From positions 61,442,001 to 61,506,000 of the forward strand of contig CM059430.1 in the NCBI GenBank assembly GCA_030390025.1: a DNA stretch of 64,000 nt, read 5' to 3'. How positions within the stretch are numbered: the first letter of the stretch is position 1; each line of letters starts with the position of its first letter. The notes beneath the pieces were generated by a model. That model made no database searches and was not told the DNA's origin. It was given only the letters and a program-made list of their open reading frames with translations. This document shows, one piece after another, positions 1 to 64,000 of the stretch. Source of the stretch: Squalus acanthias. Lineage: Eukaryota. Made by a program: the position numbers and the translations under genes.

Positions 1-1757
1 CAAGGCATCCACTATCTCTTCAGCCACCTCTTTTAGAACCCTGGGATGTAGGCCATCAGCTCCATGGGAATTGTTAGCTTTTTGTCCCATTAGTTTCTTT
101 AATACTTTTTCTCTACTTATATTAATTACGTTAAGTTCCTCATCCTCATTAGACCCTTGGTTCCCCATCATTTTTGGTAGGCTGTTTGTGTCTTCTACTG
201 TAAAGGCAGATACAAAATATTTGTGTAACAATTCTGTCATTTCATTATTCCCCATAATAATTTCTTCTGTCTCAGCCTCTAAGGGACCAACATTTACTTT
301 TGCTACTCTTTTCCTTTTTACATACTTGTAGCAACTCTTACAATCTGCTTTTATATTTCTTGCTAGTTTTCTCTCATATTCTATTTTTTCCCTTTTAATC
401 AATTTTTTGGTCAACCTTTGCTGGTTTCTGAAACTCTCCCTATCCTCAGGCTTACTATTATTCTTTGCTACAGATTCTTTCAATCTAATGCTATCCTTAA
501 CTTCTTTAGTTAGCCACGGTTGGATCACTTTTCCCGTGGAGTTTATGTTTCTCAATGGAATGTACTTTTGTTGAGAATTATGAAATATTTCTTTAAATGC
601 TGACCACTGCTTATCTACCGCCATACCTTTTAATCTATTTTTCCAATCTGCCTTAGCCAACTCGCCCCTCATACCTATGTAATTGGCTTTATTTAAGTTT
701 AAGGCTCTAGTTTCGGACTTAGGCAATTCACTCTCAAAATTAATGTGTAATTCTATCATATTATGATCACTCTGCCCCAGAGGATCCTTTACTATGAGAT
801 TGCTAATTAACCCTGTCTCATTGCACAATACAAGATCTAAAATAGCCTGTTCCCTGGTTGGTTCCATGATATATTGTTCTAGGAAACTGTCCCGAATGCA
901 TTCCATGAACTTGTCCTCCAGACTACCTTTGCCAATGTGATTTGTCCAGTCTATATGAAGATTAAAGTCCCCCAAGATTATTGCATTACCTTTGTTGCAA
1001 GCTCCTACTATTTTTTGATTAATATTCTGTCCAACGGTATAGCTACTGTTAGGGTGCCTATATACTACTCCTACCAATGTTTTCTGCCCCTTGTTATTCC
1101 TTTTCTCCACCCATACTGATTCTACTTCCTGATCTTCCGAGCCAAGATCCTTTCTCGCAACTGTCCTTATGTCATTCTTTATTATCAGGGCTACTTCCAC
1201 TCCTTTTACATTCTGTCTCTCTTTTCGAAATGTCGAGTACCCTGGAACATTTAGTTCCCAACCTTGACTACCTTGCAACCATGTCTCTGTAATGGCTATT
1301 AGATCAAACCCATTTATTTCTATTTGTGCCACTACTTCATCTATCTTGTTACGAATTCTTCGTGCTTTCAATTAAAGAGCCTTTAATTTACATTTTTTTA
1401 CCATTATTCCCTGCTTTGACCTTATCCTCTGCTGCACTGCTACCATTAAACTCTCTGTCCCTTCCTGTCACACTCTGCTTATTTTTACCCACTCGCGACA
1501 CTGCTCCAACGCCTTGACCTTTCTCTTTAGATTTCTAAATTTCCCCTCACCTGACCCCTCCCCCTCTTTTTTAGTTAAAAGCCCTATCTACAGCCCTATT
1601 TATTCAATTCGCCAGGACGCTGGTCCCAGCCCGGTTTAAGTGGAGCCCGTTCCGATGGAACAGCTCCCTCTTACCCCAGTACTGGTGCCATGAATTAAAA
1701 CCCCTTTTTCCCACACCACTCTTTGAGCCACGCATTTAACTCTCTGATCTGCTTGAA
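1..1757 (-). mobile_element. CR1 LINE fragment (end of ORF1 esterase, APE endonuclease, start of RT region), degenerate
   Basis: Reverse complement matches the other CR1 copies in the window (ORF1 end HQYWGKREL...GLHLNRAGTSVLAN; endonuclease ...PLGxSDHN; RT-proximal ...DGLHPRVLKEVA), with stops and frameshifts. Confidence 0.85.
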
Positions 1758-2671
1758 TGTATTAAATAAAAATAAAGAACACAGTTAAATTGGTTCAGGC
1801 AAATACACAATTTTACAGCACGGATTCAAACGGCTACAATTATTTTATAGTGTTAATGAGCGTAAAGGAACATGCAGTAATAACAAACCTGCATTGATAA
1901 CCATCAGAACAGTGATGCACTGAAGCACAAAGCTCCCAAACATTGTCGAAAGTTAAAATCAAATTGATCACTTCCCGTGAATAAATATGTGGGTGATTCC
2001 GGTGAACGACACAGGTTCGCAGCTTAATTAATGAATTGTGGTGACATGAGTCAGGGAGCAGTGATCTGGGATCCACAGGGACAGCTCAGTGCATGAACTC
2101 CAAGTGGAGCCACTTGTAGCTCATGGGCAGCAAGAGTAAAGGAAGTATTTTATTTGAATTCAATTCAAGGTACCGGACTCTTGTAGCTGTTGAATAACGA
2201 AGGTTTGTCGTCAACATTAATTAACGAATGACAGTGCTGATGAAATGAACGGATTTTGTCAGTGCAATTTGTGATCGGAGATTGTAAGTACTCCAGGCTT
2301 TAGTTGTACTGGAGCGGTATCTGCTGGGTATTCCGTGTTATATTGCAGATTGAGCTCAGTCTGACCTGCAGCCATAACCTCCCCTCGCGGTAGTTAACTT
2401 TGAATGTTAGGGAATGGGAGAGTGAAGGGGCATCCATTCGTACTGTAGATTCCGTGGATGTTCTCAGGATCTTCGGTCATCGAAAATAAGTGGAACGGCG
2501 GAGAAATAGCTAAATGGCTAACAATGGCCATTTACCTGAACGTCAAGGGAACTGGGGCAGCAGACGAACAGGTTAAAGAAAAAGTTGATATCAGGCCTAT
2601 TTGCTGAATATAAAACATGGTAAATTAAATTCTTCTGGTTGCTCTGAGTAGCAAAGATTTGATCTGGAAGG

Positions 2672-3001
2672 AGTAAAAACAGAAAATGCTGGAAATACTC
2701 AGCAGGTCAGGCAGCATCTGTGGAGACAGTTAAGGTTTCAGGTCGATGACCCTTCGTCAGAACTAGAAAAAGTTAGAGATGTAACAGATTTTAAGCAAGT
2801 GCATGGGTAGGGAAAGGGGGGGGGGGAGAGGAGGAAAGAACAAAAGGGAAGGTCTGTGATAGGGTGGAAGGCAGGAGAGATTAACAAGGTAAAAGAGACA
2901 AACGGAAATTCCGTCGGAGAGAAGAGCAGAACTTCTTCAAGGTGGGCATTCCGAGAAGAGAAGAGGCAGTGAATTAAACACTAATACAAAAGTAAAATAC
3001 T
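2672..3001 (-). mobile_element. Non-autonomous Penelope-like element with 14-bp TSD
   Basis: TTTGATCTGGAAGG flanks both sides (2658-2671, 3002-3015); the interior is the AAAACAGAAAATGCTGGAAATACTCAGCAGGTCAGGCAGCATCTG terminal repeat that abuts GIY-YIG ORFs at 9.6-11.7 kb. Confidence 0.7.
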
Positions 3002-3666
3002 TTTGATCTGGAAGGTATTTCCGGCGAAATCATGTTCGCGTCCACAAGAAAAGCAACCAAAGCAACCCCCACCACGCCCACACATCCACACACACATTGG
3101 CTGCTGATATACTGAATGGCCCACGAAGCGGCTACGAGATTTCATATGTCATATATGACCCAACCATTGAACTGCAACTTGAATTATAAACTATTGATTA
3201 TGATGAAATAAAAATCATTAACATTTGCTATTTTTCAGAATTAACACCTTTTCCTTAATGTAAAAACATTTGATTTACCCAACTGCATTTAGGTTGCATT
3301 CGCTGAAGGATTCAAAATCTAATTTCTCGGAGCAACAGGAGAAACAACGGCAACAAATTGTTCGCACTCTCTCGGTCATTTCAACGTGAGAACGACATTT
3401 GATTTATATAGGATAATGTATAATATAATAGGTTAAAAATTTCGCATAAGTAAAGTGTATTACAGGGTAATTTGCATAGAGGGCTGCAGTAAAAATGAAA
3501 TTGCAGAAACCAGCGACGTATATTAGAAGTAATTCGGTAGAAAGCTTAGAACATCTGCGAGAAATAATGAAAATAGTTTAACATTACAGAAGTTTGTATT
3601 AATATTTTTGTATTATGCGAATTTATTCTGTGTGATACTGGCTAACACAGGGCTTAGATAAAGCCG

Positions 3667-4730
3667 TTAGGATTCTGCAACACCACTTGGAAGAAGCACT
3701 GAGAGTAGCAAGGGCACAGAATGTACTCTGGGTGGGGAACTTCAACGACAATCACCAAGAGTGGCTCGGTAGCACCACTACTGACCGAGCTGGCCGAGTC
3801 CTGAAGAACATAGCTGCCAGTCTGGGCCTGCGATAGGTGGTGAGAGAACCAACACGAGGGAAAAGCCTACTTGACCTCATCCTCACCAATCTACCTGTCG
3901 CAGATGCAACTGTCCATGACAGCATTGATAACAGTGACCACTTCACAGTCATTGTGGAGACAAAGCCCCATCTTCACACTGAGGACACCCTCCATCGTGT
4001 TGTGCTAAATGGGATAGATTCAGAACAGATCTAGTTGCTCAATACTAGGCATCCATGATGCGCTGTGGGCCATCAACAGCAGCAGAATTGTATTCCACCA
4101 CAATCTGTAACCTCATGGCCCGGCATATCCCTCGCTCTACCGTTACCATCAAGCCAGGGGACCAACCCTGGTTCAATAAGGAGTGTAGAAGAGCATGCCA
4201 GGAGCAGCACCAGGCGTACCTAAAAATGAGATGCCAACCTGGGGAAGCTGCAACACAGGACTACATGCATGCTAAAAGCGGAAGCAGCAAGCTATAAACA
4301 GAGCTAAGCGATCCCACAATCAACGGATCAGATCAAAGCTCTGCAGTCCTGCCACATCCAGTCGTGAATCGTGATGGACCATTAAACAACTAACGGGGGA
4401 GGAGGCTCTATGAATAGCCCCATTCTCAATTATCGTGGAGCCCAGCACGTGTGTCAAGGGCAGCAGGCGCATGAAAACACCACCACCTCCAAGTTCGCCT
4501 CCAAGTCACACATCATCCTGACTTAGAAGTAGATCGCCTTTCCTTCATCATTGCTGGGTCAAAATGCTGGAACTCCCTCCCTAACAGCACTATGGGAGTA
4601 CCTTCACCACACGGACTGCAGCGGTTCAAGAAGGCGGCTCACCACCACCTTCTCAAGGACACCTAGGGATGGACAATAAATGCTGGCCTTGCCAGCGACG
4701 CCCACATCCCATGAACGAATTAATAAAAAA
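3667..4730 (+). mobile_element. Second LINE family (CR1/L2 group, 'family B'), internally deleted
   Basis: APE motifs VREPTRGKSLLDLILTN...DSIDNSDH, then a jump to the 3' end (WNSLP and the ...GCCAGCGACGCCCACATCCCATGAACGAAT tail) shared with 6563-8940. Confidence 0.85.
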
Positions 4731-5152
4731 TGCTGCAAGCCAAAGCCGTGCAGACTGTGTTCAGTTTAAGACAATTTAATAAGCATTTACGTAAAGAATT
4801 GTGGATAGTTTGGAGACAGCATTTCAGGTTTACGTTGTTTTTATTCTGGAAAGATGTGGTATTTAAAACCATGCAAAATTGTCTTATATTTTACTGATAA
4901 GAAATTAAACGGGACTCACATTCCGGTGAGAATGAAGTTTATGCAGTACAACATTGCCATCTACTGTTGCAGTAGCGTATGATACGTCAGGTCACAGGAC
5001 AATAACCTCAGAATTTATAGTTTCAGAGCAAGGCAACTGACACTGCTTGTACTTTGTCTAAGGCCTATAAATAGGCAATGTTTTCAGTGGTTATTTGATA
5101 TTTCTAACTGAGAACTCGCCTGGGTTGGTTAGTAGTTTGCAGACCCCGACGG

Positions 5153-5231
5153 CTTCTCAAGGGCAATTAGGGATGGGCAATAAATGTTGGCCTTGCCAGC
5201 GACGCCCACATCCCATGAAGGAATAAAAGAA
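5153..5231 (+). mobile_element. 79-bp 5'-truncated family-B LINE tail with 12-bp TSD
   Basis: AGACCCCGACGG at 5141-5152 and 5232-5243 brackets the family-B 3' terminus. Confidence 0.85.
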
Positions 5232-6562
5232 AGACCCCGACGGATAGACGTCGTTTAAGTATATAGACGTGTAGACTTGCTTGTACTTTCTTTATACGTT
5301 AATAAAAGCAACCAGTGATTTATTTCTGGTGTCCCAACCTATATCATTTGAATTAACCTGCTCAGTTGATCTAACAATTTCCAGTCAGGTTCTCTTTGGC
5401 TGGTGTCATCTGTACAGTTTGGGTAAATTTATAAAACTATAAAGGCTATATTAATAAAAAAGAATAGCACTTTCAAATGTTTCAGATCAGGAGAAAAGAT
5501 TGCACAACTCTGGGTTCTTTCAAATATGTGCCTGCTTAATGTTTTTTTTGAGTTAGTTTGAGGAAATGCAGGTCTTAGAGCTGACCATCCAGTGAATACA
5601 AACCGCCTGAGAGAAGTGGATTCAGTTGCCCCTGAGTCCTGGACGAGTCAAGAGCACGCAGACTATTTTCACTAGAGTTATGATACGAACTTGAAAACTT
5701 TTCAAATTATATCATAGTCTCTGTTCTGCTATAAAAACGCTGACTGTGTAAATTTATATAGCTGAAACAATACCAAAGTTTAAATAATTGAAATAATTTA
5801 ACATTGTTACACAATTCGGTACATGTGCTTCGTAATTCGAAGCTGTAGATTGATTTTAGATTTCCACTGTTAATGGTATAGCATAAATATTAATGTGCCA
5901 TAACCTCGAACATATCTAATATATTAATAGAAACGTACGAATCTTGCTTATTGTATTTTGTAAATTGTGTTCCTATAACCGTGAGGCATCTCAGCCCCCC
6001 CGCTGTCTAGAATGTCACGTATCATGGACAACAAGCTTTGATCTAGTTCCGCTTTGGATTCTATTTTCCGGTTGCCTCGCTCCTCAGTAATCGATTCCTC
6101 AATCCAGCCTCACTTCTCTATACGAAATTGTTCCCTTCTGTCTGAGTCTGTAAATAGAAACTCGCTTTCGGCATATCTCCACCAATAGAGACATTCAGAT
6201 ATGAATTATCTTGAAAAAGAGGGGAGAGGATGGAATAGAACGCATTGCTTGTACCGGAGATCACACTGGTTCTTGAAGAGCTTGTGCCATTTGGAACACA
6301 GCATCATATCCGCACACAGAGCGGCAACAATGGAAAATACCTGCAAAAGTAATCCCAATGAACTTTATGCACTGATCCAAAACCCACTCATTGACAGAAA
6401 CTGGCAGCTTGCCAACAATGAACACAAAACTCTCATGGTTTGGGGGAAAACTGGTTTGTGTATAATCTGATGTGATCTGTGAAACAATGACGTGTGCGTA
6501 TACACAACTTAAACTAGAGTACCCGTAACCGAGTGTGAAGAGTAGGACGGAAGTCTGTGCTT

Positions 6563-8940
6563 CATGACTGGCTCGGTAGCAGCACTACTGACCGAGCTGG
6601 CCGAGTTCTGAAGGACATAGCTGCCAGTCTGGGCCTGCGACAGGTGGTGAGAGAATCAACACGAGGGAAAAATCTACTTGATCACGTCCTCATCAATATA
6701 CCTGTCGCAGTTGCATCTGTCCATGACAGTATTGGTAGCAGTGACCACCAAACAGTCATTGTGGAGATGAAGTCCCGTCTTCACACTGAGGACATGGTCC
6801 ATCGTGTTGTGTGGCACTACCACTGTGTTAAATGGGATAGATTCAGAACAGATCTAGCAGCTCAAAACTGGGCATCCATGAGGCGCTGTGGGCCATCAGC
6901 AGCAGCAGAATTGTATTTCACCTCAATCTGTAACCTCATGGCCCGGCATATCCCTCACTCTACCATTACCGTCAAGCCAGGGCACCAACCCTGATTCAAT
7001 AAGGAGTGCAGAAGAGCATGCCAGGAGCAGCACCAGGCGTACCTAAAAATGAGGTGCTAACCTGGGGAAGCTGCAGCACAGGACTACATGCATGCTAAAA
7101 GCGGAAGCAGCATGCTATAGACAGGGCTAAGCGATCCCACAATCAACGAATCAGATCAAAGCTCTCCAGTCCTGCCACATCCAGTTGTTAAAGGTGGTGG
7201 ACAATTAAACAACAAACGGGAGGAGGAGGCTCCTCAATGATGGTGGAGCCCAGCATGTGAGTGCAAAAGACAAGGCTGAAGCGTTTGCAACCATCTTCAG
7301 AAAGAAGTGCCGAGTGGATGATCCATATCGGTCTACTCCTGAGGACCCACCATCACAGAAGCTAGTCTTCACCTAATTCAATTCACTCCACGTGATATCA
7401 AGAAACGGCTGAGCGCACTGAATACAGTGAACGCTATGGGCCCCGACATCATCCCGGCTATTGTGCTGAAGACTTGTGCTCCAGAACTAGCCGTGCCTCT
7501 AGCCAAGCTGTTCCATTACAGCTACAACACTGGCATCTATCCGACAACATGGAAAACTGCCCAGGCATGTCCTGTCCACAAAAAGCTGGACAAATACAAT
7601 CGGGCCAATTACTAACCCATCAGTCTACTCTCAATCATCAGCAAAGTGATGGAAGGCGTCATCAAGAGTGCTATCAAGCACTTATTCACCTATAACTTGC
7701 TCACTACTGCCCAGTTAAGGTTCCATCAAGACCAATCGGTTCCCGACCTCATTACAGCCTTGGTCCAAACATGGACAAAGGAGCTGAATTCCTGACATGA
7801 GGTGAGAGTGACTGCCCTTGACATCAAGGCAGCATTTGACGGAGTGTGGCATCAAGGAGCCCGAGTAAAACTTAAGTCAATGGGAATCGGGGGGAAACTC
7901 TCCACTGGCTGGAGTCATACCTAGCACAAAGGAAGATGGTTATGGTGGATGAAGGTCAATCATCAGAGCCCCAGGACATCGCTGCAGGAGTTCCTCAGGG
8001 CAGTGTCCTAGGCCCAACCATCTTCAGCTGCTTCATCAATTACCTTCCCTCCAACATAAGGTCAGATATGGGGATGTTCACTGATGACTGCACAGTGTTC
8101 AGCACCATTCACAACTCTTCAGAAAATAAAGCAGCCCATGCCTGCATGCAACAAGACCTGGACGACGTTCAGGCTTGGGCTGATAAGTGGCAGGTAACAT
8201 TTGCACCACACAAGTGCCAGGCAATGACTACCTCCAACAAGCAATAGTTTAACCACTGCCCCATGACATTCAATGGCATTACCATCGCCGAATCCCCCAC
8301 CATCAACATCCTGGGGGTCACCATTCACCAGAAACTTAACTGGACCAGCCACATAAATACTGTGGCAACAAGAGCAGGTCAGAGGCTGGGCATTCAGCGG
8401 CGAGTGTCTCACCTCCTGACTCCCCAAAGCCTTTCCACCATCTACAAGGCACAAGTAAGAAGTGTGAGGGAATACTTTCCACTTGCCTGGATGAGTGCAG
8501 CTCCTACAATACTGAAGAAGCTCGACACCATCCAGGACATCCATCACCTTAAACATTCATGCCCTCCACCATGGGCGTATCGTGGCTGCAGTGTGTACAA
8601 GATGCACTGCAGCAACTCACCAAGGCTTCTTCGGCAGCACCTCCCAAACCCGCGACCTCTTCCACCTAGAAGGACAAGGGCAGCAGGTGCATGGGAACAC
8701 CACCACCTCCAAGTTCCCCTCCAAGTCACACACCATCCTGACTTGGAAATATATCGCCATTCCTTCATGGTCACTGGGTCAAAATGCTGGAACTCCCTCC
8801 CTAATAGCACTATGGGAGTACCTTCACCACACGGACTGCAGCGGTTCAAGAAGGTGGCTCGCCACCACCTTCTCAAGGGCAATTAGGGACGGACAATAAA
8901 TGCTGGCCTTGCCCACATCCCATAAATAAATACAAATAAA
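6563..8940 (+). mobile_element. Family-B LINE ORF2 (APE + RT), degenerate
   Basis: ORF pieces with [27 protein letters not shown](A/T)DD, WADKWQVTF and WNSLP; characteristic 3' tail. Confidence 0.9.
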
Positions 8941-9019
8941 GTAGCTTACCGAGTCTTCTCGATACCCAATATTGTCTGAAGTCAACCCAAGCCCACGCCA
9001 GACAATCCCGGAATAAAAC

Positions 9020-9190
9020 CAGAAACTGTGCAAACACTTAGCAGGTCCGGCAACATCTGCGGAGATGGAAACAGAGTTAACATGAAGTCATCGACCTGAA
9101 ACGTTAAATCTGTTTCTCTCTCCACAGATCCTGCCCGACCCGTTGAGTGTTTCCAGCATTTGCTGTTTTTATTTCAGATTTCCAGTACTT
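9020..9190. mobile_element. Penelope-derived foldback element
   Basis: Inverted copies of the Penelope-like terminal repeat around a degenerate ...TCGACCTGAAACGTT core. Confidence 0.6.
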
Positions 9191-9240
9191 TCTTTTGTAC
9201 CAAATATTTCCGTATTCTGTATATCTGTTGGAAATTTCCT

Positions 9241-9482
9241 TCAATAAAATACAAGGTAAGTTATGCTGAATGATATTGTTGGCCATGTCAATTGAGTTAG
9301 CAAATAGAACGTTCTGAGATTTGTTGGCGTCAATAGCAATAGAATGGACTGTCTGAACTTCGAACGTTGTACGAACAGCTTTAAACAAATGTAAAACAAA
9401 CTCAAGCTGAGGAGAACAACCACTGGCCACAGAGCGACACAACACCAAAGATAAAATGACTGAGATAGAAAACAAGACACAT
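9241..9482 (-). pseudogene. Possible orphan transmembrane exon of an IgSF receptor
   Basis: Acceptor ...TCACTGTACCAG, then phase-1 reading DVSCFLSQSFYLWCCVALWPVVVLLSLSLFYICLKLFVQRSKFR (hydrophobic run followed by basic residues). No clear donor or linked Ig exon found. Confidence 0.3.
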
Positions 9483-9561
9483 CTGGTACAGTGATTAGAT
9501 AATGACATGGTTTTCAATTCCTTACGATTATTGGAGGAAGGAAAGACGGAACGATAAGTAA

Positions 9562-11700
9562 TTGCAGAAAATGCCGGAAATATTCAGCAGGTCAGGCAGC
9601 ATCTGTGGAGAGAGAAACAGAGTCAACGTTTCAGATCGGTGACCTTTCGTCAGAACTGGAAAATCTTACAGCTGTAACAGGTTTTAAGCAAGTGCAGAGG
9701 CAGGGAAAGGGGGAGGAGAGGAACGCACAAAAGTGTAGTCCTGTGATGGGATGGAAGACAGGAGTGATTACATGAAAAAAGAGTGACGGTACAAGATAAA
9801 ATAGGCTGGTAATGGGACAAGTAAAGACACAAAAGAAATAACAACAGAAAGTGCTGGAAACACTCAGCAGGTCAGGCAGCATCGAGGAGAGAGAAATAGA
9901 GTCAACGTTTCGGGTCGAACCCTTCATCAGAAATGGAAAAGGTTAGGGAAGAGAGATTTTTAAGCAGGCGCAGGGAGGAGGGGAGAAACGAACAAAGGGA
10001 AGGTCTGTGATAGGATGGAAGGCAGGAGGGATTGACTGACAAACGGGATGATAGTGCAAGGCAAAAGGAAAGGTAATGGGACAAGTTAAGAAACAAAAGA
10101 TGGCTCTAGATGAGGTGTGAATGATGATCACAGCAACATTAACAGTTACCATGTGAGAAAAAAGAGAAAAGATTATATAAATAAATACAGGGGCCAATTT
10201 ATAGTCTGAAATTGTTGAACTCGATGTTGAGTCCAGAAGGTTGTAAAGTTCCTAATAGAAAGATGAGGTGCTGTTCCTCGAGCTTACGTTGAGCTTCGTT
10301 GGAACAATGTCAGAGGCCGAGGATGGAGAGATCAGAGTGGGAGTGGAGGGGAGAATGAAAGTGACAGGCGACCGGAAGCTCGGGGTTACGCTTGCAGACT
10401 GAACGGAGGTGTTCCGCAATACGGTTACCCAATCTCAAAAGAAACCCAAAAAGAAGCCCAAAAGAAACGAATGATGTGTCTAGAGGAGCTGTAAATGGCA
10501 ACAAAAGAATCATTACCAGCAACTGCTTTCCGAATAAATGGGAACAGTGGTTATGATCTGAAATTGTTGAACTCGATTTTGAGTCCAAAAGGTTGTAGCA
10601 TACTTAATCGAAAGATGAGGTGCTGTTCCTCGAGCTTCCGTTGAGCTTTATTGGAACCGTGTAGGAGGCCAAGAGCAGAGAGATCATAGTGGGAGTGGGA
10701 CGGAGAATTAAAATGGCAAGAGGCCAGAAATTCAGGGTCATGCTTGTGGGCTGAATGGAGGTGTTCAACAAAGCAATCATCCAATCTGCGTTTGGTCTCC
10801 CCAATGTAAAGGAGACCACAGCAGAAAATGCTGGAAACACTCAGCTGGTCAGGCAGCATCCGCTCTCTCCACCGATGCTACCTAACATGCTGAGTGTCTC
10901 CAGCATTTTCTGTTGGTATTTAAGATTTCCAGCATCTGCAGTATTTTGCTATTGTAGAGGAGTCCATAATGTTTGCAAGGAATACAGTATACTAAATTGA
11001 GAGAAGTACAAGTAAATTGCTATTTCACCTGGAAGGTGTGTTCGGGGCCTTGGATGGTAGGTAGGAGATGAATGGACAGGTGCTGCATCTCTTGCGCTTG
11101 CACGGGTAAGTGCAGTGGGAAGGGGGTAATTGAAGAGTGGTCCAGGGTGTCGCGGAGGTAACAAGGAGTATTTACCTTTTAATTCTCCATCCCACTCCCA
11201 CTCTGACCTCTGTCCTCTGCCTCCTACACTGTTCCAATGAAGCTCAACGGAAACTCGAGAACCAGCACCTCATTCTTCCATTAGACACTTTACAGCCCTC
11301 AATATTGACTTCCACGAATGCAGGTCATACCACTGCTCCAATTTTTTCAGACAACATGTGCAGGTAATGGTTCTGCTGTTATAATTTACACCTCCTCTAG
11401 ACCCATCTTTTGTTTTTTTACTTTTCCCATTACCACCAATTTTTGCCTTGCTCCATCATCTTTTTTGTCATTTAATCACTCCTGCCTTCCAATCTATCAT
11501 GGACCTTCCCTTTTTTTCTTTCCTCCCCTGCCCCCTTTCACTGCCACTTTCATAAATGCTTAAATCTCTAACTTTTTCCCGTTCTGACGAAAGGTAATCG
11601 ACCTGAAACGTTAACTTTCTTTCTCTCCACAGATGCTGCCTGACCTGCTGAATTTTCTGCTTTTCTTTCAGATTTCCTGTATCCGCAGTATTTTGCTTTT
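9562..11700. mobile_element. Cluster of Penelope-like element 3' fragments (GIY-YIG endonuclease and terminal repeats) in both orientations
   Basis: ORF 10551-10859(-) GLLYIGETKRRL...EH...CHFNSPSHS...RKLEEQHLIFRL...QPFGLKIEF is a GIY-YIG C-terminal region; a tandem partial copy lies at about 10200-10430; the upstream Cys-rich linker is at 10955-11120(-); a + copy is at about 11175-11700. Confidence 0.85.
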
Positions 11701-12100
11701 TTAACGGTTATGAGACTAGGGAAAAAACGAGTAGTTTGATGAGTCTGAAATTAAAAACAGCGAGAATATGGAAAGGAGAAAGAAATTCAGGACGCTGTGT
11801 TCTTATTTTGTATTAATGGAAGTGACTTTATAAAGTATTAATGTTACATCCTAAAAAATCTTTATTGTTTCTGTGAATCAGCTGTGTTTCCTGTATGCTT
11901 TATTTTCACAAGGCATCACAGGTGGACGCAAAAGACCCCATGATATTATTTCGAAAAAGAGCAGGGAATTATACCCGTGTACAAGCCAATATTTATCCCT
12001 CAATCAACATCACTAAAACATATTATCTGGTCATTATCACATTGCTGTTTGAGGAAGCCTGCAGGATGCAAATTGGCTGTTGCGTTTCCTACATTACAAC

Positions 12101-13600
12101 AGGCAACCATCGACCAGTTAGCCTAACATCTGTCATTGGGAAAATGTTGGAGTCCATCATTAAGGAAGTGGTAGCAAGACATCTAGAAAATCATAATATA
12201 GTCAAGCAGAGTCAGCATGGTTTTACGAAAGGGAAATCATGTTTGACAAATTTGCTGGAATTCTTTGAGGATGGAACGAACAGGGTGGATAAAGGGGAAC
12301 CAGTAGATGTCGTGTATTTGGATTTCCAGAAGGCATTCGATAAGGTGCCACATAAAAGGTTACTACACAAGATATGAGCTCACGGGGTTGGGGTAATATA
12401 TTAGCATGGATAGAGGATTGGCTAACTAACAGAAAACAGAGTCGGGATAAATGGATCATTTTCAGGTTGGCAAACTGTAACTAGTGGGGTGCCGCAGGGA
12501 TCAGTGCTGGGGCCTGAACTATTTACAATCTATATTAATGACTTGGATGAAGGGACTGAGTGTAATGTAGCCAAATTTGCTGATGATGCAAAGATAGGCG
12601 GGAAAGCAAATTGTGTGGAGGACGCGAGGTTATCCACTTTGGTAGGGAAAATAAAATAGCAAATTATTATTTAAACGGGGAGAGATTACAAAATACTGAG
12701 GTACAGAGGGATCTGGAGGTCCTTGTACATGAATCTCACAAAGTTAGCATGCAGGTACAGCAAGTAATTAGGAAGGCAAATGGAATGTTGGCCTTTATTG
12801 CAAAGGGAATGAAGTATAAAAGTAGGGAAGTCCTGTTATAACTGCACAGGGCGTTGGTGAGACCACACCTGGAGTACTGCGTACAGTTTTGGTCTCCTTA
12901 TTTAAGGAAGGATATACTTGCATTGGAGGCAGTTCAGAAACGATTCACTAGGTTGATTCCGGAGATGAAGGGGTTGTCTTATGAAGAAAGGTTGAGCAGG
13001 TTGGGCCTGTACTCATTGGTGTTTAGAAGAATGAGAGGGGATCTAATTGAAACATATAAGATTCTGAAGGGGCTTTACAGGGTAGATGCAGAGAGGATGT
13101 TTCCCCTCGTGGGGGAATCTAGGACTAGGGGGCATAATTTCAGAATAAGGGGGCATCCTTTTAAATCGGAAATGAGGAGGAATTTCTTCTCTCAGAGGGT
13201 CGTGAATCTTTGGAATTCTCTTCCCCAGAGAGCTGTGAGGCTGGGTCATTGAATATATTTAAGGTGGAGATAGACAGATTTTTGAAAGGTAAGGGAGTCA
13301 AGGGTTATGGGTTACCAGTTCCTGCTTTTTCCCAGTTCTGACGAAAGCTCATCGACCTGAAACGTTAACTCTGTTTCTCTCTTCACAGATGCTGCCTGAC
13401 CTGCTGAGTATCTCCAGCATTTTCTGTTTTTATTTCAGATTTCCAGCATCTGCAGTATTTTCTTTTTGTATAAGGGTTATGGGGAGCGGGCAGGGAAGTG
13501 GAGTTGAGGCCAAGATCAGCTCAGCCATGATCTTATTGAATGGCGGAGCAGACTCGAGGGACCAAATGACCTACTCCTGCTCCTACGTCTTATGTTCTTA
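12101..13600 (+). mobile_element. 5'-truncated CR1 LINE (RT region and tail)
   Basis: RPVSLTSVIGKMLE, QHGFTKGKSCLTNL, YLDFQKAFDKVPH, RPHLEYCVQFWSP, WNSLP; tail ...CCTACTCCTGCTCCT...TTATGTTCTTATG. Confidence 0.92.
13312..13471 (+). mobile_element. Penelope-like terminal-repeat insertion inside CR1, 12-bp TSD
   Basis: AAGGGTTATGGG at 13300-13311 and 13472-13483; contains CTGACGA...GAAACGTT hammerhead-like core. Confidence 0.8.
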
Positions 13601-14158
13601 TGACTATACTTCAAAAGTACCTAATCGTCTGTAAAGCGCTTTGGGACATCCTGAGCTCGTGAAAGGCGCTATATAAATGCAAGTATTTCTTTTCCTTATT
13701 GAACCTCCTGCTGAAATGGAGGCATTCCTGGAAATGGAGAAGGGAAGCTAGATTTTTGCATGAAGGGAGGACCAGATTGCAATGCATCCACAGTCTGGGT
13801 TGAACCTAAGTTTCTCTGACTACTTGAATTAAAGACTGGATTCCACTGGTATCCTGTTGCAAACCGTCTGGGCATCCTTTGTAAATGGTAACTAAGTTCC
13901 AGTTTCTATCTTAGGCAGCTGTAATCATGAGAACTGTAGTAGGGATTCCATGCTTGTCTTTGGGAAGAGAGAGAGGAGTGCAGCACAGAAGGAAGAAGAT
14001 TGCCAAAGTAGGGACTGGTGCTACTGAGTTAATTTTTTTTGTTGCTGTGACAGTCCACATCTAATGAGGACACAGGGGTTTGGAGCAACTGTGTGGAGCA
14101 ATATTGCTGAGATTTACGATAGGTTTTGTAAAGATATGGACTGTTTAAGGACTAAACC

Positions 14159-17100
14159 ATGCAGCAGCACAGAGTGAACAACTGCGAGTTTGGTAAGTGT
14201 GGGAGTTCGGTGAAGTGGGGGAAGGAGGTGCTTGCTTTTCTTAACTTCTCCCGCAGATCGGCGGCAGACCTGAGCGGGAGCAGACCGAGGCCCGAGAGCG
14301 GGGATAAAAGCAGCAATAGACCTGCATCAACAAGAGAAAACGGCAGTGTAATGTTACAGGTAAGGCAGGTAAGTGATTGGTAGTGACTGTGGGCTAACTT
14401 TTAAGGTAACATATAACATATAACTAAATTTAAAAACGAAACTTAATTTAATTAATTTAATAAACTAAACGAGGTAAATAATTTGATTAATGCTAAACTA
14501 ATTAATTAAACAAATAAAATAATGGGAGAACAGGAGATGTGTTGCTGATGCAATATGAGGAGCTTGTGGACATTTTTGTACAGGGCAAGTACATCTGCGT
14601 TAAATGTCTGTGGTTCGAGGAACTTCGGCTCCGAGTTGAGGAGCTGGAATCCGAGCTGCAGACATTGCGAGACATCAGAGAGGGAGAAAGTTACCTGGAC
14701 CTTTTGCTCCAGGAGGCAGCCACACCCCTTAGATTAAATAATTTAGAATTGACACGTGGTCAGAGACAGGAGGGTGTGACTGCGAGTGAGGCAGGTACGG
14801 GGATCCAGGAAGTAATATTGCAGGAGCCTCAGCCCCTGAACTTGTCCAATAGATTCGAGGTTCTTGCAATCCTTGTGGACCAGTGCGGGGACTGTGGGGA
14901 GGACGAGCAAACTGACCACGGCAAACTGAAGCCGTTGAAGTGGGGGGAGTAAAAAGGAAGGTGGTTGTAGTAGGTGACAGTATAGTTACGGGATAGATGC
15001 TGTTCTCTGCAGCCAGGAGCGTGAGTCCCGAAGGCTATGTTGCCTACCCGGTGCCAGGGTAAAGGACATCTCCTCCATGCTGGAGAAGAACTTGGAGTGG
15101 GAGGGGAAGTATCCAGTTGTTGTGGTCCACGTAGGTGCCAATGACATAGGTAGGACAAAGAAAGAGGTTCTGCTGAGAGAGTTTGAGCAGCTAGGGACTA
15201 AATTAAAAAGCAAAGCCACAAAGGTCATAATCTCTGGATTATTACCTGAGCCACGAGCAAATTGGCATAGGGTCAATAGGATCAGGGAGATGAATGCATG
15301 GCTCAAAGTTTGGTGTGGGAGAAGTGGGTTTCGATTCTTTGGGCACTGGCAGCAGTACTGGGGAAAGAGAGAGCTGTTCCGTTGGGACGGACTACACCTG
15401 AACCATGCTGGGACCAGAGTTCTAGCAAATCGAATAACTCGGGAGGTAGCTAGGGCTTTAAAGTAAATAAGGGTCCTGGTGGAGAGAAATCTAGAATGCT
15501 AAAGAGAAAAGACAAGGAAGCTGTGCAGGAAAATGATTGGTGTAAGGATAACCAGATTGTGTCAGGAAGGGACAGAGCGTACAAACAAAGGTGTGTATGA
15601 ACAAATAGGGTCCGGGTAAGAAAAAATGGTGATAAGACAAATAGGGCCAGAGTAAAAAAAATGTTAAGATGTCTAAAAATGTCAAAAAGACAAATCTAAG
15701 GGCACTGTAGCTGAATGCACGAAGCATTCGTAATAAGGTAGAGTAATTAACAGCACAAATAGATGTAAGCAAATAAAATATAATGGTGATTCTGGAGACA
15801 TGGCTGCAGGGTGGCCAAGGCTGGGAGCTGAATAAACAAGGATATTCGATATTTAGGAAAGACAGGCAAAAAGGAAAAGGAGGTGGGGTGGCCTTGTCAG
15901 TAAAGGATGAAATCAGAGCAATAGTGAGAAAGGATATTGGCACAGAAAATCAAGATGTAGAATCAGTCTGGGTGGAGCTAAGAAGCACCATGGGGCAGAA
16001 AACATTGGTGGGAGTTGTCTATAGGCCTCCAAATAGTAGTGGTAATGTAGGGGATGGCATCTAACAGAAAATTAGAGATGCATGTAACAAGGGTACTACA
16101 GTAATCATGGGTGACTTTAATGCACATATAGACTGGCCAAACTGCATTAGCAATAATACTGCGGAGGATGAATTCTTGGAGTGTGTACGAGATGGTTTTT
16201 TAGACCAGTACATTGAGGAGCCAACTAGGGAGCAGGCTATCCTAGATTGGGTATTGTGCAATGAGAAGGGGTTAATTAACAATCTTGTTGTGCGGGGACC
16301 TTTAGGGAACAGTGACCATAACATGATGGAATTCATCATTAAGATAGAAAGTGAAGTAGTCCAATCCGAAACTAGGGTCCTAAATCTAAACAAAGGAAAC
16401 TACGAAGTTATGAGGAGTGAGTTGGCTATGATAGATTGGGGAGCTTCATTAAAAGGCATGACGGTGCATAGGCAATGGCTAACATTTAAGGAATGAATGC
16501 ATGAATTGCAACAGTTATACATTCCTTTCTGGTGCAAAAACACAAAAGGAAAAGCGGCCCAACCTTGGCTAACAAAATAAATTAAGGATAGTAATAGATC
16601 CAAAGAGGAGTCATATAAAGTAGCCAGAAAAAAATAGCAAGCCTGAGGATTGGGATCAGTTTAGAGTTCAGCAAAAAAGGACCACGAGATTGATTAAGAG
16701 GGTGAAAATAGAGTATGAGAGTAAACTTGCAAGGAACATAAAAGCTGATTGTTAAAGTTTCGACAAGTATGTAACAAGAAAAAAGATGAGTGAAGACAAA
16801 TGTAGGTCCCTTACAGTCAGAAACGGGAGAATTTATAATGGGGAACATGGAAATGGCAGAGCAATTAAACACATACTTTGGTTCTGTCTTCACGGAAGAG
16901 GACACAAATACCTTCCCAGAAATGCTAGGGATCCAAGGCTCTAGTGAGAAGGAGGAATTAAAGGAAATTAGTATTAATAAAAACTAGTGCTGGAGAAATT
17001 AATGGGACTGAATGCCAATAAATCCCCAGGGCCTGATAATCTGCATCCCAGAGTACTAAAAGAGGTAGCCATTGAAATTGTGGATGCATTGGTTGACATC

Positions 17101-18612
17101 TTCCAAAATTCTATAGATTATGGAACAGTTCCTGCAGATTGGAGGGTGGCAATGTAACCTCACTATGTACAAAAGGAGGGAGAGAGAAAACAGGGAACTA
17201 CAGACCAGTTAGCCTAACATCAGTAGTAGGGGAAATGCTAGAGTCTATTATAAAGGATGTGAAAACAGGACACTTAGAAAATATCAACGGAATTAGAAAA
17301 AGCCAACATGGATTTATGAAAGGGAAATCGTGTTTAACAAACCACTGGAGTTTTTTGATGATGTAACTGGTAGAATAGATAAGGGAGAACCAGTGGATGT
17401 GGTGTATTTGGATTTTCAGAAGGCCTTTGATAAAGTCCCACATAAGTGGTTAGTGTGCAAAATTAAAGCACATGGGATTGGGGATAATATACTGGCATGG
17501 ATTGAAAATTGGTTAACAGCCAGGAAACAGAGTAGGAACAAATGGGTCTTTTTTGGGGTGGCAGGCGGTGACTAGTGGGGTACTGCAGGGATCAGTGCTT
17601 GGGCCCCAGCTATTCACAATATATATCAATGATTTGGATGAGGGAACCAAATGTAATATTTCCAAGTTTGCTGACGACACGAAACTAAGAGGGGTTGTGA
17701 GTTATGAGGAGGATGCACAGAGGCTTCAAGGCGATTTAGACAAATTGATTGAGTGGGAAAATCCATGGCAGATGCAGTATAACGTCGATAAATGTGAAGT
17801 TATCCACTTCGGTAGCAAAAACAGAAAGGTAGAGTAATATTTAAATTGTGCTAGATTGGGAAATGCTGATGTACAAAGGGACCTGGGTCTCCTTGTACAA
17901 CTGTTACTGAAAGCAAACATGCAGGTGCAGCAAGCAGTTAGGAAGGGAAATGGTATGTTGGCCTTCATTGCAAGAGGATTTGAGTACAGGAGCAAGGATG
18001 TTTTACTACAGTTGTACAGGGCCTTGGTGTGACCACACCTGGAGTACTGTGTGGAGTTTTGTTCTTCTTACCTAAGAAAGGGTATACTTGCCATAGAGGG
18101 AGTGCAGCGAAGGTTCACCAGACTGATTCCTGGGATGGGAGGACTGTCGTATGAGGAGATATTGGGTCGACTAGACCTGTATTCACTAGAGGTTAGAAGA
18201 ATGAGAGGGGATCTCATTGAAACGTATACAATTCTGACAGGGCTAGACAGACTGGATGCAGGGAGGATGTTTCCCCTGGCTGGGGTGGGGGGGGCGTCTA
18301 GAACGAGGGGGCACAGTCTCAGGATATGGGGTAGGACTTTTAGGACTGAGATGAGGAGAAATTTCTTCACTCAGATGGTGGTGAACCTGTGGAATTCTCT
18401 ACCACAGAAGGCTGTGGAGGCCAAGTCACTGAATATATTTAAGAAGGAGATAGATAGATTTATAGACACAAAAGTTATCAAGGGGTATGGGGGAGAGAGC
18501 GGGAATATGGTATTGAGATAGAGAATCAGCCACGATTATATTGAATGGCGGAGTAGGCTCGAAATGCCGAATGGCCTACTCCTGCTCCTATTTTCTATGT
18601 TTCTATGTTTCT
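14159..18612 (+). mobile_element. Near full-length CR1 LINE (5'UTR, ORF1 zinc finger/leucine zipper/SGNH esterase, ORF2 APE+RT), inactivated
   Basis: ORF1 YICVKC...LRLRVEELESELQTL, GDS...GAND...DGLHL; ORF2 ETWL, YRPPNS, GDFN, SDH, QGSVLGP, FADD; (TTCTATGT)n tail; many stops and frameshifts. Confidence 0.95.
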
Positions 18613-20094
18613 AGGAAGCAACTGCCTTAAAACTGGCACTGAAATTATGAGGAATATTTGGCATATATTTAAATTAAATGTGGGAAAAATGTAGAGTAAT
18701 TAGCATTTTATTTAAAAATAAAAGCAAATACCGCAGATGCTGGAAATATGAAATAAAAACAGAAAATGCTGGAAATACTGAGCATGTCAGGCAGCATCTG
18801 TCGGCTGTTTGAAACAGTTGTCCAATTAGTCCCCCTCCCCTGCTCTTTCCCGTAGCTCTGCAATTGTTTTCTTATTTAATTAATAAATACATAAATACTT
18901 GTGTATATGTGTGCGTGTGTTTATATGAACAGAATCATAGGCAATGTGTTCTTAAAGTAGAATCTGTGCCTTACTCCTATAATGTTATAAAGGGAAATAC
19001 TTGCACCCTAACTGTTGTCTTCCATTCAACCCTTGTTTTGATGATCAACTGCTGAATACAGGCAGCCTGTGAACAGACGACTTATCTGGAAGTACCTCCA
19101 TAGTTATGTTCCAGATAAATCACTCTTGTCTGCATCGTAAACAGGATCCATCCCGTCTACTTCCTCATCCTTTTCCCACAAATCAGAATATTGTCCAATT
19201 CATCACACTTGTTGTGCTTTTTAACTATAGTTTCAATTAGAGACCTGTCTTCTGCCCAGTGTCCTTTCGCTGAGGTGGTTAGGGGGCGTGTCATGATGTT
19301 CCTCAGGAGAACTACGCAAAATCTCCTCCATGATCGCCTCCCACCTGCAGTTCGAAGATGCAACACACTGTAACAAGGGATAACATTAATTAGCAGCATT
19401 CCTCTTTAAATAATTAAAATTATGGGGAAATTCAGATTAAAAATTCTTCACTTTAGTTAAATTCTGTATACGTTTTAACTAACTGGCCGGAAATTACATT
19501 TCGGGATCCCGCATGACCAGCGGAACAGTGTCGGAGTACATGGAAACATTTCGTGGAAGGGATCTGACCAATTCACTGCAGTAGAAGTGTAGGCGAAAAA
19601 AAATAAAGCGCCAGTATTTAGAAGTACACACCTGATGTTTGATCTAGATTTTGTATAATGTCGATAAATATAAAGAATGGATCAGATTTAGCGTCTTCAG
19701 GCGAAGCGATTGTACATTCTAAATGTTAAGAAATGTTACAGGGCAAATATGACGTTTAGTTGCGGTTCAATGTGAACATTACGCGTATGCGGCGCTTTCA
19801 CAGACTTTTGCAAAGAACAGAGCTAAATTTAATACTTAAATTGCTGCTGTGTGGAGGTGAATTGATGAGCCACGTTCTTTATTTAGCTGGAGAAAGTGAT
19901 GCGCTCGTGTCACTATTTCCGAACATGCAAAAACCACACGGTCAAAACCTTCGCTATTTCCTTACATTTCACCAGACTACGTGATAAGTCGAACATACAG
20001 ACATTTCACGCTGCTATATCTGAATTGCTTATTATTCCGGTATCGGGTTATTAAATTTATCCTTACCCCAATTATATATTCTCCAATTTGAAAC

Positions 20095-20375
20095 AGTTGG
20101 TCGGTAACCAAAGGTCACACACTTGAAATAATTGGCAAAAGTGGGTAAATTAGGAGAATTGTTTTAATACAGAGGTTTGTTAAGATCTGGAATACACTAT
20201 CTGAAAGTGTGGTGGAAGCAGATTCCATATTAACTTTCAAAAGGCAATTGGAGATGTACTTGACGAGGACTAATTTGCAGGGTTATGAGGAAAAAGCTGG
20301 GGTGCGGGAGTAAATTGGACAGCTCTTTCAAAGTGCCGGCACAGGCATACCCGGCCGAATGGCCTCCTTCTGATC
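20095..20375 (+). mobile_element. Old CR1 3' fragment
   Basis: Degenerate ...FxQRxVxIWNxL... coding end and GGCCGAATGGCCTCCTTCTG tail. Confidence 0.65.
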
Positions 20376-20919
20376 TTAAGATACGCTGTGACCGCCCCCC
20401 ACCCCCCGCCCCATAGATCCGGAACTCTCTGTAATCAGGGAAATTGACAAAAACTTTGGCTCTTCCGCAGTAAGTACACTGTTAAATTCCCCACTAAAAG
20501 TTAGACCTAAAGGGATTAAGTATAACTGGGGTTTTTGACTGCATTATTAATGCTAAACAATTTTGTGCAGTGTGACATTTTTGCATTTTAATAAAACTTA
20601 AAATTTTAAAGAAAATTTCCAAAAAATATTTTTCAAAATGTTTTTAAAGTTTGTCATCTTTATTTCAGGTTTGCCTTTTCTCCATGTGAGAGCTCCAATC
20701 TTTGTTTTGCTCTCTTTAAAATGTTTAAAAAGTTAGAATTTTAAGGGCTTACTCACTTCCTTGTTCGCTGTCATAGAATCATAGAATGGTTACAGCACAG
20801 AAGGAGGCCGTTCACCCCGCCAAGCCTGTGCCTGCTCTCTGCAAGAGCACTTCAGCTAGTCCCACTCCCCGGCCTTTCCCCATAGCCCTACAAATGTTTT
20901 TCCTTCGGGTACTTATCCA

Positions 20920-23185
20920 TTTCACTTTTGTAAAAGGGAGCAGGAGCGCACAGGCGGGGGACAAGCCGACACCCAACCACTGTCTGCACTGGAGAATCGA
21001 GTGCTGCAGATCAATGGGCGCCAGGTTGTGGGAGCCATGGTCACCAGCGATGTTGACCCCCTTCCTGGCATTACTCCCTTCCTGCTCCCCTCCCCTCCCC
21101 TCATCTTAACCCGACTCTTGTGCCTTTATGCTTTTAGATAATCAGCAAGCACCTGAGCAGCTTGTGCCTGAGGGCACCACAGAGAGCGAGGCGGGAGAAG
21201 AGGAGGAGGAAGAACACACTGCATCTCTCACCCCCAGACACCAGCTGAGATACTGGCACTATGCATTCTTTAGAGGCTTGTATAGTAGCGGGATCTGCAC
21301 AGGGCGAGGCACTGGGGAGGAGTGGGCTGCAACAAGGCCAAGGGGAAAGGGTAGCTTGGGGCTCAGCTCCCCAGAGGGAGAGTTCAAGCGTGAGTTCTGC
21401 TGTACAGGATTCAGATGAGGACCTCGATGGGGAGGCCTTTAGAAAAAGGGTGCTGGGCATGCACACAGCGATGATAGGTGCAATGGCAAGAGTGCCCGGA
21501 TAGCCTATTGGCAATGGTAAGAAGCGTGGAGTAGTCCACCTCCAACATTGCACAAGGCTCTGCACATACCATGGAGCCCATCTTTTCCAGTCTGCAAAGG
21601 CTGGTAGACTCCCAGAGAGACCATGGTGACCCAGACCTGATGCTGAATGTGATGTGCGGTCTGCCAGCTTCCATTGCAGCACAGGCGGAAGCGACACAAC
21701 ATCTTAGTGCTGTAATGTAGTCTATGCTTGGTGGCATCCAATCTCAGACTGCTCTCATGCAGTCTCAGCTTGAAGCCACGCAAGCTCTGACTGCAGCCAT
21801 CGTGACTGGGTTTACAACCGTCGACTGGGGTTTTCATGGTGTTGCAGCAGGCCAGCAATCTGTGCTCTAATAGATTGCTAGGGTTGCTGAGGTGCTGCCC
21901 TGGAGGAGTGGCAGTGGGTCAGTGGAGCAGGAACCTGCTGTCCTCTCTCAGGATGACAGCATTCCTGCTCCCACCACTGCCAGTCTGCCATTGCCCTTGT
22001 TGCAGCCTTTCATCCAGCCAGCCCAGACTGCTGAGGTGGTTTAGTCTACAGCCGGCCCTTGCAGGTCCAGAGCTGGTCGAGGCCTGCCTGCAAGGCCATC
22101 TGAAGTCTCCCACACGGACACTCAGCATCCTTCCACTAGCCCTGCTGCAGCCACTGGGCCAACACTTCATAGGCGCACTAGAGTAGGCAAAGGCACAGTA
22201 AGGAAAGGAACTAAGGGATTGTACAAGGGTGAATAGTTAATACTTTTGGTGCAAATATGTGTTCACTGATTTTTTATAGATGTATTAATTCACTTACCAT
22301 TCTTTTGTGGTGTCTATCATTTAAGCTTTGCGTTTTCATACGCCCTGCGAGAGGAATGGAATGATAGGGATGTTGTGAGCAAAGGGACATGGGCTTTAAA
22401 TCATCCTGGTGTGAGGCTGAAGGTCTGGTTGGAGGAGGTGGCAGAGTTCTGTGACCACCTTCTTGATGAGGCGGAGCCATCTAATACACAGCTCCTCGAT
22501 TAATTGAAGGTAAGAGAAGCGCTCTCAGAATACCCTCGGAGGGTAAGACATTCCTGGTGAGAGCCCTGATGTCCCTCCGCATCTCTCTGTGCACACGTTC
22601 CCATGTTTCTCACTGCCTACGCTCCCTCTGCTGTAGATCCTGGAGGGCGAGGTGGCATGCCAGTACAACCCCCATTAATGTTACCAAGTGTACAGTTTGA
22701 ATCTTTGAAGAATAAATGAAGCTACTTTTAGTTGCCAGAAGACTGCTGATACAAAAGAACCTTCAAATTACTGAATGAAACTGTTGCAGTGGGTGAAACT
22801 GACATGAAACCACTGAAACTGCACTAAGCTGACAGCTGTGAGTCATTACTGATGAACCCTTTAAATAACGTTCCTGGAGGCGGCTTCCTGGTGCTTCACA
22901 CCAGCTCTCCCTGTTGGTGTTTACTCCAGGTGCTAAGGTAGGTGACAAGAATAAATTTAGCAAATTGGGCAGTCAGTGAGCGTTGCACAGTCACTGATGT
23001 CATGATATACCTGGCTTTGACGTTCCCGGTGGTACCTCCGGCGGCGCTATTGGGGGGTGGGGGGATGGTGGGGATTTGGCATATGCACTGGATTTGTCTC
23101 GCCCTGGTGATACTCGTCTAATGCCCCATTAGCACCGTCTACTAATGCTAATGGGAGGCGCTAAGGGGACGAATATTTCCAACCA
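20920..23185. mobile_element. GC-rich degenerate element, possibly PIF/Harbinger-derived DNA transposon
   Basis: GC-rich block with broken coding-like sequence (QDSDEDLDGEAFRKRVLGMHTAMIGAMARVP; Gln/Ala-rich helical stretch). The family assignment is a resemblance only; no catalytic motif or TIR pair was confirmed. Confidence 0.3.
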
Positions 23186-24769
23186 GGTGTCTAATGGAAG
23201 TTTTTTAGCTTTAGAATGGAATCTGATTAAGCAGCATTCAGGCAGCCCTGAAATCTGGGAGCATTCATAATAGCAGGGATTTAAAATTATTTGGATGGGG
23301 TCTAGCTGTATTTTCAGGGGCTCGGAGTCTGACAGCATTGAGAGAGTGCCCAAGTTTTCTGGAAACACTAGACTGCTTCTGGCAATACTGGTGCAGGACC
23401 TGCCATACTGTGATCACTGTGAGATAGATGTTGGGTTTCCCTCAGGGTCTGGCAGTAATGATGGCAGTTCAAAGATCAGGGAGCTTTGGAAATGTGGTTG
23501 AAGGTTTTGGGAGCAATGAAAGGGGTTCCCAATATCTTACAGTTTGTTCAGAAACCCCAAGAAGAAGAACCGTAGGGTCCAACAGCAATAAGGCAGAGGT
23601 ATGGGAGCATTGGGGAACAGACCTGTGCATTATTGGATGCTGTTGAGAGCTGGCAGCAATAGGGAGCAAGTTCTAGCAGCCTTGTAGGAGATGGGGGCCC
23701 AGAGGAATAGGACCTAAACTGCCCTTGTTCCCTTTCAAACCATCAGACCACAACTTGCCACTATTGTTCTGGCTTTTAGCCTGCTCCACCAACAAAACTA
23801 CATGTCCTTTTATACCCTCAGGTACCCACTACCATTTTCCTCGTTGTCAGCCAGTATCTGCCTTAAAGCACCTAAATATATCTATTCTACTTCTTACAAT
23901 TATTGGGCACCGTGGAGCGGAGGTGCACAATTTCACAATATTCTCTCTCAGCCTATGCCCGAAGCACAAGCATGGAAAGTTCGTCCTTTAGTGTATATGT
24001 CATCCTACAATCAATAAAATTTCACATCGAATGCCCCAGTCTTTCAGCCAGTAACACCATTTCTCTAAGCTTTTTGCCAGTCTATTGCAGAAGCAAGATC
24101 AGAGGCGGATAAAAGAAGGACTCGAGAGCGAGAGAGCTAAGCTAAGCACAGGCAGAAACTCGAAAGTGGCGTCACAGTTAGGTAATTGGTTGATGAGCCT
24201 TATCTTTGTCTTTTTTTCTCTCTAAGTTAGGGAAGTGGGTGAAAATAAGAAGTTTAATTATTGATCTAATAAATAGAGGCATGGCAGGGCACTTCAGTTC
24301 CATCGAATGCACATCCCGTGCCATGTGGGAAGTTCAGGATGCTTCTCGTGTCTTGGACAGCCACTTGTGCAGGACGTGTCATCAGCTGCAGGAGCTCGAG
24401 CTCTGCGTTTCGGAGATTGAGCATTGGCTGGCGTCTCCTGTGACCACCTCCTGAAATGTGCAATACACGAGGCTGAGATCTACAATAATAGCACGTTTCA
24501 GGAGGTGGTCAACCTGCAGCTTAAGAGTGTGCAGGCAGAGATGGAATGGGTGACCACCAGACAGACAAGGAGAACCAGGCAGGTAGTGCAGGAGTCCCCT
24601 GAGTGCTTCTCGCTCTCTAACCGGTTTCAGTGAATACTGGTGAGGGCTATTGTTCCTTTGGGGAGTTCAGCCAGCGCCAAATCCATGTGGGTGGCTCAGC
24701 TGTACAGGGAGTGGTGTTAGTGGGGGCATGGGGGGTGGGGGGGGGGGGGGGCGGCGGCGGTGGTCGGAG

Positions 24770-26133
24770 AGAACATGAGAACATAAGAAATAGGAGCAGA
24801 AGTAGGCCATTTGGTCCTTCGAGCCTGCTCCACCAATCAATAAGATCATGGCTGATCTTCTACCTCATCTCCACTTTCCTGCACTATATCCCTTGATGAC
24901 CTTAATATTCAAAAATCTATCGCTCTCTGTCTTGAATATACTCAACGACTGAGCCTCCACAGCCCTCTGGGGTAGAGAATTCCAAAGATTCACCACCCTC
25001 TGAGTCAAGAAATCTCTCCTCATCTCAGTCCTAAATGGCCGACCCCTTATTCTGAGACTGTGACCCCTGGTTCTAGACTCCCCAGCCAGGGAAATATGCT
25101 CCCTGCATCTACCCTGTCAAGCCCTGTAAGAATTTTGTATGCTTCAATGAGATCACCTCTCATTCTTCTAAACTCTCGAGAATATAGGGCTACTTTACTC
25201 AATCTCCCCTCATAGGACAATCCCCCCATCCCAGGAACCAGTCTGGTGAACCTTCGTTGCACGCCCTCTATGGCAAGTATATCCTTTCTTAGGTAAGGAG
25301 ACCCAAACTGTACACAATACTCCAGGTGTAGTCTCACCAGGATCCTATATAATTGCAGTAAGGCATGTTTACTCTTATACTCAAATCCTGTTGTAATAAA
25401 AACCTAATTGCTTTCCTAATTGCTTGCTGTACCTGCATGTTAACTTTCAGTGATTCGTGTACAAGGACACCCAAGTCCCTCTGAACACCAACATTTCCCA
25501 ATCTCTCACCATTTAAGAATACTCTGTTTTTCTATTTGTCCTACCAAAGTGGATAACTTCACATTTCTCCACATTATATTCCATTTGCCATGTTCTTGCC
25601 CACGCACTTAGCCTGTCTATATCCCCTTGAAGCCTCCTTGCATCCTCCTCACAACTTACATTCCCACCCAGCTTTGTATCATAAGCAAACTTGGATATAT
25701 TACATTTGGTCCCCTCATCCAAACCATTGATGTAGTTTGTGAATAGCTGAGGCCCAAGCACTGTTCCTTGCAGTACCCCACTAGTCACAGCCGGCAAAAC
25801 CCGAAAATGACCCGTTTATTCCTACTGTGTGTTTTCTGTCCGTTAACCAATCCTCAATCCATGCTAATATATTACCCCCAATCCCATGAGCCCTAATTAA
25901 CCTCTTGTGTGGCACCTCATCGAATGCCTTCTGGAAATCCAAATACACCACATCCATTGGTTCTCCCTTACCTATTCTGCTAGTTACAACCTCAAGAAAC
26001 TCTAACAGATTTGTCAAACACGATTTTCCTTTCATAAATCCGTGTTGACTCTGTCCAATCCTATTATTATTTTCTATGTGCCCTGTTACCATGTCCTTAA
26101 TAATAGATCCCAGCATTTTCCCTACTACTGATG
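24770..26133 (-). mobile_element. 5'-truncated CR1 inserted in ORF1 of the older CR1
   Basis: Minus-strand RT motifs (QHGFMKGKSCLTNL, YLDFQKAF, HLEYCVQF) and a GAACATAAGA-type tail at 24770-24790. Confidence 0.9.
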
Positions 26134-28212
26134 CCAGGGAAGTCAGGAAATCAATAGTGATAGGGGATTCAAAAGTTAGGGAATCAGACAGGCATTTCTG
26201 CAGCCGTAGATGTGATTCAAGGATAATATTTTGCCTCCCTGGTGCCAGGGTCAAGGATGTCACTGAGCGGCTGCAGGACATTCTTAGGGAGAAGGGTGAC
26301 CAGCCAAAGGTCGTGGTCCATATCAGTACCAATGACATAACTAGAAAGAGGGATGAGGTCCTGCACGCAGATTTTAGGGATCTAGGTAAAGATTAATAAG
26401 CAGGATCTCAAAGGTTGTAATCTCCGTATTACTCCTGCTGTCACACAGTAGTGAGTACAGGAATAGGAGGAAGGAGCAGATGAATGCGTGGCAGGCGAGA
26501 TGGTGCAGGTTGGAGGGCTTTAGATTCTTGAGGCATTGGGGCTAGTTCTGGCGTGGGTGGGACCTGTACAAGCCAGATGGGTTGCAACTCATCAGGGTTG
26601 GGACCAATATACTTGCGGGTTTCGGGGGTGGGGGGTGGGGGGTGTTGCTGGTGCTGTTGGGGCGGTTTAAAGTTGCTTTGCAAAGGGATCGGAACCTGAG
26701 CGTAGATTCAGAATGGAGAGAAGCAAAGCTGGAAATGGTTGGCTGAAAAATAGTAAGCGAGTTTGGAATGCAGAGGAAACAAAGGCTAAAAAATAGACAA
26801 CAAGGGAGTTCGGCCTAATGGTATATACTGCACTGCAAGGAGTGTAGCGAATACAGGAGATGAGCTGAGGGCACAGTTCGAAGTGGAAGTGGAAGTATGA
26901 TATCATAGCTATTCCTGAAACATGGTTTAAAGGAGGGCAGGAATGGCGGCACAGCATTCCTGGTTACAGTGTGTTCAGATGAGATAGAAAGGGGGATAAA
27001 AAAGGAGGGGAGGTTTCGCAATATTGGTTAAACAAAGAATTACAGCTGTGAGGAGGGCTGATATATTAGAAGTGTCATTAAATGGGTAGAACTGAAGAAC
27101 AAACAGGTTCAATCACAATGCTGGGAGTGTACTATAGACCCCCAAACAGTCAGAGGGAGATAGAAGAGCAAATGCGTAGGCAAATTTCTGAGAAGTGCAA
27201 GAACAATAGGGCAGTGATAGTAGGTTATTTCAAACACCCTAATATTAACTAGGATAGAATCAATGTAAAAGATACAGAGGACGTAGGATTCTTAAAATGC
27301 ATTCATGCAAATTTTTTTTAGCCAGTACGTAGCAAGCCCAACAAGAGAGGAGGCAGTTCTGGACGTAGTTTTAGGAAATGAAGCTGGGCAGGTGGAAAGG
27401 GTATCAGTGGGAGAACATTTTGGTGGTAATGATCATAATTTAGTTAGATGTAGCGTAGTGATGGAAAAGGACAGAGATAGAGTTCTCAATTGGGGAAAGG
27501 CCAATTTTACGAAGCTGAGACGTGATTTAGCAAAAGTGGATTGGAAACAACAACATGAAGGTAAATCAGTGTCAGACCAGTGGGAGGCATTCAAGGAGGT
27601 GATAGTGAGGGTACAGAGCAAATATGTTCCCACAAAGATAAAGGGTGGGATTCCCAAATCTAGAGAACCCTGGATTTCAAGGGGCATACAGGTTAGGATA
27701 AGGAAAAAAAGGGAAGCTTTTGTCAGCTCCGAGAGCTCAATACTGCAGAAAGCCTAGAGGAGTATAGAAAGTGCAGGGGTGAAATTAAAAGCAAAATTAG
27801 GAAAGCAGAGAGAGGGAATGAAAAAATATTGTCGAGTAAAATCAAGAAAAACGCAAAGATGTTTTATAAATGCATAAGGAGCAAATGGATAACTAAACTC
27901 TAGTGAATACAGGCCTAGTCGACCCAATCTCTTATGTTTCTATGTTTCTATTTAGACTTAAATGTAGGTGGCATGATTTAGAAGTTTGCAGATGATACAA
28001 AAATTGGTCGTGTAGTTGATTGGGAGGAAGAGAGCTGTAGAATTCAGGAAGCTATCAGTGGATTGGTCAGGTGGGCAGAAAAGTGGCAAATGGAATTCAA
28101 TCCAGAGAAGTGTGAGATAATGGATTTGGAGAGTGCTAACAAGGCAAGGGAATATGAAATAACTGGTAGGGTATTGAGAAGTGTAGATCAACAGAGGGAC
28201 CTTGTAGTGCAT

Positions 28213-31200
28213 GTCTTTTTTTATTCGTTTATGGGATGTGGGCGTCGCTGGCAAGGGCAGCATTTATTGCCCATCTCTAATTGCCCCTGAGAAGGTGGTA
28301 GGAGGTAGTCATTGCCTGGCACTTCTATGGCCCGAATGTTACCTGCCACTTATCAGCCCAAGCCTGAACGTCGTCCAGGTCTTGTTGCATGCGGGCATGG
28401 ATTGCTTCATTATCTGAGGAGTTGTGAATGGCACTGAACGCTGTGCAGTCATCAGCGGTCATTCCTATTTCTGACCTTATGCTGGAGGGAAGGTTATTGA
28501 TGAAGCAGCTGAAGATGGTTGGGCCTAGGACACTGCCTGAGGAACTCCTGCAGCGATGTCCTGGGGCTGTGATGATTGACCTTCAATCACCACAACCATC
28601 TTCCTTTGCACTAGGTATGACTCCAGCCAGTGGAGCATTTCCCCCCTGATTCCCATTGACTTCAGTTTTAGTAGGGCTCCTTGATGCCACACTCGGACAA
28701 ATGCTCCCTTAATGACAAGGGCAGTCACTCTCACCTGACCTCTGGAATTCAGCTCTCTTGTTCATGTTTGGAACAAGGCTGTAATGAGATCGGGAGCTGT
28801 GTGGTCTTGGAGGAACCCAAAATGGGCATGAGTGAGCAGGTTATTGGTGAGTAAGTGCCACTTGATAGTACTGTTGATGACACCTTCCATCACTTTGCTG
28901 ATGATTGAGAGTAGACTGATGGGGTGGTAATTGGCTGGATTGGATTTGTCCTGCTTTTTGTGGACAGGACATACCTGGGCAGTTTTCCACATTGTCGGAT
29001 AGATGTCAGTGTTGTAGCTGTACTGCAACAGCTTGGCTAGATGCGCGGCTAGTTCTGGAGCACAAGTCTTCAGCACGATAGCCGGGATGTTGTCAGGTCC
29101 CATAGCCTTTCCTGTATCTAGTGTGCTGTGCCGTTTCTTGATATCACGTGTAGTGGATCGAATTGGCTGAAGACTGGCTCCTGTGATGGTGGGGACCTCA
29201 GGAGGAGGCCGATATGGATCATCCACTTGGCACCTCTGGCTGAAGATAGAAACATAGAAACATAGAATCTAGGAGCAGGAGTAGGCCATTCGGCCCGTCG
29301 AGCCTGCTCCACCATTCAATACGATCATGGCTGATCATCCAAATCCAGTACCCTGTCCCTGCTTTAATCCCCACAGTACACATATCCCACCCTACCCCCG
29401 TAACCCCACGTATTTAATTCCCCCTAACATATCCCATCCTATCCCCATAAGCCCACATATTTAATCCCCCCTAACACTAAGGGTCAATTTATCATAGCCA
29501 AATCAACCTAACCCGCACATTTTTGGACTGTGGGAGGAAACCGGAGCACCCGGAGGAAACCCACGCAGACACGGGGAGAATGTGCAAACTCCACACAGAC
29601 AGTCAACCGAGGTCAGATTCGAACCCAGGTCCCTGGCGCTGTGAGGCACCAGTGCTAACCACTATGCCACCGTGGTTGCAAACGCTTCAGCCTTGTCCTT
29701 TGCACTCACGTGCTGGGCTCCACCATCATTAAGGATGGGGAGAATCATGGATCCTCCTCCTCCCGTTAGTTGTTTAATGGTCCACCACCATTCACGACTG
29801 GATGTGGCAGGACTGCAGAGCTTTGATCTGATCCGTTGATTGTGGGATCACTTAGCCTTGTCTATAGCAAGCTGCGTCCGCTTTTTTAGCATGCATGTAA
29901 TCCTGTGTTACAGCTTCCCCAGGTTGGCACCTCATTTTTAAGTACGTCTGGTGCTGCTCCTGGCATGCTCTTCTACATTCCTTATTGAACCAGTGTTGGC
30001 TCCTGGCTTGATGGTAATGTTAGGGCGAGGGATATACTGGGCCATGAGGTTACAGATTGTGGTGGAATACAATTCTGCTGCTGCTGATGGCCCACAGCGC
30101 CTCATGGATGCCCAGTTTTGAGCGGCTAGATCTGTTCTGAATCTATTTCATTTAGCACGGTGGTAGTGCCACACAACACGATGGAGGGTGTCCTCAGTGT
30201 GAAGATGGGACTTCGTCTCCACAATGATTGTGCGGTGGTCATTGCTACCAATACTGCCATGGACAGATACATCTGCGACAGGTAGATTGGTGAGGACGAG
30301 GTCAAGTAGGTTTTTCCCTCATGTTGGTTCTCTCACAATCTGTCGCAGGCCCAGACTGGCAGCTATATCCTTCAAGACTCGAGCTACTCTTGGTGATAGA
30401 CATTGAAGTCCCCCACCGAGAGTAAATTCTGTGCCCTTGCTACTCTCAGTGCTTCTTCCAAGTGGTGTTCAACATGGCGGAGTACTGGTTCATCAGCTGA
30501 GGTAGGACGGTAGGTGGTAATCAGCAGGAGGTTTCCTTGCCCATGCTGACCTGAAGACATGAGACTTCATGGGGTCCAGCATCAACGTTGAGGACTCCCA
30601 GGGCCGCTCCTTTCCGACTGTATACCACTGTGCCACACCCCTGGTGGGTCTGCCTGCCAGTGAGACAGGACATGCCCAGGGATGGGGATGGATGAGTTTG
30701 CGACATTGACTGAAAGGTATGATTTTGTGAGTATGACTGTCTCTGACGTCTGTGGGACAGCTCTCCCAATTTTGGCACTAGTCCCCAGATGTTGGTGAGG
30801 AGAACTTTGCTGGATTGAATGGGTGGTTGTGCCGTTGCCTTGTCCATAGCCACTGCCGAGATCGATGCCGGGTGGTCCGTCTGATATCATTCTTATTATT
30901 TTGTTACAACTGAGTGGTTTGCTAGGCCATTTCAGAGGGCAGTTAAGTGTCAACCACATTGCTGAGTCACATATAAGCCAGACCAGGTAAGGATGGCAGA
31001 TTTCCTTCCCAAAAGGACATTAGTGAACCAGATGGTTTTTTAGGACAATCCGACAGATACTAATACTATCTTTTTATTCCAGATTTAGAATTGAATTCAA
31101 ATTCCCCAGCTGCCATAGTGGGACTTGATCTCACGTCTCTGGATCATTAGTCCAGGCCTCTGGAATACTAGATCAGTGACATTACCACCACGCTAACATT
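28213..31200 (-). mobile_element. Family-B LINE, including 5' region, internally deleted
   Basis: Reverse complement of the family-B tail at 28213-28300; minus-strand ORFs GPDNIPAIVLKTCAPELA, HPISLLSIISKVME and LLTNIWGLVPKLGELSHR. Confidence 0.88.
29248..29673 (-). mobile_element. HE1-type V-SINE (tRNA-derived head, V domain, CR1/HER1-like tail)
   Basis: Minus strand: GGTGGCATAGTGGTTAGCAC (A box)...GGTTCGAATC (B box); V-SINE core TGTGTGGAGTTTGCACATTCTCCCCGTGTCTGCGTGGGTTTCCTCCGGGTGCTCCGGTTTCCTCCCACAGTCC; CR1 tail ending (TTCTATGT)n; interrupts the family-B LINE. Confidence 0.9.
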
Positions 31201-32366
31201 CCCTGCTGATCCCTGAAGGTAGCAGGATGGTTCGATAAGGTGGTTAAGAAGGCATACGGTATACGTTCCTTTATTAGCTGAGGCATAGAATATAAGAGCA
31301 GGGAGGTTATGCTAGAACTGTATAAAACAATAGTTAGGCCACAACTTGAGTTCTGTGTACAGTTCTCTTCACCACATTACAGGAAAGATGTGATTGCACT
31401 AGAGAGGGTACAGAGATTTACAAGGTTGTTGCCCGGACTGAAGAATTTTAGCTGTGAGGAAAGATTGGATAGGCTGGGGTTGTTGTTTTTTGGAACAGAG
31501 AAGGCCGAGGGGAGATTTAATTGAGATATATAAAATTATGAGGGGCCTCGACCGAATGGATAGGAAGGACCAATTTCCCTCAGCCGAGAAGTCAATAACC
31601 AGGGGGCATAGATTTAAAGTAATTTGTAGGAGGATTAGAGGGGAGTTGAGGAGAAGCTTTTACACCCAGAAGTGGGTGAGGGTCTAGAACTCATTACATG
31701 AAAGGGTGGAAGATGCAGAAGCCCTCATTGCATTTAACAAGTACTTGGACATGTACTTGAAGTGCCGTAGTCTGCAAGGCTACGGACCAAGAGTTGGAAA
31801 GTGGAATTAGGCTGGATAGCTCCTTTTCGGCCAGCATAGACACGCTGAATGGCGTCCTTCTGTGCCATAAATGTTTATGATGCTTTGATTCTAAGTTATA
31901 GCTGACCAGGAGAACGGCCACTGAATTTAATGGGATACTTTAATATGCATAACATTTTAGTTGTGGAAACCACAGTCACAATGTTACTACTCACGTGGCC
32001 TGTCCCTCATTTGTGTTGTCTAAGCAGTTCACAACAGAGAACAACATTTCATAATAAATGTCATGACTATCATGAAATAAATATTTGAGAATTCAATCTC
32101 AAATTTATTTCAGTCTTTTGGAAAAATCAACGCAATTCTCAAACCCTCAGGACACAAGGGACATATCCTCTACCCTTCAGTTCCAAATGATCCACAAGCA
32201 GTATGTTGGGACATTCTGCAAACTGGGTATGCTCCAAATACTCAAATTGCATGCTGTAAAATTATGTAAATTACAGAAACTGGGAACGCCCCCTCCAACT
32301 GCTGTGTGATAAACACACATCCAGTCGAAGTCTAAGCTTTTGAGACAGGTTGAGACCTTGAAACAA

Positions 32367-33757
32367 CAGTGGTAGGAAAAATAATGGAATCACTACTAAA
32401 GGAGAAAGTAGAAGAAAATCTAGAAACCAAAAGTATAATAAGGAATAGTCAGCATGGATTTCAAAAGGGAAAGTCTTGCTTGACCTATCTTATTGAATTT
32501 TTGAAGAGGTAACAGAGAGAGAGTAGACAATGATAATGCAGTAGATGTAATTTATCGAGATTTTCAAAAGACCTTCGATAAGGTACCCCATAATAGATTG
32601 ATGAACAAGGTCAGATAATGCGGAGTCAGGGGACAAGTCATAGAATGGATAGCTAGCTGGCTTCATGACAGAAAGCAGAGAGTGGGGGTTAAGGGTAGTT
32701 ATTCACAGAGCCAGAAGGTGGGTAGTGGTGTTCCACAAGGATCAGTGCTGGGACCACTTTTGTTCACAATTTACATTAACGATTTAGACTTTGGAATCAA
32801 AAACACAATTTCTAAATTTGAGGATGACACCTAATTGTGTGTGTGGGGGGGGGGGGGGATAGTCAATACTGAGGAGGACTGCAACAAATTACAGGAGGAC
32901 GTTAATAAACTTGCAGAATGGGCATATAATTGGCAAATGAAGTTCAACACAAATAAATGTGAGGTATTACATTTTGGTAGGAAGGATAGGGAGGTCACTT
33001 GTCACTTGGAGCGTGCGAGTCTAGGTGAGGTAGAGGAACAAAGGGATCTCGGAGTACAAATACAGAAATCACTAAAGGTTGTGACACAGGTTAGCAAGGC
33101 CATAAAAAAACCAAACCAAGCACTAGGGTTTATTTCTAGAAGGATAGAATTGAAAAGTAGGGATTTTATGCTAAACCTGTATCGAGCCTTGGTTAGACCA
33201 CACTTAGATTACAGTTCTAGTCGCCATATTATAAAAAAGGATATGGAGGCACTGGAGAGGGTGTAGAGAAGATTTAAAAGGATGATACCAGAATACGAGG
33301 GTATACACATCAGGAAAGGATGAACAGGCTGGGTCTCTTTTCTGTTGAAAAAAGAAGGTTGAGGGGTGACCTCATTGAGGTCTTTAAAATAATGAAAGGT
33401 TTTGATAGAGTGGATACAGAGAGAGTGTTTCCACTTGTGGGGAAGAGCTTAACTAAAGGCCATCAATATAAGATAGTCACCAAGAAATCCAATAGGGACT
33501 TCAAAAGAAACTTCTTTACGCAGAGAGTGGTGAGAATGTGGAACTCCCTACCACAGGGAGTGGTTGAAGCGAATAGTATAGATGCATTTAAGGGGAGGCT
33601 AGACAAGCATATGAGGGAGAAGGGAATATAGGGTTCTACTGATAGATTTAGATGAGGAAAGACGAGAGGAGGTTCAAGTGGAGCATAAACGCCGGCATGG
33701 ACTGGTTGTGCCGAATGGCCTATTTCAGTGCCGCATATGATATGTAAACCTATGTAA
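32367..33757 (+). mobile_element. 5'-truncated CR1 LINE (RT)
   Basis: QHGFQKGKSCLT, QGSVLGP, WQMKFNTNKCEVLHFG, NFFTQRVVRMWNSLP; tail. Confidence 0.9.
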
Positions 33758-34086
33758 CGACTTTAAGGATTTTTTAAAAAGACACAAAAGCAAATTGACT
33801 GTTTAAACAATAGCCACTTTATGTGATTATCATTTCATTTGTCCTAATAACGATACAGAAAAAACAATCCAAAGTTCATGTGCTATTATATAAATTGTTT
33901 TGCTCATTGAAAATTCATAAATGATTAAAAATTAATAACTGCCAATGCATTCTACAATACAATGCTAAAATAGGCGAGGCCTCAGATGAATGGTAATATT
34001 ATAATTACATAACATGCAGATATGATAGTGCAGTACCATCAATATAAATCGGGATAAAATAGCTTCCGTATCTAAACTTTTACCCA

Positions 34087-35872
34087 CTACTTGGTTCTTG
34101 TTTCTCTGTAGACGGCTTCTGTTACTCGTCTTTGGATTTTTGCCTGTAGCTCTGAATGCTCTGTGCTTCTTTCGTTATTTTTAGATATCCCCGTATTCCC
34201 GGAGACAGTCAAGTCTAGATTCACGTACATCGACTTGTGACACAGTTTGGAAATATTATTACTTGATTGTTTTATTGCTTTGTGGATTACTGACAAAACA
34301 TCCATCAGCTTGAGATGCAATGCACGCTCAAAGTCAGCACAAGTCGAAATAGTCCGGTTTCGCTTAAATGCTTACACCGCACGGATGCTCTGCGTCTGCT
34401 TCTCGGTCATACTTAAAAGTACACATTTCGTCTCCTCATCATTCTTAGGTCTTGGAGCTTGGCTTAGTCTGATCGAATTGAATGCTTTGTGCTGCTCCCT
34501 GCATGGGCTGTAATGAAAGCATTTTGTTATGTGGTTTATTCACTGTCTGCACCAGTTTACATAATTCTGGGCAAACATTGATCAGAATGACGGGGCTACA
34601 AATAAAGTGCAGAAACCATAGTTGATACATTTAAATAGGCGCGAAAGTCAAGGCCGATATCTAGTGCCCTCACTATAACTGATATTTCAACTGTCAATGT
34701 TCACGCTGCACATACAGTGTTATAACCGTGTTTAGATGAGCGACAACTTCAGAACATATTTGCATAATGTTATATTCCACCTACAAGATTTGAGGAACTA
34801 TTAAATAGTTATTCTCTAGTTATTAAAAGTACATTTTTAAGAAACGTAATTTAGATTTTGTACTTTTTAGCCATTAGCAGCAAGAATGCACCGGGTGCCA
34901 TATATTTTTTCTTAAGTGCGATTTGAATCGCTAAAGAGGGACAAGTGTTTTTACGAAATAGATTTAAAGTGTTCTGACATAATTATAATGAAACCTCTTC
35001 ACTGTAAAAAAAAGTTTTCACATTTGATTCCTCTGCCTGGTTGAAAGATGGATACATGTCAGTTACCTTCAGGTCCCGTTAGACTTTCTTGGGAATCAAT
35101 GGAATTTAATTAAGTAAATAATTGGAACAAAAGCAAACTACTGCGGATGCTGGAAATCCGAAATAAAAACTGAAAATGCTGAAAATACTCAGCAGGCCAG
35201 GCAGCATCTGTAGAGAGAGAAACAGAGTTAACGTTTCAGGTCGCTGACCCTCGAAGCGTTAACTCTGTTTCTCTCTCTACAGATGCTGCCTGACCTGCTG
35301 AGTATTTCCAGCATTTTCTGTTTTTTATTTAAGTAAATAATTGGAATGGTGACTCAGTTTTCATGCCCGGGATTTCAAAGACATTTATAGTGTCACTGTA
35401 AAACCTTGCATCATTTTCAATATCACATTTATCCGACACCATTTGGAATCCCATCCCCTGTAATGATCTGTAATCACATGCAGCCATTCCGAGCTTCACA
35501 CAAACTAGTTACAGATCGCAATGGACTGATACTAAAACTGACGACGTGAAAAAGGCAGATTTCAGATATCAACTACTGCAAAATGTACATTTCTATTATA
35601 AATAGTTGATATTCCGACCCATTTATAATATTATTCTGTGAGAATCACTGCACTTCAAAATCCCTAACTTAATGCTGCTTTCGGCAATAGACAATCGCAG
35701 AGCCACTCATTCCCTCTTCATTTTTGAAAAGAAACAACAGTAAAGGTAAAAACTTTGCTTCATTATTTCTTAAAGCGGTATCGCATCCCAGTGATGATCA
35801 TAATCACTAGAAATGCCGATCTAGAAAATGTATTCCCAGAAACCCTGACATACGAAAGCTTACCGCTGCAAT
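34087..35872 (-). pseudogene. Inverted pseudogene paralog of the ITIM receptor (TM and three cytoplasmic exons)
   Basis: TM-like 35872-35758 (DCSGKLSYVRVSGNTFSRSAFLVIMIITGMRYRFKK*); cyt1-like about 35095-35057 (ESLTGPE then GTAAC); cyt2-like 34498-34413 after CCCATGCAG|GGAGCAGC; last exon ...MYVNLDLTVSGNTGISKNNERSTEHSELQAKIQRRVTEAVYRETRTK*. Intron blocks also match 57000-57390. Splice sites are mutated or deleted. Confidence 0.88.
35128..35328. mobile_element. Penelope-derived foldback element with 18-bp TSD
   Basis: TTAAGTAAATAATTGGAA at 35110-35127 and 35329-35346; the interior is a long inverted repeat. Confidence 0.85.
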
Positions 35873-36109
35873 CCAGGATCGTAGTATGACACAGCACAGC
35901 ACAGAATGAGGTCGTTCGGCCCTTTGTGTCTGTGCCGACTCTTTTGTAGAGCTATCCAATTAGTCCCGCTCCCCTGCACTTTCCCCATAGCCGTGTAAGA
36001 TTTCCCTTCAATCATTTATCCATTATCTTTTGAAAGTTACTATTGAATCTGCTTCACCACCCGTTCAGGCAGTGCATTCCAGATAGTAACAACTCTCTGT
36101 GTAAAACCA

Positions 36110-39100
36110 GGGGCCTGTGAGTGCAGCCTGCACTGAGTGCAGTGAGCACAGAGTGAACAACTGAGAGTTTGGTTAGTGTGGGAGTGTTAAAGGGTTAATC
36201 TCTTCTAAAATCTAATGTTAATTGCTAGTAGCTCTTAAGTAAGATCAACTGTTTAAGTTTAAATTTAAACTTTAAATTTTTAAGCTTCTTCAGGCTGAAG
36301 CAGAGACAAAAAAGCAAGCTCTCCTGCTGGAGAACAGCTGTAGTTAATTAGTTAGCTAACTGGATTAAAATGGTTCCTGAAACACTAGCAGAGCAGTGCT
36401 GACTCATCTGAGTCATAAAAAGTATAAACACAGAGGCCTGTGAGTGCAGCCAGTACTGAGTGCAGTGAGCACAGAGTGAACAACTGGAGTGTTTGGTAAT
36501 TGTGGGAGTTCGGTAAAGTGGAGGAAGGAGGTCCTTGCTTTTCCTAACGTCTCCCGCAGAGCGGCGGCGGTGGACCTAAAAGGGAGCAGACCAAGGCCCG
36601 AGAGCGGGGATAAAAGCAGCAGCAGATCTGCATGAACAAGAGAAAACGGCAGTTTGACGTCACAGGTAAGGCAGGTAAGTGATTGGTAGTGACTGTGGGC
36701 TAAGTTTTAAGTTAACATGTAACATAGAATTAAATTTAAAAAACGAAACTTAATTTAATTAATTTAATAAACTAAACGAGGTAAATAATTTGATTAACAC
36801 TAAACTAATTAATTAAATAAGTAAAATAATGGGTGAACAGGAGATGTGTTGCTGCTGCAATATCTGGGAGCTTGTGGACAATTTTGTCCAGGGTGATTAC
36901 ATCTACGGTAAGTGTCTGCGGCTTGAGGAACTTCAGCTCCGAGTTGAGGAGCTGGAGTCAGAGCTGCAGACATTGCGAGACATCAGGGAGGGAGAAAGTG
37001 ACCTGGACCGTTTGCTCCAGGAGGCAGCCACACCCCTTAGATTAAATATTTTAGAATTGACACTTGGTCAGGGACCATAGGGTGTGACTGCGAGTGAGGC
37101 AGGTACGGGAATCCAGGAGGTAGTATTGCTGGAGCCTCAGTCCCTCCACTTGAACAATAGATTTGAGGTTCTTACAACCCCTGTGGACATGTGCGGGGAC
37201 TGCGGGGATGACGAGCAAACTGACCACGGCACCGTGATACAGGAAGCCATTCAAGTGGCGGGAGTAAAAAGGAAGGTGTTTGTAGTAGGCGACAGTATAG
37301 TTAGGGGAATAGACACAGTTCTCTGCAGCCAGGAGCGTGAGTCCCGAATGCTATGTTGCCTACCCAGTGCCAAGGTAAAATACATCTCCGCCGGGCTGGA
37401 GAAGAACTTGGTGTGGGAGGGTGAGGATCCAGTTGTCGTGGTTCAAGTAGGTACCAATGACATAGGTAGGACAAAGAAAGAGGTTCTGCTGAGAGAGTTT
37501 GACAGGCTCGGGACTAAGTTACAAAGCAGAACCACAAAGGACATAATTTCTGCTTTATTACCTGAGCCATGAACAAATTGGCATTGGGTCAATAGGATCA
37601 GGGAGATGAATGCCTGGATCAAAGATTGGTGTGGGAGAAGTGGGTTTCGATTCGTGGGGCACTGGCACCAGTACTGGAGTAAGAGAGAGCTGTTCCGTTG
37701 GGACGGACAACACATGAGCCATGCTGGGACCAGAGTTCAAGCGAATCAAATAACTCGGGAGGTAGATAGGGCTTTAAACTAAATAACGGCAGGGGGAGCG
37801 TCCCGGTGGAGAGAAATCTAGAATGCTAAAGAGAAAAGACAAGGAAGCAGTGCAGGAAAGTGATTGGGGTAAGGATAACCAGATTTTGTCAGGAAAGGAC
37901 AGAGCGTAGAAACAAAGGAGTGCACTAACAAATAGGATCCGGGTAAGGAAAAAATGGTAGTAAGACAAATAGGGCCATAGTACAATTTTAAAAAAAAATG
38001 TCTATAAATATTAAGACAAATCTAAAGGCACTGTATCTGGATGCATGAAACATTCGTAATAAGGCAGACTAATTAACAGTGCAAATAGATGTAAACGGAT
38101 ACGATATAATTGCGATTCCGGAGACATGGCTGCAGGGTGACCAAGGCTGGGAGCTGAATATCCAAGGATATTCGATATTTAGGAAGGACAGGCAAAAAGG
38201 AAAAGGAGGTTGGGGTGGCGTTGTTAGTAAAGGATGAAATCAGAGCAATAGTGAGAAAGGATATTGGCTTAGAAAATCAGGATGTAGAATCAGTCTGGGT
38301 GGAGCTAAGAAGCACCAAGCGGCAGAAAACATTGGTGGGAGTTGTCTATCGGCCTCCAAACAGTAGTGGTAATGTAGGGGATGGCCTCAAACAGGAAATT
38401 AGAGATGCATATAACAAAGGTACTACAGTAATCATGGGTGACTTTAATGTACACATAGACTGGCCAAACCAAGTGAGCAATAATACTGAGGATGATAAAT
38501 TCCTGGAGTGTGTACGAGATGTTTTTTTTTAGACCAGTACATTGAGGAGCCAACTAGGGAACAGGTATTGTGCAATTAGAAGGGGTTAAATAATAATCTT
38601 GTTGTGCGGGGTCCTTTAGGGAAGAGTGACCATAACATGAAAGAATTCTTCATTAAGATGGAAAGTGAAGAAGTCGAATCCGAAATAGGGACCTAAATCT
38701 AAATCTAAATAAACTACGAAGGTATGAGGAGTGAGTTGCCTATGATAGATTGGGGAGCTTCATTAAAAGGCATGATGGTGGATAGACAATGGCTAACATT
38801 TAAGGAACGAATCCACGAATTGCAACTGTTATACATTCCTTTCTGGCACAAAAACACAAAAGGAAAAGCGGCCCAACCATGACTAACAAAAGAAATTAAG
38901 GATAGTATTCGATCCAAAGAGGAGTCATATAAAGTTGCCAGAAAAAGTAGCAAGCCTGAGGATTGGGAGCAGTTTAGAGATCAGCAAAAACGGAACAATA
39001 GATTGATTAAGAGGGAAAAATAAAGAATGAGAGTAAACTTGCAAGGAACATAAAAGCGGATTGTAAAAGCTTCTACAAGTATGTAAAAAGAATAAAGATT

Positions 39101-40697
39101 AGTGAAGACAAATGTAGGTCCCTTACAGTCAGAAATGGGAGAATTTATAATGGGGAACAAGGAAATGGCAGTGTAATTAAACAAATACCTTGGTTCTGTC
39201 TTCACGGAAAAGGACACAAATAATTTTCCAGAAGGGAACCAATGGTCTAGTGAGAAGGAGGAATTAAAGGAAATTAGTATTAGTAAAAAAATAGTGCGGG
39301 AGAAATTAATGGGACTGAAAACCGATAAATTCCCCAGGGCCTGATAATCTGCATCGCAGAGTACTAAAAGAGGTAGCCATGGAAATAGTGGATGCATTGG
39401 TTGTCATCTTCCATAATTCTATAGATTATGGAACAGTTCCTGCAGATTGGAGGGTGGCAAATGTAACCCCACTATTTAAAAAAGGAGGGAGTGAAAAAAC
39501 AGGCAACTACAGACCGGTTAGCCTAACATCAGTAGTAGGGAAAATGCTAGAGTCTATTATAAAGGATGTGATAACAAGACACGTGGAAAATATCAACGGG
39601 ATTAGGCAAAGTCAACATGGATTTATGAAAGGGCATTTGTGTTTGACTGGAATTTTTGATGATGTAACTGGTAGAATAGTTAAGGGAGAACCAGTGGATG
39701 TGGTGTATTTGGATTTTCAGAAGGCCTTTGATAAAGTCCCACATAAGTGGTTAGTTTGCAAAATTAAAGCACATGGGATTGGGGGTAATATACTGGCATG
39801 GATTGAAAATTGTTTAACAGACAGGAAACAGAGAGTAAGAATAAATGGGTCTTTTTCGGGGTGGCAGGCGGTGACCAGTGGGGTACCGCAAGGATCAGTG
39901 CTTGGGCCCCAGCTATTCACAATATATATCAATGACTTGGATGAGGCAACCAAATGTAATATTTCCAAGTTTCCTGACGACACGAAACTAGTTGGGATTG
40001 TGAGTTGTGAGGAGGATGCAAAGCGGCTTCAAGGCGATTTAGACAAATTGATTGAGTGGGCAAATCCATGGCAGATGCAGTATAACGTGGATAAATGTGA
40101 AGTTATCCATTTCAGGAGGAAAAACAGAAAGGTAGAGTAATACTTAAACGGTGATAGATTGGGAAATGTTGATGTACAAAGGGACCTGGGTGTCCTTGTA
40201 CACCAGTCACTGAAAGCAAACATGCAGGTGCAGCAAGCAGTTAGGGAGCCAAATAGAATGTTGGCCTTCATTGCAATAGGATTTGAGTACAGGAGCAAGG
40301 ATGTCTTACAACAGTTGTACAGGGCCTTGGTGAAACCACACCTGGAGTACTGTGTGCAGTTTTGTTCTCCTTATCTAAGGAAGGATATACTTGCTATAGA
40401 GGGAGTGCAGCGAAGGTTCACCAGACTGATTCCTAGGATGGCAGGACTATCGTATGAGGAGAGATTGGGTCGACTAGGCCTGTATTCATTAGAGTTTAGA
40501 AGAATGAGAGGGGATCTCATTGAAACGTATACAATTCTGACAGGGCTAGACAGACTGGATGCAGGGAGGATCTTTTCCCTGGCTGGGAGGTCTAGAACGA
40601 AGGGTCACAGTCTCAGGATACGGGGTAGGACGTTTAGGACTGAGATGAGGAGAAATGTCTTCAGTTAGAGGGTGGCGAAACTGTGGAAATCGCTACC
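36110..40697 (+). mobile_element. Near full-length CR1 LINE, same subfamily as 14159-18612, inactivated
   Basis: ORF1 MGEQEMCCCCNIWEL...GKCLRLEELQLRVEELE, VVGDSIVRG, GTND; ORF2 APE and RT ORFs 39379-40668; 3' end interrupted at about 40697. Confidence 0.95.
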
Positions 40698-41759
40698 TGG
40701 CGTAAGGCCTGCTTTTCTCGGCATAAGAGTTTAAAAAAGTAAAAAAATAAATGTTTTCACTCATTTTTAATTTCAAAATACTTTTAATGAAGTATGTTTA
40801 TTTTTAGCCCCGTAAAAACCTTTGATTATTTATTCCCAAAAATTTAATTTTTGTTTAAAATATTTAATTAATGTAATTTTAACTAATTTTAAATACATGA
40901 TTTAAAAAAAAAGTGTTTTTTTTGAGTGATCCCATTTCATACTTTTGATAGATCTATTCGGAGAGACCTGTCAATAGTGTGAAGTGGGAATCCCTTCTTT
41001 GATTGGTTCCCCATGGCCCACGTGATCCCAGGGACGCTTGCGAACTGCCTGCGCCCCTGGGATACCTGGGCCTCTGCGCGTGCGGACCAGGTTCGGCCCA
41101 GGATCGGAAGTGTCGGGTCCTACGGAGCCAGCAGGTAAGTCCGTAGATATTTTCCAGATCGGAGGCATCCGCTGGCTGGAAGCGTCCGATCAGAAAATCC
41201 GGGCCATTGAATGGCCGAGCAGGCTCGAGGGGCCAAATGGCCTACTACTGCTCCTATTTCTTATGTTCTTATGAATACCTTGTAGCCAGCAATATTAAGT
41301 GCCCATTCCTCCCCTTATTTGAGCCAGGTTTCCGTTATTGTCATTATTTCATTTTCCCATGTGGCTAGTTGTGTCTGCAGTTCACCAACCTTATTTACCA
41401 CGCTCCATGCATATATGCACGTGCTCGCTAAACACCTCCCAGTCTGCCTCGTATTTCCACCCTCTCTAATTCCTCTTATTTCTGAACTGCTCTTTATTCT
41501 AACGTGGGTTTTCTCTCCCAGTCCTCTGTGCACCTTCTCATAGAGTCATAGAGTTATACAGCACAGAAAGAGGCCCTTCGGCCCTTCGTGTCCGCGTCGG
41601 CCATCAGGCCCTGTCTATTCTTACCCCATTTTCCAGCACTTGGTCCGTAACCTTCTATCCCCTCTCCAATGCTTCATCCTGGTGTCGCTCCCCCACAGCA
41701 CTAGTTAACTTCCCTGCGAGGACATTGGTCCCACCCTGTTGAGGTAAACCCTTACATGG

Positions 41760-41897
41760 NNNNNNNNNNNNNNNNNNNNNNNNNNNNNNNNNNNNNNNNN
41801 NNNNNNNNNNNNNNNNNNNNNNNNNNNNNNNNNNNNNNNNNNNNNNNNNNNNNNNNNNNNNNNNNNNNNNNNNNNNNNNNNNNNNNNNNNNNNNNNN
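41760..41897. other. Assembly gap (138 N)
   Basis: Run of N. Confidence 1.
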
Positions 41898-41902
41898 CCA
41901 TA

Positions 41903-42050
41903 TAACGTCTCACCTGAAAGATGGCATCTCCGACAGAGCAGCAGTCCCACAGCACAGCACTGAAGTGGCAGTCTGGATTATGTGTTGAAGTCTCTGGAGT
42001 AGGGCCTGAACACACAATCGTCTGACACGGGTGCAAGAGTGCTACCAATG
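41903..42050 (-). mobile_element. DeuSINE-like 5' fragment
   Basis: AACGTCTCACCTGAAAGATGGCATCTCCGACAG...GCAC...CTGGATTATGTG resembles the reverse complement of the SacSINE/AmnSINE head region. Confidence 0.5.
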
Positions 42051-42351
42051 ATGGAGGCCTAACAACACTCTTGTTGAATATTACTTTGAGTATAAACATG
42101 GGAGACTCATAAATTAGCAAATTTTGCAAGGCGAAAACGAGATTCTCCAGCTTTGTAGCAAGGTGAATTGCTGGATGTGTAAGTGGAAACAGTGCACACC
42201 TCCAATGAAACTATTTGAAAATCTGTTTATAAGAAACATAAATTAAGAATAAGCACATATTCCGAGCAAATCCTTCACTCTCTCCCATTCTGGTTATAAC
42301 CCTGGGGTGCTCTTTATCTTCACCTCCTCAAGTCCAAGAGGTGCACACTTG

Positions 42352-43568
42352 CAAACAAAGGAGCTGAATTCCAGAGGTGAGGTGAGCGTGACTGCCCTTG
42401 ACATCAAGGCAGCATTTGACCGAGTGTGGCATCAAGGAACCCTAGTAAAACTGAAGTCAATAGGAATCGGGGGGGGGGGGGGGGGGAAATCTCCACTGGC
42501 TGGAGTCATACCTAGCACAAAGGAAGATGGTTGTGGTTGTTGGTGGTTAACCATCTCAGCCCCATTACATCGCTGCAGCAATTTCTCAGGGCAGTTTCCC
42601 AGGCCAACCATCTTCAGCTGCTTCATCAATGACCTCCCCTCCAACATAAGGTCAGAAATGGGGATGTTCGCTGATGACTGCACAGTGTTCAGTGCCATTC
42701 ACATCTCCTCAGATAATGAAGCAATCCATGCCCGCATGCAACAAGACCTGGACGACATTCAGGCTTGGGCTGATAAGTGGCACGTAACATTCATGCCACA
42801 CGAGTGCCAGGCAATGACTGACTCCAACAAGCGAGAGTCTAACCACCGCCTCTTGACATTCAACGGCATTACCATCGCCGAAGTCCGCACCAGCAACATC
42901 CTGGGGGTCACCATTGACCAGAAACTTAACTGGACCAGCCACATAAATACTTTGACAACAAAAGCAGATTAGAGACTACGTATTCTGTGGCGAGTGTCTC
43001 ACCTCCTGACTCCCCAAATCCTTTCCACCATCTACAAGGCACAGTAAGGAGTGCGATAGAATAGTCTCCACTTGCCTGGATGAGTGCATCTCGAACAACA
43101 CTCAAGAAACTCGACACAATCCAGGACAAAGCAGCTCGCTTGATTGACACCCCATCCACCACCTTAAACATTCACTCCCTCCACCACCGGCATATCGTGG
43201 CTGCAGTGTGTACCATCTACAAGATGAAATGCAAGAACTCGCCAAGGCTTCTTCGGCAGCATCGCCCAAACCCGCGACCTCTACCACCTAGAAGGAGAAG
43301 GGCAGCAGACACATGGGAACACCATCAGCTGCAAGTTCCCCTCCAAGTCACAGAATATCCTGACTTGGAAGTATATCGCTGTTCCTTCATCGTCACTTGG
43401 TCAAAATCATAGAACCCCCTCCCTAACAGCACTGTGGGAGTACCTTCACCACTCAGACTGCATCAGTTCAAGAAGCCGGCTCACCACCACCTTCTCAAGG
43501 GCAATTAGGGATGGGCAATAAATGCTGGCCTCGCCAGCGAACCCCACATCCCATGAACGACTAAAAAA
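42352..43568 (+). mobile_element. Family-B LINE, 3' half (RT)
   Basis: ALDIKAAFDRVWH, CFINDLP...MFADD, WADKW; family-B tail at 43490-43568. Confidence 0.9.
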
Positions 43569-44417
43569 TACACAAGTGCTGTAGCGATCCAAGGCCTTTC
43601 CTGGCTGTACCATGTAAAGCATTGTAGAGTCGCAATGTTCTCTGCCAAAACTGCCCACTGCTCTGTAATTGTCCTGGAGATCAATGGTAACCCATCATTT
43701 CGTTCCCCCTCTACCAATTCCCTGTTGAAACGTTTCTCCCCTAATGACAAGTTGAAAGATGTCATGGATTTCTTTTTCATCAAATAGAGACCATCTGCTC
43801 AGCTACCTCTACTGCTTCCTCCTTACCCCTTGCACACCAGGCCAAATCTTTCCTCATACTGTACCCCTGAATCCTTGTTTCCCTGTATCTTCTCTTCCTT
43901 CTTCCCTACATGCACTCTCTAAGTTCATCTAATCCACATGAACCACTTCCTGCTCCATAGGCCCAAACCGGTGACCACCCAACTTCCGTTTCTGGCCCTC
44001 ATGATAGTTAAAGTTATAAACGGCCGCGTCTTCTCCGAGACTGCCCTCTTTCATTTGGAAACCGTTGTCATCACCCCTTCCCAATAAACTCACACTCGAC
44101 CGCTCTCTCCGTGCAAACTGCCACCACATCTCTGAACTTCATTTCGTCCTGCAAGACACTGGGCCAAAAATTGCGGCCAGCGGTGGCGTACCTGCGGAGT
44201 ACGCCGCTGACATGTGAAAAGAATACGCATCTACCTGAAGGTGACCCTCCTGCGAAAACTTGTCATCTGATGCTGCGAGTAGGAGGGCAGCATAATGGCC
44301 ACAGATCCCAGGGATGCAGCCTGCGTGGAAGCGTACCTGGGATTACGTGGACATGGTCCTCCAATAAGAAAATAGAATTGGATTGTACATAACTTCAGAA
44401 GGGAATCCTGTAATCCT

Positions 44418-45775
44418 GTAACTACAGGCTGGTCAGTTTAACATCAGTGGTGGGTAAAGTTTTAGAAATAATAATCAAGGAAAAAATTTATGAGAACTTG
44501 GAAAGGTTTAAGCTAATTCAGGAGAGCCAACACGGATTTGTAAAAGGCAGATCATGTTTGGCTAATCTAATTGAATTTTTTGATGAAATAACAGGGAGGA
44601 TCGATGAAGGGAATGCAATGGATGTTGTCCACATTGATTTCGGGAAGGCGTTTGACTAAGTACCACATAGAAGGCTGATTAACAAAATTGAGTCTCATGG
44701 AATAGGTGGGTCAGTGGCAGCTTGGATGAGGAATTGGTTAAGGACAGAAAACAGCGAGTTGTGGTAAATGGCTGTTTTCAGACTGGAGGATGGTAGACAG
44801 TAATGCTCCCCAAGGGTCAGTGCTGGGGCCACTGCTTTTTGATATATATAAATGATCTGGATATTGGAATACCAAGTAGAATTTCTAAATTTGTTGATGA
44901 CACCAAACTTGGGGGTGTGGCAAACAGTGAGCATGATATCAACCGACGGCAACAGGACATAGAAAGGCTAGCAGAATGGGCAGACAAGTGGCAGATGGAA
45001 TTTAATACAGAGAAGTGTGAGGAAGGAACAGGGAGAGGCAATATACACTTAGGGGCACAGTTTTAACGAGTTTGCAGGGACAGAGGGATCTGGGAGTTAA
45101 TGTGCATAGGTCCCTCAAGACGGCAGGACATATTGAGAGAGTGGTTGGCAAAGCATATGGGATCTTGGGTTTCATAAATAGAGGTATTGAGTACAAAAGT
45201 AGAGAAGTTATGCTTAACCTTTATAAAGCGCTGGTTAGGCCACAACTGGAGTATTGCGTCCAGTTCTGGTCACCACAATTTAGGAAGGATGTGAAGGCCG
45301 TTGAGAGGGTGCAGAGGTGATTTACCAGAATGCTTCGGGGATGGGGGATCGTAGCTACAAGGACAGGTTGGAGAAGCTGGATTTGTTTTCATTAGAGCAA
45401 AGGAGGTGGAGGGGTGATTTGATAGATGTGTACAAGATTATGACGGGTTTGGATAGGCTAGATGGGGAAAGGCTGTTCCCACTAGTTGATGGTACAAGGA
45501 CTAGGGGACACAGATTTAAGGTTTTGGGCAAGAGATACAGGGGGAATGTGAGGAAAAACTTTTTTCGGACCTGTAACTCGCTGCCGACGGAAGTGGTGGA
45601 AGCAGACACACTCACTGTTTTCAATGGGGGACTGGATAGGCACTTGAGGGAACTAAACTTGCAGTGCTACGGGGATAGAGCGGGGAATGGGACTGGCTGG
45701 ATTGCTCTGCAGTGAGCCGGCACGGACTCGATGTGCCGAATGGCCTCCTTCTGTGCCGTTGTGACTCTATTGCTC
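44418..45775 (+). mobile_element. 5'-truncated CR1 LINE (RT)
   Basis: QHGFVKGRSCLANL, IYINDLD...FVDDTKL, RPQLEYCVQFWSP; tail. Confidence 0.9.
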
Positions 45776-46279
45776 TATAATCAAAATTAATGGAATCTGG
45801 TAATCCGATTTCGTTATAATTTCCAGGATTGTAATTGAATTCTTAATTAGCTTTGTTCCACCAACTTCACTAAAAATTTAATTTTGTTGATAATAATTAT
45901 CGACATGATGAAAACGCTAATATTTGCAGAAACAAGACTCATTTGACACGGTTAAACGATATTATTTCCGAGATGTAAGTGTTTCAAACATGTCTGAGGT
46001 ATCCCCTTACGCTGATGCAAACAGCTTCTGAGCCTGTTTGCATCAACCGTTACATTTCCGTATGCAATTGCTGGGCATTATTTGGGAAAATAGTCCAACT
46101 CTGCGCCAGCAATTGTTTTTTCTTGGGCCGTGTGGAATGTCTGTCAACGCGCGGTGGATTGTAAAAGAGGTAGAATGGCAACTCTGAGAGTACGCAGCCA
46201 TACCCACCGCAAATTCAGGGCATGGTTAACCAAACCACCATTCTTCAACGCTTCTCCTCTGTGTCCAACCTGGTTAGGC

Positions 46280-46569
46280 TGCCGTTACTTATCAGGAAAC
46301 ACTTCGCTTGTTTTGGCAAATTCTGCACATGAAAATCAAATATTTTCCCTTACTCTTTGCTGTCCGTCACACATGTAGTCCAAGCAGTTGAATAAGCTCA
46401 GAATTTAGAAAATTCCACTTCACAAACGAAGCTAAATTTCTGAACCCGCAATTACAGGATGTCAAATGTCATTGCGACCGATCTCATTGAAAACTAACCG
46501 CAAACCATTCTTAACAGTTGCAAACTCGCAGTTACTGCAGAGAGTCATCAGTTGAGTCTGTTGCTCAGA
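46280..46569 (+). promoter_or_regulatory. Putative proximal promoter/5'UTR of the receptor gene
   Basis: Unique sequence directly upstream of the leader ATG; RUNX-type AACCGCA at 46496-46502 and ETS-type CAGGAAA at about 46293. These are short motifs and could be chance. Confidence 0.3.
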
Positions 46570-46624
46570 ATGTCGGCGAGTATCCTTTTCCTGTGCCTGA
46601 CTCTCCGGGGGATTATTTACATAG
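46570..46624 (+). CDS. IgSF receptor exon 1: signal peptide
   Basis: ATG at 46570, MSASILFLCLTLRGIIYI + G then donor GTACCT; 55 nt, phase 1, in frame with the V exon. Confidence 0.8.
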
Positions 46625-46793
46625 GTACCTCTTTATTCATTGTCCCAGCTACTTAAATTTATAAAATGCTTCCGAGGTAGTTTTCACATTAATTTAGTGA
46701 ACTGCCATTCCTCTATCTAGATTAGGTTTCACTCTTCCATCGCCATGACGTGTCTAATACAATTAACCTGTACTTGACTATATTTTTTGACAG

Positions 46794-47114
46794 CGGCGGA
46801 CCAGATTTCGTTCAGAGTGATTCAAGTGCCCAAACAAGCGACTGTATCCAGAGGGGAGAACATCACCTTATACTGCTTATTCCCCATCTCCCAGGACCAT
46901 TCCTGGGTAAGAGTGCATTGGTGGAAACAGGGTGATAATGAATACCTGCGCCCAGGCGCGGATAACAGAAAACGATTTGGTCTCAAAAGTAAGGCGAGCT
47001 GGTTCTTTCAGTTGCTGAGCGCGACTTTCCAAGACTCTGGAGTCTATCACTGTGCAGTGTTCCATCGGGGAATAATTCGAGGAAATGGAACCGGATCACA
47101 TGTAATTGTGCATG
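46794..47114 (+). CDS. IgSF receptor exon 2: germline VJ-type V domain (NKp30/NCR3- and SIRP-like)
   Basis: Acceptor TTTTTTGACAG, donor G|GTAAGT; open 321 nt; GENITLYC, VHWWK, DSGVYHC and J-like GNGTGSHVIV. Confidence 0.93.
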
Positions 47115-48346
47115 GTAAGTGTGAAACACAGGAGAGCGGGACAGTCGAAACTATATCGAACATATCAAACGGGGATGTTTTGTGATTGTTTTATTGCACC
47201 GCTTTTGGCCGTATAAACATGTCTATTGACACATTTCGCGATAAGTAAAGATGTATGTTCGCGTGCTCTGTGTAGAACTGCTAATTAGGCATTCAATATC
47301 ACAGGCAGAGTATTGCAAATTTATCAATATTAACCAATTAGACTATAACTGCAAAGACAATTTACACACCTGCTATCTGATAGCGGAAGTTCGGAACAAA
47401 TTCCAAGCATATTACTGACTGAAAATCCTTTGTATTAATGCGCCTCTCCCAACATATACACGGGTCTCAGCCCATTCCTGATGCTTTGTCTGCCCCCATC
47501 GCTGTCTTTGCGGTTTAACATTCCTGAAATTTATTCTCACATAATGTTAGCGTCAGGGATTAGAAAGCCACCGTGAAACTAGCTGTTGATCAACGGCTTC
47601 ACTCAACAAACTGGAGCTTGGAACACACAACGTTGGCACCTCATTAACTTCCAATAACTGAAGCAATACAGAGGAACTGTGTTACCGAACCCTCCTGACG
47701 TTCAACCGAATATAATGTCGTTCCCCAATTGTCATGTTTGCAGCGAACATAAAAACTGACTGTAAAAGCTTCTATAGAAATGTGAAGAGAAAAAGATTGG
47801 TGAAGTCAAGCGTAGGTCCCTTGCAGTCAGAATCAGGGGAATTCATAATGGGGAACAAAGAAATGGCAGACCAATTAAATACATACTTTGGTTCTCTCTT
47901 CACAAAGGAGGACACAAATAACCTCCCAGAGATGTCGGGGATCATAGGGTCTAATGAGAGGGAGGAATAGAATGAAATCAGTATTTGTAGGGAAATGGTG
48001 TTAGGGAAATTGACGGGATTGAAGGCCGATAAATCCCCACGGCCTGATAATCTACATCCGAGGGTACTTAAGGAAGTGGCCCTAGAAATTGTAGATGCAT
48101 TGCTGGTCATCTTCCAAAATTCTATAGACCCTGGAACAGTTCCCATGGATTGGAGGATAGCTAATGTAACCCCACTATTTAAAAAAGGTGGTAGAGAGAA
48201 AACGGGGAATTATAGACCGGTAAGTCTGACATCGGTAGTGGGGAAAATGCTAGAGTCCACTTGGAAAACAGTGACAGGATTGGACAAAGTCAACATGGAT
48301 TTACAAAAGATAAATCATGCCTGACTAATCTACTTTAATTTTTTGA

Positions 48347-48557
48347 TGTGGTGATGCCGGTGTTGGACTGGGGTGGACAAATGTGAGAAGTTGCACAACA
48401 CCAGGTTATAGTACAACAGCTTTATTTGAAATCACAAGCTTTCGGAGCGCTGCTCCTTTGTAAGATGAAGTCACCTGACGAAGGAGCAGCGCTCCGAAAG
48501 CTTGTGATTTCAAATAAAGCTGTTGGACTATAACCTGGTGTTGTGCGACTTCTCACA
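48347..48557. mobile_element. Foldback Penelope-type non-autonomous element (about 81-nt arms) with 12-bp TSD
   Basis: TTAATTTTTTGA at 48335-48346 and 48558-48569; arms 48380-48460 and 48479-48559 are reverse complements with 3 mismatches. Confidence 0.85.
48467..48511 (+). ncRNA. Minimal type-I hammerhead ribozyme motif
   Basis: GAAGTCAC-CTGACGA-A-GGAGC-AGC-GCTCC-GAAA-GC-TT-GTGATTTC: stem I 8 bp (one GU), conserved core, 5-bp stem II, loopless palindromic stem III (AGCT), putative CUU cleavage triplet. Confidence 0.7.
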
Positions 48558-50223
48558 TTAATTTTTTGAGGATGTAACTGGTAGAAAAGATAAGGGAGAA
48601 CCAGTGGATGTGGTGTATTTGGACTTTCAGAAGGCTTTTGATAATGTCCCGCATAAGAGATTAGTGTGCAAAGTTAAAGCACACAGGATTGGGGGTAAGA
48701 TACTGTCTTGGATAGAGAACTGCTTGGCAGACAGGAAGCAAAGAGTTGGACTAAACGGGTCTTTTTCAGAGTGGCAGGCAGTGACTAGTGGGGTACCGCA
48801 GGGATCGGTGCTAGGACCCCAGCTATTCACAATATATATAAATGATCTAGACGAGGGAACTAGATGTAATATCTCAAAGTTTGCAGATGACAAAAAGCTA
48901 GGTGGGCGTGTGTGCTGTGAGGAGGATGCAGAGAAACTCCAGTATGATTTGGACAGGTTGAGTGATTGGGCAGATGCATGGCAAATGCAGTATAATGTGG
49001 ATAAATGCGAGGTTATCCACTTCGGTGGCAAAAACAGGAAGACAGATTATTATCTGAATGGTAATAGATTGGGAAAAGGGGAAGTGCAACGAGACCTGGG
49101 TGTCCTTGTGCACCAGTTGCTGAAGGTAAGCATGCAGGTGCAGCAGGCGGTTAAGAAGGGAAATGGTATGTTGGCCTTCATAGCGAGAGGATTCGAGTAC
49201 AGGAGCAAGGATGTCTTGCTGCAGTTGTACAGGGCATTGATGAGACCACACCTTGAATATTGTGTGCAGTTTTGGTCACCTTCTCTGAGGAAAGGTGTTG
49301 TTGCCATGGAGAGAGTGCAGCGAAGATTCACCAGACTGATACCTGGGATGGCAGGGATGACGTATGAGGTGAGATTGGAACGATTAGGCTTATATTCGCT
49401 GGAGTTTAGAAGAATGAGGGGATCTCATTGAAACTTATAAAATTCTAACAGGACTAGACAGACTAGATGCAGGAAGGATGTTCCCAATGGCGGGGGAGCC
49501 CAGAACCAGGAGTCACAGTCTAAGGATAAGGGGTAAGCCATTTAGGACTGAGGAGGAATTTCTTCACCCAGAGAGTGGTGAACCTGTGGAATTCTCTACC
49601 ACACAAGGCAGTTGAGGCCAATTCATTAAATATATTCAAGAAGGAGTTAGATATATTTCTTAAGGCTAAAGGGATCAAGGGATATGGGGAGAAAGCAGGG
49701 ACAGGGTACTGAATTTGGATGATCAGCCATGATCGCATTACATGGCGGAACAGGCTCGAGGGTCCGAATGGCCTACTCCTGCTCCTATCTTCTATGTTTT
49801 GGCTGTGAAATCTGTCCGCTACCGACTAAGGCCATCAGTGTGCCACCCACAATGTGCAACTTACTGGTCACTGTCTATCTGTTCCTAACACGGAGGGACT
49901 CAGCGCTCCAACTTCCCCCAAGGTTTATTTACTTAATTCTTTGGACTATAAAAAGGAAACATTGATTAGCAAATCGTTGCGACTGGTGTGCTGAGTAACT
50001 CAAAGTCTTGGACTTGATAGCGCAGGTAAAATTGAACAGATGCGGGTGTCTATGAGAGATATGGATCAGGTGTGTGTAGATGATGAGCGTAACATTAAAA
50101 GGACAGGAGGCTGCGCTTTCTAATGGTGCTATTATAATAAAATGGACGGAACGTAAATCAGATTCGTATTTAATCTCCCAATGGTGCCCAGTTAGTCGAC
50201 TTTGTTCATTCTCCGTTCCGCAG

Positions 50224-51913
50224 CGTCCCCAACCCCACTGAAGATTTTCTCCACTGCACGGGATTAACCTGCTTCTCTCATTCTTCTGCGTTTTATCCGG
50301 AGAATTTCACCCTCAATTGGTATAAAAATGGCGTTGAAACTGCATTAGGAATAAATACCATGAAAGTGCAGAACACGGAGGGTCTGTATGAAGTTTTCAG
50401 CTCTTTGACTCAGACGCAGCCTGTCCCGTGTAGGGGTAGGTGTGGTAGGGTCAGCTTCACCTCTGACTCAGTGAGCGGTTCGAATCGCTCCCACACACCT
50501 GGTTCTAGACCTTGGACTTATTTGGGGGTTGTGATACAAAAGGTGCAGCAAACAACTGAGTTTGATGAAAGATCTTCGATCTTTATTCAAGAAAGTAAAA
50601 CACAACACAAACACTCTTAATACTCTAAAGGTGGGGAACACTTCGGTACACGCGAGGTAAATAACATTAGAAGAATACTTCACCCCTCCCAATCCCTCTT
50701 CACTAGCTAGGTTGGACTCTGGAGAACCAGGGATAATGCTCACCAAACGAATCCTTGACAGTTGAGAGTTAGGGTTTAGAGTCTTCTGAGTAAATGGTTT
50801 CATAAGGCCCTTGTTGCCGCGAGGTGTCCGATGGTCACTGAGGCGGTTGCTCTGGTCTCTTCTTGCGTGTCGGCCTACTTCTGGAGCTGTTGGCTTTCTT
50901 TGTTGAACTGCTTTCTGTTCAAACTGTCTTCTTCCGAGCTGTGGAACTGCCTTCTTGCAGAACTGTGGAAACTGCCTTCTGCCTGCTTGTTGAACTTGAA
51001 CTGTTTTACTGGAGAACTGGAGAGCTTCCTTCTTACTGAACTGTCTTCTTTAACTGCCCAACTTGCTTCTCCTGAACTCTGTAATTCCAGCACTGACTTC
51101 TGCTGAAAAACAGGCTTTCAAATTGAACTCCAAAACTGCAGAACAGCCTTCTGTTGAACAGGGACTGTTGTTACTGCTTTCTCGTACTTGTAACTGTTGA
51201 AAAACTGCTGAACTGCTTAATGGGCCTTCAATTATACTAAATGGAAGTGACCTTATCAAATACAAATCAAATCCTGGTCATTGTAAGACCTCGTTAACAG
51301 TAATGACTTTGCTAGCGTGTTAACTGGTTTTGTAAATGTGTGAAGTGGTTTCAGGATAGGTCCATCCTGTCGATCTGTTGTTTAATCGGAGTTTGAATTG
51401 TTCTCATGTTTTGGGTTTCTTGACTGGGCCTGAGACTTCGATCGAATATTTGCTTTATGCATGTCTTTAATGGGTTCTGTAATCGGTTTGATGGGACCTG
51501 TTGTTTTGGGTGGGAATGTCTCCTCCTAGGGTCTATTGTCAAAATGTTAATGCTTGCTGGGGCTTGAGTAAGGTCATCCCGATTCCCCAGACAATGCAAT
51601 TTAACTGCAATACCAAAAACTGCTTTTGCAGAGGTCGTACCCAACTTCCTTCACAGCCTTTTCTCCCTTTACAGGCCCAGACATGCTTTTAAAATGCCAA
51701 AACTTGGTTTTTGGTCTTAAATTCCTTATGTTAGGCCCAAATGCATTTTTATCACTCTGAGGTAGTTCCAAAGTCCTTTTTCCTTAGGTTTTGGGGATCC
51801 GCAAATTTTGGAAACCTTACACCCGAGCGACGCCAATTATACCTGTTTGGTTTCTCATGTCTAGCTCGAGACACCAGCTGTTGTCACCCATACTGTTTCG
51901 AAATCTAACCAAG
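50224..51913 (+). pseudogene. IgSF receptor exon 3: disabled C1-set domain (50224-50428 + 51826-51913)
   Basis: Acceptor TTCCGCAG; ASPTPLKIFSTARD*PASLILL, frameshift, AFYPENFTLNWYKNG...NTEGLYEVFSSL...QPVP [LTR] SDANYTCLVSHV*LETPAV...NQ then G|GTATGA. C1 motifs FYP, WYKNG and YxCxVxH; 293 nt without the insertion, not a multiple of 3. Confidence 0.92.
50429..51821 (-). mobile_element. Solo LTR (1393 bp) with 4-bp TSD
   Basis: Starts TGTAGGGGT and ends ACCTTACA; CCCG at 50425-50428 and 51822-51825; minus-strand AATAAA at 50582-50587 and TATA-like at about 51232-51237; no coding remnants. Confidence 0.88.
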
Positions 51914-52666
51914 GTATGAGGCCAAAAGACCAAAAAGGACAACTAGCTACTGTTAAATTCGTAGAGAGATATATCGGACAGTTTGTACATATTAATAATC
52001 ATGAAGATAGTCCAAGGAAATCTCATGGGAAATATCAACGAAAGCATTAAATTCATGTTTTAATGTATAATATAGTTGAATCTGATGTGTTGTGAAACCG
52101 GGTTATATCTCAGTTATATTCTGTCAAAACATTTTTGATTTCAAATTCCTTTATTTGATAAATACAATTATAAACAGAAGTTTAACTTTTCTATCTGATT
52201 ATATTTCCGCATCTGCTTATTACTAATTTATTTCAATGATAAGATTGCTTTATTCTTTGTCATTGCCTGCTCTCCTTGCACCAAGACTGTTACCAGGAGC
52301 TGCAGTCAGGTACTCGGGCTTCTCCCAATGCAGTTCCGGATCCTGATCCCCCTATCGGCTAATTCTACTGTAGAGATATGAAATTAACCCCCTAGCCAGC
52401 TTTTACCCCTCATTTGTCCATGCCACAACGGGTTTAATTGGAATCTGTCTCATAAATCTCATTTAAACTGTGCCCGCAAACTGGCGGCAGTACAGCCGGT
52501 TCAATATTGTGAACAACTCTTTGCCCTGCAAGACAATAATCAATGAACCATCGCACGTTGACATCCTTTACTATTCAGTGACATTCTTACTGTAATAAAC
52601 ACAGTTCAGGTAATTGAAAGAGGATTTTTAACAGACTGCTGCAATCCGGATTTTCGTGCGGGCAAC

Positions 52667-55600
52667 ATAAGAACATAAGAACATAAGAAATAGGAGCAGG
52701 AGTAGGCCAATCGGCCCCTCGAGCCTGCTCCGCCATTCAATAAGATCATGGCTGATCTGATCCTAACCACCAATCTACTATCTATCACAGAACCATCTCC
52801 TGCATCTAACAGAATTGCACACACGAAATAGGAGCAGAATCAGGCTACACAGTCCCTGGGCCCGCTCCACTACCCACAGGGCCATGACCGATCCGAACCT
52901 AGACTCATGTCCAAATTCCTGCCCGCTCCCCGTAACCCTTAATGCCCTTTACTTCTAGGAAACTGTCTATTTCTGTTTTAAATTTAATTAATGTTGTAGC
53001 TTCTACAGCTTTTTGTGGCAGCATATTCCATGGACCTACCACCCTCTGAGTGAAGTAGTTCCTCCTCATCTCAGTTTTGAAAGAGCAGCCCCTTATTCTA
53101 AGACTATGTCCCCTAGTTCTCGTCTCACCCGTCATCGGGAACATCCTCCCCGCATCCACCCGATCCAACCCCTTCACAATCTTATATGTTTCAATAAGAT
53201 CGCCTCTCATTCTTCTGAACTCCAATGAGTAGAGTCCCAATCTACCCAACCTCTCCTCATATGACCACCCCCTCATCCCCGGGATTAACCGAGTGAACCT
53301 TTTTTGCACTGCCTCGAGAGCAAGGATGTCTTTCCTTAAGTAAGGACACCAAAACTGTATGCAGTATTCCAGGTGCGGTCTCACCAATACCTTGTACAAC
53401 TGAAGCAATACCTCCCTATTTTTATATTCTATCCCCCTAGCAATGAAAGCCAACATTCCATTTGCCTTCTTAATCACTTGCTGCACCTGCATACTAACCT
53501 TTTGAGTTTCGTGCACCAGGACCCCCAGATCCCTTTGCACTTCAGTACTCTCCAGTTTCTTGCCATTAAGATAATAAATTGCTCTAGGATTTTTCCTGCC
53601 AAAGTGCATCACCTCACACTTTCCAGTGTTGTATTCCATCTGCCAAATCTCTGCCCACTTACTTAGCCTGTCTATGTCCCCTTGCAGGTTTTTTATGTCC
53701 TCCTCACTCACTACTTTCCCTCCCATCTTTGTATCATCTGCAAATTTTGATATGTTACACTTGGTCCCTTCCTCCAAATCGTTAATATAGATTGTGAAGA
53801 GTTGGGGACCCAGCACTGACCCCTGTGGAACACCACTAGTTACTGATTGCCAGTCTGAGAATGAACCATTTATCCCAACTCTTTGCTTTCTGTTAGATAG
53901 CCAATCCTCTATCCATGCCAGAATATTACCCCCAATCCCGTGATTTTTTACCTTAAGCAATAATCTTTTGTGTGGCACCTTGTCAAATGCCTTTTGGAAG
54001 TCTAAATACACTACGTCCACTGGTTCCCCTTTATCCACTCTATATGTTACTTCCTCAAAGAACTCCAGCAAATTTGTCAAACATGACTTCCCCTTCGTAA
54101 AACCATGCTGACTTTGTCCTATTAAATTATGATTATCCAAATGTCCTGTTACTGTTTCCTTAATAATGGACTCCAAAATTTTACCTACCACAGATGTTAG
54201 GCTAACCGGTCTATAGTTACCAGCCTTCTGTCTACTGCCCTTTTTAAATAAGGGTGTTACATTAGCAGTTTTCCAGTCTGCCGGGACCTTAGCGGAATCC
54301 AGGGAGTTTTGAAAAATTATTACCAATGCATCTACAATCCCTACCGCCACTTCCTTCAAGACTCTAGGATGTAAGCCATCAGGTCCAGGTGATTTATCCG
54401 CCTTGAGTCCCATTATTTTACCGAGTACCACTTCCTTAGTGATTTTGATCGTGTTTAGCTCCTCTCCCCCTATAGCCCCCTGTTTGTCCAGTGTTGGGAT
54501 ATTCTTAGTGTCCTCTACTGTAAAGACTGATACAAAATATTCATTCAGTGTTTTTGCCATCTCCATATTTCCCACCATTAATTTCCCGGTCTCATCCTCT
54601 AAGGGACCAACATTTACTTTAGCCACCCTTTTTCTTTTTATATAACTATAAAAACTCTTACTATCTGTTTTTATATTTTTTGCTAATTTACTTTCATAAT
54701 CTATCTTCCCTTTCTTAATCAATCTTTTTGTTATTTTTTGCTGCCTTTTAAAGTTTTCCCAATCCTCTGTCCTCCCACTAGATTTCGCTACCTTATATGC
54801 CCTTGTTTTTAGTCGAATACTATCCTTAATTTCTTTACTTAGCCACGGATGACTGTCCTTTCTTTTACACCCTTTTCTTTTCAGTGGAATATATTTTTTT
54901 GGAAGTTGTAAAATAACTCCTTGAATGTACACCACTGATCATGTGTCGTCTTACCCTTTAATCTATTTTCCCAATCCACTCTACTCAATTCCGCTCGCAT
55001 ACCTTCATAGTCTCCTTTATTCAAGCTTAGCACGCTTGTTTGAGATCCAACCTTCTCACCCTCTAATTGAATATGGAATTCAACCATGTTATGGTCACTC
55101 ATTCCAAGGGGATCCTTTACTAGGACATTTTTAATTAATCCTGTCTCGTTACACAGGACCAGATCTAAGGTTGCTTGCCCCCTGGTCGGTTCAGTTACAT
55201 ACTGCTCAAGAAACCCATCCCTAATACACTCAATGAACTCATCCTCAAGGCAGCCCTGCCCCATTTGATTTGTCCAATTAATATGATAGTTAAAATCCCC
55301 CATAATTATAGATGTTCCCTTATTACATGCCTCAACTATTTCCTGATTGATACTCCGTCCAATAGAGTTGCAACTGTTCGGAGGCCTATAGACTACGCCC
55401 ACTAATGTTTTTTTCCCCTTATTATTCCTTATCTCCACCCAAACTGTTTCATTATCATGATTTTTTGACCCAATATCATTACTCTGTATTACAGTGATTC
55501 CTTCCTTTATTAACATAGCCACCCCACCTCCCCTTCCTTCCTGCCTGTCCTTCCTGATCGTTAAATAACCTGGTATGTTTAATTCCCAGGCATTGTCCCA
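52667..55600 (-). mobile_element. Young 5'-truncated CR1 LINE in intron 3, ORF2 nearly intact
   Basis: 676-aa open RT ORF 52905-54935 and 213-aa APE ORF 54881-55522 joined by one frameshift at a homopolymer; (AACATAAG)n tail; GGCAAC at 52661-52666 and 55601-55606. Confidence 0.95.
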
Positions 55601-55986
55601 GGCAACGAAGAAACGCTTGTGACAAAATTGCCTCCACTTTCCTCAAACTATATGTTAAGAAATAAGAAAGGTCAAGAACAAGAACAAGTCTTTTGGTCAT
55701 GGGAAATTGAAGTCTCTCGTGTTCTAACTCTCCTAAAACAGTGCTGTGAGATCCCTAAACCGGTAGTGCGATACGCAGATAGATCCAGAATGTCAGATCC
55801 ATTCGACGAAGAAGTTACTTCAAAGATGCTATCTAAATGAAATAACATTTTGCATTTAATCTTTCTTATTGCCGTTCTATACCGCGGAGTTACTGAAAGA
55901 AACATCATCGTTTAACCAATAAACTATCTTGAGGCCTATTTTTAACCAACACCCGCCATAACTTAATGTTCCTATTAATCTTACAG

Positions 55987-56100
55987 ATAGCGTCGATAAG
56001 TCACTTTACTTCTGGGCTTCTGGGTGTGCGGTGGGTGGATTGGCGTTTCTGGTGCTAATGATCTTCATTGGGACGCGGTGCCGACTGCTGAAGAATGAAG
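55987..56100 (+). CDS. IgSF receptor exon 4: transmembrane (uncharged)
   Basis: Acceptor TAATCTTACAG, donor G|GTAAGA; phase 1-1; DSVDKSLYFWASGCAVGGLAFLVLMIFIGTRCRLLKNE. Confidence 0.9.
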
Positions 56101-56447
56101 GTAAGATCAACTGTAAGCCCTTTATTTTATTACAAAACCTCCCGTTTAGTGACAGACTCCGGGTAACATTGGGGAAGGGGAACTCGATTAGGACTTAAAG
56201 TTGAAAACCGTGTTATCTGTTTCAGGAAGCGCCGATTGTTCCAAATGCATTTTAAAATGCAGAAATGCTCACAGAATCGTAATAAAAATTTAAATAAATA
56301 TCTGTATATTTGCAAGAAAAATGCCCCCTTTGCAGCATAATAAATGACATGTACCCTGAAACACAATCACTTTCCAACCCATTCTGTTGTGGATGCGCAG
56401 CGAGTTTGAGTGAAAGAGTGCGAGGCACCGGCCGTTGACTGTTTGCA

Positions 56448-56595
56448 AACATAAGAACATAATAAACAGGAGCAGGAGTAGGCCATACTGCCCTCGAGCC
56501 TGCTCCGCCATGCAATAAGACCTTGGCTGATCTTCTACGTCAACGCCACTTTCCCGCCCTATCCCCATATCCCTTGATGCCCTTAGTGTCAAAAA
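56448..56595 (-). mobile_element. CR1 3' tail fragment in intron 4
   Basis: AACATAAGAACATAA...AGGAGCAGGAGTAGGCC...GAGCCTGCTCCGCC. Confidence 0.75.
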
Positions 56596-56802
56596 AGATA
56601 CCTTAGTTTCCGACAAATATCCAACAAATCCACCATTGTTGATCGCTACAAGGGCTGGAATTTCAAACACTGTCGCCACAATCCGGAATTGAAAACCATG
56701 TTCGGCTTTGTTCTGACTCTAGAAATGTCTTTGCAATCACTGACATGGAAACTGAGTAAATGTTGCAATCTTTCAATATCATTAAATTTCATTCATTTAC
56801 AG

Positions 56803-56846
56803 GTAAAGAAGAATGTGTAACGGGACCGAACCGCCGTGAAGGGCTG
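56803..56846 (+). CDS. IgSF receptor exon 5: first cytoplasmic exon
   Basis: Acceptor TTCATTTACAG, donor GTAGGT; 44 nt, phase 1 to 0, GKEECVTGPNRREGL; homologous piece in the pseudogene at about 35060-35095. Confidence 0.8.
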
Positions 56847-57391
56847 GTAGGTTCATTCATTCCTCCCTGCAGACGGTTGAAATGGCAAGAAAGATTGCTA
56901 TAATGGAAAGATTATATCATAGTCATGTCAGGACAATTTAAGTCTATTTACTGAAATTATGTATCCGGTCTTAGTGAGTGATTCAAATCGTGGTTAGAAA
57001 TGTACTTGGCACCCGGTGCGTTGCTGGTAAAAATTGTTAAATGGCAAACAAGAAAACTGCTTCTTTCGTTGAAAATGCACCTAGGTAATAACTGTCTATA
57101 GATTCATCTATTCTTTGGATTTGAAAAAAAAACTTTACGTTCTAAAGCTACCGCTCATTTAAACATGTCTGTAACACTGTGTTGTAGTGTGAACAATGAC
57201 ATGTTTAAATATTAGTTATAGTGATCACAGTTCCTTAATATACGCACCTATGTAAATATATCTGAATTAGGGTTTGTGCACTTGATGTCTAGCCCAGTTT
57301 TATCTGTTCAATGTTTGATCAGCGGCATGTAAACTGGTGAAGGCAATGAACTAGCCACATAACCAAACGATTTTCTTTCTGACCCATGCAG

Positions 57392-57493
57392 GGAGCAGCG
57401 GCTGAGACCGTGCATTATGCTGCATTAGATTTGAGCAGAGTCAGGAAAACTCCAAGATCTAAACGTGAAGAGCAGAGAACCGTGTCCGCTCAG
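57392..57493 (+). CDS. IgSF receptor exon 6: cytoplasmic, ITIM (VHYAAL)
   Basis: Acceptor TTTCTGACCCATGCAG, donor CAG|GTAGGT; phase 0-0; GAAAETVHYAALDLSRVRKTPRSKREEQRTVSAQ. Confidence 0.88.
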
Positions 57494-57700
57494 GTAGGTC
57501 TGAGGAAGAGATCAGAGAAACGTAGATCACCGGTGTTACATCAACATTCATGCGATAGCGGGGGGCATATGTTTGTGCTGACTTTGACCGTGTGTTGTAT
57601 CTAAGGCTATTTTTGTGTCCTTCTGATGACTGCTTTGAGCAGCAGTCCACAAAACCTACGAAAAGACCAATTAGCAAATTTCCAAACATTGGCTTCACAG

Positions 57701-57871
57701 ACCGAACAAGGGACAGCCGGTGACAAGATGACGTACGCGACTCTAGCATTGACTGGCTCAGAGAAAACGGGGAAATGCAAAAATAACGAAAGGCAAGAAT
57801 ATGGCCAGCTGCGGACAAAAAAACAAAGAGGAGTAACAGAGGCTGTCTACACAGAAGTAAGAACGAATTAG
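57701..57871 (+). CDS. IgSF receptor exon 7: terminal cytoplasmic exon with three tyrosine motifs
   Basis: Acceptor GGCTTCACAG; TEQGTAGDKMTYATLALTGSEKTGKCKNNERQEYGQLRTKKQRGVTEAVYTEVRTN*; homologous to ORF 34087-34320(-). Confidence 0.88.
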   Translation, partial: TEQGTAGDKMTYATLALTGSEKTGKCKNNERQEYGQLRTKKQRGVTEAVYTEVRTN

Positions 57872-58164
57872 CAATAGAAATTCAGATGAGGAATTCACAT
57901 TTTTGATGTGTACTGATCGCATTTCGCTGCCATATCACGCGTATGTATACCGTGCGATACCATCTCTCCGAGAGGTAACACATTCCATTGATATATCAGA
58001 AAATACAGTCTATAGTTATTACTTACTGTTTTCTTAAAAGTAACTTTCCTGACATACTTTGATGTTAAATCGGTATTAGTTAACTGATGACAAATCTATG
58101 CTCATTCGATTAGAATGATACGCTAATATCCTTGCTGTACCTAATTATCATTATACATTAATTC

Positions 58165-58170
58165 AATAAA
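58165..58170 (+). terminator. Candidate polyadenylation signal of the receptor gene
   Basis: AATAAA about 295 nt after the stop codon, with a GT-rich tract at about 58240-58260. Confidence 0.5.
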
Positions 58171-59109
58171 AATAGATTATATACGATCTCTTACAAGTCA
58201 ACGATTAGTGCTCATTTTTTGCGAGTAAAACTGCAAAACCTGTGTGTTGGTTTATGTGTGGCGTCACTGCACTCTGACTTCCAGTCCAGGTGAAGTTCCT
58301 GATGTGAAACGGGTGAAGCTCCAATCTATCAATTCGTCCATCAAGCTACTGAAAGTGGCGACCAGTTGCTTTATATCTTCCGAACATCTATCTACCCATG
58401 TGGCCAAGTAGAATCATAGAATCTTACAGCACAGAAGGAGACCATGCTGCCCATTGTGCCCGTGCTGGCACTTTGAAAGATCTATCCAATTCGTCCAACT
58501 CTCGCGCTCTTTCCCTAAAGCCCTGCAATTTTCTTCTTTTCACGTCTATATCTACTTGCGTTTTGAAATTTCCCATGTATTCTGTTTCCAAGACTCATTA
58601 TCTTCTGGTGTCACTATCGCTACCGATGGGAATGTGTAAACGCTTCGCCTTAAGGCGTTTGTCCCTCTTTTATTCATTCAATTTTCATATATTAATCTAA
58701 ATGTATTACTAAGTACATTTTCTGCCTTTTTCTTTTATATATCCACGCACAAATTTCAGTCCAGTTAAATTGGTTAAATCTCTGAAACGAACTGCAATTT
58801 CTTCATGTCCTACAATATTGTAACATTGGTCACGTGGGCTCCCAAATTGTAGGTTCTGCATATTGTCTAAAATGTCAAGAGAGTTCGGCCAATAAAGCAC
58901 CTTTTATTCAATTTCTCCATAATTGTAACCATTTTGTGAGGAATGTTGCTCATTCAAGTTGTTCCTATCACACTGTTTGACAACACAGAACTGGAGTTTG
59001 GAGGTGATGAAGGAGCAGATTTGCAAAGAATTTCTGATGTGTCGTCTAGCCGACCCGTTCCAATCACATCGGGACATTGAGCAGAGGCAATCAATCCTCA
59101 TTCGTGATG

Positions 59110-59459
59110 TCACAGGAGAGGCACTTCCAGATGGAATTCCTGCTCACAGACATCATGCAACCGGCAGATTAGTATGATAATAAAGGTGACTGGAAGACAG
59201 TAATAAGTGGAGAGATATTTTCCGTTACAACATTGAAGGAATATCAGGCAGTTCTGAAGCGTCGAGATGTTTGCATTCCCCTTAAATAATACACTATCTA
59301 TGATTATGCACAATAAGATTGAAAAGACAATGCGTAGACATATGCGCAGAAGCAAATATAACGACAAATATGCACGGCAAATGTATCGTGGCTGTGGATA
59401 CTTATTGACAAAGTATCCAACTTCGAATGCCAATGGGAGCACATCTTGTCTCTCTCCGT
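59110..59459 (-). pseudogene. Putative connecting-peptide/TM exon with intramembrane Arg residues (activating-type receptor)
   Basis: Acceptor TCTGCAAATCTACCTAG, phase-1 open frame DGERQDVLPLAF...YICRAYLSLYLLLRICLRIVFSILLCIIIDSVLFK. The 3' boundary is uncertain (ORF stop used). Confidence 0.5.
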
Positions 59460-59788
59460 CTAGGTAGATTTGCAGAATAGTATTTTTCTGGTGGCTTAAT
59501 GTAAAGGTAACCCTTGCTGCACGTAAATAGTTTCGGTTTATATTAAAATTAATACATAATCAAAGTAAAAATATGAATAGGAATGGATAATCAACTCAAC
59601 GGAATCAAACACGATGACGTTTTTCTTATTTGCCTGATCTCTATGTTACCCGGTAAACCCGTTTAACTTTCTCACCACCCCTCCCCCGATCAGAAATCAG
59701 TTTAATTCGCCGATTCTCTATTAATCAATTGCCGCACATTATCGGTACAGGTCTGAGTCAGAAAAATTAGGCTTTCAGTTATATTCAG

Positions 59789-61330
59789 AACATAGAAACA
59801 TACAAAAATTGGAGCAGGAGTAGGCTATTCGGGCCTTCGAGCCTGCTCCGCCATTCAATATGCTCATGGCTGATCCTCTATCTCAATCCCATATTCCCGC
59901 TCTCTCCCTATACCCCTTGACGCCTTTTGTGTCTAGAAATCTATCTATTTCCTTCTTAAATATATTCAGTGACTTGGCCTCCACAGCCTTCTGTGGTAGA
60001 GAATTCCACAGTTGCACCACCCTCTGAGTGAAGAAATTTCTCCTCACCCCGTATCCTGAGACTGTGACCCCTCGTTCTCGACACCTCAGCCAGGGGAAAC
60101 ATCCTCCCTGCATCCAGTCTGTCTAGCCCTGTCAGAATTTTATACTTTTCAATGAGATCCCCTCTCATTCTCCTAAACTCAAGTGAATATAGGCCTAGTC
60201 GACCCAATCTGTCCTCATACGACAGTCCTGTCATCACAGGAATCAGTCTGGTGAACCTTCGCTGCACTCCCTCTGTGGCAAGTATATCCTTTTTTAGGTA
60301 AGGAGACCAAAACTGCACACAGTACTCCAGGTGTGGTGTCACCAAGTCCCTGTATAACTGTAGTAAGACATCCTTGCTCCTGTACTCAAATCCTCTTGCA
60401 ATGAAGGCCAACATACCATTTACCTTCCTAACTGCTTGCTGGACCTGCATGCTTGCTTTCAGTGACTGGTGTACAAGGACACCCAGGTCCCTTTGTACAT
60501 CAACATTTCCCCATCTATCACCATTTAAAAAATACTCTGCCTTTCTATTTTTCCTACCAAAGTCAATAACTTCACATTTATCCACGATATACTGCATCTG
60601 CAATGTATTTGCCCACTCACTCAACTTCTCTAAATCGCCTTGAAGCCTCTTTGCATCCTTCACACAACTCACAGTCCCACCAAGTTTCGTGTCGTCAGCA
60701 AACTTGGAAATATTACATTTGGTTACTTCATCCAAATCATTGATATACACTGTGAATAGCCCGGGCCCAACACTGACCCCTGAAGTACTCCACTAGGTAC
60801 TGTCTGCCACCCTGGAAAAGACCCATTTATTCCTACTCTCTGTTTCCTGTCTGTTAACCAATTTTCAATCCATGCCAATATATTACCCCCAATCCCAGGT
60901 ATTTTAATTTTGCACATTAACCTCTTATGTGGGACTTTATCAAAGGCCTTCTGAAAATTCAAATACACCACATCCACTGGTTCTCCCTTATCTATTCTAC
61001 CAGTTACATCCTCAAAAACTCCAGTAGGTTTGTCAAACACGATTTCCCTTTCATAAATCCATGTTGACTTTGTCTAATCCCGTTGATATTTTCTAAGTGT
61101 CCTGTTATCACATCCTTTATAATAGTCTCTAGCATTTTCCCTTCTACTGATGTTAGACTAACTAGCCTGTAGTTCCCTGTTTTCTCTCTCTCTCCTTTTT
61201 TAAATAGTGTAGTTACATTTGCCACCCTCCAATCTGCCGGAACTGTTCCATAAGCTATCTAGAATTTTGGAAGATGACATCAAATGCATCCATTATTTCC
61301 ATGGCTACATCTTTTAGCACTCTGGGATGG
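59789..61330 (-). mobile_element. 5'-truncated CR1 LINE
   Basis: Minus-strand RT ORFs 59956-61225; AACATAGAAACATA tail at about 59789. Confidence 0.92.
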
Positions 61331-61582
61331 TGAACATTGTTGCTGCAGCTTGGAATCGCGACTTCTGATTCCACATAAGCAACCGACTTTCCCAATGCGA
61401 TTGATTTGCCACATTAATCAGTCGACGCGAAAACGGGATTGCAGCTAACTCTATGGGATGTATCTTTTTATATTGACAACACTCGATATAAGCACTGTTC
61501 ACATTAAAACCACTATCAATAAGACATGCTACTGCCTTACATGATGAAGACTGTATTTGCAGTCGCGGATCATGTGTTTTCA
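61331..61582 (-). pseudogene. Degenerate C1-like Ig constant-domain exon, cut by a CR1 insertion
   Basis: Acceptor TTGTGTTTCGCAG, phase 1: VKTHDPRLQIQSSSCKAVACLIDSGFNVNSAYIEC...LINVANQSHWES, then CLCGIR in a shifted frame; partial fit to the C1 pattern P..xCLxxGF..W.S..C. Confidence 0.45.
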
Positions 61583-62109
61583 CTGCGAAACACAAGTGCT
61601 TATGTTTGTCAGTACAAAATGAGGAAATAAAGAACACCGCAATGGATTCCCTGGGAACTTTATTTTTTTTACATAATTTCTCATCCAACTGTAGTTACAC
61701 TCAGAGCGATATCGGACCCCATCCCTGTGAGACCTACTCCACCTGGTCAGGCCGTGACTTGGATTGATGCTGCAAGTTTAGCATGGCTGGCAAACGGAAC
61801 CCATTTCACCTGGAGCGAAATTTGGCGACAATGAAATCTGACGGTGTATGATCATTACCTATGAACCATGTTGTGTTTGAAGGACTCAGGGAAAACATAA
61901 TTCTCAAAGATTCAACGATTCCCGCCGACCGCCACATTTTTATGGCAGAAGGTACCAATGGCTTTAATAAAAAATGCCACTGTTAAACAAAGAAATGGTT
62001 CATTACTGAAAGGGCTTGTATTTAAAAAAAATTAAACAAACGCATAGTTGCCCAAATGCATCACCTTGTACAGCTATCTTGTGGGTTACTCTCTCCATGC
62101 CCTAAAAAT

Positions 62110-62525
62110 AATATACAGCATAGAAACAGGCCATTTAGCCCAACTAGTCTGTGCTGGTGTTTATACTCCACACGAGTCTCCTCCCATTCCAGCGACCTCA
62201 TCTCAGCTTTTCAGTATATCTTTCTATTCTCTTTGCTCTCATGTACTTGTCACGTTTCCTTCTGAAAGCATCTAAGCTATTTGCGTCAACCACTTCCGTG
62301 CTAGCCAGTTCCACATACTAACCACTCTCTGAGTAAATACATTTCACCTTATTTCTGTATTGTATTTATTAGTAACTATTTTGTATTGATGGCCCCTAGA
62401 TTTGGATTCTCCCACAAGTGTAAACATTCATTCCACATATACCCTGTCCAACTTATTCATAACTAAAAAAATACCTCTGTCAGATCTCCACTAAGTGTTA
62501 TACTTTCCGACGAAAAAGCCCTAAC
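62110..62525 (-). mobile_element. Old CR1 3' fragment
   Basis: CAGCATAGAAACAGGCCATTTAGCCC tail and degenerate TTCCACATACTAACCACTCTCTGAGT (reverse complement of TQRVVxMWN). Confidence 0.6.
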
Positions 62526-62529
62526 CTCC

Positions 62530-64000
62530 GACAACCACAACCATCTTCCTTTGTATGACTCCAGCCAGTGAAGTGTTTGCCCCCCATCCCCATTGACTTC
62601 AATTTTATTAAGGCTCTTTGGTGCCGCAATCGGGCAAATGCAGCCTTGATGTCAATGACATTCACTCTCACCTCACCTCTGAAATTCAGCTATTTTGTCC
62701 AGGATTGGACAAAGGCTGTTTTGAGGTCTGGAGCTATGTGTTCCTGGCAGGATCCAAACTGAGGATCGGTGAGCAGGTTATTTGTGAGTAAGTGCAACTT
62801 GGCAGCACTGCCGACGATACCTTACATCACTATGCTAATGATTGCGAGTAGGCTGATGAGGCATTAAATGCGCCGATTGAATCTGTCCAGCTTTTTGTGG
62901 GCAGGACATACCTGGGCAATTCTCCACATTATTGGGTAGCTGTCAATGCTGTAGCTGTACTGGAACAGCTTGGCCAGAGGCGCAGCTGATTCTGGAGCAC
63001 AAGTTTTCAGCACTACAACCAGGATGTTGCAGGGACCCATAGCCAGTGCTGCCACCACTGCACTCAGCCATTTCTTGATATCACGTGGAGTGAGTCGAAT
63101 TGGCTGAAGACTGACACTTGTGATGGTGGGAATCTCAGGAGGAGGCAGAGATGGATCTTCAACTGGGAACTTCTGGCTGAAGATGGTTGCCAATGCTCCG
63201 CCATCGTTGAGGCTGATGATGTTCATGGAGGCATCTCCTCCTGTGAGTTGTTTAATTGTCCACCACCATTCACGACTGGGTGTGGCAGGACTTCAGAGAT
63301 TTGACCTGATCTGGTGGTTGTGGGATCGCTTTGCTCTGTCTATCGCATGCTGCTTCTGCTGTTTAGAATGTTGTAGCTTCCCCAGGTTGGCACCTCATTT
63401 TTAGGTATGCATAGTACTGCTCCTGGCATGCCTACAGTACTCCTTGAAACAGGGGTGGTGGCCTGGCTTGATGGTAATATTAGAGTGCGGGATATGCTGG
63501 ACCATGAAGTTACAGATTGTGGTGGAATACTATTCTGGTGCTGCGTATGGATGCCAGTTTTGAGCTGTTCTGATATAATTTTGCACAACACGTTACCTCA
63601 ATGTGAAGACGGGATTTTGTTGGTTACTCCTACCAATGTCATGGTGAATTTTTTCAAGTTTTACCTGGTCAAGTAGGATTTTCCCTCGTGTTGATTCTCT
63701 CACCAGTTGCCACAATCCCAATCAGCCAGCTCGGCCAGTAGTGGTGCTACCGGGCCACTCTTGGTGATTGAAGTCCCCTAGCAGTACATTCTGTGCCCTT
63801 AGTGATTCTTCCAAGTGGTGTTCAACATTCATCAGCTGAGGGCGGGAATCAGCAGAAGGTTTCCATGCCATGCGGAATCAATGTTGAGGAATGCCACTCC
63901 CTTCAACTGGTGGTTCTGTCCTGCCAGTGGGACAGGCCATACCTAGAGACTTTGGCTGATAGGTCAGTGAAGTCGGTAGGACAGCTCTCTCAATTTTGGC
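62530..64000 (-). mobile_element. Degenerate family-B LINE
   Basis: Minus-strand VLKTCAPESAAPLAKLFQYSY...WRIAQVCPAHKK; colinear with 28600-30800 but with many deletions. Confidence 0.85.

What the first reader, a model, noticed from the sequence alone, without database searches (positions are those of the whole stretch)
46570..57871. VJ-C1-TM-ITIM receptor apparently losing its C1 domain: only that exon is dead
Seen: the C1 exon has four lesions in about 293 nt (TAA 50265-50267, a frameshifting deletion near 50288 that removes the first Cys, a solo LTR, TAG 51862-51864). The other six exons (807 nt) have no stop or frameshift and keep GT-AG sites. V ends in phase 1 and TM starts in phase 1, so skipping C1 gives an in-frame 268-aa L-V-TM-tail protein. 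Known: NKp30 is a single VJ-type V plus TM, while SIRPs and antigen-receptor chains carry VJ plus C1. Inference: the gene is alive as a one-domain inhibitory receptor, showing a VJ-C1 to VJ-only transition by exon death rather than whole-gene pseudogenisation.
Basis: partly seen in the sequence, partly recalled or inferred. Interest (0 to 1): 0.88.

Follow-up and report, generated by a model that had tools for sequence, protein, structure and literature searches.

The report
Shark immune receptor with dead middle exon
A shark immune-receptor gene has one wrecked exon (its constant-type domain) while the other six are intact, so it may still make a shorter inhibitory receptor by skipping that exon, but no RNA data could be found to show that it does.

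Summary
The gene is real: leader, VJ-type V, C1, TM and three tail exons. The six non-C1 exons total 807 nt, are open, have GT-AG sites, and V and TM are both phase 1.

The C1 exon (50224-51913) is dead, but the lesion list needs correcting.
- The frameshift is a roughly 19-nt deletion near 50253-50262, not near 50288.
- TAA 50265-67 lies out of the ancestral frame, so it is not an independent hit.
- The canonical Cys is substituted (Ser, 50276-78), not deleted.
- The 1393-bp TG..CA insert with a CCCG duplication and the TAG at 51862-64 are real.

The gene belongs to a large family of non-rearranging V-C1-TM-ITIM genes in sharks, rays and chimaeras, which NCBI labels SIRP-alpha-like or tapasin-related-like. 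Relatives already have annotated C1-less V-TM forms, including an exact C1-skip isoform in Heterodontus. KIR pseudoexon 3 is a known precedent.

I found no RNA run, and amino-acid rates do not discriminate. I put a live V-only receptor at about 0.5 and a young pseudogene at about 0.38. First-stage notes of this scan flag the same family elsewhere in this genome. Interest is moderate: a new member of a known kind.

The parts
46570..46624 (+). Leader exon (ATG; MSASILFLCLTLRGIIYI; ends in phase 1)
   Evidence: 15 of 17 residues are identical to the leaders of Heptranchias P0162 and P0163.
46794..47114 (+). VJ-type V exon, 321 nt, phase 1 to phase 1, ending in the J-like motif GNGTGSHVIVH
   Evidence: Pfam V-set 1.2e-8. 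80.6% identical to P0182. AlphaFold model pLDDT 91.1. The invariant residues Q10, P12, C27, W42, D80, Y84 and C86 are all kept.
50224..50428 (+). C1 pseudoexon, 5' part (205 nt), with an intact acceptor (...ccgttccgcag)
   Evidence: Family C1 profile positions 2-12 match in the entry frame and positions 19-76 in a second frame. Pfam C1-set 4.8e-5.
50253..50262 (+). Approximate breakpoint of a frameshifting deletion of about 19 nt (six profile positions missing)
   Evidence: The exon is 293 nt, which is 2 mod 3, so a 3n+1 loss is needed for a phase 1-1 exon.
50265..50267 (+). TAA in the entry frame only. It is out of the ancestral frame (GGA TTA ACC), so it is a consequence of the deletion and not a separate lesion.
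50276..50278 (+). TCT (Ser) at the column that is the canonical first Cys in 15 of 15 relatives. The B strand reads CFSHSS where the family has LVCETA.
50429..51821 (+). 1393-bp repeat insertion with TG..CA ends and no long ORF apart from a low-complexity one; solo-LTR-like
   Evidence: Contig depth in 4 of 4 runs covers the bins of the insert but not the flanks (table 2).
50425..50428 (+). Target-site duplication CCCG, left copy
51822..51825 (+). Target-site duplication CCCG, right copy
51826..51913 (+). C1 pseudoexon, 3' part (88 nt; SDANYTCLVSHV*LETPAVVTHTVSKSNQ), donor AAG|GTATGA
51862..51864 (+). In-frame TAG where relatives have S or T (HVSL or HVTL)
55987..56100 (+). Stalk and transmembrane exon, 114 nt, phase 1 to phase 1; no charged residue in the membrane span
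   Evidence: Family TM profile E 5e-23. 72% identical to P0182.
56803..56846 (+). Cytoplasmic exon 1 (44 nt)
   Evidence: aligned to relatives.
57392..57493 (+). Cytoplasmic exon 2 (102 nt), carrying the one canonical ITIM, VHYAAL (57410-57427). The family motif TVYAQ reads TVSAQ here.
57701..57871 (+). Cytoplasmic exon 3 with the stop (TAG 57869-71). Contains MTYATL (family LTYATL), QEYGQL and AVYTEV.
58165..58170 (+). AATAAA, 294 nt after the stop; a possible polyadenylation signal
   Evidence: pattern match only.

Best explanation
This locus belongs to a multigene family of non-rearranging VJ-C1-TM-ITIM receptors found in sharks, rays and chimaeras. NCBI labels its members SIRP-alpha-like, SIRP-beta-like or tapasin-related-like. 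In this family the C1 domain sits on a phase 1-1 cassette exon, and gene models of intact relatives already skip that exon to give V-TM-ITIM isoforms.

In this copy the cassette has been destroyed. It carries a frameshifting deletion of about 19 nt, it has lost the canonical Cys, a 1.4-kb repeat splits the exon, and there is an in-frame TAG. Leader, V, TM and the three tail exons remain intact.

The most likely reading is that the only productive mRNA joins 47114 to 55987. That mRNA would encode a 268-residue single-V inhibitory receptor with a short stalk and one canonical ITIM. Facultative C1 skipping would thus have become obligate.

What is shown: the anatomy, the lesions, family membership and the C1-less relatives. 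What is inferred: that this copy is transcribed, spliced in that way and still under selection.
For: - Six exons of 807 nt are open, have canonical splice sites and have compatible phases.
- The three hard lesions all fall in C1, which is 27% of the coding length (0.019 if lesions were uniform).
- No second C1 exon lies in the V-TM intron.
- The V domain keeps all 7 invariant columns of a 36-sequence alignment and gives a confident model (pLDDT 91.1).
- Changes unique to this gene against its 6 nearest relatives: leader 0 of 13, V 2 of 71, TM 0 of 32, C1 8 of 92.
- V-TM proteins are annotated in Heterodontus, Scyliorhinus, Callorhinchus, Narcine and Mobula.
- P0073 differs from P0074 only by the exact C1 exon and an alternative N-terminal leader. 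Both are isoforms of one Heterodontus gene (XP_067905922 to XP_067905925).
- On the V tree the V-TM forms are scattered (7 changes for 8 rows), and this gene sits among V-C1 genes. C1 loss therefore recurs in the family.
- KIR lineage III pseudoexon 3 is a documented case of the same kind (PMC3504360, passage read).
Against: - There is no transcript evidence of any kind.
- Three-taxon counts show that C1 is not accelerated on this lineage (11-13 unique changes against 10-13 in P0182). V also has as many unique changes (12-13) as the intact outgroups. The C1 death is therefore recent, and intact neighbouring exons are expected even in a fresh pseudogene.
- This gene changes 3 of 17 family-invariant V positions, all conservatively (F25L, E47D, L103V), where 15 intact relatives change 0-2.
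- Two tail motifs are weakened: TVYAQ reads TVSAQ, and LTYATL reads MTYATL.
- The lesions may not be independent. Five of the 8 unique C1 changes are one cluster, and a conversion tract from a dead paralogue could deliver several lesions at once.
- Donor-like sites at 50435, 50439, 50630 and 50656 could pair with the intact C1 acceptor and produce stop-containing transcripts (rough matrix recalled from memory).
- The same window holds decayed family relics.
Confidence: 0.5

Rival explanations
1. The whole gene is a young pseudogene. It died recently, for instance when the repeat landed in the C1 exon or when a conversion tract from a dead paralogue arrived. The other exons have simply not yet been hit. 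This would be normal turnover in a birth-and-death immune gene cluster.
For: - C1 shows no excess of lineage-specific amino-acid change apart from one cluster, so little time has passed since it died.
- Three lesions falling in any single exon by chance has probability 0.050, and two lesions 0.20. The family has many loci per genome, so some would show this pattern.
- Relics of the family lie in the same window. A V with stops is at 6024-6273 on the minus strand. A TM at 35766-35852 and a last exon at 34090-34290, also on the minus strand, have no detectable V or C1.
- The gene changes 3 of 17 invariant V positions and has weakened two Tyr motifs.
- No RNA was found.
Against: - All three hard lesions are in C1, with none in the other 807 nt or at their 10 splice sites.
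- The V changes are conservative, and the rate of V change equals that of intact relatives.
- Skipping C1 is an annotated option in this family, so a hit in C1 need not kill the gene.
Confidence: 0.38
2. The C1 lesions are not fixed or not real. The assembly may show a null or variant haplotype (the insertion polymorphic), or small assembly errors may have created the frameshift and the TAG. In that case the species would still have an ordinary V-C1-TM gene at this locus.
For: No read of this species could be laid on the exons: the V-exon bins had zero depth and the leader and C1-start bins only traces. None of the lesions has therefore been checked against raw data.
Against: - A 1393-bp insert with a clean 4-bp duplication is not an assembly slip.
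- The B strand carries six consecutive replacements, including the Cys, in addition to the deletion and the TAG. That is too much for random consensus error.
Confidence: 0.07
3. The gene is alive, but the C1 remnant is included in a regulated way. The intact C1 acceptor would pair with donor-like sites at the start of the insert, giving a stop-containing exon that lowers output through mRNA decay. The V-TM form would then be a minor product.
For: The C1 acceptor has the most pyrimidine-rich tract of the gene (0.80). Donor-like sites lie at 50435, 50439, 50630 and 50656, with scores of 6.7-8.6 against 3.6-10.8 for the five real donors scored correctly, four of them 8.1-10.8 (matrix recalled, rough).
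Against: This is a sequence-motif argument only, with no transcript data. Splitting an exon with 1.4 kb of repeat usually weakens recognition of the exon (general knowledge, not tested here).
Confidence: 0.05

Closest known systems
Non-rearranging V-C1-TM-ITIM genes of sharks, rays and chimaeras, labelled by NCBI as 'tyrosine-protein phosphatase non-receptor type substrate 1-like', 'signal-regulatory protein beta-1-like' or 'tapasin-related protein-like' (nearest: Heptranchias perlo XP_067853772, P0182)
   Same: Same exon plan, the same J-like end of V, the same C1 motifs (AFYPENFTL.WYKNG, YTC.VSH), the same TM, and the same tail motifs and end. V is 80.6% identical, C1 64-73% and TM 72%.
   Different: In this copy the C1 exon is destroyed and one Tyr motif is lost. 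No published description of the family was found in my searches. The shark NCR3 paper, which may cover it, is not held in the library.
Annotated C1-less isoforms and genes of the same family (Heterodontus XP_067905925/P0073, Callorhinchus LOC103185896/P0014, Narcine P0008, Scyliorhinus P0135, Mobula P0049)
   Same: V joined directly to the stalk and TM exon at the same phase-1 junction (..IVH|D/G..), with the same short stalk and an ITIM tail.
   Different: At least the Heterodontus gene still has a working C1 exon, so skipping is optional there. Here skipping would be the only productive option. Those proteins are gene models, and I could not check their RNA support.
KIR lineage III genes with pseudoexon 3 (human KIR2DL1-3 and KIR2DS)
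   Same: An exon that encodes an Ig-like domain stays in the gene but is left out of the mRNA, so a receptor with one domain fewer is made. This is taken as evidence of descent from a longer form (PMC3504360, passage read).
   Different: It is an unrelated family (C2/I-type domains, primates), and there the lost domain is the membrane-distal D0. In KIR the skipping and the function are shown experimentally; here they are not.
Mammalian SIRP-alpha
   Same: A V domain followed by a C1-set domain, a single-pass TM and a Tyr-rich inhibitory tail with xTYAxL-type motifs (motifs recalled from memory). The homologue P0162 matches SIRP-alpha 2wng at 3.4e-14, and SIRP-alpha V appears among the fold neighbours.
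   Different: SIRP-alpha has three ectodomains (V-C1-C1; recalled). Antibody chains and UrIg2 score as well or better. Orthology and CD47 binding were not tested.
NKp30 (NCR3)
   Different: NKp30 is an activating receptor with a charged TM residue (recalled). This gene has an uncharged TM and an ITIM. No NKp30 chain was among the best 60 PDB sequence matches of the V exon or among the listed fold matches.

Membership tests
V-C1-TM-ITIM family of sharks, rays and chimaeras ('SIRP-alpha-like / tapasin-related-like') | V-set domain on one exon, ending in a J-like G-x-G-T-x-L/V-x-V motif | tested here: met
   Pfam V-set 1.2e-8. GNGTGSHVIVH aligns to the family motif GNGTGS.L.V.
V-C1-TM-ITIM family of sharks, rays and chimaeras ('SIRP-alpha-like / tapasin-related-like') | C1-set exon between V and TM | tested here: met
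   It is present as a broken exon. The family C1 profile matches at 1.9e-21, split over frames and pieces. Pfam C1-set 4.8e-5.
V-C1-TM-ITIM family of sharks, rays and chimaeras ('SIRP-alpha-like / tapasin-related-like') | Uncharged TM and a Tyr-motif tail homologous to the family | tested here: met
   TM profile 5e-23. The tail aligns through to the last residues of P0162 and P0182. One canonical ITIM is present.
V-C1-TM-ITIM family of sharks, rays and chimaeras ('SIRP-alpha-like / tapasin-related-like') | Closest relatives are family members | tested here: met
   199 hits at E <= 1e-3. The best single-V hits are from sharks, rays and chimaeras. On the V tree the gene sits in a clade with P0001, P0002 and P0161-P0163 (support 91/84).
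Live receptor gene with an Ig-domain pseudoexon (KIR pseudoexon-3 type) | Recognisable domain exon retained in the intron, and disabled or non-incorporated | tested here: met
Live receptor gene with an Ig-domain pseudoexon (KIR pseudoexon-3 type) | All other exons and splice sites intact, with phases that allow skipping | tested here: met
Live receptor gene with an Ig-domain pseudoexon (KIR pseudoexon-3 type) | mRNA made that lacks the pseudoexon | not testable with these tools
   No RNA run holds the V exon. Depth is zero in the V-exon bins and only traces in the leader and C1-start bins. The species is absent from the protein collection.
Live receptor gene with an Ig-domain pseudoexon (KIR pseudoexon-3 type) | Purifying selection on the remaining exons after the exon died | tested here: inconclusive
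   Only amino-acid rate counts were possible. V, TM and tail are no faster than in intact relatives, but C1 is not faster either.
Whole-gene pseudogene | Disabling lesions outside the C1 exon | tested here: not met
   There is no stop, frameshift or lost splice site in 807 nt. This does not exclude a very young pseudogene.
Mammalian SIRP family | V-C1-C1 ectodomain and orthology to SIRPA | tested here: not met
   Family members have a single C1. PDB matches to SIRP-alpha (3.4e-14) are no better than those to UrIg2 or antibody chains. Orthology was not tested.
NKp30 / NCR3 | Single V plus a TM with a charged residue for adaptor pairing (feature recalled) | tested here: not met
   The TM span LYFWASGCAVGGLAFLVLMIFIG has no charged residue and the tail carries an ITIM. 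NKp30 is not among the listed PDB matches.
Solo LTR | TG..CA termini, a short target-site duplication, many copies | tested here: met
   TG..CA ends, a CCCG duplication and 1393 bp. Multi-copy depth is confined to the insert in 4 of 4 runs.
Solo LTR | Matches the LTRs of a full-length element with internal genes | not testable with these tools
   There is no other copy in the window, and no genome-wide search of this species is available.

The most novel reading that the evidence does not exclude
This locus catches a non-rearranging VJ-C1 receptor in the act of becoming a VJ-only receptor. In this family the C1 cassette exon is optionally skipped. Here it has decayed into a pseudoexon, so the V-TM isoform would be the only product. 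The V tree shows C1-less forms arising repeatedly, so this would be a general and recurrent route from antigen-receptor-like VJ-C1 chains to NKp30-like single-V receptors. It would also offer a natural experiment on what the C1 domain contributes.
Probability: 0.45. Interest if true: 0.55.

Novelty: new member of a known kind. Interest (0 to 1): 0.4.

Why it matters
If the gene is alive, it gives a dated, sequence-level example of how an immune receptor sheds an Ig domain. An optionally skipped cassette exon is lost while the gene keeps working. The family involved (germline-joined VJ plus C1) is discussed as a relative of antigen-receptor precursors. It would parallel KIR pseudoexon 3 in a lineage about 450 million years removed (divergence figure recalled), and it would suggest one route by which single-V receptors such as NKp30 could arise.

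If the gene is dead, it is ordinary birth-and-death turnover.

Either way, the corrected lesion map and the finding that C1-less isoforms are already annotated across sharks, rays and a chimaera are useful for anyone annotating this family.

Tried and rejected
**Steps that led nowhere**
1. RNA evidence. The look-up of sequencing runs on 46570-47114 returned no RNA holder; the best share was 0.04 of 51 words. Read laying on 46570-52500 with all 4 runs at 80% likeness gave depth only over the intronic LINE and the insert. The V-exon bins had zero depth and the leader and C1-start bins only traces. The splice junction could not be tested.
3. Closer relatives or the species' own proteins. Searches with P0001 and P0162 found nothing closer than P0182 at 80% in V. 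The V exon alone found nothing in its length range.
4. Relative-rate test with P0182 as sister. It first seemed to show a fast V on this lineage (13 against 3). The full three-way counts and the identity matrix show instead that P0182 is unusually slow and that this gene's V equals the outgroups. I rejected it as evidence of decay.
5. Leave-one-out test on conserved columns. Numbers are small: V 3 of 17, C1 1 of 12. This is suggestive only.
6. An alternative acceptor at 50244 would put the 5' part of C1 in frame. It would leave only about 9 residues before the B strand, and the insert and the TAG would remain, so I rejected it as a rescue (reasoned).
7. Another C1 exon in the intron: none found.
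8. Literature. The Kinlein 2021 NCR3 paper, the Flajnik 2012 B7/NKp30 paper and the UrIg 2023 paper are not held. The search for 'PRARP' returned unrelated papers. Supplementary files were not consulted.
9. Fold search of the V model gave only generic V-domain neighbours.

Full report
**What is there**

Reading 46400-58400 and translating each proposed exon in its phase confirms a seven-exon gene on the + strand.

| Exon | Coordinates | Length | Notes |
|---|---|---|---|
| Leader | 46570-46624 | 55 nt | starts at ATG |
| V | 46794-47114 | 321 nt | phase 1-1 |
| C1 | 50224-51913 | 293 nt of exon sequence | in two pieces |
| Stalk/TM | 55987-56100 | 114 nt | phase 1-1 |
| Tail 1 | 56803-56846 | 44 nt | |
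| Tail 2 | 57392-57493 | 102 nt | |
| Tail 3 | 57701-57871 | 171 nt | includes the stop |

- The six non-C1 exons sum to 807 nt, contain no stop or frameshift, and have AG/GT flanks.
- Both the last base of V and the last base of C1 are G. Either one completes a GAT (Asp) codon with the first two bases of the TM exon. Skipping C1 therefore keeps the frame.
- I did not build, search or fold the joined model. The figure of 268 residues is arithmetic.
- Pfam finds V-set in the V exon (1.2e-8) and C1-set in the largest open C1 piece (4.8e-5).
- An AATAAA lies 294 nt past the stop.

**The C1 lesions, re-read against relatives**

I aligned the pieces to family proteins and scanned the six-frame ORFs of the window with a family C1 profile. 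This changes the lesion list.

- **Frameshift.** The entry frame matches the family start of C1 (SPTPLKIFS against PPTPLKIFS or APTPLKIVS) up to about 50258, covering profile positions 2-12. The match then continues in another frame from 50258 (positions 19-76). Six positions are missing. The exon is 293 nt, which is 2 mod 3, and a phase 1-1 exon must be a multiple of 3. The simplest reading is one deletion of about 19 nt near 50253-50262.
- **TAA.** The TAA at 50265-67 lies after that breakpoint. In the ancestral frame it reads GGA TTA ACC. It is a by-product of the shift, not a second hit.
- **Cys.** The column that is Cys in 15 of 15 relatives is Ser here (TCT, 50276-78), within a stretch where the family's LVCETA reads CFSHSS.
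- **Insert.** It runs 50429-51821 (1393 bp), starts TG and ends CA. It is flanked by CCCG on both sides, and removing it restores ..QPVPSDANYTC.. in frame. It has no other copy in the window. Contigs from all four runs laid covered the bins of the insert and the intronic LINE at high summed depth, while the bins on either side of the insert had zero or trace depth. It is a dispersed repeat. 'Solo LTR' fits but is not proven.
- **TAG.** The TAG at 51862-64 is in frame where relatives have Ser or Thr.
- **Tally.** The hard lesions are three (deletion, insert, TAG), plus the loss of the disulfide Cys. No other C1-like exon lies between V and TM.

**What family it is**

- A full HMMER scan with the V exon found 199 proteins at E <= 1e-3, of which 85 were at E <= 1e-10.
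- The best single-V hits come from sharks, rays and the elephant fish. NCBI calls them 'tyrosine-protein phosphatase non-receptor type substrate 1-like', 'signal-regulatory protein beta-1-like', 'tapasin-related protein-like' or 'uncharacterized'.
- They share one plan: leader, V ending in GNGTGS.L.V, C1 with AFYPENFTL.WYKNG and YTC.VSH, an uncharged TM, and a tail with several Tyr motifs.
- The nearest protein is Heptranchias perlo XP_067853772 (P0182, 370 aa). Identities are 87 of 108 in V, 35 of 48 and 21 of 33 in the two C1 pieces, and 31 of 43 in TM.
- Nothing closer exists in the collections searched. The V exon alone finds nothing in its length range. The species itself is therefore not represented.
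- By sequence against the PDB, the homologue P0162 matches UrIg2 (3.6e-15), antibody chains and SIRP-alpha (3.4e-14) about equally.
- The V exon models confidently (pLDDT 91.1), with generic V-domain neighbours: shark VNAR, NCAM d1, CD79b, SIRP-alpha V, and Fab and TCR V domains.
- I therefore file it in this V-C1-TM-ITIM family and not as a SIRP or NKp30 orthologue.
- First-stage notes of this scan report an intact paralogue about 26 kb beyond the window's end and further members on other pieces of the genome. I could not check them.

**Precedent for the proposed product**

- I classified the 181 proteins fetched by then with profiles of the family's V, C1 and TM parts. This gave 41 V-C1-TM, 38 V-C1 and 7 V-TM rows. 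P0049, whose TM the profile missed, makes 8 rows from 6 genes.
- The C1-less genes come from five species: Heterodontus (2 genes), Scyliorhinus, Callorhinchus, Narcine and Mobula.
- Heterodontus P0073 (isoform X4) is identical to P0074 (isoform X2) apart from an alternative N-terminal leader and the absence of exactly the C1 exon. Its junction ..ELIVH|GDGDG.. corresponds to ..HVIVH|DSVDK.. here. The four isoforms have consecutive accessions.
- A Callorhinchus V-TM protein shares an identical V with a V-C1 model.
- On a V-domain tree of 92 rows, the V-TM label needs 7 changes for 8 rows. This gene sits in a clade of V-C1 genes (support 91/84).
- C1-less products are therefore a recurrent and partly splice-derived feature of the family. 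The caveat is that these are computed gene models, and I could not see their RNA support.
- Outside the family, KIR lineage III genes keep an Ig-domain 'pseudoexon 3' that is not incorporated into mRNA (PMC3504360, passage read).

**Alive or dead?**

In favour of a live gene:
- All three hard lesions fall in the 27% of coding length that is C1. The probability is 0.019 if lesions were uniform, or 0.050 for all three in any one exon.
- Against the six nearest relatives, changes unique to this gene number 0 of 13 (leader), 2 of 71 (V), 0 of 32 (TM) and 8 of 92 (C1).
- All 7 invariant V columns of a 36-sequence alignment are kept.

Against a live gene:
- Five of the eight unique C1 changes are the single CFSHSS cluster.
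- In three-taxon counts with P0182 and P0162, P0163 or P0161, C1 shows 11-13 changes unique to this gene against 10-13 unique to P0182. That is no acceleration.
- In V the counts are 12-13 unique to this gene, 2-3 unique to P0182 and 12-13 unique to the outgroup. P0182 is simply slow, and this V evolves like the intact outgroups.
- The C1 death is therefore recent on this timescale, and rates cannot separate the hypotheses.
- This gene changes 3 of 17 family-invariant V positions (F25L, E47D, L103V, all conservative), where the 15 relatives change 0-2.
- The family's TVYAQ reads TVSAQ, and its second ITIM LTYATL reads MTYATL. Only VHYAAL fits the ITIM pattern.
- The window holds dead relatives. 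A V with stops is at 6024-6273 on the minus strand. A TM at 35766-35852 and a last exon at 34090-34290, also on the minus strand, have no detectable V or C1.
- The C1 acceptor is intact and strong. Donor-like sites at the start of the insert (50435, 50439, 50630, 50656) could yield stop-containing transcripts (matrix recalled, rough).

No RNA test was possible:
- No RNA holder was found for the V exon.
- The V-exon bins had zero depth and the leader and C1-start bins only traces.

**Verdict**

It is not demonstrated.
- I put a live V-only inhibitory receptor at about 0.5 and a young whole-gene pseudogene at about 0.38. A haplotype or assembly artefact gets 0.07, and a regulated stop-containing exon gets 0.05.
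- Loss of an Ig-domain exon in a working receptor gene is a known kind of event (KIR), and C1-less forms of this family are already in public annotation. The finding is therefore at most a new member of a known kind, of moderate interest.
- The shark NCR3 paper and the UrIg paper, which may describe this family, were not held. Supplementary files were not seen.

Noticed in passing
window 6024-6273 (minus strand): A decayed V exon of the same family. Profile pieces lie in three frames, with stops at the positions of conserved residues (..D*GIDY*GAR..GTRSKLVVH).
   Followed up: partly
window 34090-34290 and 35766-35852 (minus strand): A paralogue's last tail exon (..NNERSTEHSELQAKIQRRVTEAVYRETRTK, about 57% identical to P0162) and a TM-like exon (AFLVIMIITGMRYRFKK). 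No V or C1 exon is detectable upstream. An N stretch at 41760-41897 lies in between.
   Followed up: partly
window 47740-49800, with 48340-48560: The V-C1 intron holds a LINE reverse-transcriptase fragment. It is interrupted by a palindromic element of about 220 bp. The bin of that element had by far the highest summed contig depth in all four runs.
   Followed up: no
window 52640-55600: A long repeat in the C1-TM intron. Its left end is the reverse complement of the LINE 3' end seen at 49750-49800. It was not characterised.
   Followed up: no
proteins P0049 and P0064 (Mobula birostris): The two models share an identical TM and tail but have different V domains, and only P0064 has C1. This suggests alternative V exons feeding one set of 3' exons.
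   Followed up: no
protein P0182 (Heptranchias perlo): Its V domain is about 80% identical to this gene, P0162, P0163 and P0161, while those are about 70% identical to each other. It is an unusually slow, near-central V sequence.
   Followed up: partly
window 59110-61582 (minus strand): An earlier first-stage note reports a TCR-constant-like exon and an Arg-bearing TM here. My family profiles found nothing there at E below 1.
   Followed up: no
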